Assembly: GCA_965248695.1 (NCBI GenBank)
Contig: CBDFKD010000002.1
Coordinates: 768,001 to 832,000, forward strand
Length of the DNA: 64,000 nucleotides
Source of the DNA: Acidobacteriota bacterium
Lineage (GTDB): Bacteria > Acidobacteriota > UBA890 > WLXD01
Reading direction: 5' to 3'
A program made the translations under genes and the position numbers. This document shows, piece after piece, positions 1 through 64,000 of this stretch. Below the pieces are notes generated by a model, which searched no databases, had not been told where the DNA came from, and was given only the letters and a program-made list of their open reading frames with translations. How positions within the stretch are numbered: the first letter of the stretch is position 1; every line of letters begins with the position of its first letter.

Positions 1-1250
1 CCGCCAGCAGGAACGTGGTGTTGGAAGGGCTGTACGAGTTCGAAATATTCTCCTATCCGCTCGTCGAACCGATCATGGCCGTTTAACTGCAGTTTGGTCG
101 AGCCGATAGTGATCTGACCAGTTACGACGGTGTCCGACGCGTTTGGCTTGACGCGGAACCGCAGCGTCCCCGAGTTGAGCTCACTACCGATGACCACGTC
201 CACGTTGACGCTCGAATCTCTCAACTCGATCCAAGGGGCGGACGCGACAACCGTCAAGTCGGGCGTGCCCGTCATCGCGAGGCCGATCTCACCCACACCA
301 CCGCTGCAAGGGAAGCCGGCGCTCTTGCTCTCAGGGGAAACGATTGTGACGGTGCCGCCACCGCCACCGCCGCCACCGCCATCGTCGTCGTCGGTGATGG
401 TGCCGACTCCCTGCCCATCGCCGATCGTGGGCAGCCCGATGGAGCCAGAACCACCGCTCGGAAAAACGTTGGAGAGGTTCACGGTGAAGGTCTCGTCGGA
501 CTCGGCGGTCGCATCCCCGTTCACAGAAACGTTGAACGTCTTCGTCTCACCGCCCGTGCCGTTGAAGCTCAGCGTGCTCGTCTTCGCGGTGTAGTCGCTG
601 CCCGCCGTGGCGCTGCCGTCGGCGGTCGCGGCCTGGACGGTGAAAGCGTCCGAGGCGGCCGACAGCGTCACCGTGAAGCTGAAGTTCTTGCTGCCGCTGT
701 CGCCCTCAACCGCCGTGACGTCGTTGATCGACACCGTGGCGTTGCCACCCCCACCGCCACCGGCGTCGTCGTCAGGGGTAATGGTGACCGTCGCCGTATC
801 GTCGCCGATCGTCACATCGGCAGCGCCGGCTCCCCCCACGCCGGTGATCTTCACGGTGAAGGTCTCGTTGCCCTCCACCTCCGTGTCGTCATGGATCTCG
901 ATGTTGAAGATTTTGGTTTGCGGCAGTCCCGTACCGGTCAGCGTCGTCGTTCGCCCAGTGTAGTCAGCGCCGTCCGTGGCAGTGTCGCCTGGCCCCGTGA
1001 AAGCGGTGATGGTGAATTCGAACGGGGGGGCGTCGCCGGTGAACGTCACAGGTACGAAGACCTGAGTGTTGCCCTCCTCGATCGAGATGTCGCCGACCGA
1101 CAGAGTGCCAGCGGCCTTGCCGCTCGCGGGCGCACCTGCGGCGGCGATCTGCGGCGCCGAGATCAGCAGGATCACCAGCGCCAGCGCCACGGCGGGACGG
1201 GAGACATCGACGCGCGCACGCTTCTGTAGAGCCAGGGCTAGCCGGGACAT
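1..1250 (-). CDS. Secreted Calx-beta repeat surface protein (partial, runs off left edge)
   Basis: Not in ORF track. Manual translation from ATG 1250: signal-like N-terminus (RPAVALALVILLISAPQIAAA), two Calx-beta-like repeats (ATDGADY...IHDDTEVEGNETFTVKI; ATAGSDY...VNGDATAESDETFTVNL), poly-Gly linkers, BACON-like segment (ASAPWIEL...FRVKPN). No stop found to base 1. Confidence 0.85.
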   Translation of the reverse strand, partial: MSRLALALQKRARVDVSRPAVALALVILLISAPQIAAAGAPASGKAAGTLSVGDISIEEGNTQVFVPVTFTGDAPPFEFTITAFTGPGDTATDGADYTGRTTTLTGTGLPQTKIFNIEIHDDTEVEGNETFTVKITGVGGAGAADVTIGDDTATVTITPDDDAGGGGGGNATVSINDVTAVEGDSGSKNFSFTVTLSAASDAFTVQAATADGSATAGSDYTAKTSTLSFNGTGGETKTFNVSVNGDATAESDETFTVNLSNVFPSGGSGSIGLPTIGDGQGVGTITDDDDGGGGGGGGGTVTIVSPESKSAGFPCSGGVGEIGLAMTGTPDLTVVASAPWIELRDSSVNVDVVIGSELNSGTLRFRVKPNASDTVVTGQITIGSTKLQLNGHDRFDERIGEYFELVQPFQHHVPAG

Positions 1251-1453
1251 TCGTCACCTTCTCGCTTCGTGCCAGGGCGAGCCCAAATCCACCGTGCGGA
1301 CGGCCGAGGTCGCCGGGTGGCTGCTCTAGGGACAGTTGACCAAGAGACCGCGGATGCGGCGGCTAGCCGCAAAGGAGACGGTCCTCAGTACACCGTCAAA
1401 CGGCGCAGATTATAGCTAATTGAGGGGTCCCACGTCGCCGTGAATCATGTTCG

Positions 1454-2869
1454 TCACGATCGGTGCACGACGACCATCTTGAGCTCGGTCATCTCCTCGA
1501 CCGCATACTTCGGACCCTCCTTGCCCAGACCGCTGTCCTTGAGCCCGCCGTACGGCATGTGGTCGGCGCGGAACTGGGTGCCGCCGTTGATGATGAGGTT
1601 GCCGGAGTCGACCTCGAGCGCGAACTTCAACGCGTTGTCGAGATTCTCCGTAAAGATGGCGGCCGACAGCCCGAACCGAGTGTCGTTGGCCAGCTGGATC
1701 GCCTCGTCGATGTCGGCAGCGGGTGTCACCCCCACCGCGGGGCCGAACAGCTCCTCGCGTGAGAAGCGCATATCCGGGGTGACGTCGGCCAGGATCGCCG
1801 GCTGCACTACCGCGCCGTCTCTGCCACCGCCAGCGAGCATGCGGGCTCCGGCACCGACCGCCTCCTCGATCCATTGGTTCACCCGTACCGCGTCAGACTC
1901 GCGCACCATCGGGCCGACATTGACCGAGTCTCCCATCGGATCGCCGGTGGCCAGCGCCTCGATTCGGGGCACCAGGGCGTCGAGATAGTCGCCGTAGATC
2001 GTTTGGTCGACGATGACGCGCTGGGTCGAGATGCAGACTTGGCCGGCGTTGGAGTAGCCGCTGGTGGCTGTGGCCGCCGCTACCTTGTCGAGGTCGGCGT
2101 CGGGCAGCACGATGAGCGGCGAGTTGGAGCCCAGCTCCATCGTTACCTTCTTCAGGCCCGCGGTACACATGATGTGCTCGCCGACCTCCTGGCTGCCGGT
2201 GAAGGTCACCTTGCGCACCGCCGGGTGCGACACCAGCGCATCGCCGATGGTGCCACCGGAACCGGTGACGCACTGGATCGCCTCGGGCGGCAGCCCCGCA
2301 TCGAGCAACGCCTCGGTCAGCTTGAGCGCCGACAGCGGCGTGTCGCTCGCCGGTTTGATCACTACCGCGTTGCCGGCAGCCAGCGCCGGGCCCACCTTGT
2401 GGGCCACCAGGTTGAGCGGGAAGTTGAACGGCGAGATCGCTACCACCACGCCGACGGGAACGCGGACCGTGAACCCGAACTTCATGTCGTTTCCGGGGGC
2501 CGCATCCAGAGCGATGGTCTCGCCGGTCAGGCGCTTGGCTTCCTCGGCCGACAGGGTCATGGTCTGGAAGCAGCGATCGGCCTCGAGCAATCCCTCGGCG
2601 AGGATCTTGCCCTCCTCGCGGGTGATGGTCTCGCCGAAGTCTTGGCGGCGCTCCTGGATGAGCTTGGCCGCCCGCGTGAGGATTTCGTAGCGTTCGTAGG
2701 CGCTGAGTGCGCGCATGGCGCGGGCGCCGCGCTCGGCGCTCTCCAGCGCCCGATTGACGTCATCGAGCGTGGCCGCCGGGACGGTGTCGAACGCCTCGCC
2801 GCTGTAGGGGTTGACGACATCCATGGCGTCGCCGCCGGAGGTCCATTCGCCGTTCAGGTACATCTGCAT
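1454..2869 (-). CDS. NAD(P)-dependent aldehyde dehydrogenase
   Basis: ISPFNFP, KPAS, FTGS, MELGSN, NAGQVCIS, EELFGP, PYGGLKDSG motifs. Start trimmed to MQMYLNGEW. Confidence 0.95.
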   Translation of the reverse strand: MQMYLNGEWTSGGDAMDVVNPYSGEAFDTVPAATLDDVNRALESAERGARAMRALSAYERYEILTRAAKLIQERRQDFGETITREEGKILAEGLLEADRCFQTMTLSAEEAKRLTGETIALDAAPGNDMKFGFTVRVPVGVVVAISPFNFPLNLVAHKVGPALAAGNAVVIKPASDTPLSALKLTEALLDAGLPPEAIQCVTGSGGTIGDALVSHPAVRKVTFTGSQEVGEHIMCTAGLKKVTMELGSNSPLIVLPDADLDKVAAATATSGYSNAGQVCISTQRVIVDQTIYGDYLDALVPRIEALATGDPMGDSVNVGPMVRESDAVRVNQWIEEAVGAGARMLAGGGRDGAVVQPAILADVTPDMRFSREELFGPAVGVTPAADIDEAIQLANDTRFGLSAAIFTENLDNALKFALEVDSGNLIINGGTQFRADHMPYGGLKDSGLGKEGPKYAVEEMTELKMVVVHRS

Positions 2870-2882
2870 GGTTGGTCTCTCT

Positions 2883-3315
2883 CTAGTCAGATTGCTCGTT
2901 GGCGTCGGTCTCGAGATGCCGTCGGAAGCATACGATGCGCTCGACCTCCTCGAACCCGACCGCCCGGTGTAGCGACTCGCTGGTGAGGTTGTCGATCTCG
3001 CAGTCTGAAGCAAGCTCGGTGGACCCGCGGCCTCGGGCCCACTCTTCCGCGCCTCGAATCAGCTCCCTGGCCACGCCCTGGCGGCGAGCATCGGGGTCGA
3101 CCCAGATGCCCTCCAGATAGGCAACCGGGGAAGTGGCACAGCCTTCGGCATACTTGCGGGAGCCGAGCTCGGCGAACCCGCCGAGGCGACGATTCCCGAG
3201 GTCGGCGACCAGAACAGTGGTCGTCGGCCGGCCCGGCGGCATCGGTGGCGTCGAGCAGTCGGTCCACTTCGGTCGCCGTCGAGTCAGGCCAAAACGCCTG
3301 GCGCATGCGTAGCAC
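2883..3315 (-). pseudogene. AAC(6')-I-like GNAT acetyltransferase, frameshifted near 3215-3245
   Basis: N-part LRMRQAFWPD is in one frame; GFAELGSRKYAEGCATSPVAYLEGIWVDPDARRQGV...ELASDCEIDN..S..LHRAVGFEEVERIVCFRR is in another. True start may be up to ~3351. Confidence 0.75.
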
Positions 3316-3347
3316 CTCGGCGCGGTCGGATGGCAGCGCGGGGCGGA

Positions 3348-4829
3348 TCAGTTTCGTCGGACCGGGCGGCCCGGTCGCGCGTCCGGAACGAGCTCCCCAC
3401 CGTCCACGACCAGCACGCCGTTGACCAGCGTGTAGCGGACTCCCTCAGATGGGATCGCTGCCTGTGTATACGTCGAGCGGTCGATCACCGTGGCCGGATC
3501 GAACACCGTGATGTCGGCATCGGCCCCGGATCGCAGCCTCCCTTTGTCGTCCATCGCCGGCACGTAGGTCTCGAGGCGGCGGGCGGGCTCGATGGTCATC
3601 TTGCGAAGCGCCTCCATGAGCGTCAGCGTGCCCTCCTCGCGGACGTGCTTGCCGAGCACGCGTGAGTACGTTCCGGAGGTGCGAGGATGGCCCATGCCCT
3701 CGACGATGTAACCGTCGCTGGCGATCATGGTCAGCGGGCTCTCGATCGCAATCCGGGTCATCTCCGGCGTGCGGCTGTGGGCGATCACCTCGCCACCTTG
3801 CTCCCTGAAACGCCCGAAGCTCTCACGCGTCAGGCGCTCGCCGGTCTCGACCCACTGGTGGATGGCGAACCGTTCGTCATCCCACGACTCCCAGTCGTCG
3901 TAGAGGGCGGTTTCAATCTCCGTCATACCGGCCTCGTAGGGATACATCTCGGTAGTTACATCCTGTCCCGCTGCTCGCGCACTCTCGATGATGGCCAGGA
4001 ACTCAGCGATGTTCGCGCCGCCGCTGGAGTTCGCGTGTACGACGTGGAGCGCAGCTTCGGTGCGGCCGGCGCCATCGATCGCCTCCTGCAGGCCCCCCAG
4101 ACCGCCCCCGACGTGAATGTGGGAGGAGGCACCGCGGTTGGCGGCGACAGTAAGCATGGCCTCATACTCGATCATGGTGGTGGCAGGCGTATACGCCAGG
4201 CCAAAGCCGACCGCGACGGCACCGTCCGCCAGCCCCTCGTAAAGGCGACGTCCCATCTCCGCGATCTGTTCGTTGGTGGCCGGCTGGTGTCCGCCCGGAC
4301 CGCTCGGCAGGAAGTTCCCGGTATCGCCCATGACCTCCATGCGCACTCGGATGTGACCGACGCTGACGCCATAGTTGAGGATCTGCCCACCCTCGCGCTC
4401 TAGGTACCACGCCGCGACATCCTCGGTGCCCACTTCCAGCTCCAGCCCGGTAGTGACGCCGTCGCGAGCCATGAGGCGGAAGGCCTCGTCTGACTAGCCG
4501 TGAACGTGCAGGTCGATGAACCCGGGGGCGACGACGAGCCCGGAAGCGTCGATGGTGCGCTCGCCGGCGAGCTCGTCCTCGCTGATGACATCGATGCGGC
4601 CGCCACGGATGCCGACGTTCCGAACCGCGTCCAGACCTGATTCCGGGTCCATCACACGGCCACCCTGAAGAACGAGGTCGTAACTTTCCGCGGGCAATTC
4701 GGCCGGGGCGCAGCCTGACTGAGCCAGGGCAAGCAGGCCCAGCATCGTCACGCCGTAGGCGAACCCGAGGCGCCCGATGGCCGCCCCGACAGTGTTCACC
4801 GCGTCGATCGCGTATCCGAGCTTCAGCAT
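3348..4829 (-). pseudogene. N-acyl-D-amino-acid deacylase-like amidohydrolase with in-frame TAG at 4494-4496
   Basis: ORFs 4494-4889 and 3348-4472 are in the same frame: YDLVLQGGRVMDPESG...APGFIDLHVHG*SDEAFRLMARDGVTT...IASDG...GHPRTSGTY...KGRLRSGADADITVFD. ATG 4829 follows GGAG. Confidence 0.85.
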
Positions 4830-4833
4830 CTGC

Positions 4834-6771
4834 TTACTCCAAACCGAATGCCAGCAGCACGTTCCCCGGTGAACCGCGCAAAATCGCATAGCCGGAGCCG
4901 ACGTACATCATGCCGTCGACGATCGTCGGGGCCGCGCCTCCGAAGCCGCCACCGAAGCCCCTCACGCCGTTGATCGTGTCGAAATCCCGCCGCGTGGCGA
5001 ACTCCCACACTACGCTGCCGTCCTCGGTCGAGAAGGCGCGCATCACACCGTCGCGCGCCCCGACCAAGACCGCGCCGGGAATGGCGACCGCGGGGGCCCA
5101 GTGACCCGAGTGGCACGTCTGACCCGATTCGGGATCTTCACAGTTGCTCGGCTTCGGCACCTCCGTATACCAGGCACGAGAGCCGTCCTCGGCCCGCAGC
5201 GCCGCCAGGCCGCCCCTGCCGTCTTCGAGCGGGAACGGCTTGAGATAGTACTCGCCGTCGAACGCGCCGCCGAAGCCGGCGCTTTGCGCCGCCAGCTCGT
5301 CGCCCGCTTGCGCCACCCACAAGATCTTGCCCTGGTCATCGGGATCCATGGCGGTGATACGGCCGCTCTCTTGGCCTTGAATGAGGATTCTGCTGCCGTC
5401 CTCCAGCGTGTGCAGCACCGGCGAGCCCGAGGCATCGTCGTTGCGGCCGCTGATGAGGCCTGGACAGTTGATTCGCCGCTCCTCCGGTTGCCGCCCGCAG
5501 CCGCCACCAAATCTCTCTAGAGCCACCAGCTGCGTCCACCACAGGCGTTCGCCGGTATCCATGTCGTACGCCGTGACAGCAGCGCAAGTGCCGTCGTCGA
5601 ACCCGACTCGTTGCTCGAAGAACTCGGTCATGTAGCAGTTGCCAGAAGCCGCGTAGAGAGTGCGGTGATCGATATCGAGCGTCGGTGCGTTCCATACGGA
5701 GGCACCGGCCGGTCCGTACATCTGTGTGCCAGCCGAGTTCTTGCGCAATGGCCGAGGGCGCTCGGACATCGAGTACGTCTTCCACACCGTCTGGCCCGTG
5801 TTCACATCCACCGCAACGATGCTGCCCTGGAACTGACAGCACTCATACGACAGATCCCCGCTGGGGAGCTCCTCCCACGATGCGACCCCGACGTACAGAT
5901 GACCTCCGGGCGCGGGGTCGAGCACCGGTGTGCCGGTGATCTTGGCGGCCGCGTGCTCGTCTGGCCGCGTGCCCCAGATCTCTTCGCCGGTTTCGGCGTT
6001 GACGCCGGTGACATAGCCCCGGTAGTCGCCGAACATGGCGACGTAGCGGACGCCGGGCACATCGGTCACCTCGCTCACGCTGACCGCGGTGCGCACCTGT
6101 CCTCGTGCCTCGTAGGACCAGTGCACACAGCCCGTCTTGGCGTCCAGCGCGTAAACGAATTTGTTGTCGCTGCCCACGAACAGCGCCCCGCCCACGACCG
6201 TCGGTTGCGCCCAGGATGCGGAAGCCGCACCCGGAATCGCGAACGCCCACTTCAACTCGAGCTGCGACACCTGCGCTCCGGTAAGCCCGCCCGCTTCCGC
6301 CGGTTGGAACCGGTGGGACTTGCCAGGATCGGGGGACCAGCCGTTCCATCGCGGCCGGCTGAACGGGTCGTGCAGGGTCAACGGGCTGCTGCAGGGGTTG
6401 CTCATCGCGGCGGCGGTGCGGTCGGGGGCGTCACCGAAGGGCTTGGCAGCTGCCAGCTCGGCCAGGGCGAGCAGGTTCTCCTCGCTCCACCCCTCGACAT
6501 AGACAGCCATCGATCCCGTGGTGATCGACTCGAGCACTCGCTCGGCGCTCATCGCCGCCATGGCTTCCCGACTTGGCGCCCGGTTGTCGGCGGCGGTGTT
6601 GTCGTGGCAGGTGGCGCACCGCCCCTCGAACCCCGACCTCATGCTGGCGGGTGAGTTGCCGACCACCGGTGAGTACTGTCCCGACGCAATCGAGCCGGAG
6701 GCATGCCACGCCAGGCCGCTCGCAGCGAGGAACACGACGACACTCAACGAAACGATGAATCGTCTCAACAT
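4834..6771 (-). CDS. Quinohemoprotein PQQ dehydrogenase, polyvinyl-alcohol-dehydrogenase-like (copy 1)
   Basis: Signal peptide, heme c motif CATCH, PQQ propeller repeats (LELKWAF, VYALDAKTGCVHW), vicinal CC (YECCQFQG), C-terminal GNVLLAF. Confidence 0.9.
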   Translation of the reverse strand: MLRRFIVSLSVVVFLAASGLAWHASGSIASGQYSPVVGNSPASMRSGFEGRCATCHDNTAADNRAPSREAMAAMSAERVLESITTGSMAVYVEGWSEENLLALAELAAAKPFGDAPDRTAAAMSNPCSSPLTLHDPFSRPRWNGWSPDPGKSHRFQPAEAGGLTGAQVSQLELKWAFAIPGAASASWAQPTVVGGALFVGSDNKFVYALDAKTGCVHWSYEARGQVRTAVSVSEVTDVPGVRYVAMFGDYRGYVTGVNAETGEEIWGTRPDEHAAAKITGTPVLDPAPGGHLYVGVASWEELPSGDLSYECCQFQGSIVAVDVNTGQTVWKTYSMSERPRPLRKNSAGTQMYGPAGASVWNAPTLDIDHRTLYAASGNCYMTEFFEQRVGFDDGTCAAVTAYDMDTGERLWWTQLVALERFGGGCGRQPEERRINCPGLISGRNDDASGSPVLHTLEDGSRILIQGQESGRITAMDPDDQGKILWVAQAGDELAAQSAGFGGAFDGEYYLKPFPLEDGRGGLAALRAEDGSRAWYTEVPKPSNCEDPESGQTCHSGHWAPAVAIPGAVLVGARDGVMRAFSTEDGSVVWEFATRRDFDTINGVRGFGGGFGGAAPTIVDGMMYVGSGYAILRGSPGNVLLAFGLE

Positions 6772-6828
6772 GGGGCCTCCTGGCAGAGCGTGGTGGAAGT
6801 GTGGTGGGTCCCCTGCTCTTACATGTCG

Positions 6829-7224
6829 TCAGCCGCCGATCGGTGTGCAGAGCTCGAGCAGGATCCCTGATGGGCAGCGAACGTACGACACGGTCTGTCC
6901 CCAGGGTTTCAAAACGGGTGCGCTCAGCTCCGTCGCTCCGTTGTCGAGCGTCGCCCCGTGGGCCACCCCGACATCGTCGGTGACGAGGGCGATCTCGAGG
7001 CCGAGAGGCCGGTCAGAATCCGAGGCGCTGACGTAGCCGTTCGGCAAATTCGTGCGCCCGATCTCGTGTGAGGCGAAGGCCAGTACGGTGGAGCCGGTGT
7101 CCAACTCGCCGTAGTCGCCGGACTCGTGGAGAAAACGACGCTCGAGACCGAAGGCACTCTCGTAGAAGTCGAGGGCGACTTCGACGTTGTCGACATAGGC
7201 GATGGCGTATCCAAAGCTGACCAT
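6829..7224 (-). CDS. VOC/glyoxalase family protein
   Basis: YVDNVEVALDFYESAFG, YGELDTG, KPWGQTVSYVRCPSGILLELCTP. Confidence 0.9.
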   Translation of the reverse strand: MVSFGYAIAYVDNVEVALDFYESAFGLERRFLHESGDYGELDTGSTVLAFASHEIGRTNLPNGYVSASDSDRPLGLEIALVTDDVGVAHGATLDNGATELSAPVLKPWGQTVSYVRCPSGILLELCTPIGG

Positions 7225-7225
7225 G

Positions 7226-7579
7226 TCACTCCTCTAGGGTTTCGGTGGCCCCACGGCGCAACGATCGGATGGCGGGGCCAAGGATCACGCCGGTCACGAT
7301 TCCCGTCGGGACCACGAAAGGTGCATCCCAACTCATCCAGCCGCCTTTGGCAAAGAAGACGCTGGCCGACGCCAGCAGGCCCATCGCGGCGCCCCATCCA
7401 ACGCATTCGCCGAGGGAGGAGTCACGCTTGACCACGATGCTGATCAGCAGAGCGAGGGTGACACCGAAGAGCGTTCCGGCGACGGTTATCGGGCCTGGAT
7501 AGGGCTCCTCGGGCGCGAAGTACACCCCGACGGCACCAAGAAACCCGAGAAACGCTCCAGTCGCGACGATCTTCAGCAT
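7226..7579 (-). CDS. Small 4-TM membrane protein
   Basis: Four hydrophobic segments; packed tightly between co-oriented neighbours. Confidence 0.7.
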   Translation of the reverse strand: MLKIVATGAFLGFLGAVGVYFAPEEPYPGPITVAGTLFGVTLALLISIVVKRDSSLGECVGWGAAMGLLASASVFFAKGGWMSWDAPFVVPTGIVTGVILGPAIRSLRRGATETLEE

Positions 7580-7585
7580 CCGCCT

Positions 7586-9526
7586 CTACTCGAGACCGAA
7601 CGCCAGCAACACGTTTCCTGGCGCGCCGCTGAGGATGGCGTACCCGGAGCCGATGTACACCATGCCGTCGACGATCGATGGGGCGGCGCCTCCGAACCCG
7701 CCGCCGAATCCTGCGACTCCGTTGATGGTGTCGAAGTCGCGCCGCGTGTTGAACTCCCACTGAATGCTGCCGTCCTCCGTCGAGAAGGAGCGCATGACGC
7801 CATCGCGCGAGCCGGTGAACACGGCGCCGGGAATGGCGGCGGCTGCCGCCCAGTTTCCGGAATGACACGTCTTGGTCGATTCCGGATCCTCACAGTCGGT
7901 GCGCTGTGGGATTGCCGTATGCCACACGCGTGACCCGTCTAGCCGCAGGGCCGCGATGCTGCCGCTGCCGTCCTCGAAAGGCAGCGGCTTGAAGTAGTAC
8001 TCGCCATCAAACGCGCCCCCGAAGCCGCCGTTGGGCGCCCCCAGCGCGTCGCCTGCCTGGGCTACCCAAAGGATGGCGCCGTCGTTGTCGGGATCGAGGG
8101 CCGTTACGCGTCCGCTCTCTTGCCCCTGGATCAGAATGCGCCGGCCATCGTCGAACGTGTGGAGTATGGGCGATCCGGAGGGATCGTCGTCGCGACCGTC
8201 GACGTAGCCGGGGCAATTGACGCGCTGCTCCTCGGGGCTCATTCCACAGCCGCCACCATGTGGATCGTTGGCGGTTAGCTGCGTCCACCAGAGCCGCTCG
8301 CCGGTGTCCATGTCGAAGGCGAAGACCGCGTCGCAGGCTCCGTCGTCGAATCCGAACTCCTGTTCGAAGAACTCGGTGATGTAGCAGTTGCCGGCCGTCG
8401 CGTAGAGCTTGCGGTTTTCGAGATCGAGCGTCGGGGCATTCCAAACTGCCGCCCCGGCCGGACCCCACAACTGCGTGCCGGCGGCGTTCTTGCGCAGCGG
8501 CCGTGGAGGCTCGGGGAACGTGTAGGTTGCCCAGACCTTCTCGCCGGTGTTGACGTCGACGGCGACGACGCTGCCCTGGAACTTGCAGCATCCATACTCG
8601 ATCGCCATCCCGGGAATCTCCTCCCAGGACGCCACCCCGACATACAGATGGCCACCTGGCGACGGATCGAGCGTCGCCGGTCCGGTCATCTTGGCGGCTG
8701 GATGGTCGTCCGGCCGCATCGTCCACAGCTTCTCGCCGGTCTCGGCGTTGACCGCACTGACGTAGCCCATGTAATCGCCGAACATAGCCGCATAGCGCAC
8801 CCCTGGCACCTCGGTCACCGCACCGATGCTTACCGCGGTGCGTACCTGCCCCGGTGCCTCGAACGACCAGTGCACGCAGCCGGTCTTGGCATCGAGCGCG
8901 TAGACGAAGCTGTTGTCGCTGCCAAGGAACAGTGCGCCGCCGACGATGGCGGGCTGCGCCCAGGCGGCCGACGCGGCGCCAGGGATGGCGAACGCCCACT
9001 TGAGCTCAAGGTCCGAGATCTGCGCGCCATTGAGGCCGGCAGCCTCCTCTGGCTGGAAGCGATAGGAACGCGTCGGGTCCGGAGACCAGCCGTTCCACCC
9101 TGGCTGGGCGAAGGGGTCGTCGAGCCGTAGCGGGCTGGCGCACGGGTTGCTCATGGCCGCAGCGGCCCGGTCGGCGACGCCGCCGAACGGCGTGCCGCTC
9201 ACGAGCTCTGCCATCGCCCGCAGTCGCTCCTCGTCGAAACCCGGTACAAACTCGGCCATCGGACCGGTCGTGAGCGCGCTGAGAACGCGCTCCGGGTCCA
9301 GTTGCCTGAGCGCTTCGCGGCTCGGCGCGCGACTATCCGGATCGGTGCTCTCGTGGCAGGTAGCGCAGGCAGCCTCGAAGAACACGACCATACCGGCGGT
9401 GGAGGCGTCGGGAAGCGGCCGTTGCCGCTGCGCCCATGCGGTAGAAGGCGAGGCGTACAGGCCCAGCGCCAAGAGTGCGCCGGAGGTGACTACGGCACCG
9501 GTCGAGAGCAGAGCTCGCCTTAGCAT
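7586..9526 (-). CDS. Quinohemoprotein PQQ dehydrogenase, PVA-DH-like (copy 2)
   Basis: CATCH, YGCCKFQG, PQQ repeats; collinear with 4834-6771. Confidence 0.9.
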   Translation of the reverse strand: MLRRALLSTGAVVTSGALLALGLYASPSTAWAQRQRPLPDASTAGMVVFFEAACATCHESTDPDSRAPSREALRQLDPERVLSALTTGPMAEFVPGFDEERLRAMAELVSGTPFGGVADRAAAAMSNPCASPLRLDDPFAQPGWNGWSPDPTRSYRFQPEEAAGLNGAQISDLELKWAFAIPGAASAAWAQPAIVGGALFLGSDNSFVYALDAKTGCVHWSFEAPGQVRTAVSIGAVTEVPGVRYAAMFGDYMGYVSAVNAETGEKLWTMRPDDHPAAKMTGPATLDPSPGGHLYVGVASWEEIPGMAIEYGCCKFQGSVVAVDVNTGEKVWATYTFPEPPRPLRKNAAGTQLWGPAGAAVWNAPTLDLENRKLYATAGNCYITEFFEQEFGFDDGACDAVFAFDMDTGERLWWTQLTANDPHGGGCGMSPEEQRVNCPGYVDGRDDDPSGSPILHTFDDGRRILIQGQESGRVTALDPDNDGAILWVAQAGDALGAPNGGFGGAFDGEYYFKPLPFEDGSGSIAALRLDGSRVWHTAIPQRTDCEDPESTKTCHSGNWAAAAAIPGAVFTGSRDGVMRSFSTEDGSIQWEFNTRRDFDTINGVAGFGGGFGGAAPSIVDGMVYIGSGYAILSGAPGNVLLAFGLE

Positions 9527-9539
9527 CGTGGATATCCCC

Positions 9540-10754
9540 TTAGATTAGCGCGGCCAGGACGCGCAGAAGTCCCGCTACGTCGTTCTGATTGTTGAAGAGC
9601 GCGATCGCAGCGCGCAGTAACTTGCCTTCCTCTTGGAAGGTGACCGACACATTGTCCGCCCTCAGGGCGCTGAGTAGCGTCTCAGGATCCAGGCCGTGGT
9701 AGAAGCTCACGATCGGTGACGCGTTATCCGGCGGCGTGAACAGCTCCAGGCCGAGGTCGGCGATTCCGGCGCGCAGCTCGCGCGCCAGCGCGACGGTATG
9801 CTGCTCGACGCGATCGAGCCCCACTTCCTCAAGCACACCAAGTGCGGCGTCCATGGCGGACATGGCGCCATACGACACGTTGGCGTACTCGAACTTTTCG
9901 GCCCTCGTCTCGAGGGCGAAGCGATGATCAGGGAGGCTCTCGGCAACTTGGCCGTGGCCGTAGCGGTCAGGCGACATCCAGTCGAGGTGTTCACGACGAA
10001 CGTACAGCGGTGCGCAGCCGAAGTCGGCGAACAGCCACTTGTAGCCGTTGCCGCAGGCGAAGTCGACGCCTTCAGCGTGCAGCTCTGTCGGGAAGGTGCC
10101 GAATGCCTGGATGGCATCGGCGTAGAGATATGCCCCGTTGGCATGGGCGAGCTCGGCGAGCGATGGGAGGTGGTGGCGAAAGCCGTTGCGGTTGGAGACC
10201 CAGGCAACGCTCAGCAGGCGGGTTCGCGCATCGACGCGTGCCCCGAAGTCCTCGATGCGTGAGCGTCCGGCGTGCGACGGCACGATGCGTAGCTCGACGC
10301 CGGCACGCTTTTCGAGCTCGCGGTAGAGCACGAAGCTGGTAGTGAAATGGAGCTCGTCGAGCACGACGTTGTCGCCGGCTCTCCAATCCATGGCGTTGAC
10401 CACCACGTTCTCGCCATCGCTGGTCGAATACAGAAACGCGATCTCGTCGGCGTCGGCACCGAACAGCGCCGCGAAGCTGACCCGAGCGCGCTCCTTCGCC
10501 TCGCGGCGGCTCCCGGGGTTGCGGTAGAGCATCTTCTCGTCGGCGTAGGCCACCAGGGTGTCGCGCACGGTTCGCGACAGCGGGCCGAGCGAGGCGGTGT
10601 TGAGATAGGTGAGCTCGTTGGTGACCGGAAACTCGGAGCGCATGCCGAGCGGATCCTCGTCGGTCGAGGAGGCCAGTGCGCGCGGTCTTGGTAGTGTGGC
10701 GAGCCCGGTGGCCGCTGTCGTCTTCATGAAGCTACGCCGATTCAACCTGCTCAC
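9540..10754 (-). CDS. Tat-exported class V PLP aminotransferase-fold enzyme
   Basis: Tat motif NRRSFMK; YLNTASLGP, DAIQAFG, GNGYKWL (PLP Lys). Confidence 0.9.
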   Translation of the reverse strand: MSRLNRRSFMKTTAATGLATLPRPRALASSTDEDPLGMRSEFPVTNELTYLNTASLGPLSRTVRDTLVAYADEKMLYRNPGSRREAKERARVSFAALFGADADEIAFLYSTSDGENVVVNAMDWRAGDNVVLDELHFTTSFVLYRELEKRAGVELRIVPSHAGRSRIEDFGARVDARTRLLSVAWVSNRNGFRHHLPSLAELAHANGAYLYADAIQAFGTFPTELHAEGVDFACGNGYKWLFADFGCAPLYVRREHLDWMSPDRYGHGQVAESLPDHRFALETRAEKFEYANVSYGAMSAMDAALGVLEEVGLDRVEQHTVALARELRAGIADLGLELFTPPDNASPIVSFYHGLDPETLLSALRADNVSVTFQEEGKLLRAAIALFNNQNDVAGLLRVLAALI

Positions 10755-10776
10755 GAGGACCCTCCGGTCCGCTGCT

Positions 10777-12315
10777 TCAAGGTTGGAAGGAGACCACGGT
10801 CGAAACGGCCACCTCGGCCTCGGTTTCGATCTTGAGGGTCACGCTGTTGTTGACCCAGTCAATGGCGATCGTCCCGCACTTGGACAGGGGCTTGTTGATG
10901 ATGTGCCGATCCTGAGTGGTCAGCGCCGAGAGGTTATCGCTGATGCTGCCGACCTGCCCTGTCGGGATCGCTGCCCCGGCTGGAGCGCACTCGCCCCAGG
11001 CCTCAGGGATGCCGTTGCCGTTGGCGTCGAGCTGCGTGTAGCACCACGGGGCGCCATGCTCTGCCGTCGTGCAGCCGCCATGGGTCGTGCCTGCATGGCC
11101 GAACGGCAGCTGGCACCGGGCATCGTAGGTTCCGTTCGCCCTCGTATCGGCCCAGATCGGGAGGCGGTTGGGGTTGGGTATGTCCTCCGGGTAGTCCTGG
11201 TCGAATCCGGAGCCCGTGACCTCGTAGAAAGTCACCCCGCTCTCGCCGGTCGCCGATGGCGGCATCGTCTTCTGCAGCAGCTCGCCCCAGTGCTGGTCGC
11301 CTGAGACGAAGACTACCAGCTTGGTGTTGCCTTCTTGCACGGCCTTGTGCGTCAGTCGCAACAGCCGCTCCCGTTGCAGAGGCATCTCTGCCCAGGACTC
11401 GTAAAGGGTGCCGGAATCGTAGGTCTCACCGAGATGGTCGATCGCGGCATTGAACTCCGCTCCGTCGCCGTAGGCGCAATAGTCAGTCAGCGGTCGGTCC
11501 CGGTTCAGCGGCGGCAGCACTTGCGTGCCGGAGGCGATCACGGTGATCTCTGAAGTGACCCTCAGTTGCTGCTCCAGCCACGACCACTGCTCATCTCCCA
11601 GCATGGTGGACGCGGCCCCCTCGCAGGCGCCGTACTCGATGAACGTCGGCGAGCGATGGTAGCGGGCGTCGAGCATGATGACGTTGACGCGATCCTTCAG
11701 CGCCGCCGACCCGAACAAGGTGGCGTTGTAGACGCCTGCCCGGCCGCCGTCTCGGACATCGCGGTAGCGAATGTCGTCCGGCGGTATGTCGAAGTGGCGC
11801 AGAAACTCCAGCTGGCTCTCGACGCGCTTGGAATAGTCGTTGCCGGCGTTGTTCTCACCGAAATCGTGATCGTCCCAGGTGGCCATCACCGGTATTTGCG
11901 CCTGAAGAAACGGCTGGTAGGTATCGCCGTTCTTCTTGACATCGTAGGTGGCGCGCATCTCCGTCATGTCGGCCGTGTCGGCGTAGACGTTGTCCCCGAG
12001 CCAGAGGAACAGGTCGGGACCCTGCGCCGCCAATCGTTCCATTGCCGCCCGCGTCGTCCCGTTCTCGTCGTGCCAGCAGGAACCGAAGGAGATGGTCTCC
12101 AGGTGAGCCGCGGCGTCGGGCTGAGTGTGGGTCGACACTTGCGCGCCCGCGGACTGCGGACCCGCGGCGAGCGAGAGCGCAACGACCACCGGCAACAGCC
12201 TCAACTCGCGCCGTGCGCGATCTTGCCCCACGAACAGACGTCTGGAGCCATCGGGCAAGTGCTTGATCCTTCCGGTTGGCGCCGTCCGGGCGCGGGATGC
12301 CGGCCCGATATGCAA
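10777..12315 (-). CDS. phoD: PhoD-family alkaline phosphatase with fibronectin type II-like insert
   Basis: ISFGSC, WLGDNVYAD, TWDDHDFG, MLDARYHR, MLGDEQWSWL, SGDQHWGE. True start may be GTG 12231 or TTG 12204. Confidence 0.85.
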   Translation of the reverse strand: MHIGPASRARTAPTGRIKHLPDGSRRLFVGQDRARRELRLLPVVVALSLAAGPQSAGAQVSTHTQPDAAAHLETISFGSCWHDENGTTRAAMERLAAQGPDLFLWLGDNVYADTADMTEMRATYDVKKNGDTYQPFLQAQIPVMATWDDHDFGENNAGNDYSKRVESQLEFLRHFDIPPDDIRYRDVRDGGRAGVYNATLFGSAALKDRVNVIMLDARYHRSPTFIEYGACEGAASTMLGDEQWSWLEQQLRVTSEITVIASGTQVLPPLNRDRPLTDYCAYGDGAEFNAAIDHLGETYDSGTLYESWAEMPLQRERLLRLTHKAVQEGNTKLVVFVSGDQHWGELLQKTMPPSATGESGVTFYEVTGSGFDQDYPEDIPNPNRLPIWADTRANGTYDARCQLPFGHAGTTHGGCTTAEHGAPWCYTQLDANGNGIPEAWGECAPAGAAIPTGQVGSISDNLSALTTQDRHIINKPLSKCGTIAIDWVNNSVTLKIETEAEVAVSTVVSFQP

Positions 12316-12641
12316 CCACGGATCAAGAGCCGTCTCCAGGGAGACGCGATGGGCGCGTCTGGCATCGATCTCCCGACGATCGTGCCGAGCCGCGTGTTCG
12401 ATCCGCTCCTGACGGTCGTCTACACTGCGACGCGGAATAGCTGACGTCGGACGGACGGCCGGTGCCGGGGCGCTTCAAGCGCGCTGGCGTGTCCGTATCG
12501 ACACCCGCCTCGTGTCCGGCGGTCCGGCTGCGAAACACCCGTCGTTCAGTCCGAGCCGCGGGCTCACCACCGTATCGACAGCGAGTGCGCGTCGGGCCGG
12601 CATGTAGCTGGCGAGCAACGTCGACTCGGCAGGAAGATCAG

Positions 12642-13841
12642 ATGACTCGACACACTCCTTTTCATTCGCGCACGTGCGAGCTGAATGAAGGGCAACGCTG
12701 GGAGGACTGGGAGGGATTCCTCGCCGCGACGATGTACGGTCTCGATCCCGTGGTGGAATACAACACCATCCGTCTGGGGTGCGGGCTCTTCGATGTCTCG
12801 CCGCTCCACAAGTACGAGGTCCGCGGTCCCGATGCCCAGGCACTCCTGCAGCGTATGGTCGTGCGCGACCTCGCACCGTCACGGCCGGGACGGGCGTTCT
12901 ACACGGTCTGGTGTGACGACGATGGAAAGGTCGTCGACGACGGAGCCGTCTTCCACATCACCGAAGAGCACTTTCGGCTGACCTCGACGCTTCCAAGCCT
13001 CGAGTGGTTGATCGACAACTCCGTCGACTTCGACGTTGCGATCGAAGACGTTTCCGAGGAGGTCGTGGGCATCGCGATCCAGGGGCCGACCTCCCGCGAC
13101 CTGCTGCAAGAGCTTACGAGCGCCCAACTGAGGGCCTTGAAGTATTGGCACTGCATCGCGGCCGACGTCTGCGGAAGACCGACGTTGATCTCACGCACCG
13201 GCTATACCGGGGACCTCGGCTTCGAGATCTTCCTGCGAGCTGAAGACGCCGAAGTGATCTGGGACGCGTCGATGTCCCTGGCGCCGGACTATCAGATGCG
13301 CCCGTGTGGCCTGGTTGCCCTCGACATGGCGCGGATCGAGGCCGGACTGCCGCAGATCGATGTCGAGTTCATCTCCGCCAAGCAGACCCTCTTCGAGGTA
13401 CGGAAGATCTCTCCCCTCGAGTTGGGGCTGGGATGGATGTGCAAGCTCGACGGCGACGTTTTCGTTGGCCGCGAAGCGCTGCGAAACGAGAAGGCTAAGG
13501 GCACCTCTCGGTGGAATACCGTCGGCATCGAGCTCGACGTCACATACATCGAAAAGTACTTCAGCGAGTTCGGCATGCCCCTCCACCTGCCGGACGTACC
13601 GTGGAGCGAAGCGGTGCCGATCTACTCGGACGAAGCGCAAGAAGACCTCATCGGCCGCGGCACGAGCGGCATGTGGTCGCCCCTGCTCAAGAAGTACATC
13701 GCGATCACACGCATTCCACCCGGCTACGCGAAGCTCGGAACCTGCTTCTTCATCGAGGAGGTGATCGAGGCCAAGGCGTTCTCGATTCCGGCGAAGGTGG
13801 TCAACATGCCCTTCTTCGATCCGCCGCGGAAGAAGGCATGA
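12642..13841 (+). CDS. GcvT-family aminomethyltransferase-like protein
   Basis: TPFH, LFDVSPL, GPDA, GKVVDDG, IQGPTSR, SRTGYTGDLGFEI, ARIEAG, PFFDP. Confidence 0.92.
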   Translation: MTRHTPFHSRTCELNEGQRWEDWEGFLAATMYGLDPVVEYNTIRLGCGLFDVSPLHKYEVRGPDAQALLQRMVVRDLAPSRPGRAFYTVWCDDDGKVVDDGAVFHITEEHFRLTSTLPSLEWLIDNSVDFDVAIEDVSEEVVGIAIQGPTSRDLLQELTSAQLRALKYWHCIAADVCGRPTLISRTGYTGDLGFEIFLRAEDAEVIWDASMSLAPDYQMRPCGLVALDMARIEAGLPQIDVEFISAKQTLFEVRKISPLELGLGWMCKLDGDVFVGREALRNEKAKGTSRWNTVGIELDVTYIEKYFSEFGMPLHLPDVPWSEAVPIYSDEAQEDLIGRGTSGMWSPLLKKYIAITRIPPGYAKLGTCFFIEEVIEAKAFSIPAKVVNMPFFDPPRKKA

Positions 13842-13915
13842 ACGAGATCCCAGTGGGCGAGTGAGCATGCAAGAAGAACGCAACCGAGCTCTCAAATTTG
13901 CTTCAGGGGCAGACC

Positions 13916-15502
13916 ATGGCTGAGCGATACGACGCGATCATCGTCGGTGGCGGCCACAACGGATTGACCTGCGCCGCCTATCTCGCCAAGGCAGGGCAAA
14001 AGGTGCTGGTGCTCGAACGACGGCACCTCGTGGGCGGCGCCGCCGTGACCGAAGAAATCTATCCGGGCTTCAAATATTCGGTCTGCTCCTACGTCGTCAG
14101 CCTGTTGCGCCCCGAGGTGACGCGCGAGCTCGACCTCGGCAGACACGGCCTCCAGATCTGTCCCCAGGAGTTCGTCTATCTCCCAATGGAGAACGGCGAT
14201 CATCTGGTCACCCACGGTGATCCCCACAAGACCCGGGCGGAGTTTCGTCGCTTCTCGAGGAAGGACGCCGACCGTGCCGAGCATTTCGAGGACTTGATGT
14301 ACCGCATGGCGTTCGCTGTGAAGCCCATCCTCGGATACAAGCCGCCGAATATCTCGGCCCCGAGTCTGCGGGACCTCAGCACCCTGAGAGAGTTTGGCGG
14401 CCACCTGAGAGGGCTCGGCAAGGATACGTTTCATCAGCTCACCAAGATCATGACGATGAGCGCCGACGACTTCGTCGGCGAGTTCTTCGAAACGCCGATC
14501 ATTCGCGCCATGCACAGCCTGAGCGGTGTCATCGGCACCATGCTCGGCCCCAAATCACCCGGCACCGCATACGTGCTCCTACATCACTACATGGGCGACC
14601 TCGACGGTGCGTTCTCGGCGTGGGGAGCGCAAAAGGGTGGCACGGGCATGGTGAGCGAGGCGATTGCGAGTGCCGCACGCGAGCACGGCGCGGAGATTCG
14701 CGTCAACGCGCCCGTGTCGCAGATCATCATCAAGAACGGCACCGCTGTGGGTGTGGCGCTAGAGAACGGCGACGAGCTCTACGCGAAGACGATCGCGACG
14801 GGCTGCGACCCGCACGTCTCCTTTCGCAAGCTCGTCGACGAGAAGGAGCTGCCGGAAGATTTCGTGCGCACCATCGACAACTTCAAATTCCGTGGATCGT
14901 CGGGCAAGGTCAACATCGCCCTCGATGGAATCCCCAAGTTCACCGGGATGGAGGATCTCCGACACCTGAGTGGGGCGATCGATATCTGTCCCAGTACGGA
15001 CTACGTCGAGCAGGCCTATGACGACGCCAAATACGGTGGCTTCTCCAAGCGCCCCGCGATGGAGATCTGCATCCCCTCGATCAACGACCCGACGATGGCG
15101 CCGCCCGGGAAGCACATGATGTCGATTTTCGTGCAGTACTGCGCGTACGATCTCGAGCACTACGGCAACCGCGATCAACAGCGTGAAGCCTTCGGCAACG
15201 CGGTCATCGACACCGTCCAGGAATTCTGCCCGAACATCAAGGATCTCATCCTGCACAAGCAGGTCCTGACGCCCTGGGATCTGGAACAGATGATCGGGCT
15301 GACCGAGGGCAACATCTTCCACGGAGAGCTGACCCTCGATCAGCTTTTCTTCTCGCGGCCCGCCGCCGGATTCGCGGACTACAAGACTCCCATCCGTAAC
15401 TACTGGCAGTGCGGTTCGGGCGCCCACCCCGGTGGCGGCATCATGGCGATGCCCGGCCGGTTGGCCGCCAAGGAGATTCTCGGCGGACGGCTCGTCGTGT
15501 AG
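13916..15502 (+). CDS. Phytoene-desaturase-like FAD oxidoreductase (PYROXD2-type), copy 1
   Basis: YDAIIVGGGHNGL, ERRHLVGGAAVTEE, GNIFHGEL, CGSGAHPGGGI. Confidence 0.92.
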   Translation: MAERYDAIIVGGGHNGLTCAAYLAKAGQKVLVLERRHLVGGAAVTEEIYPGFKYSVCSYVVSLLRPEVTRELDLGRHGLQICPQEFVYLPMENGDHLVTHGDPHKTRAEFRRFSRKDADRAEHFEDLMYRMAFAVKPILGYKPPNISAPSLRDLSTLREFGGHLRGLGKDTFHQLTKIMTMSADDFVGEFFETPIIRAMHSLSGVIGTMLGPKSPGTAYVLLHHYMGDLDGAFSAWGAQKGGTGMVSEAIASAAREHGAEIRVNAPVSQIIIKNGTAVGVALENGDELYAKTIATGCDPHVSFRKLVDEKELPEDFVRTIDNFKFRGSSGKVNIALDGIPKFTGMEDLRHLSGAIDICPSTDYVEQAYDDAKYGGFSKRPAMEICIPSINDPTMAPPGKHMMSIFVQYCAYDLEHYGNRDQQREAFGNAVIDTVQEFCPNIKDLILHKQVLTPWDLEQMIGLTEGNIFHGELTLDQLFFSRPAAGFADYKTPIRNYWQCGSGAHPGGGIMAMPGRLAAKEILGGRLVV

Positions 15503-15531
15503 CAGGCCACACTTTCACCACGGCCTGCTAG
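15500..15531. repeat. Intergenic inverted repeat / dispersed 24-bp repeat, copy 1
   Basis: TAGCAGGCC-N13-GGCCTGCTA 9-bp stem; 15508-15531 matches 53637-53660 at 22/24. Confidence 0.65.
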
Positions 15532-15606
15532 GCTACGCCCGCCTTCGCGCGGGACCTCGTCGATTCGACCTCACTCAACCCTGTACTCGACAGAGGAAAG
15601 AACGTC

Positions 15607-17202
15607 TTGGGCAACTACGACGCGATCGTCATCGGAGCGGGGCACAACGGGCTGGTCACTGCCGCCTACCTGGCCAGGGCAGGACGCAAGGTCTTGGTGC
15701 TCGAGCGGCGCGGCATTGTGGGCGGCGCTGCGGTCACCGAGGAGATCTTTTCCGGCTTCAAGGTCTCGAGCGTGGCAGATGGCTGCGGCTATCTCTCGCC
15801 CGCCGTACGTCGCGATCTCGAGCTCGATTCTCGCGTCGAGACGATCGACTCGGAAGTCGTCGCCTTCTGCCCCCAGCCCGACGCTTCCCAGCTGACCATC
15901 CACCGCGATAGCGCCAAGACCATGCAGCAGATCGCGGCTTTCTCGCGGGCCGACGCCGATGCCTATCCGAAATTCATCGAGCTCATGCAGGCGCTGGCGG
16001 GGGTTGTGGGCGCGCTTGGACATATGACGCCGCTCGACCTCCCCGATATCTCCTTCGGTGACCTGCGCGGCGCGGTGGGATTGCTCGGCCCGGGACGAAA
16101 GCTCGGTCGCAAGCGGATCTCCGAGCTGCTGCGAATCCTGCCGATGCCCGCCGCCGACATTCTGAACGAGTATTTCGATTCGAAGGTCGTAAAGGGCGCG
16201 ATCGGCGCGAACAGCTCGCTGGGCATCTCGTTGGGACCCCAGGAATCGGGTACTGCCTACACCATGCTCTACAACTGGGCGCTCAGCGGGAACGGATTAT
16301 TTCGCTCAGCCGGCGTTGTCAAGGGCGGCATGGGGGCGCTCTGCGATGCGATCGCAGACGCGGCCCGGGGCTTCGGGGCCGACATCCGAACCGACGCGCC
16401 GGTTTCGCGGATCACTGTGGAGGATGGGCGCGCAACGGGCGTCGAGCTCGCGAACGGCGAAGCGTTGACGGCATCGACGATTGTCTCGAACGCCGACCCG
16501 CGCACCACCTTCACCCGACTCCTCGCTCCCCGTGGGCTCGAGACCAAGCTGCTCAAGCACATCGACAACATCAAGTACGGGGGCACGGGCCTGCGCATCC
16601 ATCTTGCGCTGAGCGGGTTGCCGGAGTTTGCGGCTCTTGCGGGCAGCTCGGCGGCGGACTCTCTGGCGCGGCTCGGTGCCCCGATCCAGATCGCACCATC
16701 GCTCGAGTACATCGAGCGGGCCTACGATTGCAGCAAATTCGGTCGCTTCTCCGAGTTCCCCTTCCTCGACATCTTGATCCCCTCCGTACTGGACCCGAGC
16801 GCCGCTCCCGACGGACAACACCTGATGTCGATCACCGCGAAATACGGCCCCAACGAACTTCGCGACGGTGACTGGGAGACGCAGAAGGAAGTCTTCGCGG
16901 ACGTCGTGGTGAATACGCTGGCGGTGTACGTGCCGGGCATTCGCGAGCTCGTTCGTCAGCGACGCGTTCTCTCCATGGACGACCTCGAGAGCACCTACGG
17001 TTTGCCTGAGGGCAACCCCAATCACGGCGAGATGATCCTCAACCAGTTCTTCCACATGCGGCCGATTCCCGGCCACGCGCAATATCGAACGCCGATCGGC
17101 GGGATGTATCTCTGCGGCGCAAGTTGCCATCCGGGTGGCGGCGTCACCGGCGTACCGGGCCACAACGCGGCGCGCGAGATATTGAAGGACGCGAACAGGT
17201 AG
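15607..17202 (+). CDS. Phytoene-desaturase-like FAD oxidoreductase, copy 2
   Basis: YDAIVIGAGHNGL, GGAAVTEE, GNPNHGEM, CGASCHPGGGVTG. Confidence 0.92.
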   Translation: MGNYDAIVIGAGHNGLVTAAYLARAGRKVLVLERRGIVGGAAVTEEIFSGFKVSSVADGCGYLSPAVRRDLELDSRVETIDSEVVAFCPQPDASQLTIHRDSAKTMQQIAAFSRADADAYPKFIELMQALAGVVGALGHMTPLDLPDISFGDLRGAVGLLGPGRKLGRKRISELLRILPMPAADILNEYFDSKVVKGAIGANSSLGISLGPQESGTAYTMLYNWALSGNGLFRSAGVVKGGMGALCDAIADAARGFGADIRTDAPVSRITVEDGRATGVELANGEALTASTIVSNADPRTTFTRLLAPRGLETKLLKHIDNIKYGGTGLRIHLALSGLPEFAALAGSSAADSLARLGAPIQIAPSLEYIERAYDCSKFGRFSEFPFLDILIPSVLDPSAAPDGQHLMSITAKYGPNELRDGDWETQKEVFADVVVNTLAVYVPGIRELVRQRRVLSMDDLESTYGLPEGNPNHGEMILNQFFHMRPIPGHAQYRTPIGGMYLCGASCHPGGGVTGVPGHNAAREILKDANR

Positions 17203-17277
17203 CGCGCACGTCCGCGAGTCCAGCGTGCGGACGGCGACGTGGCTCCTGCCATGCCCGAAGATCGGTTCGATCGGATC

Positions 17278-19983
17278 TCAGTCGGAGCGCAGGCTCACCA
17301 CAGGGTCGACGGCAAGCGCCCGGAGCGCTGGCACATAGCTGGCGAGGAGGGTGACCAGAATCAACACGCCCGGAACGCCGAAGTAGATGAGCGGTTCATT
17401 GGCGTCGATGCCCTCGAGCACCGAAGCCAGGATGCGGCCCACCGGGATTGCCAGCGCGACGCCGACGCCAATGCCGATCAGGGCTAGCAAGAGCCCGCGG
17501 GTCATGACGAGACGCAGCACATCGGTACGTCGAGCGCCAAGTGCGACTCGGATCCCGACCTCTCGAGAGCGTTGTGCCACCAGATAGGCGAGCACGCCAT
17601 ACAGTCCGACCGCGGCAAGCAGCAGGGCGGTGGCGCCGAACACGGCCATGAGCCTCGTAGGCAGCTGCACCACGAACAGCGACGTGTCGACGATCTCTCG
17701 CAGCGTCCGCACGTCGTCGACCGGGATCGTCGGGTCGACTGTCCAGACTGCCTGCCGCACGCTCGCGGCAAGCGCGGCGGGATCCGGACCTTCGCCGCGA
17801 ATGGTCACGTACATGCGGCGCCACGAATCGGCCTGCTCGTACGGGGCGAAGAACGCCTGGTCGGGCGGTTGCAGCAGCGAGCTGTGCCGGAACGACTTGA
17901 CGATGCCGACGATCGTCATCCATTCGTCGGAACCGGCTTCCCGGATCCGCATGCCGATCGGATTGCCCTCTGGCAGGTATTGAAGCAGCGCTTCGTTGAC
18001 GACAATCACCAGCGGCGCGGAGGCGTCGTCGGTCTTCTCTATCAAGCGGCCGGCGACGAGCTCGGCGTGCATCGCCTCCAGGTAACCCGGGGTGACCTGC
18101 CTGAATCCGGTTGACACATAGTTGTCGGGGACTCCCTCGGCCACGAAAGCAGTCCGATTGTTGCCGAATGTGAGCGGCAGGATCGTGCTGGCCCCGGCTT
18201 CGGTCACGCCTGGGAGCATTCGGATTGCCGCGATTGCATCTGCGTAGAAAGCCCGCCGCGGCTCAGGATCGTCGTACCGCGGTCCGCTGAGGGCTAGCTC
18301 GGCCGTCAGGACCCCGGCTGGCTCGAAACCCGGATCGGTCTGTAACAGCCCTGCGAACCCCTTGACCATTAGCCCGGCGCCGGCGACCAGCACGACCGAG
18401 ACGGCTACCTCGCAGACCACCAGCATGCCGCGCAAACGACTTCGCGACACCGCATCCCGCGCAGCTCCGGATCCGGCGCGCAAGGCCCCTTGAAGGTCGG
18501 GGCGCGCGGCGCGCAGAGCGGGAGCGAGGCCGAATACCAGGCTTGTCAGCGCCGCCAGCGCGAACGTCGCCGCCATGACCCGCGGTTCTGCCCCGGCCTC
18601 AATCGCGCTGCTCGGGATCGTCTCCGCCACGAACGTCGGCAGGCTCGCCGTCAGGCTGGCACCGGCGATGTGCGAAAGGACCACACCGATGGCGCCACCG
18701 ATCAGGGCAACGAGCGCCGACTCGGTGAGCAGCTGTCGTACGACCCGCGCGCGAGAAGCTCCCAGCGACATGCGGACTGCGATCTCCGCGCGTCGCGATG
18801 ACGCCTTGGCGAGCAGCAAATTGGCGACGTTGGCGCAGCAGATCAGCAGCACGAAGGCAATTGTCGCCAGCAACACCCCGAGCGCGGGTCGCATCGGCTC
18901 GCTCATCTGGTGTCGCAATGCCACGGCTCGGGCACTGGTTCCACCGTTGCTGATCTCGTGCTCCTCGGCGAGTTGCCCCATGATCGCCTCGAGCTCCGTG
19001 CTGGCGTCCGTGGGCGTGGCACCCTTGACCAGGCGCCCGATCGGCACCACGTGTCGGTGGCGGCGGGTCTCGGTCAGATCCTCCGTGGTGAACTGTATCG
19101 GCTTCCATAGATCGCCACGCCGTTGCAGCATCGGGTAGTCGAATCCTTGCGGCATGATGCCGACGACGGTGTGCTCGCGGTCGTCGATAACCAGGCTGTC
19201 GCCGAGTAGCTCGGGATCGCCGCCCAGCCGTTGCCAGAGCTGCCAGCCGAGCACTACAACGGCGTCGGCGCCCGGTTTGCCGTCTTCCTCGACGAAGCCG
19301 CGTCCCAACAGCGGCTCGACGCGCAACACGTCGAACACGTTCGCCGTCGTCAGATAGCCACGCAGTCCTACGGGCTCATCGCCCCCGGTGAGGTTGGCTT
19401 CCCAGATGTTGTGGAAGGCGATGTCCTCGAACGTGTCACTCCGAGCACGCCAGTCGGCCCAGTCGGGAATCGAGCTGGCGTTGTACGCCGCGCCTCGATC
19501 CGGGTAGGTCGTCCAAATGACCGCCAGACGGTGATAGTCGCCGTAGGGGAGCTCGGAGAACATCAACGCGTAGACCATGCCGAAAATCGTCGCGTTGGCG
19601 GCCATACCAAGAGCCAGCGTGAATACTGCCACGGCCGTGAAGCCAGGAGCGCGGGCCAGACCGCGCACGCCGTAGCGGAGGTCCTGGGTCAGCTGAGCGA
19701 GCCAGACACTCCAGCTCGGGCCTCGATCCGATGGGCGATTGTTGCCGAGTCCGCGCTGCGGGGGCCCGTGGCGGAGCCCGGCGGTGCGTTCGCGTAGCCC
19801 ATCGCGGACCACGTTGAGGATGGTGCGCAGCCCGAGCAGCAGGGCGGCAGGGCGGCCCTCCTGGGACAGCGTGTCGACGTACAGCGAGCCAAAGTCGGCA
19901 ACCGCCATGTCGCCGTAGCGTCGACGAAACGAGCGCGGATACGCGGTCAACAGGAACCGGTACAGCTTCGTCGGTGCACGCAT
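17278..19983 (-). CDS. Duplicated MacB/FtsX ABC permease (ADOP-type)
   Basis: QDLRYGVRGLARAPGFTAVAVFTLALG, LLICCANVANLLLA, RRAEIAVRMSLGA, QLLTES, REVGIRVALGA, C-terminal RALAVDPVVSLRSD. Confidence 0.95.
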   Translation of the reverse strand: MRAPTKLYRFLLTAYPRSFRRRYGDMAVADFGSLYVDTLSQEGRPAALLLGLRTILNVVRDGLRERTAGLRHGPPQRGLGNNRPSDRGPSWSVWLAQLTQDLRYGVRGLARAPGFTAVAVFTLALGMAANATIFGMVYALMFSELPYGDYHRLAVIWTTYPDRGAAYNASSIPDWADWRARSDTFEDIAFHNIWEANLTGGDEPVGLRGYLTTANVFDVLRVEPLLGRGFVEEDGKPGADAVVVLGWQLWQRLGGDPELLGDSLVIDDREHTVVGIMPQGFDYPMLQRRGDLWKPIQFTTEDLTETRRHRHVVPIGRLVKGATPTDASTELEAIMGQLAEEHEISNGGTSARAVALRHQMSEPMRPALGVLLATIAFVLLICCANVANLLLAKASSRRAEIAVRMSLGASRARVVRQLLTESALVALIGGAIGVVLSHIAGASLTASLPTFVAETIPSSAIEAGAEPRVMAATFALAALTSLVFGLAPALRAARPDLQGALRAGSGAARDAVSRSRLRGMLVVCEVAVSVVLVAGAGLMVKGFAGLLQTDPGFEPAGVLTAELALSGPRYDDPEPRRAFYADAIAAIRMLPGVTEAGASTILPLTFGNNRTAFVAEGVPDNYVSTGFRQVTPGYLEAMHAELVAGRLIEKTDDASAPLVIVVNEALLQYLPEGNPIGMRIREAGSDEWMTIVGIVKSFRHSSLLQPPDQAFFAPYEQADSWRRMYVTIRGEGPDPAALAASVRQAVWTVDPTIPVDDVRTLREIVDTSLFVVQLPTRLMAVFGATALLLAAVGLYGVLAYLVAQRSREVGIRVALGARRTDVLRLVMTRGLLLALIGIGVGVALAIPVGRILASVLEGIDANEPLIYFGVPGVLILVTLLASYVPALRALAVDPVVSLRSD

Positions 19984-19986
19984 CGG

Positions 19987-20322
19987 CTAGCGCCGCGAGG
20001 CGGGTAGGAGGCGCTTGCTGCGCGCCGAATCGACGAGTTGCTCGAGCCGCGATGCCTCGGTGGTCAGCACCGAGCGGCCGACGTCGGTGAGCTCGTAGTG
20101 TCGCCGCCGTTGGGCGTCCGGGTCGTGCTCGTGCACCAACCCGTCGCGCGACAGGCGCCGCAACGATCGGTACAAGTTGGCCGGATCCATCCGCACGGCT
20201 CCCTCAGTCTCCTCGGCAATGCTCTGCAGGATGGCGTACCCGTGGCAACGTCCGTCAGCGAGCGCCATGAGGATGAGGAAGTCGCGTGGCGCGAGCGGCT
20301 CGGCAGGTGCTGTGGTTGCCAT
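19987..20322 (-). CDS. PadR-family transcriptional regulator
   Basis: ILMALADGRCHGYAI, LYRSLRRL, RRRHYELTDVGR; immediately upstream of the ADOP permease. Confidence 0.92.
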   Translation of the reverse strand: MATTAPAEPLAPRDFLILMALADGRCHGYAILQSIAEETEGAVRMDPANLYRSLRRLSRDGLVHEHDPDAQRRRHYELTDVGRSVLTTEASRLEQLVDSARSKRLLPASRR

Positions 20323-20430
20323 TCGTGGCGCTCCGAATTCCGTATGGGGGACGTGATCAACAGGCCGCGTGACCGAGGCGACGTGGCCAGCAAGACGGTA
20401 CGAGTCGATCGACTAGTAGTCAAGTGACTA

Positions 20431-21258
20431 TTACGGCGCCGCTGCCCACACAGCCTGGGCGACCTGGACGCGATCCTCCTCCAGATTGCGTAGCAGGTTG
20501 GCGAACTTGGTCGCCGCGTCATCGCCCATCAGCAGGTGCAGCCCTAGAGGCCTCCGGCCGTCGGCCTGCAGGCGCTTCAGCGCTGTGCGAAAGAAGGCCC
20601 GCGAAGCATCTGTCTTGTCCTCCGAGCGTTCCTCCGCGAGTCCCTTGCCGGAGAGCACGGCGCGGGCGGCGTCGACAGCGACAAGATGACTGATGGACGC
20701 GTCCGAAGCCCACGGGACTGGAAAATGTACGCCCTCCACAGCCCCAGCGAAGACATCGTGGAAAGCGAGCCTACCGCCGGGCTTCAGCACTCGGGCGAGC
20801 TCACCATAGAAGCCCGCCTTGTCGGCGACGTTCATCTGCACGTGCTCGGTCCAGACGACGTCGAATTCATCGTCGGGAAACGGCAATTCGAGCGCGCTCC
20901 CCAGACGGAACGACGTGCGATCCGACAAGCCGACGCGCGCCGAGAGCATCTCGGCCACACGGCAAAACTCCGCCGTCAGATCCACCCCGATGACGTTGCA
21001 ACCGACAGTGGCGGCGAGATGTCGGCTCGTGCCGCCCAGACCACAGCCGACGTCGAGGAGCCGGTGTGCGGGCTCGACCTGGACCCAATCCGCCAGCTCT
21101 TCGGTGGCGGCCCGTCCGCGGATGTGGAACTGGTCCACCGGGGCGAGGTCGTCGACCGTGAGCTGGTCGAGGTCGATTCCGGACGCCTCCAGGGCGCCCA
21201 AGATACGACTCTCCAGGTTGCCGACGGAGTAGTGGTCAGGCACCGAGTTGCTGGTCAT
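20431..21258 (-). CDS. Class I SAM-dependent methyltransferase
   Basis: DQFHIRG, LLDVGCGLGG, LPFPDDEFDVVW, RVLKPGG. Confidence 0.92.
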   Translation of the reverse strand: MTSNSVPDHYSVGNLESRILGALEASGIDLDQLTVDDLAPVDQFHIRGRAATEELADWVQVEPAHRLLDVGCGLGGTSRHLAATVGCNVIGVDLTAEFCRVAEMLSARVGLSDRTSFRLGSALELPFPDDEFDVVWTEHVQMNVADKAGFYGELARVLKPGGRLAFHDVFAGAVEGVHFPVPWASDASISHLVAVDAARAVLSGKGLAEERSEDKTDASRAFFRTALKRLQADGRRPLGLHLLMGDDAATKFANLLRNLEEDRVQVAQAVWAAAP

Positions 21259-21285
21259 GGCAAGGGATGGTCGAGGTCGGGCTGG

Positions 21286-22770
21286 CTACAGGTCCATTAC
21301 CGCCTCGATATCCGCATCGATAGGCGGTGGAGCGCTCATACTGGAGATGCCCAGGAACAACGTCAGCGAGACGGCGAGCGAGAACGCCCCGATGTCGATG
21401 TTGAATGGCATTGTCACGCCCGCGACCTTGACGCCGAAGTTGATCAGCAGGCTGGAGATCACGGCGACGTTGGCCGCCAGCGGCGTGGCGCGCTTCCAGT
21501 TCAGGCCGATGGCGACCACCGGGACGAGCGCGGCCGCGAAGGTGCCCCATCCGAAAGCGCCGAGCAACGCCACCAGGTCTCCCGTGTAGAGGGCGAAGAG
21601 GGCCGCTGCCACGGCGATCGCCACGGTCGTCACCCGCGCCCACAGCAACTCGTGTTTCGGCCGCTTACCTCGCAACGCTTTGGGGAGATCGTGCACCACG
21701 GCGGCAGTGCCGATGTTCAGGAACCCGTCGGCGGTGGACATGATGGCGGCAAACAGACCCGCGAACACTACGCCCGCGAGCAGGGGATGCGCATAGTTCT
21801 GCAAGAACTGGGGCGCCGCCGCGTCCGGGCTCGCCAGCGCCGGATGTGCGCCAGTAACGACCAGGGCGCGCATCACCAGCCCGATACCGATCCACAGCAG
21901 CCCCGACAGCGCGAACCCCGCTGCCGCCACCGGCAGAATGTACCGGGCGTCGCTGATCCGCTTGTTCATCATGATCTTGGTGACCACGTGCGGCTGGCCG
22001 CAACTGCCGAGGCCGAATACGAAGAACCACGACAGGCAGCCGATCATGCCGAGCGTGCCCCAAGGTCCGATGGCCTCTGGATCGTCGGCCAGGATGACCT
22101 GGTTCATCTCCGTGATTCCGCCGTCGAAGGTGAACGCCACCGTCAGGAATACCAACGCGGCCGCGACGATCATCACCGCTCCCTGGATCAGATCGGTGTA
22201 GACGGATGCGACGATGCCTCCGGAAACCGAGTAGAACACCAGGACGGCGCAAGAGATGAGCACGCACAGCTCCAGCCCTACGAACGGCAGCGCGGCCGAC
22301 TGGCGCAGCACCTCCTGCAGCACGATCGCCATGGCCAGAATCTGAGTCGCCAGGTAGCCCATGACCCCGAGCAGGATCGCCACCGAGACCCAAGCGCGCA
22401 CGGACTCGCTGCGGTACCTGGCCGCTACCACGTCGGGTAGGGACACGCACTCGCGTAGCTCGGCGAAGAGCCGGATACGCTTCCCCAGAAGGGAAAACGA
22501 GATTAAATAACCGGCCGTGCTGCATACCACCATCCAGACCGAGCTCATGCCCATGCGGTAGACGAGCCCTGGTCCACCGACGAACCCGAAGCCGCTGAGG
22601 GTGCTCGAGAACACGGCGAAGGCGGTCAGCATTACTCCCAGGTCACGACCGGCCATGAAGAAGTCGCGCGTCGAGCGGGTTCGGCGCAGGGCCCAGATGC
22701 CGACCGAGATGCAGATCAGCATGTAGATCCCGACCGACAGCAGAACGATGGTGCCGCGCGCACCCTCCAT
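21286..22770 (-). CDS. Sodium:solute symporter (PutP/PanF-like)
   Basis: DFFMAGR, SGFGFVGGPG, YTDLIQG, GQPH, AAIMSTADG; many TM helices. Start trimmed to MEGARG. Confidence 0.92.
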   Translation of the reverse strand: MEGARGTIVLLSVGIYMLICISVGIWALRRTRSTRDFFMAGRDLGVMLTAFAVFSSTLSGFGFVGGPGLVYRMGMSSVWMVVCSTAGYLISFSLLGKRIRLFAELRECVSLPDVVAARYRSESVRAWVSVAILLGVMGYLATQILAMAIVLQEVLRQSAALPFVGLELCVLISCAVLVFYSVSGGIVASVYTDLIQGAVMIVAAALVFLTVAFTFDGGITEMNQVILADDPEAIGPWGTLGMIGCLSWFFVFGLGSCGQPHVVTKIMMNKRISDARYILPVAAAGFALSGLLWIGIGLVMRALVVTGAHPALASPDAAAPQFLQNYAHPLLAGVVFAGLFAAIMSTADGFLNIGTAAVVHDLPKALRGKRPKHELLWARVTTVAIAVAAALFALYTGDLVALLGAFGWGTFAAALVPVVAIGLNWKRATPLAANVAVISSLLINFGVKVAGVTMPFNIDIGAFSLAVSLTLFLGISSMSAPPPIDADIEAVMDL

Positions 22771-23342
22771 CAGGCCGATCCGCGCTTTCGTCGGTTCTCG
22801 TCGACGAGTTGTCTGAACCGGGCGAGGTCGTCGTCCGTGAGGACCCACCGGTCGAACATCGTCATGTACAAGGCGACGAAGAGGATGGGGAAGAGCCAGA
22901 CGCCATAGAGCATCCAGGCGGTTGGCAGCGGGAAGCCGCCGAAGAACGGCACCTCGGTGTCTCCGGCATAGCGTGCATAGGTGGCCGTGAGGGCAGCGAA
23001 CACGATCCCGTAACCACCGAATCCGATCATCATCCGTCTACTCAGTGGGGTGCCGGTGCCGCGCTTGCCCAGGCCTATCCACACGCAGGTCGCCATGATG
23101 GCCAGGATCAGCAAGCTCATGACGAAGCCGACCCAGAGCGCGCCGCTCTGCGCAGCGATCCCGCCAGTGCTCTGGAGCATCGAAGCCGACACCGGGTGTG
23201 GCTGCGCCGTGGGCGTCGAAGCCGCCGGTAGCAGACGGCTGGCGCTCATCAAGACGACCATGGCAGTGGCCAACCCCAGCAGGATGGCGCCCGCACGGCC
23301 CGAAGAGCGGTTCGGGGTATCGGCGGTTCGATCGGCGCTCAC
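22770..23342 (-). CDS. Membrane protein translationally coupled to the symporter
   Basis: Four hydrophobic segments; TGA overlaps the symporter ATG. Confidence 0.7.
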   Translation of the reverse strand: MSADRTADTPNRSSGRAGAILLGLATAMVVLMSASRLLPAASTPTAQPHPVSASMLQSTGGIAAQSGALWVGFVMSLLILAIMATCVWIGLGKRGTGTPLSRRMMIGFGGYGIVFAALTATYARYAGDTEVPFFGGFPLPTAWMLYGVWLFPILFVALYMTMFDRWVLTDDDLARFRQLVDENRRKRGSA

Positions 23343-23686
23343 AAGCTAGGGGGCCGTTCGTGACGCGGTTCGTACACTCCGAGCTCCCCTCCACCGGGTA
23401 GCGTCAGGGCGGTCACCAGACCCCAACCCTGGTCTTGCACTGGATTGGTGGAAACGCTGCGCTCGCTCATCTGGACGACGAACGCCGCGATGTCGTCGCA
23501 CATCAGATACAGCTCGTGCACGTTGTTCTTTTCCGATGGATGCACGGCAACCTCTGACGGCGGTAGGCCGAAGATCAGCCAGCCGTCGCCAACGTCGACG
23601 TTCGGCAGCCCGATCACGTCGCGCAGAAAGTCGCGGTCAGCTTCGGAGTCCGTGCTGGAAATGATCACATGTGCTCCGTTGACCAT
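23339..23686 (-). CDS. VOC family protein
   Basis: GAHVIISSTD..ADRDFLRDV, GWLIFGLPPSEVAVHP, DQGWG, LPGGGELGVYEP. Confidence 0.88.
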   Translation of the reverse strand: MVNGAHVIISSTDSEADRDFLRDVIGLPNVDVGDGWLIFGLPPSEVAVHPSEKNNVHELYLMCDDIAAFVVQMSERSVSTNPVQDQGWGLVTALTLPGGGELGVYEPRHERPPSL

Positions 23687-23791
23687 GGTTGTCTGCCTCT
23701 TGGTGGCTTGTCACTCAGGGCGCCGCGCTGATGACTGGGCGTTTCAATTTACTTGGAGGGATGCTTCCCACGCTCGTCCAAGCCTCAGACT

Positions 23792-24148
23792 CTATGTGCC
23801 AAAGGTCATCCAGCCGACGAACAGAATCATCACTACCAACAGGTACGCCAGCGGAATCCACGCCAGGTTGCGGCTGATCGCGACCTTGCCGGCGTATTTG
23901 AAGGCGCCGGCGGCGGCGAGGGCGACGAGGAACACCAGCGGATAGGCGAGCGAGGTGAGCTGGAATCCGGTCGCCACCATGGTGATGAGCGGCCCGTCGT
24001 TCGGATTCTGAACCGCCGCGAGGCTCATCACGTTGGCGATTGCTACCAGCGGCCAGATCCCGAGCGGCAGTGCTCCGAGGACCCACAGGACGAAAGCGGG
24101 GATCTTCGGCTTGCCACCAGGATCGCTTGGTTCCGTCAGGTTCGCCAC
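23792..24148 (-). CDS. Hypothetical 3-TM membrane protein
   Basis: Hydrophobic segments; GGAG upstream of the GTG start. Confidence 0.65.
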   Translation of the reverse strand: MANLTEPSDPGGKPKIPAFVLWVLGALPLGIWPLVAIANVMSLAAVQNPNDGPLITMVATGFQLTSLAYPLVFLVALAAAGAFKYAGKVAISRNLAWIPLAYLLVVMILFVGWMTFGT

Positions 24149-24171
24149 GATGGAGACTCCGGCCGGCCGGT

Positions 24172-24876
24172 TCAGGCAGCGTATAGCTTCTTCTTGATGT
24201 AGTCGCTCGTCAGGTGCTTGAGCACATCGAGGGGCTCACAGCCGGTATCGCCATAGTCGACCTCCACGGGCCCGATCGCCTTGGCCGCCTTGATCGCTGC
24301 CTTGTTGAGCTTGCGGTTGCGTTTGCCGATGCCCATGAGCGCTGCGAGCAGCGACTCCTTCACCCAGTTTTCCTCACCCTGGATCGACTTCTGGATGCGA
24401 TCGATGTGGGTCAGGAAGAAGTCGTCGCTCGGGGCCGTTTTTCGTTTGTCCTTGGAAACCTCGTACAGCAGCGCGTTGCCGCAGCTACGACGGGTCGCGT
24501 CCTTACTGACGACCCATTCGGAGGCGAGGTCGACAGCGAAGGGCGCCTTGGCCAACGGGGCGCCGCACGCGGAGAACACGTGCGCCAGCATTCCTCCGTT
24601 CAGCTGCTCGACCTGTTGTTCGGCCTGCTCGCGGGTCATCTGCTTCGGATCGTCGATCAGGATCCCGATCACCTTGGCGTCGTAAACGTTTGTCTTCCAT
24701 AGCGTTTGCGCGAGCCTGCGGTCGCGGCCGATCTGCTTGGCGAGCTTGCGCTGCTGTGTCAGACCGATGCCGAAGCTCCGGAGGCCGCCGGTATTGACTC
24801 CCGGCTTCTTCCAGTTCTTCATGCCGCGCTCGTTCTTGTTGGCCCTGAGCAGGGCGAGTACCTCTGTCTTGGTCAT
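24172..24876 (-). CDS. DNA alkylation repair protein (AlkD-like)
   Basis: RKLAKQIGRDRRLAQTLW, IGKRN..LNKAA..AAKAIGPVEVDYGDTGC. Start trimmed to MTKTEV. Confidence 0.85.
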   Translation of the reverse strand: MTKTEVLALLRANKNERGMKNWKKPGVNTGGLRSFGIGLTQQRKLAKQIGRDRRLAQTLWKTNVYDAKVIGILIDDPKQMTREQAEQQVEQLNGGMLAHVFSACGAPLAKAPFAVDLASEWVVSKDATRRSCGNALLYEVSKDKRKTAPSDDFFLTHIDRIQKSIQGEENWVKESLLAALMGIGKRNRKLNKAAIKAAKAIGPVEVDYGDTGCEPLDVLKHLTSDYIKKKLYAA

Positions 24877-24980
24877 CGTGTGTATCCCTTGAAACGGAGA
24901 TCGCGCGTGCCGGTCACGCGGTGTGTGCCGCAATTCGGTCGAGGGTACTTTGAGCCATGGTTCTCGATCCAGCGCGCCGC

Positions 24981-25523
24981 TCACGGCCGCTGCCTAGTGA
25001 CCAACGCCGCGATCGAGATCAGGTAGATGACAACGATGATCGCCGGGATCAGGGTGAAGCGATGTTCCGGGAAGAACAACCAGGCGCTGGTGACCAGCCC
25101 CGTACGGACGATGCCGTGGAACAGCCCGACCCAGTGCTGGATCATCCACGAAAGCGGCACCCACATCAGTCCCGCGAGGATGCCGAGGCTCAGCGGCAGG
25201 GAAGATGTCTCCACCAGCCAGAACGGGATGGCGATTCCCCAGACAAGATTGGCCATGAGGATGGTCATCCCGAAGAGCCCGTCGAGCTCGTTCTCACTGT
25301 GCGTACCGAAAAGGTCTTCGCCGGTGAAGCGAGCGATCACGGCGCCGAGCGGGAAGACCGCGCCCAGGCAAAGGAAGAGCGCGATGGCGGCGGCGCCCTC
25401 GTGTAGCAGCGCGCCGAAGATCCCGGCCGCCGTCCATACGATCGTCCCGGCGATGGGCATCGCCAGCATCGGGCTGCCCCCGAAGTCGGCACGCAGCGCG
25501 CTCAGCGTGCGATCAGTTGGCAT
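24981..25523 (-). CDS. Conserved 6-TM membrane protein
   Basis: LAMPIAG, PLSLGILAGLMWVPLSWMIQHWVGLFH. Confidence 0.75.
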   Translation of the reverse strand: MPTDRTLSALRADFGGSPMLAMPIAGTIVWTAAGIFGALLHEGAAAIALFLCLGAVFPLGAVIARFTGEDLFGTHSENELDGLFGMTILMANLVWGIAIPFWLVETSSLPLSLGILAGLMWVPLSWMIQHWVGLFHGIVRTGLVTSAWLFFPEHRFTLIPAIIVVIYLISIAALVTRQRP

Positions 25524-25573
25524 CGAGCCCGCCGGTATCGCGGCGGTGGCGCGCGCGGCTGCGGTCCACGTGG

Positions 25574-25933
25574 TCAGCGAGCGAATCCACCGAACGGGGC
25601 CAGATAGGCGGCGCCGAAACCATTGAGCACGGCGCGAACCTCGGAGCTCGGTTCTCCATAGACATTAAGGCTCGTTGGCTCCGCACATTCGAGGAAGCGG
25701 GCCGCGAAATTGGCGTCGAATGATCCGAGGTGCGTCATCACCGCGGCGGAGTCGGCGTAACGCTCATGAATATGGCACGCACTTCCGTCGTCGCTCAAGA
25801 ACCACTCATACACCAGGGTTCCGGCCTCGTTCGCTTCAGTGGCGCCGACCATCTCGCCCATGAGGGCTCGGAAGTCCTCTAGTCGACCATCGCGAACATC
25901 CACGCGCAGGTCCCAGGACACCGCTTCGGCCAT
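25574..25933 (-). CDS. Antibiotic-biosynthesis monooxygenase (ABM) family protein
   Basis: EAGTLVYEWF...CHIHERYADSAAVMTHL; GGGAGG RBS before ATG 25933. Confidence 0.85.
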   Translation of the reverse strand: MAEAVSWDLRVDVRDGRLEDFRALMGEMVGATEANEAGTLVYEWFLSDDGSACHIHERYADSAAVMTHLGSFDANFAARFLECAEPTSLNVYGEPSSEVRAVLNGFGAAYLAPFGGFAR

Positions 25934-25988
25934 GTGAAGTTCCTCCCTTCTCGCTTGACGGGGCCAGGTCGAGCCTGACCGGTATGGG

Positions 25989-26501
25989 CTAGCCAGGGTC
26001 GCGGTCGCCCAGGGGGCCGACACCGCCGCGGTAGCTCACGTCTTGGAGCTGCACGCTGATGTTGTCTGGATCGGTGAAGTAGAGCTCCTTGGTCTCGCCA
26101 CGAAGGCGGATGTTTGCGTCAATGCCGCGATCGACCAGCTTCTGATGGGTGGCGTCGGCGTCGAAGTTGTCGAGCCCCAGACAGAAGTGGTGGATCGATC
26201 CGGCGGCGCCCGACGGGGCCGGATAGATGCCGAGAAACCCCGCTCCGGTGTCGAGATTCACCCCCGGACCCTGACGCGTCAGCAGCGGCATGCCAAACAG
26301 GTCCTGATAGAAACCGGCTGACCGGGAAATATCCTCGACGAAGACGGTCACGTGGTTCATCTGCCGCGCGGAGCCGATCCCTGACTGCGCTGCAGCGACG
26401 CGCGGCGCGGCGGCAAGTGCGGTCAGGGTACTCAGCAGCTCGCGGGGCGTGAGCTGTCCGTTCTCATATCGGCTGAGCAATTGATCGAGCTCGTTGCTCA
26501 T
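25989..26501 (-). CDS. VOC family protein with degenerate Tat-like leader
   Basis: MNHVTVFVEDISRSAGFYQDLFG, IHHFCLG, LYFTDPDNISVQL; leader LTPRELL...AAA. Confidence 0.88.
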   Translation of the reverse strand: MSNELDQLLSRYENGQLTPRELLSTLTALAAAPRVAAAQSGIGSARQMNHVTVFVEDISRSAGFYQDLFGMPLLTRQGPGVNLDTGAGFLGIYPAPSGAAGSIHHFCLGLDNFDADATHQKLVDRGIDANIRLRGETKELYFTDPDNISVQLQDVSYRGGVGPLGDRDPG

Positions 26502-26597
26502 AGGCCACTCCTGGCTGCGTGGTTACGTGAGCCGCACGAGTCCCCGTCTGTTGGGAGTTGCACCTAGAGGCCAGGAAACTATCGATCGGAATGCCGC

Positions 26598-27041
26598 TCA
26601 CGCACCCGCTTTCGGGAAGATTTTCTCTCCGTCGTAGTCCCTCATGCCGCAGAATCCGTAAACCTCGAAACCGTTCTCCGCCAACAAAGCCGCGGCACGC
26701 GCGGCTCGCCCACCGCCGTTTCAGGCGGTGAGGATCGGACGATCCCTCGGTAGCTCCTCCAGACGGCCCGCGAGCTCGTCGATGGGAATGTTGGTATAGC
26801 CCTCGACCGTACCGAGCTCCTCGAGCTCGGAGGGCTCGCGCACGTCGAGCAGGAAGACGTCCGCGTTGTGGAGCGCACTGGCAAGCTCATTGCCAGTGAG
26901 CTGCTGGGCTTCGGCCGGCGTTTCGACGGCGGGCTCGTTCACGGGCGCTTCCTCGGCCGGCGGGGCCGATTGGCCCTGGCAGGCGACGCCGACAAGCCCG
27001 AGCGAAAGCACGAGGGCTGCGCCTGACCTGACGTTGTTCAT
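26598..27041 (-). CDS. Rhodanese-domain lipoprotein, predicted selenoprotein (UGA 26721-26723, residue 107)
   Basis: GGAGG RBS; lipobox VGVA-C; LLDVREPSE, NIPIDEL, then ILTA-TGA-NGGGRAARAAALLAENGF continuing in frame to TGA 26598. The UGA occupies the catalytic Cys position of the C-x-x-G-x-R loop. Confidence 0.82.
26688..26706 (-). promoter_or_regulatory. Candidate bacterial SECIS hairpin (rhodanese)
   Basis: AGCCGCG-CGUGC-CGCGGCU: 7-bp stem starting 14 nt after the UGA, GU in the loop. Confidence 0.55.
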
Positions 27042-27183
27042 TGGTTTCCTCCGGTTGTGAGTCCCGTGAAGATACATCGTGGAGGAAACGGGGTCTATGA
27101 ATACGATAGAGACGCCGAGATGGCGGCATCAGGCCAACGAAACACTGCAGGAACGACCGCGGGCCGGCCCGCGCACCACCGTG

Positions 27184-29317
27184 CTACGAGGCGAGTCGCA
27201 GGCCGCTGGCGGTTTCGGCATCGATCGATTCGATCAGCTGCTCCAGAGGCTGGGGGCGCCCAAGCAGAAAACCCTGCACCTCCTCGCAGCCACACTCACG
27301 GAGGAAAGTCAGCTGCTCGAGATGTTCCACGCCCTCGGCGATCACGCGCATCCCCAATCCTTGGCTCATCGCAATGATCGCTCGGACGATGCTCGCGTCG
27401 CGGGGGTCGGTGGTCACGTGCTCGACGAACGAGCGATCGATTTTGAGATGATCGATGGAGAATCGCTTCAGATAGCTCAGTGACGAGTACCCGGTGCCGA
27501 AATCATCGATAGCGATCTCGATCCCGGACTGCTTGAGCTGCCGCAGAGTCTCCTCGGTGAGCTCGGTGTGATCGATGAGGACACTCTCCGTGAGCTCGAT
27601 CTCGAGATGGTCGGCAGGATAGCCGGTGTCCCGCAATACGGCCCGGACGTCATCAACGAACTCGGCACGGCGGATCTGCGTCGCTGAGATGTTCACCGAC
27701 AGACGCAACGGCGGTGTCCCGGTTTCGTAGAGTGCCTGCCAGTCGCAGCAGGCCTGCCGCAGTACCCATTCGCCGATGGTCACGATCAACCCGGCTTCCT
27801 CCGCGATGGTCACGAACTCGGCCGGTGACAGCAGCCCGCGCTGCGGATGATCCCATCTCAGCAGCGCTTCGACCCCGGTGACGCTGCGGTCGCCAACCGC
27901 GTATTGCGGCTGGTAGTGGAGAACGAACTGGTTCTCCTCGATAGCCTGATGCAGCTCGCGCTCGATGGCGAGACGGTGCACGGCGCTATTGTTGATCGAC
28001 GGATCGAAGAAGTGGAAGCTCTCGCTACCACTTCCTTTGGCGACGTACATGGCGGCGTCGGCGTTCTGTAGCAGGGTTTCGGGGTTGTCGCCGTCGCGCG
28101 GGAACAGGGTGATGCCGATACTCGGGCTTATGTGAAGGTCCTTGCCTCCGGCCGACAGCGGTTGCGAGAACACTCGATGAATGCGCTCCGCGACCCGCGC
28201 CGCCTCGGCTTCGCGCTCGATACCCTCCAGCAGCACGATGAACTCATCACCACCGAAGCGCGCCACCGTGGGCTCCACGTGACGTCCGTCGAGTCTGCCG
28301 ACGGTATCGATGTCGCGGACGCAGCTGACGAGACGCTTGGCGGTTTCCACCAGCAGCTCGTCGCCGGCTGAATGTCCGAGCGTATCGTTGACTCTCTTGA
28401 AGCGGTCCAGATCGAGGAACAAGCACGCCACGTGCTTCCCGTCCCGTCGCGATCGAGCCAGTGCTTGTTCGAGGCGGGTCTCTAGCAGACGACGGTTCGG
28501 CAATCCGGTCAGCGCATCGCGATGCGCCAGGAACTCGACTCGTTGTTCCATCTCTTTTCGATCGGTGACGTCCTGACAGATGCCGACAAGCTTGGCTCCC
28601 TGGCTGCTGTCGTCGCGTCGCAGCTCGGCCTGTTCCACGATGAACCGCTCGCGTTCGTCGTCGACACGCAACCGGTACTGAACCAAGTACTTGCGCCCGC
28701 TCGCGCGGGCCAGAGAACGCGCTTGGACCACTGCGTCGCGGTCCTCCGGATGCACGCGCGCAATGAACTCGCTTTCTTCGCAAAGGGTCGCCGTCGCGAG
28801 CAGCTCACCGGATGGTTCCGAGAACGCCATCGTCGCGTCATCCGCCCGTGACTCCCAGCAGGCAAGCGACGCGAGTCGCTGAGCGTGCTCGAGCATTGCC
28901 TCGCGTCGCTCCAGCTCCTGGCGGTCGCGCGTGGCGCGTAGCATGTAGCGAACTCGTTTCGCCAGCAGGGGCCAGCTGACCGGCTTGGTGACGAAGTCGG
29001 TGGCGCCCATTTCGAAGGCGCGATCGATGGACTTGAGGTCTTTCAATCCCGTGAGCATGAGGATCGGAAGTTTCGAATGACGTTCGGAACGCCTTATGCG
29101 GCGACAGATTTCGAATCCGTCGATCCCCGGCATCACGACGTCGAAGCACGAGCAGCTGTGGGAAGTGCTTGTCGAGCTGCGTCAGAACGGCGGGTCCGTC
29201 TGCGGCTTCGAGCACGCGCATGCCCAATTGCTCGAGTGTCTCGCGGAAGAGAATACGAATCGTCAGGTCGTCGTCGGCGACCAGGACAGTCGGCGTGCCT
29301 TCGGTCAACTTGCTCAT
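27184..29317 (-). pseudogene. REC-PAS-GGDEF-EAL response regulator with one extra base at ~29144
   Basis: N-part VLVADDD...LLVL joins DVVMPGIDGFEIC if one T is removed from GTGCTTCGAC. Motifs RFGGDEF, EALLRW, DDFGTGYSS, EGVE. Confidence 0.85.
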
Positions 29318-32010
29318 GCCGCTCGCTCATCGAGCGATACGAGCCGCGCTCGAACGGTGTCAATCTCGGCGACCAAGAGCGCTAGCTTGGCGTCTGCCGC
29401 ATTGAGGTCGTTTGCTAGCGCCATCGACTCAAGCGCAGCGCAAATCGCCGCCACATGCGTGGCGCCGATGTTGGCGCTACTGGACTTGAGCGAGTGGGCG
29501 GCCTCTGCCAGACCGGCAGCATTCCGACTAGTTGTGGCCGCTTGTATGGCCGCCATCGTTGTTACGGACGTCGACAGGTAGGCATCTGAGACGCGTTGCA
29601 GCAGGGAGGGCTGGCCGTCGCGCTGCAGGGCGCGGATCTCAGCGAGCACGCTCTCGTCGAGACACGCGGTGCCATCGGCTTCCGGGGGCTGGACCGCCGC
29701 AGTTGCATCGCCGTCTCGACCGTAGTGATCCGCCGACTGCACGTCGGTCAGCGGGCTGGCGGTCGCGTTCATCAGGCGGTGCCGCAGCTCTTTCTGATCG
29801 TACGGTTTGGTGAGGTAGTCATCCATACCTGCCGCGAGGCTCTTCTCCCGATCCCCAGGCATCGCATTGGCTGTCAAGGCGATAATCGGGACATGACCGC
29901 CATTACCGGATTCCAGACTCCGGATACGACGCGTGGCCTCGTAGCCGTCGACGAGCGGCATCTGGCAATCCATCAAGACGACATCGAAATCCCGAAGCCC
30001 GAAGGCGGTCAGAGCCTCTTCGCCGTTGCCGGCAACTTCGACCTGGCATCCGAGGTTTGTGAGCATCCCTTCGCAGATCTCCTGGTTCACCAGATTGTCC
30101 TCCACCAGGAGGACCCTCAAACTCAGATCTGCGGTGGGCTCTTGCCGGGTCTCGTTCGACCGAGCCGGAGCGGCCTCCGTGGCCATTGTCTTCAGCAGGA
30201 CGTTGAACAACCGCGACTGGCGAATCGGCTTGGCGAGGCACCGCTTGATGCCTAGTTTCGTCGCGGTCGCGTGGTCGAAGCCGGCGCCTTGCGAGGTGAG
30301 CATGACGAGAGTTGCCCCGGCAATCGATGGATCGGTGTTGATGTACTTGGTCAGTTCGAGGCCGTCCATCTCGGGCATGTTCATGTCGAGCAAGACGAGA
30401 TCGAACCGATCGCCCACGCCCGCGGCGTTGCGCAGCTTCTCGAGCGCCTTGAACCCATCCTGCGCCGATTCGCGGCGCATCCTCCAGGCGTCGGTCTGGT
30501 GTTCGAGAATCCGAAGGTTGGTCTCGTTGTCGTCCACCAGCAGGACGTGGATGCCATTGAGTCCGCCCTCGTCAGGGTGGGCCGATAACGAGGTCATTTG
30601 GACTCCGACGGTGAACCAGAAGGTGGTGCCTTCGCCTTCGGTACTGTCGAGACCGATCTCGCCGCCCATCGCCCGGCTGAGCTCTTGAGCGATCGCCAGA
30701 CCCAGGCCGGTGCCGCCAAAGCGGCGGCTCGTGGAGCTGTCGGCCTGTGCGAAGGCGTCGAAGATATGCTCCTGCACGTCCGCCGGGATGCCGATTCCTG
30801 TGTCGCGCACCTGGACGAGCACTGTCGCTCGGTCGCCGGTCATGTCGCAGGTGGTGACCGTTACGACGATCTCCCCGTTGTCCGTGAACTTGATGGCGTT
30901 GCTGACGAGGTTGGCCAGCACCTGGCGTAGCCGTCCGGGGTCGCCGATGGCGAGCCGAGGGGTGTCCTCGGCAAGGTGGCAGACGAGCTCGATGTCCTTC
31001 TCGTGAGCCCCGGTGGCGAACAGGCCGACCGCGTCTTCGATCGTCTCCCAAAAGTCGAACTCGACCTCTTCCATCACTAGCTTGCCGGCTTCGATCTTGG
31101 AGAAATCGAGGATGTCGTTGATGATGTCGAGCAGTGCTTCGCCCGACCGCCGTATGGTGCGCGCGAAGTCAATCTGCTTCTCGGTCATCTCGCTGTGCAG
31201 CAGCAGGTCGGTCATACCCAGCACTCCGTTCATCGGAGTGCGGATCTCATGGCTCATCGTGGCCAGGAAGTCGGACTTGGCTGCATTCGCCTGCTCGGCG
31301 AGCTTCTTTGCCGCGGTGATCTCTTCGTCCCGGCGCCGGATCTCCACAAGCATGTTGTTGAAGGCAGCCACCAGCGAGCCGATCTCGTCGCCGCCAAGTT
31401 GCTCGACGTTGACGTCGTAGTTCTTGTCGCGGGCGACGATAACTGCCGCCTCCGTGAGCTCGAGAATCGGCTCGGAGATCACCCGCTGGAGACGACTGGC
31501 AATCCCAATGGAGCCCAACATGGCGCCCAATGCAATTGCCGCGTAGCGCAAGAGCCTCCGGGAGCGTTCCGACATGTCGGCTTCCAGTGCGACGGTGCCG
31601 ACGCGTTCACCTTCCAGGATGATTGGCTGCATCACCAGCACACGTCCGCCACTGATCGAGTGCGATGCCTCGTCGGTGAGGATTGAGGGTGCCTCTTGAT
31701 CGGTGCCGGCGCCGAAGCGCGCGAACGACGCGCCTTCGCCATCGAAAATCTCGGCGCCGAGGATCGATCCCTCGGCGCCAAGCGCCGAAAGCGTAGCGCG
31801 CGCGTCGTCAGAGTCACCGAAGACAACGGCGCCGCGACTGTTGTCAGCGACAACGGTGGCCAGCATCTGCAGCTCGCGCGTGCGCGTCTCGATGAAGGTG
31901 GCCAGATCGTAGGCGGCGAAGGCGCCGCACACGAGCATGGCCGATAGGCCCGCAATCGATGCGATCAGCGTTAGCTTGTGCTGGATCGAGAGGTTCCGAA
32001 AACAGCTCAT
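29314..32010 (-). CDS. Hybrid sensor histidine kinase (CHASE8-like/HAMP-HisKA-HATPase-REC-REC-Hpt)
   Basis: YfiN-like periplasmic segment (AVVFGDSDDARATLSAL), MSHEIRTPMNG, NAIKFT, DTGIG, GGTGLGL, two REC domains, AHSLKSSSANIGA. Confidence 0.95.
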   Translation of the reverse strand: MSCFRNLSIQHKLTLIASIAGLSAMLVCGAFAAYDLATFIETRTRELQMLATVVADNSRGAVVFGDSDDARATLSALGAEGSILGAEIFDGEGASFARFGAGTDQEAPSILTDEASHSISGGRVLVMQPIILEGERVGTVALEADMSERSRRLLRYAAIALGAMLGSIGIASRLQRVISEPILELTEAAVIVARDKNYDVNVEQLGGDEIGSLVAAFNNMLVEIRRRDEEITAAKKLAEQANAAKSDFLATMSHEIRTPMNGVLGMTDLLLHSEMTEKQIDFARTIRRSGEALLDIINDILDFSKIEAGKLVMEEVEFDFWETIEDAVGLFATGAHEKDIELVCHLAEDTPRLAIGDPGRLRQVLANLVSNAIKFTDNGEIVVTVTTCDMTGDRATVLVQVRDTGIGIPADVQEHIFDAFAQADSSTSRRFGGTGLGLAIAQELSRAMGGEIGLDSTEGEGTTFWFTVGVQMTSLSAHPDEGGLNGIHVLLVDDNETNLRILEHQTDAWRMRRESAQDGFKALEKLRNAAGVGDRFDLVLLDMNMPEMDGLELTKYINTDPSIAGATLVMLTSQGAGFDHATATKLGIKRCLAKPIRQSRLFNVLLKTMATEAAPARSNETRQEPTADLSLRVLLVEDNLVNQEICEGMLTNLGCQVEVAGNGEEALTAFGLRDFDVVLMDCQMPLVDGYEATRRIRSLESGNGGHVPIIALTANAMPGDREKSLAAGMDDYLTKPYDQKELRHRLMNATASPLTDVQSADHYGRDGDATAAVQPPEADGTACLDESVLAEIRALQRDGQPSLLQRVSDAYLSTSVTTMAAIQAATTSRNAAGLAEAAHSLKSSSANIGATHVAAICAALESMALANDLNAADAKLALLVAEIDTVRARLVSLDERAA

Positions 32011-32028
32011 CGCGTTGCCAGGCCGGCT

Positions 32029-32571
32029 TCAGTTGCCGATCGTGTCTGCGACGCTGAGAAGCTGCGAACGGAACACGAGGCCCGCCTCTTCGCCGGTTCG
32101 CCGGTTGATCTGCAAGCGGACCTTGTTCTTCCTGACGTATAGGCGCACGATGCCGCCGTCGACGGCGAACCCATCGAACTCGGCTACGGTCAGCACGCCA
32201 GCGTCGGGGATCGACCCGAGCACGCTGCTCAGCTCGTCCTGACGAGATCGTCCGATGAACAGGATGTTGGCGTCTTGCAGCGCCGATAGCTCGGCTGACT
32301 GCTGCACGCGGATGGTCCGCCCTCCCGCCCGTTTGCCGTCGTACGGAGCGATAGCGTCGCCGAAATCCTTGTCGCTCAGCACGCCTACGATCAAGTTGCC
32401 GTCGTTTGGTCCGAATCCCCCAGCCGGCCACTCGACGAATTTGGCAATGTTGTAGAGGAAGGCAGCCTTGATACGAAGCTCGCGCTCAGGCGTATCGTCC
32501 GCGGTCACCGTCCCGGCGGTCACCAGCAGCGCCGCCGTCAGGAGCGTGACTCCTACGATTCGCTGTTTCAT
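32029..32571 (-). CDS. yfiR: YfiR-family periplasmic regulator
   Basis: Signal peptide; IKAAFLYNIAKFVEWP, VLTVAE, VRLQINR..AGL..SQLL. Start trimmed to MKQRIV. Confidence 0.9.
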   Translation of the reverse strand: MKQRIVGVTLLTAALLVTAGTVTADDTPERELRIKAAFLYNIAKFVEWPAGGFGPNDGNLIVGVLSDKDFGDAIAPYDGKRAGGRTIRVQQSAELSALQDANILFIGRSRQDELSSVLGSIPDAGVLTVAEFDGFAVDGGIVRLYVRKNKVRLQINRRTGEEAGLVFRSQLLSVADTIGN

Positions 32572-32582
32572 GGTGAGCCTCA

Positions 32583-33659
32583 CTAGAACGTCCAGCTCCA
32601 GGCGGCCTTCAAGTTGAAGTCCGTCTCGAGCTGAGGACCGCGGAGGTTCTGATAGACGGGAAAGCCCAAGCGCACGCCGAGCCGGTTGCCGTCGAGCCTG
32701 CCGGTGGTGGAGAACATGTGCAGGCCTAGGGCCACTTCGATGCGCTCGCCAGCGCGCAGCAGCGGGTTGGCGGTGGGCACCATGCGCGGGTTCAGCATTG
32801 CATCGGCACCGTCGATGTTCCCCCAGAAGAAACCATCGATCTGCAGAGCCGGTCCGAGTGAGTCGAGCCAGCGCCAGGCAAATCGCGCACTGGTGTGCAG
32901 CTCGTTGCCGAGGCGATAGCCGTTGTCGTTCTGACCGAGTCGAACGGTGCCTTTGGCCTCGGCCGCCCAAGCGAACCTATCGCTCTCACCTAGGTACGTG
33001 ATCCCGGGTCGTAGGTCGAACGTCCCGGATCCGAGTTGCATCGGATACGGCAGGCGCATGTTGGTGCCCGCTGGCGTATCGCCGCGGACATCGATCGACC
33101 CCGTCGGCACGCGAACGCCGCCGTGCACCAAGAGCCATTGCTTGTCCCGGTTGACGTCACCCATGGCTCGGTAAATGCCGCCGACTTCGATGTCGCCCAG
33201 GCCCTCAGCGCGCGTCGCGAAGCGCATGCCCATTCGGGTCACGTGGTTCATCGAAGTCACGCGGTACGGCACCATGACGAGGAGCGTAAGGTCGTTGGAG
33301 GGCGCGTACATCAGGTGGCCCATGTGCATTCCCATCTGCATGTCGGTCGGCGTCACCATGAAGCCTTGCAGCACCTCGGAGGGCGCCAGGCGGGCTCGCC
33401 CGGAGCGGTTGTCCTCCATGCGCATGGTCATGTAGCTGTAGCCGATCATCACCTCCCCAGCGAGATGGGTATGTGTGCCGAGAACGTTGACCTGCAAGAC
33501 ATCGAGGCTGAGCAGCTGGCTGAGCGTCAGGGCGCTGAATCCGCCCGCCGAAGTCTGCCCCTGATCGAGTCCTTCCTCCGGGTTCGGACTCTGAGCGGCG
33601 GCTTCCGCCGGCGCGAGCAGCAATGCAGCCAGCATTGCAACTGCGAGTACGTTGCGCAT
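32583..33659 (-). CDS. Met/His-rich outer-membrane beta-barrel ('transporter', MetA-pathway-like)
   Basis: Signal peptide; HTHLAGEVMIGYSYMTMRM, MVTPTDMQMGMHM..MYAPS, GLGDI, LPYPMQLGSGTFD, GPQLETD; C-terminal WSWTF. Confidence 0.8.
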   Translation of the reverse strand: MRNVLAVAMLAALLLAPAEAAAQSPNPEEGLDQGQTSAGGFSALTLSQLLSLDVLQVNVLGTHTHLAGEVMIGYSYMTMRMEDNRSGRARLAPSEVLQGFMVTPTDMQMGMHMGHLMYAPSNDLTLLVMVPYRVTSMNHVTRMGMRFATRAEGLGDIEVGGIYRAMGDVNRDKQWLLVHGGVRVPTGSIDVRGDTPAGTNMRLPYPMQLGSGTFDLRPGITYLGESDRFAWAAEAKGTVRLGQNDNGYRLGNELHTSARFAWRWLDSLGPALQIDGFFWGNIDGADAMLNPRMVPTANPLLRAGERIEVALGLHMFSTTGRLDGNRLGVRLGFPVYQNLRGPQLETDFNLKAAWSWTF

Positions 33660-33751
33660 TGTGGGCTCTCTCCTACCGTTACGCTGCCGTCGCACCGAGA
33701 GTGCGCGTGCGGCGTTGTGCGCGGAACTTTCGGTTGAGATCAATGGTAGGA

Positions 33752-33852
33752 GATCTTAAAAGTCACTGAAAAGCAGAAAAACACTGTAAACAATATTATT
33801 CGCTATAAATAAATAGTAAATATACTGAAATGTCCCTAAATGATTGATCATG
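33752..33852. promoter_or_regulatory. AT-rich regulatory region upstream of the barrel-yfiR-kinase operon
   Basis: About 100 bp of strongly AT-rich non-coding sequence in a GC-rich window. Confidence 0.6.
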
Positions 33853-33980
33853 GACACGTATGACCATCGAATCCGTCACGCTACTCCTCGTCCGAGGGTG
33901 GTCAGCGGGCACCACCTCCGCCCTGATCGGCGTGCCGGCCTGCCGTGAGGCAGCCGCGGAGGTTCACCGCCAGCGTTTGA

Positions 33981-34472
33981 TCACGGCCGCCTTCGAGATT
34001 CTCTCGGCGCTTGCGCGCCCAGCGTCGGCAGGAGCAGCAAGGTGATTACGATGAGGTTGGTGAGCGTGCCGAACGGAACGCACCAGAGGCCCAGACCGGC
34101 CATTGCCAGGACAAGCCACCTCGCCGCTGCGACGCCGAGGAGCAAGGCCGCCATCGACCCCATGTATGCAAGGCCGTAGATGATGAAGATGCTCTTCATC
34201 AGCGTCGAGCGCGGCGGAATGCCGACCGCATCGACGATCCCTGCCCAGGGACCGAGCGATCCTGCGAACTGACCCGTTGCCGGTGTGACGTAATCGCCGA
34301 AGATCAGCGCTCTGGCACCTTCGAACGCCATCCAACCTCCGCTCAGAACGACGAGGCCGGCGGCAATCCACGCGCTCCAGTGCAGACGGTTGTCGAACCG
34401 CGCGATTCCGAGGCGGTGCATCGCGGCCGTGACCAGCACCAGGGCTCCGACGATGACCCAGTACCACAGCAC
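33981..34472 (-). CDS. Hypothetical membrane protein
   Basis: Several TM segments; GWMAFEG.RAL..GDYVTP..G..AG.LGPW. Confidence 0.7.
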   Translation of the reverse strand: MLWYWVIVGALVLVTAAMHRLGIARFDNRLHWSAWIAAGLVVLSGGWMAFEGARALIFGDYVTPATGQFAGSLGPWAGIVDAVGIPPRSTLMKSIFIIYGLAYMGSMAALLLGVAAARWLVLAMAGLGLWCVPFGTLTNLIVITLLLLPTLGAQAPRESRRRP

Positions 34473-34475
34473 CGC

Positions 34476-34946
34476 TCAGCCGTCTGCCTTCTCACGGTTC
34501 TGGAGGCGTTCCTGCATGCCCATGAGGCGATAGCTTGTCCGTAGCCACGCTTGCAACTCCTCATCGAGCTGGTCGACCTCGGTGATGCGCAGATGGTGGG
34601 CCCACCAACCAGGAACGGCCTCCTCGACCTTGGTGAAGCGCGGCGAATCCAGCGGTCGCGGCAGACTGAAATTGCACGTCATGCCGCGCTCCGAGAGGCT
34701 GGTGATGCCGGCAAAACGCACCCGGCCCATGAATGCGATGCGGGTCTTGGCCGGTGCGACGTCATACGCACCGCACGCTGAGATCATCTGCTCGAAGCGT
34801 CGATAAAGCTTGCGCGCCTCGGGTCCCATACGCGCCTTCCAACCGGCCAGCGTGGCTTGCCCACAGGAGTGCCACTGATTCCTGGTGACGAACTTTGCGC
34901 CGCATTCGGGACACGTCCACAGGGGTCGGTGGCGGTTGGCGATCAT
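34476..34946 (-). CDS. DUF5655-like protein with N-terminal Cys motif
   Basis: WTCPECGAKF...HSC, KTRIAF, DEELQAWLRTSY. Confidence 0.7.
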   Translation of the reverse strand: MIANRHRPLWTCPECGAKFVTRNQWHSCGQATLAGWKARMGPEARKLYRRFEQMISACGAYDVAPAKTRIAFMGRVRFAGITSLSERGMTCNFSLPRPLDSPRFTKVEEAVPGWWAHHLRITEVDQLDEELQAWLRTSYRLMGMQERLQNREKADG

Positions 34947-35002
34947 CGATCACCGCTTGCGATCGGGCTACGAGATAGCGAGTCCATCCGGACAAGCCTA
35001 GC

Positions 35003-35096
35003 TCAGTCTCGCAGCGCTCTCACCGGGTCGATCCGCACCGCCCGTCGCGTCGGAACCAGCGACGCCAGGAACGACATGGCCAGCAGCAGGGGGGCC
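35003..35096 (-). pseudogene. C-terminal remnant of a MacB/ADOP-type permease
   Basis: Translates as PLLLAMSFLASLVPTRRAVRIDPVRALRD*, matching the permease C-terminal signature (cf. LLASYVPALRALAVDPVVSLRSD at 17278). Confidence 0.7.
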
Positions 35097-35128
35097 TCGT
35101 GGCAAGCGTTTGAGGCGTGTCTCGGGCG

Positions 35129-36514
35129 CTACGCCAACGGTTTCAGGTTCTGGAGCACCGTCGGGAGCAGCTCTGCCACGGTTGGATGAATATGGACCGC
35201 CCGCGAGACAACCGTGTAGGGGGACTTGGCGTACATCACCGCCAGCAGCGTATGGACGACCTCGTCGCCGCCGATTCCGAGGATCGCGGCGCCGAGGATT
35301 TCTTCGCTGTCCGCGTCGACCAGGATCTTGATGAACCCATCCGTCTCGCTGCGTTCCCGCGCACGCCCGACGTCCTTCATCAGTCGTTTGCCCACCAGCA
35401 CGCGACGTCCGGATGCGCGCGCCTCGACCTCGGTCATTCCGATGCGTCCCAGGGGCGGATCGATGAAGAGCCCGTAACAGAGAATTCGGTCGCTGATACG
35501 CCGTGTGTCACCGTCGAACAGGTTGGCGGCGACGATCTCGAAGTCGTTGTAGGACGTGTGGGTGAACGCTCCATGGCCATTGCAGTCACCGAGGGCCCAG
35601 ATGCCGGGTGCGTTGGTGCGCAGCTCATCATCCACGGTGATGAACCCACGCCCGTCGACCTCGACACCGGCGGCGTCCAGACCCAGGTCGCCGGTGTTGG
35701 GTACGCGTCCGATCGCCAGCAGCAGATGCGAGCCGATCACTTCAGGGGCCCCCTCATCGCAGGAGACACGTACCGCAACGCAGTCTCCGTGTTTCTCGAA
35801 GCTGATGCACTCGGCGCTCAGACGCACATCGACGCCTTCGCTCTCGAGGATCTCCCGCACTGCGTCGGATACGTCCTCGTCATCACGCTTGATGAGCCTG
35901 TTGCCGCGCTCGACGAGCGTCACTCGGCTGCCGAAACGTCGGAACATCTGCCCGAACTCGAGGCCGATGTAGCTGCCTCCGATGATGATGAGATGCTCCG
36001 GTAGGTGGTCCAACTCCATGATGCTGGAGTTGTTCAGGTAGTCGATCTCGTCGAGCCCGGGCATTTGCGGCGCCAGCGCGCGGGCGCCGACATTGAGGAA
36101 GATTCGTTCGGCGCGCAGTTGCTGGCCGTCGACGCTGACCGTGTCGGAGGCCAGGAAGCTCGCGTGTCCACGATACAGGGTCACGTTGTCCATGCCCTCG
36201 ATCCAGCGTGTCAGGTTCTCGTTGGATTGCCCCGAGATCGACTTCATGCGCTCGTGGACGCGTTTCATGTCGACCTGGAAGTTCTGGTCAACCATGACGC
36301 CGAACTCCGGGCCGCGACGCGCCATGTGGGCGGCCCGCGCGCTCGCGACCAGGGCCTTGGTCGGCACGCAGCCGACGTTCACGCAGGTGCCGCCGATCCT
36401 GTCGCGCTCGACCACGGCAACCCGGTGACCTTCTTGACTCAGCCGATTGGCGAGCGACGGGCCGGCCTGGCCCGTGCCGATGACGATGCTGTCGTACTCG
36501 AGCGCCATCTTCAT
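35129..36514 (-). CDS. Pyridine nucleotide-disulfide oxidoreductase (MerA/RclA-like)
   Basis: GTGQAG, GGTCVNVGCVPTK, GGSYIGLE, GDCNG, HIHPTVAE; no C-terminal Cys-Cys. Confidence 0.9.
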   Translation of the reverse strand: MKMALEYDSIVIGTGQAGPSLANRLSQEGHRVAVVERDRIGGTCVNVGCVPTKALVASARAAHMARRGPEFGVMVDQNFQVDMKRVHERMKSISGQSNENLTRWIEGMDNVTLYRGHASFLASDTVSVDGQQLRAERIFLNVGARALAPQMPGLDEIDYLNNSSIMELDHLPEHLIIIGGSYIGLEFGQMFRRFGSRVTLVERGNRLIKRDDEDVSDAVREILESEGVDVRLSAECISFEKHGDCVAVRVSCDEGAPEVIGSHLLLAIGRVPNTGDLGLDAAGVEVDGRGFITVDDELRTNAPGIWALGDCNGHGAFTHTSYNDFEIVAANLFDGDTRRISDRILCYGLFIDPPLGRIGMTEVEARASGRRVLVGKRLMKDVGRARERSETDGFIKILVDADSEEILGAAILGIGGDEVVHTLLAVMYAKSPYTVVSRAVHIHPTVAELLPTVLQNLKPLA

Positions 36515-36580
36515 GGCTCCGGTGAGCGCGCCGAGGTCGGTTTGCCGAGCGCTATAGCCGGCAATCCTCGGGGCGGAGGG

Positions 36581-38215
36581 TCATATCCGGCAGACGAGCT
36601 CGCCGAGCCTCTCGGTGAGCTTCATGTTCTCGGAGTAGTCCACCGGACAGTCGATGATCGACACCGTGGTTGATGCGATCGCCGCCTCGAGCGTCGGTCG
36701 CAGGTCGGCGACCTGCTCAACCCGGTAGCCGGTGGCCCCGAAGCTCTCGGCGTACTTGACGAAATCCGGGTTGGTGAACCCGATGTGGCTCGGCCGCCCG
36801 AAGTGTCGCATCTGGTGCCAGCGGATCAATCCGTATTCGGAATCGTTCCAGATCAACACGACGATGGGCACTCCGAGTCGAACGGCCGTCTCGATCTCCT
36901 GGGAGTTCATCAGGAAGCCAGCGTCGCCGGTGACCGCCACGGCGGCGCGATCCGGATGCGCCAGCTTGGCGGCGATGGCGCCCGGGACGGCGATGCCCAT
37001 CGAGGCGAAGCCGTTGGAGATGATGCAGGTGTTCGGGCGCTCGGCCTGGTACATGCGCGCCATCCACATCTTGTGAGCTCCTACATCACTGATCACGATG
37101 TCTTCGGCCGCTAGCGCCTGACGTAGGTCCCAGATGATCTTCTGTGGCTTCACCGGGAAGGCGGAGCTGTCCTGATGTTCTTCCATCTCCGCCACGATGG
37201 TCTGTCGCAGAGTGGAGTCGGCAGCCGAATCGGTCGGTGAAGTGACCTCCCCGATGGCGTCCAGTGACGCGCCGATATCTCCCAAGATGCCGGCCTCGAC
37301 GATGTAGTGCTCATCGACCTCTGCCGGCTCGGAGTCGATGTGGACGATCTGCTTGTCGCCCCCCGAGTTCCACAGGTAGGGATGATACTCAACGATGTCG
37401 TAGCCAACGCAGATCACTACATCGGCTCGATCGATGCCGCAGGAGATCAGGTCGCGTGCCTGCAGCCCGACGCTGCCGAGTGACAGCTCGTGCGAGAAGG
37501 GAATCGATCCCTTGGCCATGAACGTGGTTGCCACCGGGATGCGCAGGCGCTCGGCGAAACTCACAAGGGCTTCAGACGCGCCGGCCCGCACGACGCCGTT
37601 GCCGGCCAGGATGATCGGTGCCTGGGCGTTCGAGATCAGACGTCCCGCCTGCTCGACCTTTGCCGGTGGGGGAGCGGGTGGCGTGGCCTGTTGAACCTTG
37701 AGCGGCGACTTGGCATCGAGCTCCGCGCCGGCCACGTTCTCGGGCAGGGCGAGGAAGCTGGCACCTGGTTTTTCGGCCTCGGCGACCTTGAACGCTTTAC
37801 GCACGACCTCGGGGATGATCTCGGGGGCGCGGATCTCTGTGCTGTATTTCGAGATCGGCTCGAAGAGGTTCACCAGATCGAGGATCTGATGGCTCTCCTT
37901 GTGCATTCGCGTGGTAGCCCCCTGCCCGGCAATGGCGACCAGCGGAGCGCGGTCCATGTTGGCGTCGGCAACGCCGGTGACCAGGTTGGTCGCGCCGGGT
38001 CCGAGGGTTGCCAGACACACTCCCGCTCGGCCTGTGAGGCGGCCGTATACGTCCGCCATGAAAGCCGCACCCTGCTCATGGCGCGTGACCACGAACTGGA
38101 TGGAACTGTCGAGCAGCGCGTCCATGACGTCGATGTTTTCTTCGCCCGGGATGCCGAAGAGGTACTCGACCCCCTCGTTCTCCAGACACTGCACGAACAG
38201 TTCCGCAGCTTTCAT
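36581..38215 (-). CDS. Acetolactate synthase large subunit-like TPP enzyme
   Basis: FGIPGEEN, RHEQGAAFMA, TLGPGATN, GDAGFLMN...WND. Confidence 0.93.
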   Translation of the reverse strand: MKAAELFVQCLENEGVEYLFGIPGEENIDVMDALLDSSIQFVVTRHEQGAAFMADVYGRLTGRAGVCLATLGPGATNLVTGVADANMDRAPLVAIAGQGATTRMHKESHQILDLVNLFEPISKYSTEIRAPEIIPEVVRKAFKVAEAEKPGASFLALPENVAGAELDAKSPLKVQQATPPAPPPAKVEQAGRLISNAQAPIILAGNGVVRAGASEALVSFAERLRIPVATTFMAKGSIPFSHELSLGSVGLQARDLISCGIDRADVVICVGYDIVEYHPYLWNSGGDKQIVHIDSEPAEVDEHYIVEAGILGDIGASLDAIGEVTSPTDSAADSTLRQTIVAEMEEHQDSSAFPVKPQKIIWDLRQALAAEDIVISDVGAHKMWMARMYQAERPNTCIISNGFASMGIAVPGAIAAKLAHPDRAAVAVTGDAGFLMNSQEIETAVRLGVPIVVLIWNDSEYGLIRWHQMRHFGRPSHIGFTNPDFVKYAESFGATGYRVEQVADLRPTLEAAIASTTVSIIDCPVDYSENMKLTERLGELVCRI

Positions 38216-38436
38216 TGCTGGCTCCCCTGAGGCCGTCTTCTAGGGTTGGGGGGAGATCCAGCATAGTCGACGCGTCGCAGCGATTGCCGTCAGTGCCTCC
38301 CGATCGGCGTTTCGCTACGCTCATCGAGTGCACCTCCCTAGGTCATAACCCGACGGCACCTCAGGCCGCGCAATGGGCATCGTTACCAAGTCACGTCGGT
38401 ACCGCAAGGCAGCCGAAGGATCGGCGCGCGACGCCA

Positions 38437-39666
38437 CTAGACCTGGAGCGTGATCTCGCTGAATCCGTCGATCAGCGGGTTGGGTTTCCGGATCCGATTG
38501 TCAACGAGCTTCTGCACGAACCCGAATCTCGTCACCGCACCCACGGCGGCCATCATCACGTCCAACCATCGTGCGCGACTGAGCAGGAAGAGCGGGACCT
38601 TCCGTTGCATGGCTTGTGTCTTCGTCACTTCCCGTAGGCGTGCAGATTGAAACTGCTTGGCGACGATATCGAGCGCGCTAGGGTCGACACCCTGGAGTAG
38701 CGGCGGGACGAAGTGGTTGGCCACTACTACGGCATCGCGCAAGGCGACGTTGATTCCCTGGGCGCCGACCGGAGACATGGGGTGGGCGGCGTCGCCGAGC
38801 ATCAGCATTCCGGGAGCCGACCAGTGCTCGTAGCAATCGCACACGACGTCGAGAAGAAACGGCTGCGTCGCATTGGTCGCATGGGCGCGCAGATGCTCCG
38901 CCATGTCCGTCGCCACATGGCGGGCGATCTCTTCGATCCATCCCTCTACACCCATTTCGCGAAACGCCCTGTAGCTACCCTTCTTGATCACCCAGCCGAG
39001 CTGCAAGAGACCATCATATGAGGGGATGCAAAGGCCGAAATGGCCGCTACCGAAGTAACCCCGTACGGTAGGCACCTGCCCGTCGCAGAAAGCCGGCATC
39101 GGTAGCTTGCACCACACGACGTCGAACGCCTCCGGCCGACGCGGCTGGTCCAGCCCGGACGCCTGTCGCATGGTGGAGAAGCGGCCGTCGCAAGCAAAGA
39201 TGTAGTCGGCTTCGATACGCTCCGGCCCATCCAAGCCACGTAGTTCGACGCCAACAACCCGGTCGCCGTCGTGTATTGGCCCGGCGACGCTCACGCCGCG
39301 GCGAAACGTGAACTCTGGATGAGCGGCGGCCTGCTCGATGAGCATCTCCAGCATTGCCGGCTGCGAGACGAATCGCGGCGGCAGTCGATCTTCCCAGTTG
39401 AGCCGGAGGCTGAGGAAACGGTGCCCCTTGAAGTGCACCTGTGCCCCGCCTAGCACCGTATGCGGCAGCGACAAGAACTCCTCCCAGAGGCCAGCCTCGT
39501 CGAACATCTTTTGTCCACCCGGTGCCAGTCCTTCGCCGCGGAACTCACGCGCGAAATCCGAGTGGCGTTCCACCAGAGTTACGGGAATACCTCGGCTGGC
39601 GAGGAGATAGGCCAGGAGGGCGCCTGCCGGACCGCCACCGACCACGACTGCGCTGTGTGCGGTCAC
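38437..39666 (-). CDS. FAD-dependent monooxygenase (UbiH/FAD_binding_3 type)
   Basis: GGGPAG, REFRGE, CDGRFS, GDAAHPMSPVGAQGINVALRDA. Confidence 0.92.
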   Translation of the reverse strand: MTAHSAVVVGGGPAGALLAYLLASRGIPVTLVERHSDFAREFRGEGLAPGGQKMFDEAGLWEEFLSLPHTVLGGAQVHFKGHRFLSLRLNWEDRLPPRFVSQPAMLEMLIEQAAAHPEFTFRRGVSVAGPIHDGDRVVGVELRGLDGPERIEADYIFACDGRFSTMRQASGLDQPRRPEAFDVVWCKLPMPAFCDGQVPTVRGYFGSGHFGLCIPSYDGLLQLGWVIKKGSYRAFREMGVEGWIEEIARHVATDMAEHLRAHATNATQPFLLDVVCDCYEHWSAPGMLMLGDAAHPMSPVGAQGINVALRDAVVVANHFVPPLLQGVDPSALDIVAKQFQSARLREVTKTQAMQRKVPLFLLSRARWLDVMMAAVGAVTRFGFVQKLVDNRIRKPNPLIDGFSEITLQV

Positions 39667-39694
39667 CGGGCCCCTGGCGGGAGATTCCGCACCA

Positions 39695-40207
39695 CTACTC
39701 GCCTCGGAAATCGGGATTCGGCATGCTCTTGAAAATCATCTCGCGTGCTGTGAGGCGCAGTTCTTCCGGTGTCGGTCGTCCGACGAAGTACCAGCCGTTG
39801 AAGATCCGGTGGATGGTCAGATCGGGGAGCAGTGCGAAGGTGAAGGGGACGGGCAAGGGACCGTGATAGGTATCGGTTGTCTCACGAATCCCCAGGGCCT
39901 CAGTGAGTTGCAATTCTTGATCGCTCAGGAAGCTGAACTCCGCGCCGAGATCGGCTCTTAGCGCTGCTTGCGTCTCCGGGGGGTCGACCGAAACAGCGGC
40001 GATCCGGCAGTAGGCGACCTCAGCGGCACGTTGGAACTGGACCAGTTCCGACAGCTGTAGCTGTCACTTCGGTCACCAGGGGCCACGATAAAACGCCACG
40101 AACAACGGCAGCCGGCCCGCGAGGTCGGCGATCGAGACTATGTTGCCGGTGTGGTCCGAAAGGTTGTGGTCCGGGAACTTCTGGCCGACGTCGTACTGCA
40201 GAGGCAT
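39695..40207 (-). CDS. AhpC/TSA thioredoxin-fold protein, predicted di-selenoprotein (UxxU; UGA at 40073-40075 and 40064-40066)
   Basis: Manual translation: MPLQYDVGQKFPDHNLSDHTGNIVSIADLAGRLPLFVAFYRGPW-TGA-PK-TGA-QLQL...IAAVSVDP...FSFLSD...VPFTF...GRPTPEEL; 170 aa in a single frame, including the listed ORF 39695-39913. Confidence 0.85.
40033..40049 (-). promoter_or_regulatory. Candidate bacterial SECIS hairpin (UxxU protein)
   Basis: GGAACUG-GUC-CAGUUCC: 7-bp stem starting 14 nt after the second UGA; apical GGUC recalls the E. coli fdhF SECIS loop. Confidence 0.65.
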
Positions 40208-40243
40208 GGAGGATTCTCCCGCGAGCGTGCTGCGATGCCGATT

Positions 40244-41485
40244 CTAGGTGGACAGACCCCTCGCCGCGACAGGCCAGATTTCGTCGACGCGGTCGCCACG
40301 GATGGCGTACAGCTGATCGTAGAGGTTCACCACCGGGTCGCAGTGCGACACGATGAGCTCGAGCTTATCGCCGACGCGATAGGTGCGCGAAGGGTCGTCG
40401 TATCGCAGCACCCCGAACTCGTCGGAGCCCGAGCGGTACTGCATCCCGGACTCTCCCTTCACCATCGGCCAAGGCTGGTTGATGGTGCATGCCTTGGCGC
40501 CCGCGTCGGTGGTGACCTGCCCGTCGTACTGGTCGTTGAGCACCGTCGTGAGAATCGTCAGCGCGGGCTGGAAGTCGGAGTAAACCAGTGGGTCGGAGGT
40601 ACCGCCGATGGCCATGTACTGCGCATCCATGAATACGTAGCTACCCACCTGCACATCGGTGAGCCCGGGCGTCTCGTGGTCGATGTTGTAGGTACCGGTG
40701 CCGCCGCCGCTGAAGATCTCGGTGCTCAGGCCGGAGCTCTCGAAGAGCGTGGCTGTCTCGACCCCTGCCAACAGCCGCTGAAGGGTCTGTGCCCGTCGCG
40801 TGTCGAAGCCCTTCACATGCTGCGAGCCACCGTCGTAGCACAGCAGCCCCCGAAGCTGCAGCCCTGGTAGCCGGTCGATGCGCTGTGCCAGCTCGAGGGC
40901 CGGTTGACCCCCGGTGATGCCGGTGCGATGGGTTCCAGGGTCCACATCGACCACGACATCGGCGACGACGCCAATTGCTTGTGCAGCATCGGAAAGGTCC
41001 TGGGCGTTGTCGGGCGTGTCGGTGGCTTGAATGAAGCTCGAGCATTTCTTCCTCAGGCTCATCGCTCGGTTGATCTTGAACGGCGTCACGTTGCTGGTGG
41101 TCATCAAGATCTGCTCGATGCGGTGCTCGAACATCACCTCGGCCTCGCTCACCTTGGCGGTGCAGATGCCCACCGACCCTGAGTCGAGCTGCCTGCGAGC
41201 GATGGTCGGGCACTTGTGCGTCTTGGCATGCGGGCGGCTGGCGATCCCGTTGCCCGAGACGGCGCGCTGGCAGGTCGCCAGATTGGCCTCCAGCGCTTCC
41301 AGGTCAACGCAGAGCGCCGGCGTGTCCAGCTCCGACTTGGAAACACCGGCTTGATGCATTGACCTGTTGGCGGCCATCGACCGCATTTCCTCAGGTGAGT
41401 ATCCCTTCACGGACGTAGGAACCCATACGCCGGCGGCCCCGGCGGTCTGCAGGAAACGGCGGCGGGACAGCGGCGTGTTGCTCAC
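40244..41485 (-). CDS. Tat-exported DSD1/D-threonine-aldolase-family PLP enzyme
   Basis: SRRRFLQ Tat motif; TPAL, RPHAKTHKC, GGGTGT, GSYVFMD, SDEFG, HCDPVVNLYD. GTG 41485 follows GGAG. Confidence 0.9.
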   Translation of the reverse strand: MSNTPLSRRRFLQTAGAAGVWVPTSVKGYSPEEMRSMAANRSMHQAGVSKSELDTPALCVDLEALEANLATCQRAVSGNGIASRPHAKTHKCPTIARRQLDSGSVGICTAKVSEAEVMFEHRIEQILMTTSNVTPFKINRAMSLRKKCSSFIQATDTPDNAQDLSDAAQAIGVVADVVVDVDPGTHRTGITGGQPALELAQRIDRLPGLQLRGLLCYDGGSQHVKGFDTRRAQTLQRLLAGVETATLFESSGLSTEIFSGGGTGTYNIDHETPGLTDVQVGSYVFMDAQYMAIGGTSDPLVYSDFQPALTILTTVLNDQYDGQVTTDAGAKACTINQPWPMVKGESGMQYRSGSDEFGVLRYDDPSRTYRVGDKLELIVSHCDPVVNLYDQLYAIRGDRVDEIWPVAARGLST

Positions 41486-41601
41486 AGGGTTCTCCGTATT
41501 CGGGGCAGACGAAGCCGAAGCGCGGATAGTAGCGCGGGCGTCCGACCACGACCACGGAGGGTCAGTCCGTGTCACCTGCTCGACACTCACTGCCGCCGCC
41601 G

Positions 41602-41865
41602 TCAGACCACGCGCACCGACCCCTGGTTGACCTTGGCCGCCGGGCGGCCGCGAATCATCTGGAGGGTTGCCACGCGGCTATCGCAGGCCGGACAGCGGAT
41701 CTCGTGGTGGAGCTCGAGCGGAGGCTCGGTCAAGAAGACCCCGGCCCGGTCGGCAGCGATCTTATGGAGGAACATCTTGACCAGCCGCCCTTTGCCGCGC
41801 TTCCGGTAGCGAGCCAGCGGGTTACCGCAGGTGCACGCGACGTCGATGTACTGGCGCTGCGCCAC
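41602..41865 (-). CDS. Small zinc-ribbon-like protein
   Basis: CTCG...YRKRGKGRLVK...CPAC. Confidence 0.65.
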   Translation of the reverse strand: MAQRQYIDVACTCGNPLARYRKRGKGRLVKMFLHKIAADRAGVFLTEPPLELHHEIRCPACDSRVATLQMIRGRPAAKVNQGSVRVV

Positions 41866-41877
41866 AGATCGCCTACG

Positions 41878-42141
41878 TCAGTCGCGGCTGCGCCAGCGCA
41901 TCTTCATGTACCGGTTGCCGGCCTCGAGCTCGGTCAGCATCTGCCCGAGGCGACGCGACCGCGTGTCGTTGCGCTTCGCCCGGGTGATCCAGCCGACGTA
42001 GTCGTTGCGCTGGTACGGGGGGCGTTCCTGGTACGCGGACATCAGCTGACGATCGACGAGGGCGTCACGAACGTAGGCCGGCATGGGATGTCGTGGCCGT
42101 TTGAGATTGGTAGGTTTTCCCTGCCTGCTCATGTCGTTCAT
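41878..42141 (-). CDS. YdeI/OmpD-associated family protein
   Basis: RPPYQRNDYVGWITRAKR..TR.RRL.QML.EL..G..YM. Confidence 0.85.
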   Translation of the reverse strand: MNDMSRQGKPTNLKRPRHPMPAYVRDALVDRQLMSAYQERPPYQRNDYVGWITRAKRNDTRSRRLGQMLTELEAGNRYMKMRWRSRD

Positions 42142-42150
42142 TGAACCAGG

Positions 42151-42660
42151 CTACGGTGCGATCCGTCGAGCCAGACGGGAGACGAGAAAGGGCAAGAGAC
42201 GCCGATGCCCCTGCTTGACAGGGGTGAAGTAGACAGCGCCCAGCCAGGAGTCGTAGACCACGACGGTGCTCATCGTGAAGTCGGTCGACCCGAGGCGGGA
42301 TTCGACGTGATAGGAAACGAAAAACCGTAGACCTGGCGCGCGCCCCTGGACCACGACCTCATTGTCGGCACGGCCGGCGTCAACCCCGTCCAAGCGGGGT
42401 CCTGGGGCTCCGATCAGACGCTCCATTACCTCGCTCAACGAAACCGGACCCTCGGCAACCGTAGCCCGGTAGGCGTCGGAGTAGTCGCTCTTGCGCGAGA
42501 GCGCTTCGATCTTGCTGCCGTGCGGCAGCGCCACCTCGACCACTCCGGCGCGGGTTCCGATGAAGCGCACCGCCTCCAATGCAAGCAAGCCGAGCAGCAG
42601 GAGCACGGCACCGACGATCCCGACGCGCTTGAGCCACGTCTGCGCCCGGTCGGAACTCAC
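42151..42660 (-). CDS. DUF2867-like protein with N-terminal TM anchor
   Basis: DYSDAY, STVVVYDSWLGAVYFTPVKQGHR. Confidence 0.6.
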   Translation of the reverse strand: MSSDRAQTWLKRVGIVGAVLLLLGLLALEAVRFIGTRAGVVEVALPHGSKIEALSRKSDYSDAYRATVAEGPVSLSEVMERLIGAPGPRLDGVDAGRADNEVVVQGRAPGLRFFVSYHVESRLGSTDFTMSTVVVYDSWLGAVYFTPVKQGHRRLLPFLVSRLARRIAP

Positions 42661-42767
42661 GCTGGGCCCTGCTGACTACCGAGTATCTCCACGACGTTCT
42701 CACTGGCGGTGTGGCTGATCGCCTGACAACAACGATCGGCGTCGAGGTAAGCTGACGGCGCCTTTTC

Positions 42768-43301
42768 GTGCGGCTGCTACGTTCTTACTCCTGGTTTAGC
42801 AGGGTTGGGTGCCCTCTGGGTAGTCGCGAGGTCGAATCCGTGCGCCGAACCGCCGTCACTGTCTATGTCGTGTTCCTGATCGTCGTCGCTACCGTAGGTG
42901 TCGGGGTGGCGGCAGAGGCCGGTGTGCTGATTCCGGTAGCCGTGCCCTTCGCCGGGATCCTGGTCGTGGCGCTCAGGATTCTGGGACCGGACCCAGAACA
43001 GATCGGTTGGGCAGCGTTCACTGGTTGGCTGGGAATGACCTATCTCCAGGTGGGTGGGCCAATCGAGGTCGTCGCTTTCTTCACTTTGGTGACGCTTGGC
43101 GCGTTGGGTATCTTTCGCTCGTCCTGGTATCTGGCCGGCGCTTGGGCGGTGCATATTGCGTGGGACTTCTTGCCGCGGCAACTGCCCGAGCTGATGGTGG
43201 ACGTGCCGGTCGCTTGCATCGGCTTCGATGGCCTGATTGCCGCGTATCTGATCTGGTGCACACGGGCAGACCGCTGGTCGCCCTTCGAGAAGCGCGGCTG
43301 A
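42768..43301 (+). CDS. Hypothetical membrane protein (start uncertain, possibly 42840)
   Basis: Multiple TM segments; W..H..WD and CIGFD motifs. Confidence 0.65.
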   Translation: MRLLRSYSWFSRVGCPLGSREVESVRRTAVTVYVVFLIVVATVGVGVAAEAGVLIPVAVPFAGILVVALRILGPDPEQIGWAAFTGWLGMTYLQVGGPIEVVAFFTLVTLGALGIFRSSWYLAGAWAVHIAWDFLPRQLPELMVDVPVACIGFDGLIAAYLIWCTRADRWSPFEKRG

Positions 43302-43314
43302 CCGAGCGTGTGCC

Positions 43315-44676
43315 GTGGAGGCGAGGATGACGACGACCGATAGGAAGCCTCAGGTCACCCACCGCTATCTGGACGAAGATTCGTGCTCGCGCCACCTCTA
43401 CGACCGCGCCCTCAAGGTGATGCCGGGAGGCAACAGCCGGCACACCCTGATCATGGATCCGTATCCGATCTATGCCGCCAGCGGCGAGGGCTGCCGTGTC
43501 ACCGATGTGGAAGGGGAGGAGCGCATCGACTTCATCAACAACTACACGGCGCTGATCCGGGGCCACGCTGATCCGGAAGTTACCGCGACGGTGCGCGATT
43601 TGGTCGGCCGCGGTACGGCGTTCGCGATGCCGACCGAAAGCGACATTCGCCTCGCCGAGTTGCTCGTCGACCGAGTGCCCGGCATGCAGCAGATACGCTT
43701 CGCAAACTCTGGTAGCGAGGGCGTTCTGCTGACGATCCGCGCCGCGCGCGCCTTCACCGGTCGTTCCAAGGTGGCCAAGTTCGAGGGTTGCTACCACGGC
43801 GTGTACGACTACGCCCAGGCGAGCGACAGCTCGCGGCCGCGCAACTGGGGCGATGCGCAGCGCCCGCGCACGACGTTGGAACCAAGTATGGCGCGCAGCC
43901 TGCTCGATGATGTCGTGACGCTGCCCTGGAACGATATCGAGGCTTGTCGAGAGCTGATTGTTGGCAACGCCGACGAGCTTTCAGCGGTGGTCTTCGATCC
44001 ACTCCCTGCCGCACTTGGCTTTGTCGCACCGGAGCAGGACTTCGTCGAATTCCTCCGTGGGGTAACCGAGCAACACGGCATTCTGCTGATTGCCGACGAG
44101 GTGCTGTCGTTCCGGGTTGGCTACGAGGGCGCCTGCGCAGCTCACGGCGTCGAGCCCGATCTGGTGTCCCTGGGCAAGATCATTGGCGGTGGGTTCCCGG
44201 TTGGCGCGGTCATGGGCAAGAAGGCAGTGATGGAGGTGTTCGATCACCGCCTGGGGGAGAAGGTGCACCACGGTGGGACCTACAACGGCAATCCGGTCAC
44301 CATGACGGCTGGATACGAGACCATGCGGCAGATGACGCGGGAAGCCTATGACCAGATGGCGGCCCTCGCCGATCGATTGCGAGCCGGAGTGGCGGATACC
44401 GTCCATCGTCACGGGATCCCGTGCCAGGTAACCGGGCGCGGCTCGCTATTCGGTCTGCTGATCACGGATTCGCCCATTCGCAACTTCCGCGGCCTGGTAG
44501 CCAGCCTTTCGACAAAGCCCGAGTCGACTACGCTGGCAGCGGAAATGTTGAACCACGGCGTCCTTCTGGGAGTGCGCGGAGTGCTGGGATGCCTGTCGAC
44601 GCCGATGGGTGACGATGAGGTCGACGCCTTCGTCGCCGCGCTCGACGAATCGTTGCGCGCCGTCGCGGCCCGCTAG
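43315..44676 (+). CDS. Class III aminotransferase (glutamate-1-semialdehyde aminomutase-like)
   Basis: MPGGNSR, RFANSGSE, KFEGCYHG, LIADEV, LGKIIGGGFPVGA, HGGTYNGNP. Confidence 0.93.
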   Translation: MEARMTTTDRKPQVTHRYLDEDSCSRHLYDRALKVMPGGNSRHTLIMDPYPIYAASGEGCRVTDVEGEERIDFINNYTALIRGHADPEVTATVRDLVGRGTAFAMPTESDIRLAELLVDRVPGMQQIRFANSGSEGVLLTIRAARAFTGRSKVAKFEGCYHGVYDYAQASDSSRPRNWGDAQRPRTTLEPSMARSLLDDVVTLPWNDIEACRELIVGNADELSAVVFDPLPAALGFVAPEQDFVEFLRGVTEQHGILLIADEVLSFRVGYEGACAAHGVEPDLVSLGKIIGGGFPVGAVMGKKAVMEVFDHRLGEKVHHGGTYNGNPVTMTAGYETMRQMTREAYDQMAALADRLRAGVADTVHRHGIPCQVTGRGSLFGLLITDSPIRNFRGLVASLSTKPESTTLAAEMLNHGVLLGVRGVLGCLSTPMGDDEVDAFVAALDESLRAVAAR

Positions 44677-44707
44677 AGTCCTTCAGGAACCGCGGGTTCC
44701 CGTTTGC

Positions 44708-46111
44708 GAGATATAACCGGAAGTTGTGGATGGGAGGAAAAAGAAAGGCGGCGTAACCTTCGCTGGGATCATCAACAACCAGCAGCCGGCTGTGGAGGCC
44801 GGGAAGGAGACGCCACCCGTGCTCAAGATTATCGGTGGATCGGACGCGGAGGAAGGACAGCTGACACTGGACGTCGATGAGCTCGCCCGGCAGGGCGCGC
44901 TGCAGATGCTGGCAACAGCACTGGAGTGGGAGGTTCAGGAGTATATCCAGAGCCACGCCGGGCAACTGGATGAAGCCGGCCGTCGGCAAGTGGTACGCAA
45001 CGGTCGGGCTCGCGCACGCAAGATCACGTTGGGGTGCGGGACGGTGCAAGTAGCCGCGCCACGGGTCAACGACAAGCGGCTCGACGAGCAGGGACTGAGG
45101 CAGCGGTTCAGCAGTCGGATCCTGCCGCCCTACATGCGGCGCTCGCCGAAGGTGGCGGAGGTGCTGCCGGTGCTGTACCTGCGGGGCCTGTCGACGGGCG
45201 ACTTCAAGGAGGCGCTGCCGATCTTACTGGGACAGGAAGCCAGCGGGCTGTCGGCATCGGCGATCTGCCGGCTGACGAACGCCTGGAGCACGGAGTACGA
45301 GGCATTCCGGAAGCTGGATCTGTCCACCAAGCAGTACGTATACGTGTGGGCGGACGGTGTGCACTTCAACATTCGACTCGAGGATGATCGGCTGTGCACG
45401 CTGGTGATCCTGGGCGTTTTGCCGGACGGAACCAAGGAGCTCATCGCGGTCGAGGACGGGTATCGAGAGAGCACCGAGAGCTGGGCGTTCGTGCTCCGGG
45501 AGCTGAAGCGTCGAGGCATGCGGGCGCCGCTCGTGGCAGTGGGTGATGGGGCGCTGGGGTTCTGGGCGGCGGTGCGGGATGTATGGCCCCAGACTCGAGA
45601 GCAACGATGCTGGGTGCATCGGCTTGGCAACGTGCTCGACAAGCTACCGAGGCGGCTGCAGGCCAAAGCCAAGCGCGCGCTGCACGAGATCATCGGTGCG
45701 CCAACGCGCGAGGATGCTCAGGAGGGCATGGCGCGGTTCGCAGCCGACTACGGCGCCAAGTACTCCAAGGCCGTGGCGTCGTTGCAACGCGACTCCGACA
45801 AGCTGCTGACGTTCTACGACTTCCCCGCCGACCACTGGGTTCATCTGCGCACGGCCAACCCGATCGAGTCGGCGTTCGCCACCGTACGCCTGAGACAACG
45901 CGTCACCAAGGGCGCCGGCTCACGCACCAAGGCGCTGACGATGGCATTCAAGCTCCTGGAGATGGCACAGCAACGATGGCGCCGCATCAACGCTCCTCAC
46001 CTCACTGCCCTCGTACTCGAGGGCGCCACATTCGTCGATGGAGTTCACCTGATCGCTAGCGAAGACGCCGCCTGAACAAATCCACCGATCCACAACATTT
46101 GCAAATAACTC
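44708..46111 (+). mobile_element. Complete IS256-family insertion sequence (1404 bp)
   Basis: Imperfect terminal IRs GAGATATAACCGGAAGTTGTGGAT / GAGTTATTTGCAAATGTTGTGGAT (17/24); flanking direct repeat CCCGTTTGC at 44699-44707 and 46112-46120. Confidence 0.93.
44819..46075 (+). CDS. IS256-family DDE transposase
   Basis: RNG, LYLRGLSTGDF, YVWADG, GDGALGFW, QRCWVH, LRTANPIES. GTG 44819 follows AAGGAG. Confidence 0.95.
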   Translation: MLKIIGGSDAEEGQLTLDVDELARQGALQMLATALEWEVQEYIQSHAGQLDEAGRRQVVRNGRARARKITLGCGTVQVAAPRVNDKRLDEQGLRQRFSSRILPPYMRRSPKVAEVLPVLYLRGLSTGDFKEALPILLGQEASGLSASAICRLTNAWSTEYEAFRKLDLSTKQYVYVWADGVHFNIRLEDDRLCTLVILGVLPDGTKELIAVEDGYRESTESWAFVLRELKRRGMRAPLVAVGDGALGFWAAVRDVWPQTREQRCWVHRLGNVLDKLPRRLQAKAKRALHEIIGAPTREDAQEGMARFAADYGAKYSKAVASLQRDSDKLLTFYDFPADHWVHLRTANPIESAFATVRLRQRVTKGAGSRTKALTMAFKLLEMAQQRWRRINAPHLTALVLEGATFVDGVHLIASEDAA

Positions 46112-47102
46112 CCCGTTTGCTCCCACTGGTCCTGTTCGGGGTAGCTCTGCACGAGCCTCGTCAGAGCATCGAGAACCACCGACCAGGCGGAGGACCCGGG
46201 CACGGAAGGCTCGAAGTGGCCGGCGCCGGGAATGATATTGACGCGCACGTCATCCCCGGCTGCCGCCGCCGCCTGCGCGAAGGCGCGCACTCCATCGGCG
46301 GAGACGATGGGATCGGCGGCGCCGTTCACCAGGACGATCGGCGTGCCGAGGGGTAGCCGAGCCGCGGGTGAGCCGTCTGCGTAGCGCTCGGGACGGGCCT
46401 CGGGGCCGCCGCCCATCAACCGATCAACGGCGCCGTGGCAACTCTGCGCCGGACCGATGCGATAGGCCGCGAGATCCGTGATCGGTGCCAGGGCGACGAC
46501 GCCACGAATGGCCACGGGAGATGGGCGGTATAGCTCGCTCTGCTGATCGAGTCGAGCGCGGGTAGCGCTCCAGAGGGCGAGATGTCCGCCAGCCGAGTGG
46601 CCAGCGACGGCGACCCGGGCGAGGTCCAGCGGATGGGACTCACTGAGGCTGCGGAGATGGTCGATGGCGTCGGCGATGTCGAGGAAGGTCATCGGCCAGC
46701 CCCCGTCGCCTGCGACGCGCCGATACTCGATTGTCCAGGTGGCGATGCCCGCCTCAGCGACGGCTGCAGCCAGGTGGCGGAAGTACGAGTAGTCGAAGTC
46801 TTGCAGCCAGCAGCCCCCATGGATCAGGACGGCGACCGGATGTGGCCCTGGACCGGGTGGTACGCGTAACTCACCAAACTGGTCGGGGTGCTCGCCGTAC
46901 TCGATCCGGGGCGCCGGTTCTGGCAATGGTAGCGACTGAACTTCCGACCACGTCAACGGGACGCCAGGTGACAGGTGTTCCGGCGTCCTTTCGGGGTTGG
47001 CTGGCGCAGAGTGGCCGTTGGAGGCGCCGGCGATGAGATACACCCTCCGAGCGCACAGATCCAGGTGGTTGCCGCCAGGACTGCCAATCTCCTGTTTCCC
47101 AT
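46045..47102 (-). pseudogene. Alpha/beta hydrolase (esterase) lipoprotein, frameshifted after the signal peptide and IS-hit at the 3' end
   Basis: HGGCW, GHSAGGHL, D and GAGHF catalytic motifs. The lipoprotein leader MGNRRLAVLAATTWICALGG-C (ATG 47102) is in a different frame and stops at 46953. Confidence 0.75.
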
Positions 47103-47276
47103 GAGGACGCTCTTGGGTCGCGATGCTGTTGCGCTTGCAGAAGCTACCCATCGGAATGAGTCGCGGCGAATCGAGCAGGAGCGCTAGCGGCATCCGAATC
47201 GCAGCGCTTCCCGGCGTTCGAGATGCCAACGGCGGTCTGGGGAACCGAGGGGAGTGCAGCGGGTTCGGGCTTCAGG

Positions 47277-48239
47277 TCAGTACTCGGCCCCCATGTCGTC
47301 GTTCTTTGTTGTTGCCTCGATCACGAAACGTGGCCTCTTGCGCGCCTCGTCGAGGGCGCGCCACAAGTACTCACCGAGGACTCCTAGCATCAGCATCTGC
47401 ATTCCTCCGAGCACCAGGACGGCGACCATTAGTGATGCGTAGCCTTGGACCGGTGACCCTCGTACCAGGGCGTTGAACGCGACGAACCCGCCGTACGCGA
47501 TACCGGACGCGCCGACGACGACGCCTGCGTACGTCATGATCCGGATCGGCTTGTAGGTGAAGGCCGTGATCGAATCAACGAGGATCTTCAGCTTTCGCTC
47601 CAAGCTCCAGCCCGAGGTGCCGTGTTGCCTTTGGCTCTTGTCGTACGCAACTACCTCCTGACGGAAGCCGAGCCAAGTAAGAAGCCCCATCGTAGTCACA
47701 TTCGCTTCGCTGAACTTCTCGAAGGCGCGAACGACCTGATGGTCGACCAGGAAGAAGTCAGAGCCGGTCGGGGGCATCTGATCCAATCCCACGAAATTAC
47801 GCATGAGGTAGAAATAGAGCCTGGAGAAACCGCGTGTCATCGCGCTGTCACCTGGCCGCCCACGCCTGATTCCCCAGACGATTTGCGCACCGTCACGCCA
47901 CTGGTCGATCAGATCCGGAATCAGCTCGGGGGGGTCCTGGAGGTCTGCGGCCAGGATCACCGCGCAGTCGCCGGTCGCTCTGGAAAGGCCACACGCGAGT
48001 GCCAGGTGTGCACCGACGTTGCGCGCCAGTCGGACCCCGCAGATGCTGGGATTGGAAGCCGCAAGCGCCTGCAGCGCACGAAACGTCCCGTCTGAAGAAT
48101 GGTCGTCTATGACAATCCACTCCCACGTACAGTCAATACCGCCGAGCGTTCGCATCAGCCGCTCGTGCAGGATCGGGAGGTTCTCCTCCTCGTTGTACGC
48201 GGGAGTGATCACCGAAAGCCGGATCGGTCGGGATGCCAT
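47277..48239 (-). CDS. GT2 polyprenol-phosphate glycosyltransferase (GtrB/ArnC-like)
   Basis: PAYNEEENL, DDHSSDGT, ADLQDPPELI, two C-terminal TMs, LGVLGEYLWR. Confidence 0.93.
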   Translation of the reverse strand: MASRPIRLSVITPAYNEEENLPILHERLMRTLGGIDCTWEWIVIDDHSSDGTFRALQALAASNPSICGVRLARNVGAHLALACGLSRATGDCAVILAADLQDPPELIPDLIDQWRDGAQIVWGIRRGRPGDSAMTRGFSRLYFYLMRNFVGLDQMPPTGSDFFLVDHQVVRAFEKFSEANVTTMGLLTWLGFRQEVVAYDKSQRQHGTSGWSLERKLKILVDSITAFTYKPIRIMTYAGVVVGASGIAYGGFVAFNALVRGSPVQGYASLMVAVLVLGGMQMLMLGVLGEYLWRALDEARKRPRFVIEATTKNDDMGAEY

Positions 48240-48276
48240 TGCTGATCCGTCAGAAGACCGGTCCATCGACAAGCTT

Positions 48277-49137
48277 CTATTCTCTCGCTGCAAGCGGTTT
48301 TGCCGCTGTCAGCTTGAAGTACTTGAACAGACGCCCCGACATTGGAAGCGCGGCAGTGAGATAGTCATCGATGATCGTCTCGGATTCGACACCTGCGTTC
48401 TTGCGCAGCGAGGCCTCGCCCAGAAACCATCGGTGCTGTACGCGCACGTCGACGAACCCGATTTTGACGAAGAGGTCGCGAGTCGCTCGCGGGTCCATGC
48501 CACCTTTGGTCATCTTCTGGAACTCGGCTAATCGGGTGATTTCCTCGTCGACGCCAAAGTCCTCCTGTATCTGACGAGCCTTGCCAAGCACGTTGTCACG
48601 CTCTGCCGTTACAAGATCGGAGCTGACGGCCGGGTCGCTGTCAACACGATGGAGAAACTCGAAGTACTCCTCGTTGGGGTCTTCGTCAGAGTAGAAAGTG
48701 CCGCCGGGCTTGAGGACTCGATACACCTCGGCCACGACAGCTTGCAGATGCTCAATGTGGTGAAGCACGCCGTACGCGGTGCAGACATTGGCCGTCGAAT
48801 CGTCGAGAGGAATCCGACGAATGTCACCCAGAGCGACCTTAATATTGGGCGCAGGCTCGACTAGTGAGAGCATGCGCGGCGTCGCGTCAACGCCGACTAT
48901 TCTGTCAAAGTGGCTCCTCGCAAGCGAACAGATGAACCCTGTTCCGCATCCGAGATCGAGCAGTACCTGGTTGCCTGATCGTTCGGCACTGCGCTCGATG
49001 ATCCCCGTAACGCGAGCTCTATTGATGTCGTCGTCGAAGTACGGTTGTGAGCCAGCGTAGTGCTGCGCCAACTCCGAGTGGAAGCGAACGTTCGCCTCGA
49101 GTACATCGTCCCGGGAACCGGACATCCCGTGAGTCAT
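48277..49137 (-). CDS. Class I SAM-dependent methyltransferase
   Basis: LLDLGCGTG, VLHHI, RVLKPGG. Confidence 0.88.
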   Translation of the reverse strand: MTHGMSGSRDDVLEANVRFHSELAQHYAGSQPYFDDDINRARVTGIIERSAERSGNQVLLDLGCGTGFICSLARSHFDRIVGVDATPRMLSLVEPAPNIKVALGDIRRIPLDDSTANVCTAYGVLHHIEHLQAVVAEVYRVLKPGGTFYSDEDPNEEYFEFLHRVDSDPAVSSDLVTAERDNVLGKARQIQEDFGVDEEITRLAEFQKMTKGGMDPRATRDLFVKIGFVDVRVQHRWFLGEASLRKNAGVESETIIDDYLTAALPMSGRLFKYFKLTAAKPLAARE

Positions 49138-49844
49138 CGATTACCTCCTCCTGCTCGAAGCCCAGCCGAGCTGGGCTTCGGATCACAGGCTTGTTCGCGG
49201 CTGGAGGATTGGATGCACTCGATGGGAGTCGGAGGGTCGCAGGACGCGTTGCGAAAGTCCACGCGGCGAGTTTTCGTATCGAGAATCGCGTACGGGGCTC
49301 CCGGGCTCCCGTCTCGGGGCTGTCCACAGCTCCCCGGATTGACGATGATCTTGTCGCCGACAAGTCGGTGCAACGCGTGGTGCGTGTGGCCGAGCACGAT
49401 TACCTCCGCATCGACGCACGCGAAGCGATCGAATCCTGAGAAATCTGGATAAACATATTCCTCGAGGTGGTCCCAGGGGCTGCCATGGCATACGTGGAAC
49501 CGAAGGCCGCCGAACGAGCGCTCTATCATTGTCGGGAGCGCCCGCAGAAAGGCCCCGTGCTCCTCGGTGAGGCGTGACTTGGTGTACGAGACGGAGCGTC
49601 TCAAGACCGTTCCTGCACCAGGCGGCAAGGCCTCCAGATACGCATCGTGGTTGCCTTTGACGCATTCGACGCCACGTCGCACCAGATCCCGGATCACCCC
49701 GTTGGGTTCAGTGTAGTACCCCGTAATGTCGCCCGCACAGAGCACCCGATCAACGCCGCGTAGATCATGCAACACCGCCCGGAGGGCGGGCCTGTTCGCG
49801 TGGACATCGGAGATCAGCCCGACTTTCACTCGCCATCCCACCAT
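49134..49844 (-). CDS. Metallophosphoesterase (YfcE-like)
   Basis: SDVHAN, GD, GNHD, HGSP, GHTH, NPGSCGQPRDG. Confidence 0.92.
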   Translation of the reverse strand: MVGWRVKVGLISDVHANRPALRAVLHDLRGVDRVLCAGDITGYYTEPNGVIRDLVRRGVECVKGNHDAYLEALPPGAGTVLRRSVSYTKSRLTEEHGAFLRALPTMIERSFGGLRFHVCHGSPWDHLEEYVYPDFSGFDRFACVDAEVIVLGHTHHALHRLVGDKIIVNPGSCGQPRDGSPGAPYAILDTKTRRVDFRNASCDPPTPIECIQSSSREQACDPKPSSAGLRAGGGNR

Positions 49845-50719
49845 CGAAACGGTCTATCGCCCGAGCGGGAAAAAGCGATGTAATCTGCGAGACCAGCCTC
49901 GAGTGAAGCCAGTGGCGAGTATCCGAGCGCTTCTTGGCTCGAAGTCGGATCGACCTCCGATCGAGAAGCTTCCTGCGGATCCGGTCTCTCACCGACAACG
50001 ATCCTGCTTCGGCATCCCGGAACGAGTCGGACGACCATCTTGGCGAGCTCAGACATCGATACCGATGCGCCACCGCCGATTTCGAAGACGCCCGACGCCG
50101 TGGACGCCGCCCCGCGGAGGCAGGCCCGGGCAGCGTCGCATACGTGTACGAAGTTCTGCGTTCGTGAACCTGAACCGTACACATTGAGATCCACGGATGA
50201 GATGGCTGCGTTGACGAACATCGGAAGCACGGTGTCTTGGTGCATCCCTGGTCCGTACGGTGCGGCTAGACGCAGAGACACCACTCGACAGTTCGATGAT
50301 CGTCGCGAGTACTCTCCAAGCAGCTCGGCGGCCAGTTTGCTGATGGCGTATGGATGCCCGGGGGTTGCCACGCTGATGCTCGACATGTTGATGAATACCG
50401 GTACATGCAGCCGGATTGCAGCGTCCAGCAGTATCGCTGAGCCCAGCGTGTTGGCTTGTACGTATTGCTCAGCGCTGTTCTCGGAATGACTCGGTATGAG
50501 TGCCGCCAAATGAAATACGGCGTCGATTTTCTCGATCGAGTCCGGCTCGACGCGCAGCGTATCGGGCAGCAGTAGGTCCCCGAACCTGCAGGTTACTCGA
50601 GGGCTGATCGGTCGGATCTTTCTCCGCGTCAAGCACTCTACTTCCCACCCGGCATCGAGCAACGACTTGACGACGTACCGGCCAATGAAACCGGTGCCGC
50701 CGGTAACGAGTGCGCGCAT
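49826..50719 (-). CDS. NAD-dependent epimerase/dehydratase
   Basis: LVTGGTGFIG, HLAA, YAISK, YGPG, FVHVCD. Start trimmed to MRALV. Confidence 0.92.
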   Translation of the reverse strand: MRALVTGGTGFIGRYVVKSLLDAGWEVECLTRRKIRPISPRVTCRFGDLLLPDTLRVEPDSIEKIDAVFHLAALIPSHSENSAEQYVQANTLGSAILLDAAIRLHVPVFINMSSISVATPGHPYAISKLAAELLGEYSRRSSNCRVVSLRLAAPYGPGMHQDTVLPMFVNAAISSVDLNVYGSGSRTQNFVHVCDAARACLRGAASTASGVFEIGGGASVSMSELAKMVVRLVPGCRSRIVVGERPDPQEASRSEVDPTSSQEALGYSPLASLEAGLADYIAFSRSGDRPFRWWDGE

Positions 50720-50735
50720 TGACTCCGTAGGGGCT

Positions 50736-51794
50736 CTATGCGGTGGGAACGCTGTTGAGAATTTCGCTAGGCACGATGATGCTGCGAAACGCCCGAACTG
50801 CCGCGACGTTGGAGCGATAGCCAATCCTCCCGAACTTCTCGCCGCCGAGGAAGTTCCTGAGCAGGATATCCGGCTCATTGAAGCCGACGTCCGCACGGAT
50901 CGAGCTCGTGCCGGAGAAGCGCGCGTGGACCTCGAAAACGGCAACGTTGCCCTGAACCAGGCGACATTGGATATTCGCCGGGCCGCGAACTCCGATCTCG
51001 CAAGCGAGCCGCTCGCAGCAGTCCTGTATTTGCCGATGGCGTATCACGACCCCCTGCGAGTAGCCGGTCGAAAGTTCGTACCGCGTGTCCCCAACGACTC
51101 GGGTCGAGCCGAGCGACAGACCGATGAGCTTCCGGTGGAGGACGATCGAGTCGATGACGTCACCCGCTCTCGAAATCAGCACGCCTACGGTGTACTCGTC
51201 GTTCGGAGTTCCGATGTACTCCTGGAACAGGACGTTGCCGGGACGCGAGGTACTGTCGAGATATGTCTCGAGCTCGTCCTCGTCGGTGAGGATGGCGACG
51301 CCGCGCGACCCCCCCGTGTCTTGCGTAGGCTTGACGACAATCGGGAAACCGACCTCGGCGACGAGACCCCGCCAATCGGTAGCGCTTGCAGATCGCGGTG
51401 CGTGGAACCCATTGGAATCGAGCCAGCTCTGGAGCGCCGCTTTGTCGCTGCATAGCCGGATCGTTTCGACTGGGCTACCGATGACGGCGCACCCCATGGA
51501 AGCGAAGACATCTCTGGTCTCCGCCAGCATGAGGTTCTCGACCTCTGTCCCGGGGAGAATCGCGTTGAGCCTCTCACGCTCGATGAGACGCTCGATCGCG
51601 GGCGTGTACGCGGGGTCCGCTGCCGGGGGCACGAGGTATCTGTTCGGTGTCTCGAACAACCCGAAGGAGAACGAGTCCGAATCTGTCGCGACCACGTGAT
51701 ACTTGTCGCCTAGTAGCGAGAGCCCATGCAAAACCTGATTGCCCACAGACCGACCGCCGACGCCCGTCACCATCACCCGCGTCTTGCCGCTCAA
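50736..51794 (-). CDS. ATP-grasp domain protein (carbamoyl-phosphate-synthase-like)
   Basis: VTGVGG, ILPGTEVE, CSDK, FPIVVKP..GGSRGV, QEYI, EYTV, NIQ, FEVHARFSG. TTG 51794 follows GGAG. Confidence 0.88.
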   Translation of the reverse strand: MSGKTRVMVTGVGGRSVGNQVLHGLSLLGDKYHVVATDSDSFSFGLFETPNRYLVPPAADPAYTPAIERLIERERLNAILPGTEVENLMLAETRDVFASMGCAVIGSPVETIRLCSDKAALQSWLDSNGFHAPRSASATDWRGLVAEVGFPIVVKPTQDTGGSRGVAILTDEDELETYLDSTSRPGNVLFQEYIGTPNDEYTVGVLISRAGDVIDSIVLHRKLIGLSLGSTRVVGDTRYELSTGYSQGVVIRHRQIQDCCERLACEIGVRGPANIQCRLVQGNVAVFEVHARFSGTSSIRADVGFNEPDILLRNFLGGEKFGRIGYRSNVAAVRAFRSIIVPSEILNSVPTA

Positions 51795-52070
51795 TAGGCT
51801 CCGCCGCGTTGTCGCCGGGTTGGGCGCTGATGTGGCTCGAAGCGACCTGGTGACCGTGCTTGGTCGCGAACTCCAGCGTAATGGTACTGGAGTAGCCTGT
51901 TTCGGTGGACCGTTGAACGCCCGGACCAGCGCGACGTCAAGTTTCCTTCGGACGCACCGCGCGTTCCACGCCGGGGAGGTCAGCGAAGGGCGACAGCATG
52001 CTATCGTCGCACGCCAACACGGTCGAACCCTCGCTGCCGTCGCCGACCCAAACAGCTTCGGTCCTAGAAC

Positions 52071-53630
52071 ATGAGTCGGAGTCCCTCTTCGAATCGGATG
52101 CTCTTCACAGCATCCTTTATTGCCCTCGTCACGACCGCCTTCGCGTTCATGCTGCGCATCAATCTGATGGGTGTGTGGGAGAGTGCCTACGCTCTCGACA
52201 AGACGCAGGTAGGGACGATCTTCGGAGCCGGCTTCTGGCCCTTCGGCGCCAGCATCATCCTCTTCAGCCTGATCATCGACAGGGTGGGCTACGGCAAGGC
52301 GATGGCGTTCGCGTTCGCCTGCCACGTGCTCTTCGCGGTGCTGACGATCACCGCCACCGGCTACCAGATGCTGTACTGGGCCAGCGTCATCGGCGCTCTC
52401 GGTAACGGTGCTGTCGAGGCGGTGATCAATCCCCTGATCGCCACCGTGTACGCCAAGGACAAGACGAAGTGGCTCAACATCCTGCACGCTGGATGGCCGG
52501 GCGGGCTGGTGATCACGGGGATCGTGGTTCTGAGCGTCGGCGACGCGGTGCCGTGGCAGTGGCAGATCGCGATGATCCTCATTCCGACGTTCATCTATGG
52601 CGCGATGATGCTGCGGATGGAGTTTCCGGTGAGTGAACGGGTGGCGGCCGGCGTCTCGTATCGCGACATGCTGGCCGAGGTAGGCTGGGGAGGCGCGTTC
52701 GTTGCCTTCCTGCTCATCGTGATGGAGCTGACGACCAACGTTCTGGGCATCGAAGCCCTGATGAGTCTCGGCGCCCAGGTAGCGATTGCCGCCGCGATGG
52801 CAGCGGCATACGGCTTCTACGCCCGCTCGTTCGGCCGACCGTTGTTCGTCTTCATGCTGGTGCTCATGCTCTTCCTCGCCACCACCGAGCTCGGCACCGA
52901 CAGCTGGGTCAAGGATCTGCTCGGGCCGGCGATCGGCAGCACGCTCGGCATCGATGCGGGCTGGGTGCTGGTCTACACCGCCCTGATCATGATGGTGCTG
53001 CGCTTCCGGTGCGGTCCGCTGGTGCAGCGCCTGCAGCCGCTCGGAGTCCTGGCGATTAGCGCCGCGCTGGTGGCGGCGGGCATCTTCTGGCTGTCGGTAC
53101 TTGGCGGCGACCCTGACACGACCGCCCTGGTGGTCATCATTGCGGCAACCGTCTACGGGGTCGGACAGACTTTCTTCTGGCCGACCACCCTGGGCTTCGT
53201 CTCGGAACAGTTTCCCCGCGGCGGCGCTATGACCCTCAACGTTATCGCCGGCGCCGGCATGCTCGGCGTGGGTGTTCTCGGTAACGTTTGGCTGGGTAAT
53301 CTCCAGGACACCAACGTTGTCGACGCCCTGGAAGCGAGTCGTCCGGAGCTCGTCGCTCGTTACGTAGAGGATCGCCCACCGAGCATCTTCGGCGACTATC
53401 GCGCCCTCACCGATGAGGCCGTGGCTCTGCGGGACGCCGGTGTGGCCCCAGATGCCGACGTGCTGGCATCGGTTACCAACGAGGGGAAGATGACGGCCCT
53501 GCGCAAGGTCGTGATCCTGCCGGTCATCATGTTGGTGGCCTACCTGGGGCTCTTGCTCTTGTTCCGCGCCAGGGGCGGCTATCGCCCCGTCGAGTTCGAC
53601 CGTCTCGCAACGGACTCTGACTCCCCGTAG
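52071..53630 (+). CDS. MFS transporter (sugar-type)
   Basis: About 12 TM helices; IIDRVGYG, GNGAVEAVINP, LHAGWPGG, FFWPTTLG. Confidence 0.9.
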   Translation: MSRSPSSNRMLFTASFIALVTTAFAFMLRINLMGVWESAYALDKTQVGTIFGAGFWPFGASIILFSLIIDRVGYGKAMAFAFACHVLFAVLTITATGYQMLYWASVIGALGNGAVEAVINPLIATVYAKDKTKWLNILHAGWPGGLVITGIVVLSVGDAVPWQWQIAMILIPTFIYGAMMLRMEFPVSERVAAGVSYRDMLAEVGWGGAFVAFLLIVMELTTNVLGIEALMSLGAQVAIAAAMAAAYGFYARSFGRPLFVFMLVLMLFLATTELGTDSWVKDLLGPAIGSTLGIDAGWVLVYTALIMMVLRFRCGPLVQRLQPLGVLAISAALVAAGIFWLSVLGGDPDTTALVVIIAATVYGVGQTFFWPTTLGFVSEQFPRGGAMTLNVIAGAGMLGVGVLGNVWLGNLQDTNVVDALEASRPELVARYVEDRPPSIFGDYRALTDEAVALRDAGVAPDADVLASVTNEGKMTALRKVVILPVIMLVAYLGLLLLFRARGGYRPVEFDRLATDSDSP

Positions 53631-53636
53631 CCATTC

Positions 53637-53660
53637 CACACTTCCACCATGGCCTGCTAG
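53637..53660. repeat. Dispersed 24-bp repeat, copy 2
   Basis: CACACTTCCACCATGGCCTGCTAG, 22/24 identical to 15508-15531. Confidence 0.6.
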
Positions 53661-53669
53661 CCCAGACTC

Positions 53670-55174
53670 ATGCGCGAAGCTGACGAGGCCCTGCTGCTCG
53701 GTCTCGACCTCGGCACCGGGGGAGCGCGGGCGGTAATCGCGAGTGCCGCGGGCGACGTCGTGGCGACGAGCGCGGCGGAACTGGAGCCGGATGCCGCTTC
53801 GGGCCATCCTGCCCCGAGTCGCCCGGTTGGCACGAGCAGCGGCCGGAGCTCTGGTGGGATGCCGCCCGGCGGGCGATCCGCGGCGTCATGGAGGAGGCCG
53901 AGGGTGCCACCGATGTAACCCGGAGGCTGCGCGCCATGTGCGTCGACGGTACGTCGGGAACCGTGGTCGGAATCGACCGTGACGGCAACTCCACGACGCC
54001 CGCGCTGATGTACAACGATGCGCGCGCCGCCGACGAGGCGCTCGAGCTCGACGCGGTAGCGCTCGGTTCCGACCAGGCTGCCGCACCGCGTATCAGCGCG
54101 ACCTTCGGCATCGCCAAGATGCTCTGGCTAGCACGGAACCGGCCGCGGGAGCTCGCCGCCACCCACGTCTTCGCGCACCAGGCCGATTTCGTAGTCGCTC
54201 GTCTGACCGGACAGGTCGGTACGACCGACACCAGCAACGCGCTCAAGTCCGGTTTCGATCTCCACACAGCGTCGTGGGCCAGCTGGATCGACGCGTACCC
54301 GGAGCTGCGTGGCCGGTTACCCCGGGTGGTCGCGCCGGGTACCCGGCTCGGTCGCGTGTCCGAAGCCGCCGCTGCCGCGCTCGGGCTCCCCACCGGCGTC
54401 CGTGTGGTGGCGGGGGTCACCGACGGTACCGCCGCCTTCCTGGCCTCCGGCGCGAGTCGGGTCGGAGACAGCAACACGACGCTGGGCACGACGCTCGTGT
54501 TCAAGCGCATCGCCGATCACCACGTAGCGGATCCGGAGGGCCTGGTCTATTGCCACCGGCTACCCGGCGGCGTCTGGCTGCCCGGGGCAGCCAGCAATGT
54601 GGGCGGAGATTGGATTCGGAAGGATTTCGCCGACGCCGACCTCGGGCAGCTCGACGATGCAGCGGTTGCATGGCTCCCGTCGGAGCAGCTCGCCTACCCG
54701 TTACGTGGAAGCGGCGAGCGATTCCCGTTCAGGTGTGCCGACGCTGTGGGCTTCATCGAACCGGCGGCCGCCGGGCGGGCTGCATGCTACGCGGCGAACC
54801 TACAGGGCACTGCCCTCGTCGAGCGTCTCGGCTACGAGACGCTCGATCGGGTTGCGGACGGCGGTGGAGCTGTCGCGGCGGGGCCTGTCTACGCCACCGG
54901 TGGCGGCAGTCGCAGCGACGTCTGGATGCAGCTTCGCGCCGATGCGTGCGGTCGTACCTATCACCGGCCAAGGTGCCCTGAATCGGCTTTTGGCTGCGCG
55001 ATCGTGGCCGCCGCGGGTACGATTCACCACAACTTGTGGGACGCGAGCCGAGCCATGACTAGAATCGTCGCGACGTTTCGACCTGACCCGTCTCGTCATG
55101 CAGCGTACGAGGAGCTCTATGAGCGATTCCTGCGGCTGCTTGAACGGCGTGGCTTTCTCGACCGGTGGCACTGA
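53670..55174 (+). pseudogene. FGGY-family carbohydrate kinase, frameshifted near 53790-53825
   Basis: LGLDLGTGGARA is in the 53670 frame; GWHEQRPELWW, DGTSGT, MYNDAR, TDGTAA, TLGTT and GGGSRS are in the 53888 frame. Confidence 0.85.
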
Positions 55175-55863
55175 TGACCCAGATTGTGACCGAGTTAGTA
55201 GCAGCGGCCCGAGAGCTCGTGACGTCGGGCCTGGTGACAGGCGCCGGCGGCAATGTCAGCGTACGGCAACACGATCGGATGTGGATCTCGCCGAGCGGAT
55301 TCTCGCTCCAGGACGCCGGCGAGGAACACTATCCGTGCATCTCGGTGGCCACCGGTGAGATCGTCTCGGGCGCCCAGCGCCCCTCGTCGGAAGTGCTCAT
55401 GCACCTGTACATCTATCGGGCGCGCGCGGACGTGAATGCAGTGATTCACGCCCATCCGAAGATGACGATTGCCCTCTGTTCTGCAGGTCACGATCTACGC
55501 GCGATGTTCGCCGACTACTACGTGTACCTGGGCCCGAACGTTCCGCACGTTCCCTATGTCACCGTGACTACGCCGGAGCTGGCGCGGGTCGTCGAGCGCG
55601 AGGTCGAAGCTCCGTCCTGTCACGGCATGGTGCTACGGAATCACGGGACGATCACCGTCGGCGCGTCGGTCAAGGAGGCTGCTTTTCGCGCCTATGCGAT
55701 GGAAGAACAGGCGTTCATCCAGTGGCACGCCCTACAGGTCGGTGAGCCTACCTATCTGACCGACGAGGAGTGCGCCAAGCTCGATTCACTCGACAGCGAG
55801 GAATACCGACGACGGCTCCTGGGGGAGATGAAGTCGACGCGCACGACCCTGACCCCATCCTGA
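55174..55863 (+). CDS. Class II aldolase/adducin family (FucA/AraD-like)
   Basis: GGNVS, ISPSG, PSSE..MH, VIHAHP, LRNHG; TGATG overlap with the kinase stop. Confidence 0.92.
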   Translation: MTQIVTELVAAARELVTSGLVTGAGGNVSVRQHDRMWISPSGFSLQDAGEEHYPCISVATGEIVSGAQRPSSEVLMHLYIYRARADVNAVIHAHPKMTIALCSAGHDLRAMFADYYVYLGPNVPHVPYVTVTTPELARVVEREVEAPSCHGMVLRNHGTITVGASVKEAAFRAYAMEEQAFIQWHALQVGEPTYLTDEECAKLDSLDSEEYRRRLLGEMKSTRTTLTPS

Positions 55864-55886
55864 GGCGACGGAGCCCCGTCGATCAA

Positions 55887-56630
55887 ATGTTCCGCGCGCT
55901 GCTGTTCGATCTCGACGACACGCTCTACGGGTTCGCTCCATGTGATGAAGTGGGGTTGGTCGCCGCACATACTGTCCTTGCCCGCCACTTTGACATCGGG
56001 GCACCAGATTTTCGCGCCCTCCATGACCGGGTACGGCGCGATGTTGCGGAGCGGCTCAGCGGTCAGGCGGCGTCGCACAGCCGCACCCTTTTCTTCAAGT
56101 CGATGCTCGAAGAGCTCACCGGCGGCTGCCGCGGCGATCTCGCGGTGCGAATGACAGATGGCTACTGGGACGCCTTCTTGGACCACATGACACCGGGTCC
56201 ACATACCCACGATGTGCTCGCCAGGCTCGGGGCAACCTGCGAGCTGGCCCTGGTGACCAACCAGACCGCCGACGTTCAGCTCAGGAAGATCCGTAAGCTC
56301 GGGTTAGAGCCCTACTTCGCGGTGGTGGTTACCAGTGAGGAGTGCGGCATCGAGAAACCGGACGCACGCGTGTTTCAACGAGCCCTGACGGCGCTGGGTG
56401 TTGCGGCCGAGGAAGCGGTCATGGTCGGCGACGATCCTGAGCGCGACATCCGCGGCGCCTCGGAGCTCGGCCTGTACACCGTCCAGACGACGGAGTTCGC
56501 CTCCACCTGTGTAGGAGGCCATGAGGTTCCGCCGACTGCCGGCGTGGACGGTGTGTCGGGGTCGGCGGCGGCCGACGTCGTCGTGGGGGCGTTGCACGAG
56601 CTCCCGGACGCGCTGGCGGTGCTGCGCTGA
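55887..56630 (+). CDS. HAD-family hydrolase
   Basis: FDLDDTL, VTN, EKPD, VGDDPERDI. Confidence 0.92.
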   Translation: MFRALLFDLDDTLYGFAPCDEVGLVAAHTVLARHFDIGAPDFRALHDRVRRDVAERLSGQAASHSRTLFFKSMLEELTGGCRGDLAVRMTDGYWDAFLDHMTPGPHTHDVLARLGATCELALVTNQTADVQLRKIRKLGLEPYFAVVVTSEECGIEKPDARVFQRALTALGVAAEEAVMVGDDPERDIRGASELGLYTVQTTEFASTCVGGHEVPPTAGVDGVSGSAAADVVVGALHELPDALAVLR

Positions 56631-56639
56631 CCGCTTCGC

Positions 56640-57860
56640 TCAGCTCTCGATGAGCGCAATGAGCCGGTCGACGGCCTCCTTCACGAAGGCCGGGTCTTCA
56701 GCATGCAGGTCCCTCTCGAGCAGCTCGATGTTGTCCGGCAGGCCTGACTTGATCTCGGCCAGGAACGCCGCGTCGCCCTCGGGGTCGTGCAGCTCGGCGC
56801 CTTCGACCCCGTACCGGCTCGTGCCGCGGTTGGGCATCATGAAGTAGGCCTTGTCTGTCGTGTGCGAGAGGCGTCTGTTGACCTCCCTGGCGACCTCGAC
56901 CATCTCGGAAGCCTTGAGTCGGATAGCCAGGATGATGGGGTTGTGGAAGGCGACGTCGTAGCCTTCGTAGCGCGCCGGAATCGTGTTGGGCTCGGTCAGC
57001 AGACCGATGTGTTCCAAGCCCCCCGGGCAGATCACCTGCGGCAATCCCAGCTTCCCGGCTACCGTCAGCCGCTCCGGGCCGGCGGCGCGCAGACCGTCGT
57101 ACATCTCGTCCGGAATCTCGCCTAGGCCGTAATCGAAGACGGCGCCGATGAGACCGTCCTTCATCATCTGCTCCATCGCCCGCCCGCCGGAGCCGACGGC
57201 GTGGAAGACGATCACCTCATAGCCGGCGTCGTGGAAGTACTGGACGGCAAGCATGGCTCCATCCGTGAGCACGCCCAGGTTCGTCATGCCGATGAGCGGC
57301 TTGGCGCCCGGGGCGATGTCGAGCTTGACCTCCGAACAGGCCATGCCATGCACGGCCGCAGCGGCGTTGGCGAGGATCTTCCTGGTGACCGGGTTGAGCC
57401 CCAGGATGTCGCCGACGCTGAACATCATCGTGATGTCCTTGATGCCCACGAACGCCGAGGTGTCGCCGGAGGCCGCCGTCGACACCATCACCTTGGGGAA
57501 GCCGTACGGCAGTCCCTGCATGACGTCGGCGCAGTTCGAGGTGCCCTGGGTGCCGCCGAGGCCGACAACACCATCGACCGTTCCCTGTGCGATGGCATCC
57601 AACACCAGGCGCATGGCGCCGGCGATCATCACCGGCGAGGCCGCTTGCCGTGTGGGAGCCTCGAGGATCTCCTGCAGCGACGTTCCGCCGGCTGCCGCGA
57701 CCTCCGCCCGTGATACGTGCGGTTCGGTGGTCGGATCTCCCACCACGCCGATATCCACCAGCATCGTTGCGCTGCCCAGCGACTCGATCTGGTCGGCCAG
57801 GAAACGAGCCTCGGGTCCCTTGGTGTCGAGGGTGGCCAGCACCGCGATGGTCGTGGTCAT
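56640..57860 (-). CDS. Tm-1-like ATP-binding domain protein (UPF0261)
   Basis: TLDTKG.E, GGTQGT, LPYGFPKVMVST, FHAVGSGGRAME, ERL. Confidence 0.9.
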   Translation of the reverse strand: MTTTIAVLATLDTKGPEARFLADQIESLGSATMLVDIGVVGDPTTEPHVSRAEVAAAGGTSLQEILEAPTRQAASPVMIAGAMRLVLDAIAQGTVDGVVGLGGTQGTSNCADVMQGLPYGFPKVMVSTAASGDTSAFVGIKDITMMFSVGDILGLNPVTRKILANAAAAVHGMACSEVKLDIAPGAKPLIGMTNLGVLTDGAMLAVQYFHDAGYEVIVFHAVGSGGRAMEQMMKDGLIGAVFDYGLGEIPDEMYDGLRAAGPERLTVAGKLGLPQVICPGGLEHIGLLTEPNTIPARYEGYDVAFHNPIILAIRLKASEMVEVAREVNRRLSHTTDKAYFMMPNRGTSRYGVEGAELHDPEGDAAFLAEIKSGLPDNIELLERDLHAEDPAFVKEAVDRLIALIES

Positions 57861-57869
57861 GTCACGGGC

Positions 57870-58727
57870 TCAAGCGTTGAAGGCCAGCTGGCGGAACTCG
57901 GCCGCGGTGGCCAGCACGGCGCGCTCGATGGGCAGACGCTCGGTCGACGAGCCGGTCCAGAACCCGTGCCCAGTGGTGTGGTCGAGCATGTATTGCGCGT
58001 CCTCCGGGTTTTCCATGGCAGCGCCGTGCGCGATCAGGATGGTCTCCGGATTGATCTCGCGGACCCTGGCGTACACTTCCTCGGTGCGCTCCGCGGTGAC
58101 GTCGATCGTCTCGCCGGAGTCGTAGCCGCGGATGCCGCCCTTGGTCGTTCCGGCGTGGAAGCAGAAGACATCCGGCGCGGCCGCCTCGATCATGCGGACG
58201 CTATCTTCCATGTCGAAGGCGAGACCGACGCTCACCATGTCCATCTCTCGGGTCAGCTTGAGCATGTCGATCTCTACCTGAAAGGTGATGCCGCTCTGCC
58301 GCAGCACGTTGCGTAGGTTGGAGTCCTTGTCGACGTAGCTTACCGACGGGCCGATGTTGGAGGCGCTCTCGACGCCCATGTTCTTGAGGTCCTGCAGCAC
58401 CGTGCGCATGTCGCGCAGCGGATCGTTCGGGTTGAGACAGGCGCAGATAAAAGCGTCGCCCTTGATCGCCGGCAGGATGTCCTGCCGGGTGTAGTCGAGC
58501 GTCTGCTTGTTGGAGTCGATGTTGGGCCACATCATCGACATCGTTCCCCAACCGTTGGACCGCAGGCGCGCGCCACAGAACGTATTGATGCAATCGACGC
58601 CGGCCTGCTCGAGCAACTTGGCCACCAGCCCACTACCGGCGCTCGAGATCATGATCGGTGTGCGTGCGTCGAGCTTCTTCTGCAGCTTCTGGAGGATTTC
58701 CTGGCGCGAAGTACGAGGCGAGATCAT
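57870..58727 (-). CDS. TIM-barrel protein (PEP-hydrolase-like, Tm-1 C-terminal type)
   Basis: AGSGLVAK, H.G.T.GG..G, HG, GF..GSSTERLPIERA. Start trimmed to MISPR. Confidence 0.87.
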   Translation of the reverse strand: MISPRTSRQEILQKLQKKLDARTPIMISSAGSGLVAKLLEQAGVDCINTFCGARLRSNGWGTMSMMWPNIDSNKQTLDYTRQDILPAIKGDAFICACLNPNDPLRDMRTVLQDLKNMGVESASNIGPSVSYVDKDSNLRNVLRQSGITFQVEIDMLKLTREMDMVSVGLAFDMEDSVRMIEAAAPDVFCFHAGTTKGGIRGYDSGETIDVTAERTEEVYARVREINPETILIAHGAAMENPEDAQYMLDHTTGHGFWTGSSTERLPIERAVLATAAEFRQLAFNA

Positions 58728-58818
58728 GTCGGGTCCCTTTCGTCGTCGGTGGGTACGGCTGGAGCTTTGCGAGAGTATTCGATCACGTGTCAGATGCAAC
58801 GCGCTGGCTGCCGATGGC

Positions 58819-59004
58819 TCAGATCCGTAGGATCCGCGCCCACGATGGCCAGAGAGGCGTTGGGGCGCTCCGACCACGGGCGTCTTTGTCGGAGGTCACG
58901 CCGTGGCCGATGACGACGATGTCGCTCGCGTGCGCGGCCCCGGGAGTGAAGGAGAAGGCCAACCGCTTGCCCTGTGTATTCTCGATCCGCTGCGGGATAT
59001 TCAT
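58819..59004 (-). pseudogene. Truncated N-terminus of an alpha/beta hydrolase
   Basis: MNIPQRIENTQGKRLAFSFTPGAAHASDIVVIGHGVTSDKD resembles a hydrolase N-terminus (N..G.RL...VV.GHG), then degenerates. Confidence 0.45.
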
Positions 59005-59107
59005 GATTGACGGCATGCTATCGTCCGCCGATATGGAGGACGCTGGCGACGAGACGCACGCTCAGGACGATGCGAGCAGGCGCAACCGGCTTTCGGGAGA
59101 GGGAGTC

Positions 59108-59710
59108 ATGGCAGAGGCCGCACGCAGGATCAGGAAGCTCGAGGATCTGACCGAGGCGGATATCCAGCGCATGGACGAGCTTTCGGAGCAGATGCGCCCC
59201 CCGCCGGGGGAGATCTTGCTCGAGCTGCTCAGGCAGATGGAAACGGCGGGGACCGGCGAGTACACCGAGCTCGACATGGTGACGGTGTACGAGCACAGCC
59301 TGCAGGCGGCAACTCGAGCCCATCATGCCGGCGAGGACGAGGAGATGATCGTCGTCGCGCTGCTGCACGACGTTGCCGACCAGCTATCGCCCTACAATCA
59401 CGATGATGTCGGTGCCGAGATCCTGCGCCCGTATGTCTCCGACAATCACTATTGGATGCTCAAGCACCACGGCATCTTCCAGCTGTTCCACATTCGCAAG
59501 GGCACGGACCAGGATCGCAACGCACGTGATGAGTATCGCGATCATCCGGCCTACAAGCAGACGGTGCGGTTCTGTGCCAAGTACGACCAGACCGCGTTCG
59601 ATCCCGATTACGAATCGCTGCCGCTGAGCTTTTTCGAGCCCATGGTGATGCGGGTGATCAATCCAGAGCGCGCCCGGGCATTCGAGTCGTCGCGGTTCGG
59701 TGACGCCTGA
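59108..59710 (+). CDS. HD-domain protein (PhnZ-like)
   Basis: EHSLQAATRA, ALLHD, NH, HH motifs; GAGGGAG RBS before ATG 59108. Confidence 0.88.
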   Translation: MAEAARRIRKLEDLTEADIQRMDELSEQMRPPPGEILLELLRQMETAGTGEYTELDMVTVYEHSLQAATRAHHAGEDEEMIVVALLHDVADQLSPYNHDDVGAEILRPYVSDNHYWMLKHHGIFQLFHIRKGTDQDRNARDEYRDHPAYKQTVRFCAKYDQTAFDPDYESLPLSFFEPMVMRVINPERARAFESSRFGDA

Positions 59711-59734
59711 GGATTTTCATCTTGCCTATCGCCG

Positions 59735-61249
59735 CTAGCGCCGGCTCACCGACGCCCAGTGGGTCAGTGCGTTACCCACCCGGACCGCCGGCGTAGAAAG
59801 GGCCGTCAGGGACCCGTTCATAACGTTGTCCCGCAAGCGCAGCTCGAGGCTTAGAAGGTGGGGTGTGCGGTTGGCGTCCTCGGTGCCGAGGTCGCCGCTG
59901 AACGAGCCCCGCAGGGTACCGGCGTCGAAGCGGGAGCGGTTGAGCAACGTCCATAACTGCGTGCCGAGCTTCACGTGAACGTGTCCTTGCGGGGTGATAG
60001 CTAGCCGCAGCGGGATCGAACCCAGATAGGTGACGACCTCACCGGCCCAGCTACCCTCGATGGCGCGTTTCGGGGTAGCGGGCGGCGACTCTGGGCCCCA
60101 CGGCGGTGGGCCGCTGCGATCGCCCGTCGGTGGCGGAGTTGTTGGCCGGACGCGGCGCGGGAAAAGAGTGGCCCAGATCATGTTGCTGATGTAGTCGGTC
60201 AACGGGACAGCGGCGTTGATCAACACCACCAACGCGGCATTCTCGTCGGGTGCGATCGCCAGCTCGGTGCGGACGCCGCCCATGCCGCCGCCGTGGCGCG
60301 CAACGCGGATGCCGCCGGGTAGCTCCCGGATCGTCCAGCCGAGGCCGTATTCCGTCCGCGGCGAGGATCGTGCCACAGGATCATGCGTCAGATCGATGGA
60401 CTCGTCCGAGAGAATTGGACGCTGTTCCGGCAAACGGTTCTTGAGGTGGAACATCCCGAATCGAATCAGATCGTGGGCGCTGCTGAAAACGGCCGACCCC
60501 CCCGGGTGATCGAAGTCGTAAAACGGGATGCGGCTCTGGTCGCTGGCGTAGCGGGTTGCAGCGAACAATTCCATGCCATCGCCGATGTGGATGGAGGTTC
60601 GGGTTAGCCCCAGGGGTGTGAACACTTCGTCGCGCATGTAGTCGGGGTAGGAGCGGCCGGAGACCCGCTCGATGATGGTGTCGAGGATGCCGTAGCCGAG
60701 GTTGGAGTAGTGCCAGCGCTCGTCGGGCGCGGTGACGAGGTTTGCGTAGCGGCGGATCGTCTCGTCCATTGGCGGCCGTCGGTACGGCTGGTCGCGGTAG
60801 AAGAACTGGTAGTGGAGCGGCAGGCCAGCGGTGTGGGCGGCGACGCGTCGGACGGTCGCCAGGCGGGCGTCGAAGGCTCGGCCGTTGATCTTGGCGTCGC
60901 CGAGATAGTCGTTCACCGGGACGTCCAGATCGACGAGGCCTCGCTCCACCAAGATCATCAGACCGGTGGCGGTGATCGGCTTGGAGATCGATGCCAGCGA
61001 GTACATCGTGTGCTCCGTGGCCGCAATGCGCCCCTCGCGATCGGCCCATCCGAATCCCTGCTCCCATGCGATCTCACCATCTCTAGCGACGGCCACGGCG
61101 ATCGACGGCACGTCGTAGTCGACGAGCGCACGCTCGATCGCGTCAGCGACGTCCTCGAACTCGGCGGCAGTTTGCGCCACGGTTGGCACGGACATCGAGA
61201 AGATTGGCGCCGCGACAAGCAGCGCCAACAGTGCCGAGAAACGTCGCAT
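59735..61249 (-). CDS. Serine hydrolase, beta-lactamase/AmpC-like fold
   Basis: Signal peptide; SISK, HTAGL, YSN, YGLGW, HGGG. Confidence 0.92.
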   Translation of the reverse strand: MRRFSALLALLVAAPIFSMSVPTVAQTAAEFEDVADAIERALVDYDVPSIAVAVARDGEIAWEQGFGWADREGRIAATEHTMYSLASISKPITATGLMILVERGLVDLDVPVNDYLGDAKINGRAFDARLATVRRVAAHTAGLPLHYQFFYRDQPYRRPPMDETIRRYANLVTAPDERWHYSNLGYGILDTIIERVSGRSYPDYMRDEVFTPLGLTRTSIHIGDGMELFAATRYASDQSRIPFYDFDHPGGSAVFSSAHDLIRFGMFHLKNRLPEQRPILSDESIDLTHDPVARSSPRTEYGLGWTIRELPGGIRVARHGGGMGGVRTELAIAPDENAALVVLINAAVPLTDYISNMIWATLFPRRVRPTTPPPTGDRSGPPPWGPESPPATPKRAIEGSWAGEVVTYLGSIPLRLAITPQGHVHVKLGTQLWTLLNRSRFDAGTLRGSFSGDLGTEDANRTPHLLSLELRLRDNVMNGSLTALSTPAVRVGNALTHWASVSRR

Positions 61250-61656
61250 CAGATCTTCTCGTTACGTGGCGGGGGCTGGGGAGCCGGTCGAGCAGGGTCG
61301 CTGCTTGGGGCTTCGAGCTTGGCGAGGCTCTTCTTCGGAGCGATGAGCCGATAGCTCTCCAGAATGAGCTCGCGCACATCGTCCCAGTCCTCGACGTCGG
61401 TGGCGTCCATCGATACCCAGCCATGCTTGCCGACGTATGGTGCCGGCCAGAAATTCGGGTCCTCGACGATCTGGCGCGCGGTGTCCTTCTCGAGCTTGAA
61501 GCCGATGACGGTCTTGCCCTTCTCGTCGCCATAGCCGGCGAAGATCTTGTCGCCGACGCGGAAATACGGCTCGCCCCAGGTCTCGGTCTCCTTGGTGTCG
61601 GGCAGGGCGAGACAGATCTCTCGTAACCTGGTCAGCGACGCGGGGGCATCGGTCAT
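61249..61656 (-). CDS. MmcQ/YjbR family DNA-binding protein
   Basis: CLALP, FRVGDKIFA, APYVGKHGWV, ESYRLIAPK. Confidence 0.9.
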   Translation of the reverse strand: MTDAPASLTRLREICLALPDTKETETWGEPYFRVGDKIFAGYGDEKGKTVIGFKLEKDTARQIVEDPNFWPAPYVGKHGWVSMDATDVEDWDDVRELILESYRLIAPKKSLAKLEAPSSDPARPAPQPPPRNEKI

Positions 61657-61665
61657 CGATCTATC

Positions 61666-62970
61666 TCAGGCTCCGGCGGCGCTGGCCCTCGATTGGCGAG
61701 CCACGTAGAACAGCGTAGCGGCGCCAATCATCGCCCCCACCGCGATCCAATCGGCGAGGGCCGCCTGCCACAGGAGCCACAGAATCACTGCTGCTGCCAG
61801 GCCCGGGATCAGCGGACCCCCTGGGAGCTTGAACACTCTGTCTGAGGCCCGCACGTCGCGACGTCGGAGCTCAACCGTAGTAGCGACTGTCGCCAGGTAG
61901 ACGAGCAGGACGGCCACTGTCGACAGGATCGCGAGGGATTGAAAGGCACCAGTCGCGGCGAATGCGAACGCCATCAGACCGTAGAACGCGATCGCCACAT
62001 GTGGTGTGCGGAAGGTCGGGTGAATGGCGGCAAGCCGTGTCGGCAGGATCCCGTCGCGCGCCGAGGCGTACACTGCTCGCGGCGATCCGAGGAGGTCTCC
62101 CACGCAGGTAGCGAACATGGAAATCGCGGCACCAGCGAGCAGGATTGTTGCTCCCAGACCGCCGACCATGGTTTGCGCCGTGACCGCGAGCGGTGCCTCC
62201 GTCTCGTTCGCCAGCTGCGCTCCGAGCACGCCCTGGGCGACGATTTGAAGGCCGAGGTAAAGGGCAAGGATCCCCGCTACGCCGGAGAGGAGGCCGAGGG
62301 GAACCGTGCGCGCCGGATCGCGGATCTCGCCGCTCGGTGTGAGGGACGCTTCCGCACCCCCGAAAGCGAAGAACAGCATCAGCGTTGCGGCACCGAAAGT
62401 GCCAAGGGACGGAACTGTATCGATCGCCAGGTTCTCGGCGCGAATAAAGAACGACCCGATCAGAACCAGGCCGACGAGGGGCAGGAGCTTTATGAGGGTC
62501 AGAATCTCGACCGCTCGCGCACCGCGCTTGGCTCCACGGATGTTGATCCAGGCCAGCCCCGTGAACATCGCGCCGAGAAAAGCGAGGCGCGGAACTTGCT
62601 GGTGCAGCACCGGCACGACGCTGCTCAACGTGTCGAGCAGCCCGTTCGCAACCGCGGCGATGGAGACGGTCGCATATGCCAGCCAGTACAGCGTGCTGAC
62701 CAGGAAGCCGGCTAACGGGCCGAACGCGGCTTCGACGTAGGCACATGCTCCGCCGGATTCGAACACGCGACTCCCGGACTCCGCGAAGCACAGCAGGATG
62801 AGGAACATCGCCGCACCGCAGACTAGATATGCCAATACTGCGGCCGTGCCGAGCTGAGCGGCCACCAGTGCCGGTAGCAGAAAAATCCCGGCGCCAACGG
62901 TCATGTTGATCGTGTTCGCCGCCAGCGCACGTACGCCGATGACGCGCTGAAGCGACGGCCGATCCGTCAT
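61666..62970 (-). CDS. APC-family amino acid permease
   Basis: VGAGIF, FAFGGAE, EIRDPARTVP, HPTFRTPH. Confidence 0.92.
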   Translation of the reverse strand: MTDRPSLQRVIGVRALAANTINMTVGAGIFLLPALVAAQLGTAAVLAYLVCGAAMFLILLCFAESGSRVFESGGACAYVEAAFGPLAGFLVSTLYWLAYATVSIAAVANGLLDTLSSVVPVLHQQVPRLAFLGAMFTGLAWINIRGAKRGARAVEILTLIKLLPLVGLVLIGSFFIRAENLAIDTVPSLGTFGAATLMLFFAFGGAEASLTPSGEIRDPARTVPLGLLSGVAGILALYLGLQIVAQGVLGAQLANETEAPLAVTAQTMVGGLGATILLAGAAISMFATCVGDLLGSPRAVYASARDGILPTRLAAIHPTFRTPHVAIAFYGLMAFAFAATGAFQSLAILSTVAVLLVYLATVATTVELRRRDVRASDRVFKLPGGPLIPGLAAAVILWLLWQAALADWIAVGAMIGAATLFYVARQSRASAAGA

Positions 62971-63437
62971 GTGGCCTGCCCGCCAGCCCGCCCTAGGAAA
63001 TCGAGTGCCTCCGTGGCGGCTTCGAGGACGCCGAGCTCGGACTCGTCCAGACGCTCGAGCTCCGCAGCAATCCGCTCGAGGCGGCGCCGGCGGGCGGCAT
63101 CCATCATCCTGCGCCCTTTCGCTGTGGCATGAACGATTACTCGGCGACGGTCCGAGGTGGCGCGCTCTCTACGGACCAGACCGGCTTCCTCGAGCGGGTT
63201 GAGGATCCGGGAGATGGCGGGCGCCGAGACCATCTCGGCTCCGGCGAGCTCCCCGACAGTTCTGGCTCCCGCGAAGCACAGGACCGAAAGCAGGGAGAGG
63301 CGCTCCGGACTCAAACCGGTCGTCTGGTCGGCGGTTCGGGCTCGACGCAGCAGGTGAATGGCGGCGGAGTGAAGCCGGTTGGCGATCCGGGTTACCCGAG
63401 TGTCGGCGAGGCCGGTCGGGATCGGCGGGCTTGACAT
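62967..63437 (-). CDS. MarR-family transcriptional regulator
   Basis: GELA..E.VS.PAISR....LE..GLV.R....DRR.....T.KG. Confidence 0.92.
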   Translation of the reverse strand: MSSPPIPTGLADTRVTRIANRLHSAAIHLLRRARTADQTTGLSPERLSLLSVLCFAGARTVGELAGAEMVSAPAISRILNPLEEAGLVRRERATSDRRRVIVHATAKGRRMMDAARRRRLERIAAELERLDESELGVLEAATEALDFLGRAGGQAT

Positions 63438-63476
63438 GTGTAGTTAACATTGTTAATGATTAATAGTGTTATTGAT
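63431..63476. promoter_or_regulatory. Divergent promoter with tandem palindromic operator (likely MarR)
   Basis: TTGACA at 63431; perfect palindrome TTAACA-T-TGTTAA at 63444-63456; imperfect second copy 16 bp downstream. Confidence 0.7.
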
Positions 63477-63525
63477 TGTAGTCCGTTCATGTCCCTCGCT
63501 ACAACCCGGAGCTTGGGGAGAGACC

Positions 63526-63909
63526 GTGGCCAACGACCTGCGCATCGACACCATCGGGCAGATCCACATCAGCGTCGACGACGTTCAACGCGCCGTCGTG
63601 TTCTATCGCGACGTGCTGGGGATGAAGCTCCTCTTCGAGGTGCCCGGACAGCCGATGGCGTTCTTCGACTGTGGCGGCGTGCGCCTGTATCTGGGGCGGC
63701 CAGAGAATCCCGACTTCCATTCCAGCCCGTTGATTTATTACCGCGTGGACTCGATCGGCGAGGCGCACGAAACGTTGAGGCAGCGTGGCGTGAATTTCGA
63801 CGGCGAGCCGCGCGTCGTGCACCGTACCGAGGACAGCGAGCTGTGGCTGGTGGGCTTCAAGGACCCCGACGGCAACAACGCGTGTTTGATGTGTGAGCGC
63901 CCGCGCTAG
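63526..63909 (+). CDS. VOC/glyoxalase family protein
   Basis: IGQIHISVDD..RAV.FYRDVLG, MAFFDCGGVRL, FKDPDGN; GGAG before GTG 63526. Confidence 0.92.
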   Translation: MANDLRIDTIGQIHISVDDVQRAVVFYRDVLGMKLLFEVPGQPMAFFDCGGVRLYLGRPENPDFHSSPLIYYRVDSIGEAHETLRQRGVNFDGEPRVVHRTEDSELWLVGFKDPDGNNACLMCERPR

Positions 63910-64000
63910 CGGTGATGCTTTTCCACCGTCTGCGACGACCTGGCAGGTGCGGCCGCTAGCTTGACGCCGCGAAGCGATCGTCTATGGCTCGACGATCTTG

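Follow-up and report, generated by a model that had tools for sequence, protein, structure and literature searches.

A predicted PhoD-type phosphoesterase with an embedded fibronectin type II module, present in an acidobacterial genus, marine bacteria and a diatom

The PhoD protein of Bacillus subtilis carries a twin-arginine export signal. PhoD enzymes are a main microbial route to phosphate from organic matter, and their substrate preferences are poorly mapped. In PhoD the metals are held on loops at one face of the catalytic sandwich (PMC4223295). The Streptomyces PhoD-type phospholipase D enzymes SchPLD and SaPLD belong to the PhoD superfamily and are described (PMC13435022) as having an Fe-Ca-Ca centre and an open cleft fitted to a bulky choline-headed phosphodiester. 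Additions around the cleft are thus one way in which a PhoD scaffold can become specialised.

The fibronectin type II (FN2) module is known from animal fibronectin and gelatinases. Its canonical fold consists of two small antiparallel sheets (four strands) with disulfides 1-3 and 2-4, and the FN2 modules of PDC-109 bind phosphorylcholine. In solved FN2 modules, two Trp residues make a solvent-exposed pocket (PMC12216678). The fn2 domain was called deuterostome-specific in a 2007 domain survey (PMC2394772).

Both elements are combined in one gene of the window, the term used here for the whole stretch of 64,000 nucleotides of acidobacterial DNA that was analysed (Table 1). The best explanation of the data, given a probability of about 0.55, is a PhoD-FN2 phosphoesterase with a ligand-binding lobe that was gained horizontally. 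FN2 homology, PhoD fold, metal ligands, insertion topology, distribution, genus restriction and purifying selection are, taken jointly, very likely to be correct. The reading of the FN2 insert as a ligand-binding lobe is tentative, at somewhat less than even odds; the active-site position, the ligand binding, the disulfides, the export route and the donor are likewise proposals.

Table 1. Coordinates in the window of the PhoD-FN2 gene and of the segments of its predicted product
Feature	Position	Strand	Details
Longest ORF of the PhoD-FN2 gene	10777..12315	minus	512 codons, TTG start
Called product P0003	candidate start GTG 12189	minus	470 aa
Predicted export signal MVVALSLAAGPQSAGA, then QV	12142..12189	minus	by eye
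Predicted PhoD metallophosphatase core, N-terminal and middle parts	11209..12081	minus	ORF residues 79-369, Pfam PhoD
First clade-specific insertion	11401..11514	minus	P0003 ~226-263, near-invariant C238; alignment A2
Conserved loop before FN2	11116..11211	minus	P0003 327-358, motif N339-P-N341-R342
FN2 module	10987..11115	minus	ORF residues 401-443 = P0003 359-401, 43 residues
Post-FN2 loop, second half of the insertion	10882..10986	minus	P0003 402-436, APxGAxIPTG...TxDRHxIN
Final three strands of the PhoD beta sandwich	10780..10881	minus	P0003 437-470; common to FN2-less PhoDs

A GAGG was read 8 nt upstream of the candidate start, and use of the alternative GTG at 12231 would add an Arg-rich n-region to P0003. 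Promoters and terminators were sought in the region 10500-12700 and none was found. From its called start, P0003 has a short signal without RR; longer reading frames include RRELRLL. By eye, the window protein shows no clear twin-arginine signal of the B. subtilis PhoD kind, the congeners show a lipobox-like LAAC or LGAC at the predicted signal, and the gammaproteobacterial relatives show Sec-type signal peptides. In one relative, a gene for the alkaline phosphatase PhoA adjoins the PhoD-FN2 gene. Based on these signal-like N-termini, the lipoboxes and the PhoA neighbour, the enzyme is predicted to be extracytoplasmic, by an export route suggested by sequence. Since the Pfam PhoD match begins at ORF residue 79, the window protein has no long N-terminal domain; the gammaproteobacterial and Tahibacter proteins differ in having ~100 more residues, and their extended N-termini bear further FN2-like modules.

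The Pfam PhoD profile (PF09423) matched over its positions 5-289 of 343 with E 5.5e-18, and its score of 65.6 bits lies well above the curated cutoff of 27. P0003 has the complete set of eight Fe3+/Ca2+ ligand positions, namely C38, D66, Y69, D106, D107, N113, N114 and D298, which align with C180, D207, Tyr, D265, D266, N271, N272 and D436 of B. subtilis PhoD. This mapping was made by a profile alignment to 2YEQ (E 4.1e-16), onto the mutagenised residues given in PMC4223295. In alignments A2 and A4, seven of the ligands are invariant or near-invariant; the window protein also has the eighth, N114. The full-length model had a mean pLDDT of 94.6 and a pTM of 0.93, with values of 95-98 across the insert. 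Its best Foldseek match was 2yeq_A (3.8e-15), and VIA-align aligned 325 residues (model range 10-470) to 2YEQ at Z 27.6 and rmsd 3.4, with Z about 24 for purple acid phosphatases. To judge from sequence and model, P0003 is a PhoD-type (Fe3+/2 Ca2+) metallophosphatase, which shares the metallophosphatase sandwich with B. subtilis PhoD and, from its sequence, would likewise be an extracytoplasmic phosphate-scavenging enzyme. The two proteins differ in sequence, with ~20% identity over the aligned residues and no phmmer match at E<=0.01. Against NCBIfam NF058638 (AlkPhosPhoDBac), the protein scored 18.3 bits where the equivalog cutoff is 1000. The protein therefore falls outside the equivalog group of the characterised PhoD, and with a score so far under the cutoff the substrate range of B. 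subtilis PhoD is not transferable to it.

The earlier note, which was made from the letters of the window, had described an FN2 pattern with four Cys inside a PhoD protein, just ahead of the last PhoD strands, and had proposed a HMMER comparison with Pfam fn2. The pattern was confirmed by translation, as the reverse complement of 10987-11115 gives exactly the 43-mer quoted there, which has the PF motif, one Trp in WC and one in WGxC, and four canonically spaced Cys. The fn2 profile (PF00040) matched over model positions 1-42 of 42 and exceeded its curated gathering cutoff of 22.2 bits both with the whole ORF (26.4 bits, E 7.1e-6) and with the 43-mer alone (32.8 bits, E 7.1e-8). The position also agreed with the earlier description: in alignment A2, FN2-less PhoDs go directly from the NPNR loop, whose motif they too retain, to the common NYGxIxIDW strands.

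A Cys/Trp-rich loop could in principle mimic the FN2 pattern by chance, and the modest score of the window's own copy would allow for this. The score is low because three consensus aromatics are replaced by Leu, His and His, however, and the modules of the Pseudoalteromonas and Tahibacter orthologues reached 43-49 bits. When the complete genome (5.89 Mb) was scanned in six frames, fn2 was matched only at the window's site (30.7 bits), and the same scan of 14 control genomes gave 0 matches. Against solved FN2 modules, phmmer with the segment returned MMP-9 (7.6e-6), MMP-2 (3.4e-4) and PDC-109 (5.6e-4); the family profile A1, at its FN2 columns, returned MMP-9 at 6.7e-17, MMP-2 at 1.3e-16, PDC-109 at 2.4e-10 and fibronectin at 9.5e-10. 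A profile of the bacterial FN2 module alone matched 3137 clusters at E<=0.001. The best 150 of these comprised 147 FN2 proteins with 2-18 repeats and 3 PhoDs; this list was ordered by summed score, which favours multi-repeat proteins, and it serves as a homology check, not as a census of PhoD-FN2. Folding of the FN2 segment by itself (61 aa, 12-sequence alignment A3) gave a pLDDT of 55.3, too poor to speak for or against the fold. With this poor model, Foldseek returned nothing at E<=0.001 and VIA-align against 48,161 chains reached a top Z of 2.4, with no FN2 chain among the matches listed; the missing structural match, which could be cited for chance, is uninformative with such an alignment. 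When the FN2 region was used by itself in a word-indexed search, the matches were P0003 and two close relatives (3 matches from 5 candidates), and a language-model atlas search with residues 350-410 gave no usable match. Chance resemblance is judged to be practically negligible, and on sequence grounds the segment is a genuine FN2 homologue inside a PhoD.

With the animal modules of MMP-2, MMP-9, fibronectin, PDC-109 and factor XII, the window module has in common the full fn2 match, the four Cys, PF, the two Trp and the WG-x-C ending. In the full-length model it has four short strands (363-365, 368-370, 382-384 and 398-401), as does the FnII module of factor XII (PMC12216678). It differs in a loop between the two Trp that is 3 residues longer than in the MMP modules, and in its place, internal to an enzyme core where the animal modules are free-standing repeats. 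It is also a weak copy. The aromatics of the family consensus CxFPFxYxGxxYxxC, F3, Y7 and Y12, are L3, H7 and H12 here, so that the canonical pocket aromatics are absent. Position 365 (module position 7) is His in 4/4 tabulated sequences of the window's genus, H7 being common to all 5 congeners, and Tyr in 21/24 gammaproteobacterial and 17/19 eukaryote-clade sequences. Position 376 is Ala in 4/4 sequences of the genus and Arg in 15/24 of the gammaproteobacterial ones. His at 370 (module position 12) and Cys at 438 were found in the window copy alone, which reads K437-C438 where most other subfamily members have N-Y; the gammaproteobacterial and Tahibacter proteins, unlike the window, retain Tyr at both module positions 7 and 12. 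The missing pocket aromatics bear on ligand binding and not on homology. The pocket residues look degraded in the window's genus, so ligand binding may be altered or lost there.

The insert consists of FN2 and a ~35-residue loop ahead of the last three PhoD strands, of which G439, D444 and W445 are invariant in alignment A2. It is placed in the loop of the catalytic sandwich that joins the third-last to the second-last strand pair. The order of elements in the model is 291-296, GDxH, 302-309, 319-326, insert and 437-444. The other clade-specific insertion (~226-263), absent from FN2-less PhoDs in alignment A2, accompanies it. At least 90% of alignment A1 retains both C189 and C238, as it does the FN2 Cys/PF/Trp signature, and these two Cys may form a disulfide. 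Because both insertions begin and end at strand ends that bear metal-binding loops, they probably form a disulfide-braced lobe on the active-site face, a placement derived from the modelled strand order. On the metal-site face of the model, FN2 and the other insertion would stand where B. subtilis PhoD has an occluding C-terminal helix.

The insert could be purely structural, a disulfide-knotted brace of an extracellular enzyme in which the pocket is a relic. The module is rigidly packed in the full-length model, conservation is strongest at its core of Cys, Gly, Pro and Trp, and the positions matching pocket-flanking residues vary by clade (in the window's genus, Y365 to H and R376 to A). Purifying selection acts on the insert, with dN/dS in four congeners of 0.10-0.26 for FN2, 0.12-0.30 for the insert and 0.16-0.18 for the rest; this selection is equal to, not stronger than, that on the rest of the protein. 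On the other hand, the two Trp that make the pocket in solved modules, W382 and W398, are invariant in 50/50 tabulated family sequences, together with the four Cys and G399 (P362 and F363 being near-invariant). Further FN2 copies have also been gained repeatedly in relatives, in tandem in P0083 and N-terminally in P0041, P0202 and Bermanella, which is easier to explain by a binding role than by bracing. A purely structural insert is considered unlikely, though far from negligible.

The PhoD+fn2 architecture was found in 72 of 120 homologue clusters among the matches listed. Named bacterial members are from Pseudoalteromonas, Microbulbifer, Gallaecimonas, Thalassomonas, Marinagarivorans and Tahibacter, with 52-58% identity to the window protein. 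The named eukaryotic member, from the diatom Ditylum brightwellii, carries the database name 'Fibronectin type-II domain-containing protein', and its cluster has 39% identity. The Ditylum protein and the 'alkaline phosphatase D family protein' of the named bacteria belong to the same subfamily and have the same insertion site. In the eukaryote-type clade there are two additional Cys in the post-FN2 loop, and additional ricin, kringle and GH114_assoc domains. PhoD-FN2 is therefore a conserved, uncharacterised subfamily common to marine/aquatic bacteria and a diatom. A literature search, with subscription journals and bioRxiv supplements outside its scope, found no paper on this architecture. 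For PhoD in combination with fibronectin type II, the only text retrieved concerned FN3 or irisin; among the matches listed there was no report of a bacterial FN2 for fn2, prokaryotes and kringle, and no paper citing both PF00040 and PF09423. Fibronectin is absent from the text of a 2026 preprint on alkaline-phosphatase evolution. Separately, one paper on prokaryotes gives PF00040 mistakenly for WD repeats.

From the animal occurrence of FN2, the earlier note had proposed that the module targets the phosphatase to host matrix or choline-phospholipids, as a eukaryote-like domain hinting at an animal-associated lifestyle or horizontal transfer. The nearest solved relatives are indeed the FN2 modules of MMP-2, MMP-9 and fibronectin, and the 2007 listing of fn2 as deuterostome-specific (PMC2394772) would fit an animal-derived domain that binds collagen or gelatin. 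The distribution speaks against both lifestyle and source: the architecture is common to marine/aquatic Gammaproteobacteria and a diatom, beyond the animal range of that survey, and the window gene nests among bacterial sequences in the tree. The genome has one fn2 only, and the canonical aromatics are missing from it. In the model, the module is rigidly built into the enzyme, inside the catalytic fold, and does not form a terminal, tethered adhesin domain. The PhoD combination does not indicate animal-matrix binding; targeting to host matrix, with binding of collagen or gelatin, is unsupported and was rated very improbable. FN2 instead has a conserved non-animal home, against the survey's listing, and PhoD-FN2 is a case for probing the origin of the FN2/kringle-type fold.

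In the preferred reading, the gene product is an exported phosphoesterase of the PhoD type (Fe3+/2 Ca2+) that belongs to a distinct subfamily, in which the insert is a built-in lobe shaping substrate or surface binding. The lobe would act like the cap domains of other metallophosphatases: its conserved two-Trp pocket may help to bind a phosphoester by its organic moiety, or to bind a surface or polymer on which the phosphoester is carried. Outside the cytoplasm, the enzyme would free phosphate from organic phosphorus, whether dissolved or particulate. PhoD-FN2, which occurs in heterotrophic marine bacteria as well as diatoms, is a concrete candidate PhoD for substrate specialisation or for attachment to particles.

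A more specific and speculative proposal is that the pocket binds a quaternary-amine head group such as phosphocholine, which would make the enzyme a phospholipase-like diesterase of choline phospholipids or glycerophosphocholine. In its favour, the nearest solved relatives include the PDC-109 modules. The phosphate contact of PDC-109 at FN2 position 7, a Tyr, is replaced by His across the window's genus. The PhoD superfamily does include a phosphatidylcholine-preferring phospholipase D, but its modelled choline cavity is formed from core residues (PMC13435022) and there is no FN2. SchPLD and SaPLD are also remote in sequence; the A4 profile matched chain 9uya, named 'Alkaline phosphatase, secreted', at 4.1e-12, and the identity of this chain with SchPLD/SaPLD is only a candidate one. 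In the window, the neighbours of the gene include a Tat-signal class-V aminotransferase and two PQQ-type dehydrogenases, together with a GcvT-like aminomethyltransferase and two amine oxidases, of which the aminomethyltransferase and the oxidases would favour the phosphocholine reading. The amine-catabolism genes are missing from the closest congener, where PhoD is surrounded by neither aminotransferase, GcvT nor oxidases, and from the gammaproteobacterial loci examined, so that their linkage to PhoD-FN2 is only local. The phosphocholine reading is regarded as improbable.

A function in a phospho-amine pathway, read from the window neighbours as an operon, was considered and rejected, as the neighbourhood is not conserved. 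In two other congeners PhoD-FN2 is found at another locus, and the gammaproteobacterial neighbours vary. Among the window, congener and gammaproteobacterial loci examined, there was no conserved gene neighbourhood that would indicate the substrate.

A bolder extension, rated as distinctly unlikely, is that FN2 is not an animal invention and that the PhoD-embedded module of marine bacteria and protists represents an old non-metazoan lineage. The two-Trp pocket would recognise the head or leaving group, and the window's genus would be remodelling it by the Tyr-to-His and Arg-to-Ala changes, perhaps for another ligand or for one bound with the help of a metal. If true, the PhoD subfamily would have a defined and hitherto unknown class of substrates in the marine cycling of organic phosphorus; choline-type phosphodiesters, or a phosphoester in polymeric or particulate form, are examples.

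The window genome is acidobacterial by its L2 marker, the closest named relatives being Acidobacteria at 77% and 75%. Among 401 genomes of the phylum sampled, fn2 was present in 5, which are all five genomes of the window's genus, and in 0 of the other 396. Within the class it was present in 5/26 genomes, with 0/21 in the other 11 genera. Full-length orthologues (at least 73% identity) were likewise found only in the window's genus, and the closest named relatives of the gene beyond it are the gammaproteobacterial proteins at 52-58% identity. In the tree, the window clade (support 100, starred) is placed among bacterial, mostly gammaproteobacterial, groups; a sister grouping with Tahibacter and P0041 in the 'quick' tree had support of 86, unstarred, within a polytomy.

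Since fn2 is confined to one genus of the phylum sampled, the gene was probably acquired by an old horizontal transfer, and the ancestor of the genus would have taken it up whole, most likely from Gammaproteobacteria as the sequence relationships suggest. Of the earlier note's suggestion of horizontal transfer, the transfer itself is likely, but the animal domain source did not hold: the window gene groups with bacterial members and none from animals, which points to the movement of a complete bacterial PhoD-FN2 gene and not of an animal domain. For the window genome, this probable transfer is one clear case of gene acquisition across phyla. The GC content of the gene is 0.64-0.65 against 0.61-0.67 nearby, and this lack of an anomaly gives no sign of a recent transfer. 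In the PhoD-FN2 copy of one congener, an in-frame TGA was observed.

A fibronectin type II (FN2) module inside a bacterial PhoD phosphatase had been claimed in an earlier note, and the 43-residue peptide concerned was present on the minus strand. When Pfam fn2 (PF00040) was run against the open reading frame, the check that the note had proposed, 42 of 42 model positions were covered at 26.4 bits, above the curated cutoff of 22.2; the bare 43-mer scored 32.8 bits. In a six-frame scan this was the single fn2 site of the whole 5.89-Mb genome, and fn2 was not found in 14 control genomes scanned in the same way. Together, the Pfam match, the single genomic site and the 0/14 controls indicate that the FN2 pattern is real and exceeds chance. 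The gene product may start at GTG 12189, GTG 12231 or TTG 12315, the true start being uncertain; residue numbers below are those of the recorded product, P0003 (ORF number minus 42).

Features of the PhoD-FN2 gene, its product and its neighbours
Feature	Position	Strand	Details
FN2 peptide, 43-mer	10987-11115	minus	reverse-complement translation; ORF residues 401-443
PhoD-FN2 ORF	10777..12315	minus	512 codons
P0003, recorded gene product	start GTG 12189	minus	470 aa
Insertion	residues about 343-436		lead-in, then FN2 (359-401), then 35-residue conserved loop
Second clade-specific insertion	residues about 226-263		brings two additional Cys (C189, C238), both near-invariant
Class-V aminotransferase	9540-10754	minus	PF00266, E 5.4e-37; 22 nt downstream of PhoD-FN2 gene
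Paralogous PQQ-type beta-propeller proteins	7586-9526 and 4834-6771	minus	PF13360/PF01011
GcvT-like aminomethyltransferase, then two flavin amine oxidases	12462-17202	plus	divergent from PhoD gene
Calx-beta protein	3-1250	minus	E 1.5e-21; ORF open at window start

A phmmer search of the FN2 segment against all PDB chains matched MMP-9 (7.6e-6), MMP-2 (3.4e-4), PDC-109 (5.6e-4) and DEC-205 (about 4e-3). With profile A1, built from 58 members of the family, the same columns matched the solved FN2 modules of MMP-9 (6.7e-17), MMP-2 (1.3e-16), PDC-109 (2.4e-10) and fibronectin (9.5e-10), followed in order by SEL1L, cation-independent mannose-6-phosphate receptor and factor XII. A profile of 12 sequences, restricted to bacterial copies of the module (A3), was run against 1.84 billion representatives and found 3137 clusters at E<=0.001; the best 150 of these comprised 147 proteins with 2-18 FN2 repeats and three PhoDs. 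The four Cys, W382, W398 and G399 were invariant in all 50 tabulated clade sequences, and P362 and F363 were near-invariant. In the full-length AlphaFold model (mean pLDDT 94.6, pTM 0.93), the module reached 95-98 and formed four short strands (363-365, 368-370, 382-384 and 398-401), the same pattern as described for the FXII FnII crystal structure (PMC12216678). The segment folded alone was uninformative (pLDDT 55.3, no structural match). The sequence and profile evidence for FN2 homology is strong.

Pfam PhoD (PF09423) matched ORF residues 79-369 at 65.6 bits (E 5.5e-18). The closest structural match of the model was B. subtilis PhoD (2yeq_A, Foldseek E 3.8e-15), for which VIA-align gave Z 27.6 and an rmsd of 3.4 Å over 325 aligned residues (model residues 10-470), with purple acid phosphatases next at Z about 24. 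Rodriguez et al. (PMC4223295) report mutagenesis of the Fe3+/2Ca2+ site at C180, D207, D265, D266, N271, N272 and D436, and a further Tyr ligand of the iron. When the 2YEQ chain, whose numbering differs from the paper's by 56, was aligned through a profile (E 4.1e-16), the window equivalents were C38, D66, Y69, D106, D107, N113, N114 and D298, all eight present. Seven of the positions were invariant or near-invariant in two alignments of relatives, A4 and A2, the latter including FN2-less PhoDs; the eighth was N114. The protein is predicted to be catalytically competent. It passed the PhoD-family tests that were run and would work like PhoD. With 18.3 bits in NCBIfam (cutoff 1000) and no PDB hit by phmmer, it does not count as an equivalog of the characterised enzyme. 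The window protein has a short hydrophobic stretch ending in AGA-Q, gammaproteobacterial members have Sec-type N-termini and two or three congeners show lipobox-like LAAC or LGAC; these N-termini look like export signals.

The placement of the module before the last PhoD strands was borne out by alignment with FN2-less PhoDs (~350 aa, mostly Planctomycetota and Verrucomicrobiota). Their match to the window protein runs from about residue 26 up to the N339-P-N-R342 loop, breaks off there and is taken up again in the last three strands, which contain the invariant G439, D444 and W445, so that the residues between constitute an insertion. The strand order in the model was 291-296, the GD298xH300 ligand loop, 302-309, 319-326 (ending in invariant T325 and S327), the insertion and 437-444. 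Because PhoD metals are held on loops of one sandwich face (PMC4223295), this topology suggests that the insertion exits and re-enters the core at the metal-binding face. The two insertions would then form a disulfide-braced lobe at the active-site mouth, which may be likened to the cap domains of other metallophosphatases discussed in that source.

PF09423 and PF00040 occurred together in 72 of the best 120 homologue clusters (hand count). Named bacterial members, at 52-58% identity, came from Pseudoalteromonas (several species), Microbulbifer, Gallaecimonas, Thalassomonas, Marinagarivorans and Tahibacter, and the genome loci included Bermanella and an unclassified gammaproteobacterial MAG. 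Two MMETSP transcripts also belonged to the family, and one cluster included a protein of Ditylum brightwellii that the database names 'Fibronectin type-II domain-containing protein'. In every module-bearing member scanned, fn2 lay about 20 residues past the end of the PhoD match. Even in the Gammaproteobacteria, its chief bacterial home, the domain is rare: only the centre genome exceeded the fn2 cutoff in an even sample of 400 scored species genomes, and 8/201 carried it in the family containing Pseudoalteromonas, always as one site in a 575-611-aa frame. A 2007 domain survey (PMC2394772) lists fn2 as deuterostome-specific. Databases already label PhoD-FN2 proteins automatically, and our search found no description of the architecture in the searchable literature. 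The combination is unusual, as is its range, with fn2 a fixed internal part of an enzyme in marine bacteria and a diatom. The targeting to animal matrix that had been proposed is not supported.

Additional modules were seen in several relatives. At its insertion site, the metagenomic P0083 (527 aa) carried two tandem FN2 modules, spanning residues 254-306 and 314-364. Gammaproteobacterial and Tahibacter members (loci L007-L013, L009; proteins P0017, P0043, P0041, P0202) had an N-terminal extension of ~100 residues with two more FN2-type Cys/Trp modules, called by a local profile in P0041 and P0202; the Bermanella frame gave a second Pfam-level fn2 match (22.6 bits) in its N-terminal part. Kringle and FN2 are considered related folds, and in P0074 (metagenomic, 856 aa), of the eukaryote-type clade, a Kringle (E 7.4e-20) preceded the PhoD core, placing both on one enzyme scaffold.

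By ribosomal protein L2, the nearest named relatives of the window's genome were Acidobacteria and Acidobacteriota (77% and 75%). Within the class, fn2 was found in 5/26 species genomes, all of the window's genus, and in 0/21 genomes of the other 11 genera, 8 of them >=90% complete and <=5% contaminated; a phylum sample of 401 genomes yielded only the same five. Searching with the entire protein recovered full-length orthologues (73-87% identity) in the genus alone, and other genera gave only PhoD paralogues (<=37%, N-terminal half). A tree of 49 rows, from a 'quick' IQ-TREE search with SH-aLRT as the sole support measure, gave starred support of 100 both to the FN2-bearing clade and to the clade of the window with its three close relatives. 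The latter stood beside Tahibacter and P0041 (86, unstarred) inside an unresolved, mainly gammaproteobacterial set, and a separate 22-row clade (100, starred) contained both named eukaryotic sequences. Among congeners the gene lies at two different loci; its GC content was unremarkable. The simplest reading is that the genus ancestor acquired it long ago, probably from Gammaproteobacteria. The horizontal transfer suggested in the earlier note is supported in a different sense, as the probable acquisition of a complete PhoD-FN2 gene. The genome also encodes two additional, distant PhoD paralogues, G000:C2:837195-837734, ~5 kb past the window's end, and G000:C2:1612495-1612998; they lie in frames of 464 and 478 aa and show 32-37% identity in the N-terminal half.

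When four of the five congeners were compared in pairs, dN/dS was 0.10-0.26 in FN2 (43 codons), 0.12-0.30 in the insert as a whole and 0.16-0.18 elsewhere in the protein, which indicates that the insert is maintained. The fifth was excluded, its frame being cut short by an in-frame TGA. The orthologue of one congener (G017:C178:1827-3206, locus L004) has one in-frame TGA, which could reflect a recoding event, an error of assembly or a pseudogene. In FXII FnII, two Trp form a solvent-exposed pocket with a flanking Arg, and a His-rich surface has metal involvement (PMC12216678). Both pocket Trp are retained in the window's module. At position 376, which precedes the first Trp by six residues, 15/24 gammaproteobacterial sequences have Arg and 4/4 of the window's group have Ala; at module position 7, 21/24 and 17/19 sequences of the other clades have Tyr and 4/4 of the window's group have His. 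Only the window has His at module position 12, and only there is Tyr438, near-universal elsewhere, replaced by Cys. Judged from these residues, the pocket looks remodelled in the genus, and the changes may reflect an altered ligand, metal involvement as with FXII FnII, or weakening.

One gammaproteobacterial copy adjoins a PhoA alkaline phosphatase, which fits phosphate scavenging. Recognition of choline-phospholipids, also raised in the earlier note, may occur; that a PhoD-type phospholipase D exists (PMC13435022) lends this idea slightly more plausibility. The amine-catabolism neighbours of the window's copy were considered as a clue to function and rejected, not being conserved alongside the gene at other loci. 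Between PhoD and the MacB/FtsX gene, the closest congener (L088) lacks the divergent block, which is thus a lineage-specific insertion. The aminotransferase is likewise absent from the position next to PhoD-FN2 in that congener; its twin-arginine-like N-terminus (MSRLNRRSFMKTTAATGLATL...) suggests an exported PLP enzyme. The PQQ-type protein at 7586-9526 has an N-terminal CxxCH haem-c motif (CATCH). The C-terminal end of the Calx-beta protein gave a short, sub-threshold match to the NCLDV major capsid family (33.3 bits versus a cutoff of 34.8), and this segment is probably jelly-roll-like.

Follow-up and report, generated by a model that had tools for sequence, protein, structure and literature searches.

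A gene on the minus strand of the 64,000-nucleotide stretch of Acidobacteriota DNA analysed here (the window) appears to encode a functional, cytoplasmic, peroxiredoxin (Prx)-like oxidoreductase of the thioredoxin fold with the active site Sec45-Pro-Lys-Sec48, both in-frame TGA codons being recoded through one SECIS hairpin inside the coding sequence; we put the probability of this reading at about 0.82. In the proposed mechanism, SelB and tRNA-Sec would recode both TGAs to selenocysteine (Sec), and the single hairpin would guide both events, at 14 nt from the second TGA and 23 nt from the first; Sec45 would then attack, Sec48 would resolve, and the Sec pair would cycle between the diselenol and the diselenide, with a selenenylsulfide in U-P-K-C variants. 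The central claim of the original prediction, an AhpC/TSA-fold protein with Sec at both CxxC positions, was supported by the Sec machinery of the genome, by Cys at each of the two sites in homologues, by the dN/dS ratio and by the covarying hairpin, and on this sequence evidence the locus is very probably a genuine two-Sec selenoprotein gene. The features of the locus were as follows.

39695-40207, minus strand: predicted selenoprotein CDS with an AhpC/TSA (Prx-like) fold and the motif W-U-P-K-U; ATG at 40207, TAG at 39697-39695, 170 sense codons.
40073-40075, minus strand: first in-frame TGA, codon 45 (predicted Sec), preceding the helix that starts at residue 46.
40064-40066, minus strand: second in-frame TGA, codon 48 (predicted Sec); TGC in the related genomes G004 and G002, and TGT in L050.
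40033-40049, minus strand: SECIS-type hairpin GGAACU-GGUCC-AGUUCC, 6-7 bp, from folding and covariation.
40216-40220, minus strand: GGGAG Shine-Dalgarno-like motif, read from the sequence; GGAG core at 40219-40216, 8 nt 5' of the ATG.
40244-41590, minus strand: upstream co-oriented gene with Ala_racemase_N and D-ser_dehydrat domains; 36 nt separate it from the selenoprotein start.
38437-39666, minus strand: downstream co-oriented gene, FAD_binding_3 monooxygenase-like, beginning 28 nt past the selenoprotein stop.

The frame described in the original prediction, 170 codons with TGAs at residues 45 and 48 in FYRGPW-TGA-CCG-AAG-TGA, was re-read from the sequence and stood as written; around the motif, the minus strand reads TTT TAT CGT GGC CCC TGG TGA CCG AAG TGA (F-Y-R-G-P-W-U-P-K-U). 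The read-through protein matched the Pfam model AhpC-TSA (PF00578) with 69 bits (cut-off 26) over residues 7-126, and Redoxin with 46.4 bits. The PF00578 match lay on both sides of the TGAs and spanned them, in agreement with the claim that Prx-like sequence continues across the motif. Under translation table 11, the selenoprotein gene yielded ORFs of 44 aa (40073-40207) and 72 aa (39695-39913, with a TTG start), the latter being the fragment that gene callers were predicted to leave.

The genome that contains the window (G000; 5.89 Mb in 2 contigs, 96.4% complete) was found to have selA (521.8 bits), selB (330.4 bits, rising to 354.3 bits when an adjacent match in that reading frame is added), selD (319.1 bits) and tRNA-Sec (70.2 bits; anticodon tca by ARAGORN), so that all of the Sec machinery whose presence was to be checked was there. 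A genome-wide reassignment of TGA was considered and ruled out, because 18 of the 33 long non-overlapping ORFs of the window terminate at TGA, which is their commonest ordinary stop. TGA is also the terminal stop of the selenoprotein gene itself in several orthologues. The selD product is a 792-aa fusion of Pyr_redox_2 (NADH dehydrogenase-like), AIRS and AIRS_C, without an in-frame stop, and it matches the Ndh-SelD fusions in the text of the GOS paper (PMC2398784). Two Prx-like paralogues in G000 had a single TGA each, and their hairpins (loop GGUCG or CGGGC) each begin 14 nt past the TGA; these two genes probably encode single-Sec selenoproteins. The positions of the three loci are given below.

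L011:1390-3768 in G000:C2, minus strand: selD locus, Pyr_redox_2-AIRS-AIRS_C fusion.
G000:C2:2996096-2996416 (L036): single-TGA Prx-like paralogue with the motif W-U-P-Y-C.
G000:C2:3777362-3777685 (L037): single-TGA Prx-like paralogue with the motif W-U-P-Y-C.

The structure of the read-through protein was modelled with AlphaFold2 from an alignment of 25 rows, and the model had a mean pLDDT of 88.5 and a pTM of 0.87. A helix starts at residue 46 in the model, with Sec45 at its N-cap and Sec48 in its first turn. The nearest solved folds were those of the BCP/PrxQ and AhpE groups (Bcp4, AhpE and PrxQ; query TM-scores 0.71-0.83), and the scores for ResA were 0.67-0.70. The best sequence matches among solved structures were to ResA/TlpA/DsbE-like proteins. 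In comparison with these disulfide reductases (PDB 3kcm, 3c71 and 1st9), whose WCxxC was aligned with WCPKC, the present protein had a similar fold (query TM-scores as given for ResA), but the sequence matches were weak (E ~3e-4 to 8e-3), Sec stands in place of Cys, and neither a signal peptide nor a membrane anchor was apparent by eye at the N-terminus. The protein also has the C-terminal helix typical of BCP/PrxQ, unlike ResA/TlpA/DsbE. Residues invariant in both the Sec clade and its 1-Cys relatives included, among others, R41, G42, C/U45, P46, K47, Q51, E109, T111, D112 and the tripeptide G143-R144-P145. Because position 45 holds the only redox residue kept across the family and lies at the helix N-cap, we infer that Sec45 would be the attacking nucleophile and that Sec48 would be a resolving residue acquired by the clade; the pair would then form a diselenol/diselenide couple, replaced by a selenenylsulfide in the U-P-K-C variants.

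The opposite assignment, in which the protein would be a true peroxidase with Sec48 peroxidatic and Sec45 resolving and not a thioredoxin-like disulfide/diselenide exchanger, was rated lower than the exchanger and is unlikely. Position 48 would fall in the register of the peroxidatic position of the peroxiredoxin T-x-x-C/U motif, and the best structural matches, Bcp4, AhpE and PrxQ at query TM-scores of 0.71-0.83, are peroxiredoxins. Position 48 lies three residues after position 45, which is the spacing of T-x-x-C/U in Sec-peroxiredoxins, and the TxxU motif is the one assigned to Sec-peroxiredoxins in the passages of the reviews; in the present protein, however, Sec45 and not Thr stands three residues ahead of position 48, so that no TxxC/TxxU motif is formed. 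The 1-Cys relatives keep the residue at 45 only and have Asp or Glu at 48, which argues that the catalytic residue of the whole family is at position 45. The scores against the curated peroxidase models were both far below cut-off (34.4 against 140 for the thiol peroxidase model PRK09437, and 17.2 against 260 for PrxQ), and in sequence the motif aligned with the WCxxC of ResA/TlpA-like proteins. The exchanger with Sec45 as the putative nucleophile therefore remained the preferred reading of the chemistry.

The 60 relatives that were searched include four other members of the genus, and three of these carry the gene. The gene of G003 was 91% identical to that of G000 and had the same two TGAs; those of G004 (77% identity) and G002 (75%, two copies) had one TGA, with TGC at codon 48. 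No match to the selenoprotein gene was obtained in G001 (92% complete). The two U-P-K-C copies of G002, at C3:8687-9196 and C4:2466-2975, encode the same protein and match in the 66-nt motif region on two contigs; either the gene was duplicated recently or the second copy is a product of the assembly. In a scan of 401 genomes of the phylum, close TGA-bearing copies were present in four members of the genus only, and 14 other genomes had stop-free relatives of 35-41% identity that read C-P-K-[D/E]; the statements on C-P-K-[D/E] include rows from the unpublished G047 and G166 and hold equally without them.

A scan of genome records, with one genome per species, gave 13 loci, one of them G003's own record, and U-P-K-U was found in 11 of the 13, G003 included. 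The other 12 loci (62-69% identity), which comprised ten W-U-P-K-U, one U-P-K-C (L050, with TGT) and one S-P-K-U (L048), were from MAGs labelled Latescibacterota, Binatia, Acidimicrobiales, SAR324, Spirochaetales, Pseudomonadota and others; frame-intact, full-length orthologues of 62-72% identity were present in MAGs labelled Latescibacterota, Binatia, Acidimicrobiales, SAR324 and others. The S-P-K-U locus, L048:1-471, has Ser (TCA) at 45, TGA at 48 and a two-residue deletion, has lost the invariant Arg of the GRP sequence along with other invariant residues and is truncated by the contig start; either the copy is decaying or the contig is of poor quality. The metagenome scan, in which contig redundancy was kept, gave 32 loci, and both TGAs were present in all 25 of the close loci (61-74% identity) that contained the motif, 24 as U-P-K-U and one as U-G-K-U. 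This last locus, L078:730-795, reads W-U-G-K-U, with GGG for CCN, and has the sole non-Pro residue at position 46 among the 25. The remaining metagenome loci consisted of four that stop short of the motif and three distant ones (~43% identity), one a 1-Cys sequence with F-C-P-R-D and two that align poorly at the motif and have three in-frame stops each.

The close proteins in a set of 5.8 billion were all fragments of 99-122 aa that represent the C-terminal 55-71% of the protein, and one 44-aa head piece, ending at W44, was found in the databases. The nearest full-length database proteins (39-50% identity) were all 1-Cys proteins with C-P-K/R-[D/E], and their source names were only 'peroxiredoxin' or 'redoxin domain-containing protein'. 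Position 45 was Cys in 14 of 14 1-Cys relatives; Cys at position 48 occurred in three genomes only, as TGC in G004 and G002 and as TGT in L050, and Trp was found at position 45 or 48 in none of the sequences examined. Both TGA sites align with Cys in homologues, as would be expected of a selenoprotein gene. The CPK[D/E] relatives named in the original prediction proved to be real, both in the 14 genomes of the phylum and among the nearest full-length database proteins.

A maximum-likelihood tree was built from 30 rows, of which 16 belong to the Sec clade and 14 to the C-P-K-[D/E] outgroup; L027, the metagenome loci, and L034 and L038, which are duplicates, were omitted. In this tree the Sec clade was separated from the outgroup with a support of 100/100. 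U-P-K-U was found on every deep branch of the Sec clade, and U-P-K-C occurred twice, each time nested in a starred clade, with G004 and G002 as the sister of G000 and G003, and L050 as the sister of L041. Because U-P-K-U occupies the deep branches and U-P-K-C is nested, parsimony suggests that Sec48 is ancestral to the clade and that Cys48 arose secondarily, at least twice. On this tree, whose root is placed on a long outgroup branch, U-P-K-U would most parsimoniously be the ancestral, and is the prevailing, state of the multi-phylum clade, and Cys48 in the sister species would be a secondary replacement or reversion. The suggestion that the second Sec was a lineage-specific gain was thus reversed; a gain of Sec48 would hold only at the base of the multi-phylum clade, when this is compared with the C-P-K-[D/E] relatives.

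To the 3' side of the second TGA, the genes of G000 and G003 differed over 122 codons (49-170) by 15 synonymous and 4 non-synonymous changes without indels, which gave a dS of 0.187, a dN of 0.015 and a dN/dS of 0.078. The low ratio and the lack of indels between these two genes indicate that the region 3' of the second TGA is translated. The motif was also compared between sequencing runs, on contigs and not on reads. Contigs of runs X1 and X3, from one sample, were identical to the window over 39797-40300, and a relative of ~90% identity in X5 and X7, from two other studies, had no listed difference over 39996-40095, 26 further differences being unlisted. Whether TGC or TGT would be found in place of the TGAs had been put forward as a check, and both TGAs were kept in the X1 and X3 contigs and in the independent assemblies. 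On the evidence of these contigs and of the assemblies, which come from several phyla, chance and error are excluded as the origin of the two TGAs. Short contigs of 41 nt with high depth (46.5 in X1 and 15 in X3) matched the window at 40041-40081 only, and other contigs with 7-10 mismatches also matched just this stretch, which contains TGA-CCG-AAG-TGA and the hairpin. These contigs suggest that several other organisms of the same samples carry the conserved 40041-40081 segment.

The hairpin GGAACU-GGUCC-AGUUCC, the GGUC-capped structure of the original prediction, was found at 40049-40033; 14 nt lie between the second TGA and its start, and 23 nt between the first TGA and its start. The folding energy of the 74-nt stretch from the Trp44 codon was -32.8 kcal/mol (z = -3.3 against shuffles). 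In an alignment of 41 sequences (35 distinct), the six pairs were formed in 99.5% of cells, and compensatory changes were found at three of the six pairs: G-C to A-U, A-U to G-C via G-U, and C-G to U-A in 7 sequences. None of 500 shuffles reached the observed pairing or covariation score, controls in which the register was slid had at most 55% of cells paired, and a smaller sequence set gave the same result for pairing and covariation. The only unpaired cell belonged to the TAA-bearing pair L082 and L083. The loop residues G37 and U38 (alignment columns 37-38) were invariant in the 41 sequences, and the hairpin was never shifted by an indel. The conservation of the hairpin is partly a coding constraint, on S-E-L-V-Q-F; yet in the C-G to U-A change, both of the coupled bases are third codon positions and both substitutions are synonymous (CTG/TTG with CAG/CAA).

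According to the bacterial SECIS model as given in a review passage (PMC13188914), the loop has 3-9 nt with G in the initial two nucleotides, the stem has 4-16 bp, the distance from the UGA to the loop is 16-37 nt and the free energy is -7.5 kcal/mol or lower. The present hairpin agreed with this model, with a stem of 6-7 bp, a loop of GGUCC or GUC (3-5 nt, starting with G-G/U) and a free energy of -7.6 kcal/mol; the distance from the TGA to the loop was 29 nt for the first codon and 20 nt for the second, so that both lay inside the range. A search of Rfam over 39600-40300, with E up to 10, gave no match, for the hairpin or elsewhere in that interval. In six of eight single-Sec relatives with W-U-P-[YF]-C, including both G000 paralogues, a hairpin was found 14 nt after the UGA, two of the six sharing the genus. 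In the protein alignment, the hairpin of the two-Sec proteins comes three codons later than that of the single-Sec relatives, a shift equal to the distance between the two Sec residues, and the usual 14-nt register therefore falls on the second TGA. Because 23 nt to the first TGA exceeds the 14 nt of the single-Sec relatives, the efficiency of recoding may differ between the two codons. Judged from the U-P-K-C orthologues, this hairpin suffices for the first TGA from a distance of 23 nt, and a single hairpin for both codons would be the simplest reading.

Two other structures were considered and rejected. A 3-bp helix after the second TGA (columns 16-18 with 25-27) was considered as a separate SECIS; it was paired in 98% of cells with one double change, in Gln/Leu codons, and was too weak. 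A stem of 7 bp in which the second TGA takes part was specific to G000 and absent from other members.

That only the first TGA encodes Sec, the second being passed by near-cognate read-through (Trp or Cys) or acting as a leaky or regulated terminator with a rare full-length product containing one Sec, is improbable. In the U-P-K-C orthologues the 23-nt hairpin serves the first TGA alone, and decoding twice at a distance of three codons would call for another SelB complex on this one hairpin, which for this family is a supposition; both points agree with one Sec. Against this, with respect to the second TGA the hairpin stands at the usual 14-nt register of the single-Sec relatives, this TGA is kept in 25 of the 25 close metagenome loci that cover the motif and in 11 of 13 genome loci with Cys as the sole replacement, and selection after the second TGA is strong (dN/dS 0.078). 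Recoding of both TGAs through the one hairpin was therefore preferred. The wider proposal, that one bacterial SECIS recodes two UGAs 9 nt apart and that Sec-Sec is the ancestral, clade-defining centre of a multi-phylum family that no curated model names, has in our estimation an even chance of being right. If it is, SelB would have to load again onto this hairpin in the course of three elongation steps, and the spacing of bacterial SECIS elements would be more elastic than is suggested by the 11-nt rule of E. coli, whose minimal SECIS works 11 nt from the UGA according to a review passage.

A pseudogene, or TGAs produced by assembly error, has next to no likelihood: two stops do lie within four codons and the public protein sets contain fragments only (99-122 aa, and one of 44 aa), but identical TGAs were found in other assemblies and runs, dN/dS after the second TGA was 0.078, and neither a frameshift nor a non-TGA stop occurred in any of the 16 Sec-clade sequences of the tree. 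L039 was without the first two codons only, in its match. In L082:730-795 and L083:730-795, two of the 25 close metagenome loci, a change from GAA to TAA at codon 54 creates an in-frame stop within the hairpin and disrupts one of its pairs; these two are probably decaying copies.

The protein was compared with known selenoprotein families. A 'Prx-like thiol:disulfide oxidoreductase' of PF00578, with UxxC/UxxU and 1-2 Sec, is listed as 'predicted with high confidence' in the passages of two reviews (PMC9312934 and PMC13188914), and Prx-like UxxC families appear in the text of the Sargasso Sea and GOS surveys, including 'Prx-like 1' (pfam00578, UxxC) of the GOS study (PMC2398784). The present protein resembles the PF00578 class of the reviews in that it scores above the PF00578 cut-off, is small and stand-alone, and has Sec at the first position of the U-x-x-C/U motif and not in TxxU; the likeness is one of Pfam match and of the motif as described in those passages. 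Distinct from the class as the reviews describe it, the present clade has W-U-P-K-U nearly always, the tail G-W-Y-F-V-G-R-P, and 1-Cys C-P-K/R-[D/E] proteins as its nearest full-length relatives. The UxxU form of the PF00578 Prx-like proteins is thus already catalogued in these review passages and current knowledge is not overturned; the rarity of UxxU had been overstated in the original prediction.

The comparison with SelL that had been proposed did not bear out membership. In SelL, one SECIS reportedly serves two nearby Sec codons (Shchedrina et al. 2007). The protein shares a Prx-like fold and UxxU with SelL, with the SelL-related NCBIfam model NF040769 and with 'Prx-like 2' of the GOS study, but it scored 30.8 bits against NF040769, the cut-off being 120, and membership was ruled out by this score; the 1-Cys relatives scored 24-29 bits. 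No true member of NF040769 was found in G000, and no NCBIfam model reached its cut-off with the protein. The GOS Prx-like 2 family, which is SelP-N-like and includes several UxxU sequences, is described in the text of that study as only weakly similar to pfam04592 and as lacking strong homologues among sequenced genomes (PMC2398784); the present protein differs in its clear match to PF00578. Among the matches listed in a search of the running text of the literature, no description of the exact motif or of the clade was found.

The analysis adds that U-P-K-U appears to be ancestral and near-universal in a widespread clade that is systematically mis-called, that Cys48 of the sister species would be a reversion, and that a single covarying hairpin is located at the usual register for the second UGA. 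Because the close homologues in databases are fragmentary and no NCBIfam cut-off was reached, a multi-phylum selenoprotein clade is absent from proteomes and is not counted in selenoproteomes. As a small natural system, the gene lends itself to studying how SelB and SECIS handle two UGAs three codons apart and where the limits of UGA-hairpin spacing lie, which bears on the engineering of multi-Sec proteins. Within a Prx-like fold, the redox potential of Sec-Sec should be much lower than that of Cys-Cys, and the natural U-P-K-C revertants would be ready comparators for Sec-Sec chemistry.

In the comparison of neighbouring genes, the upstream Ala_racemase_N/D-ser_dehydrat neighbour was kept within the genus only, and the downstream FAD_binding_3 neighbour was kept in G003 only. 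Among the neighbour ORFs of 14 loci, nothing was common across phyla except the gene itself and its antisense shadows; since no neighbour gene was conserved across phyla, no functional partner or substrate could be inferred from them. The N-terminal sequence of the upstream D-serine-dehydratase-like protein (40244-41590, minus strand), R-R-R-F-L-Q-T-A-G-A-A-G, resembles by eye a twin-arginine export signal.
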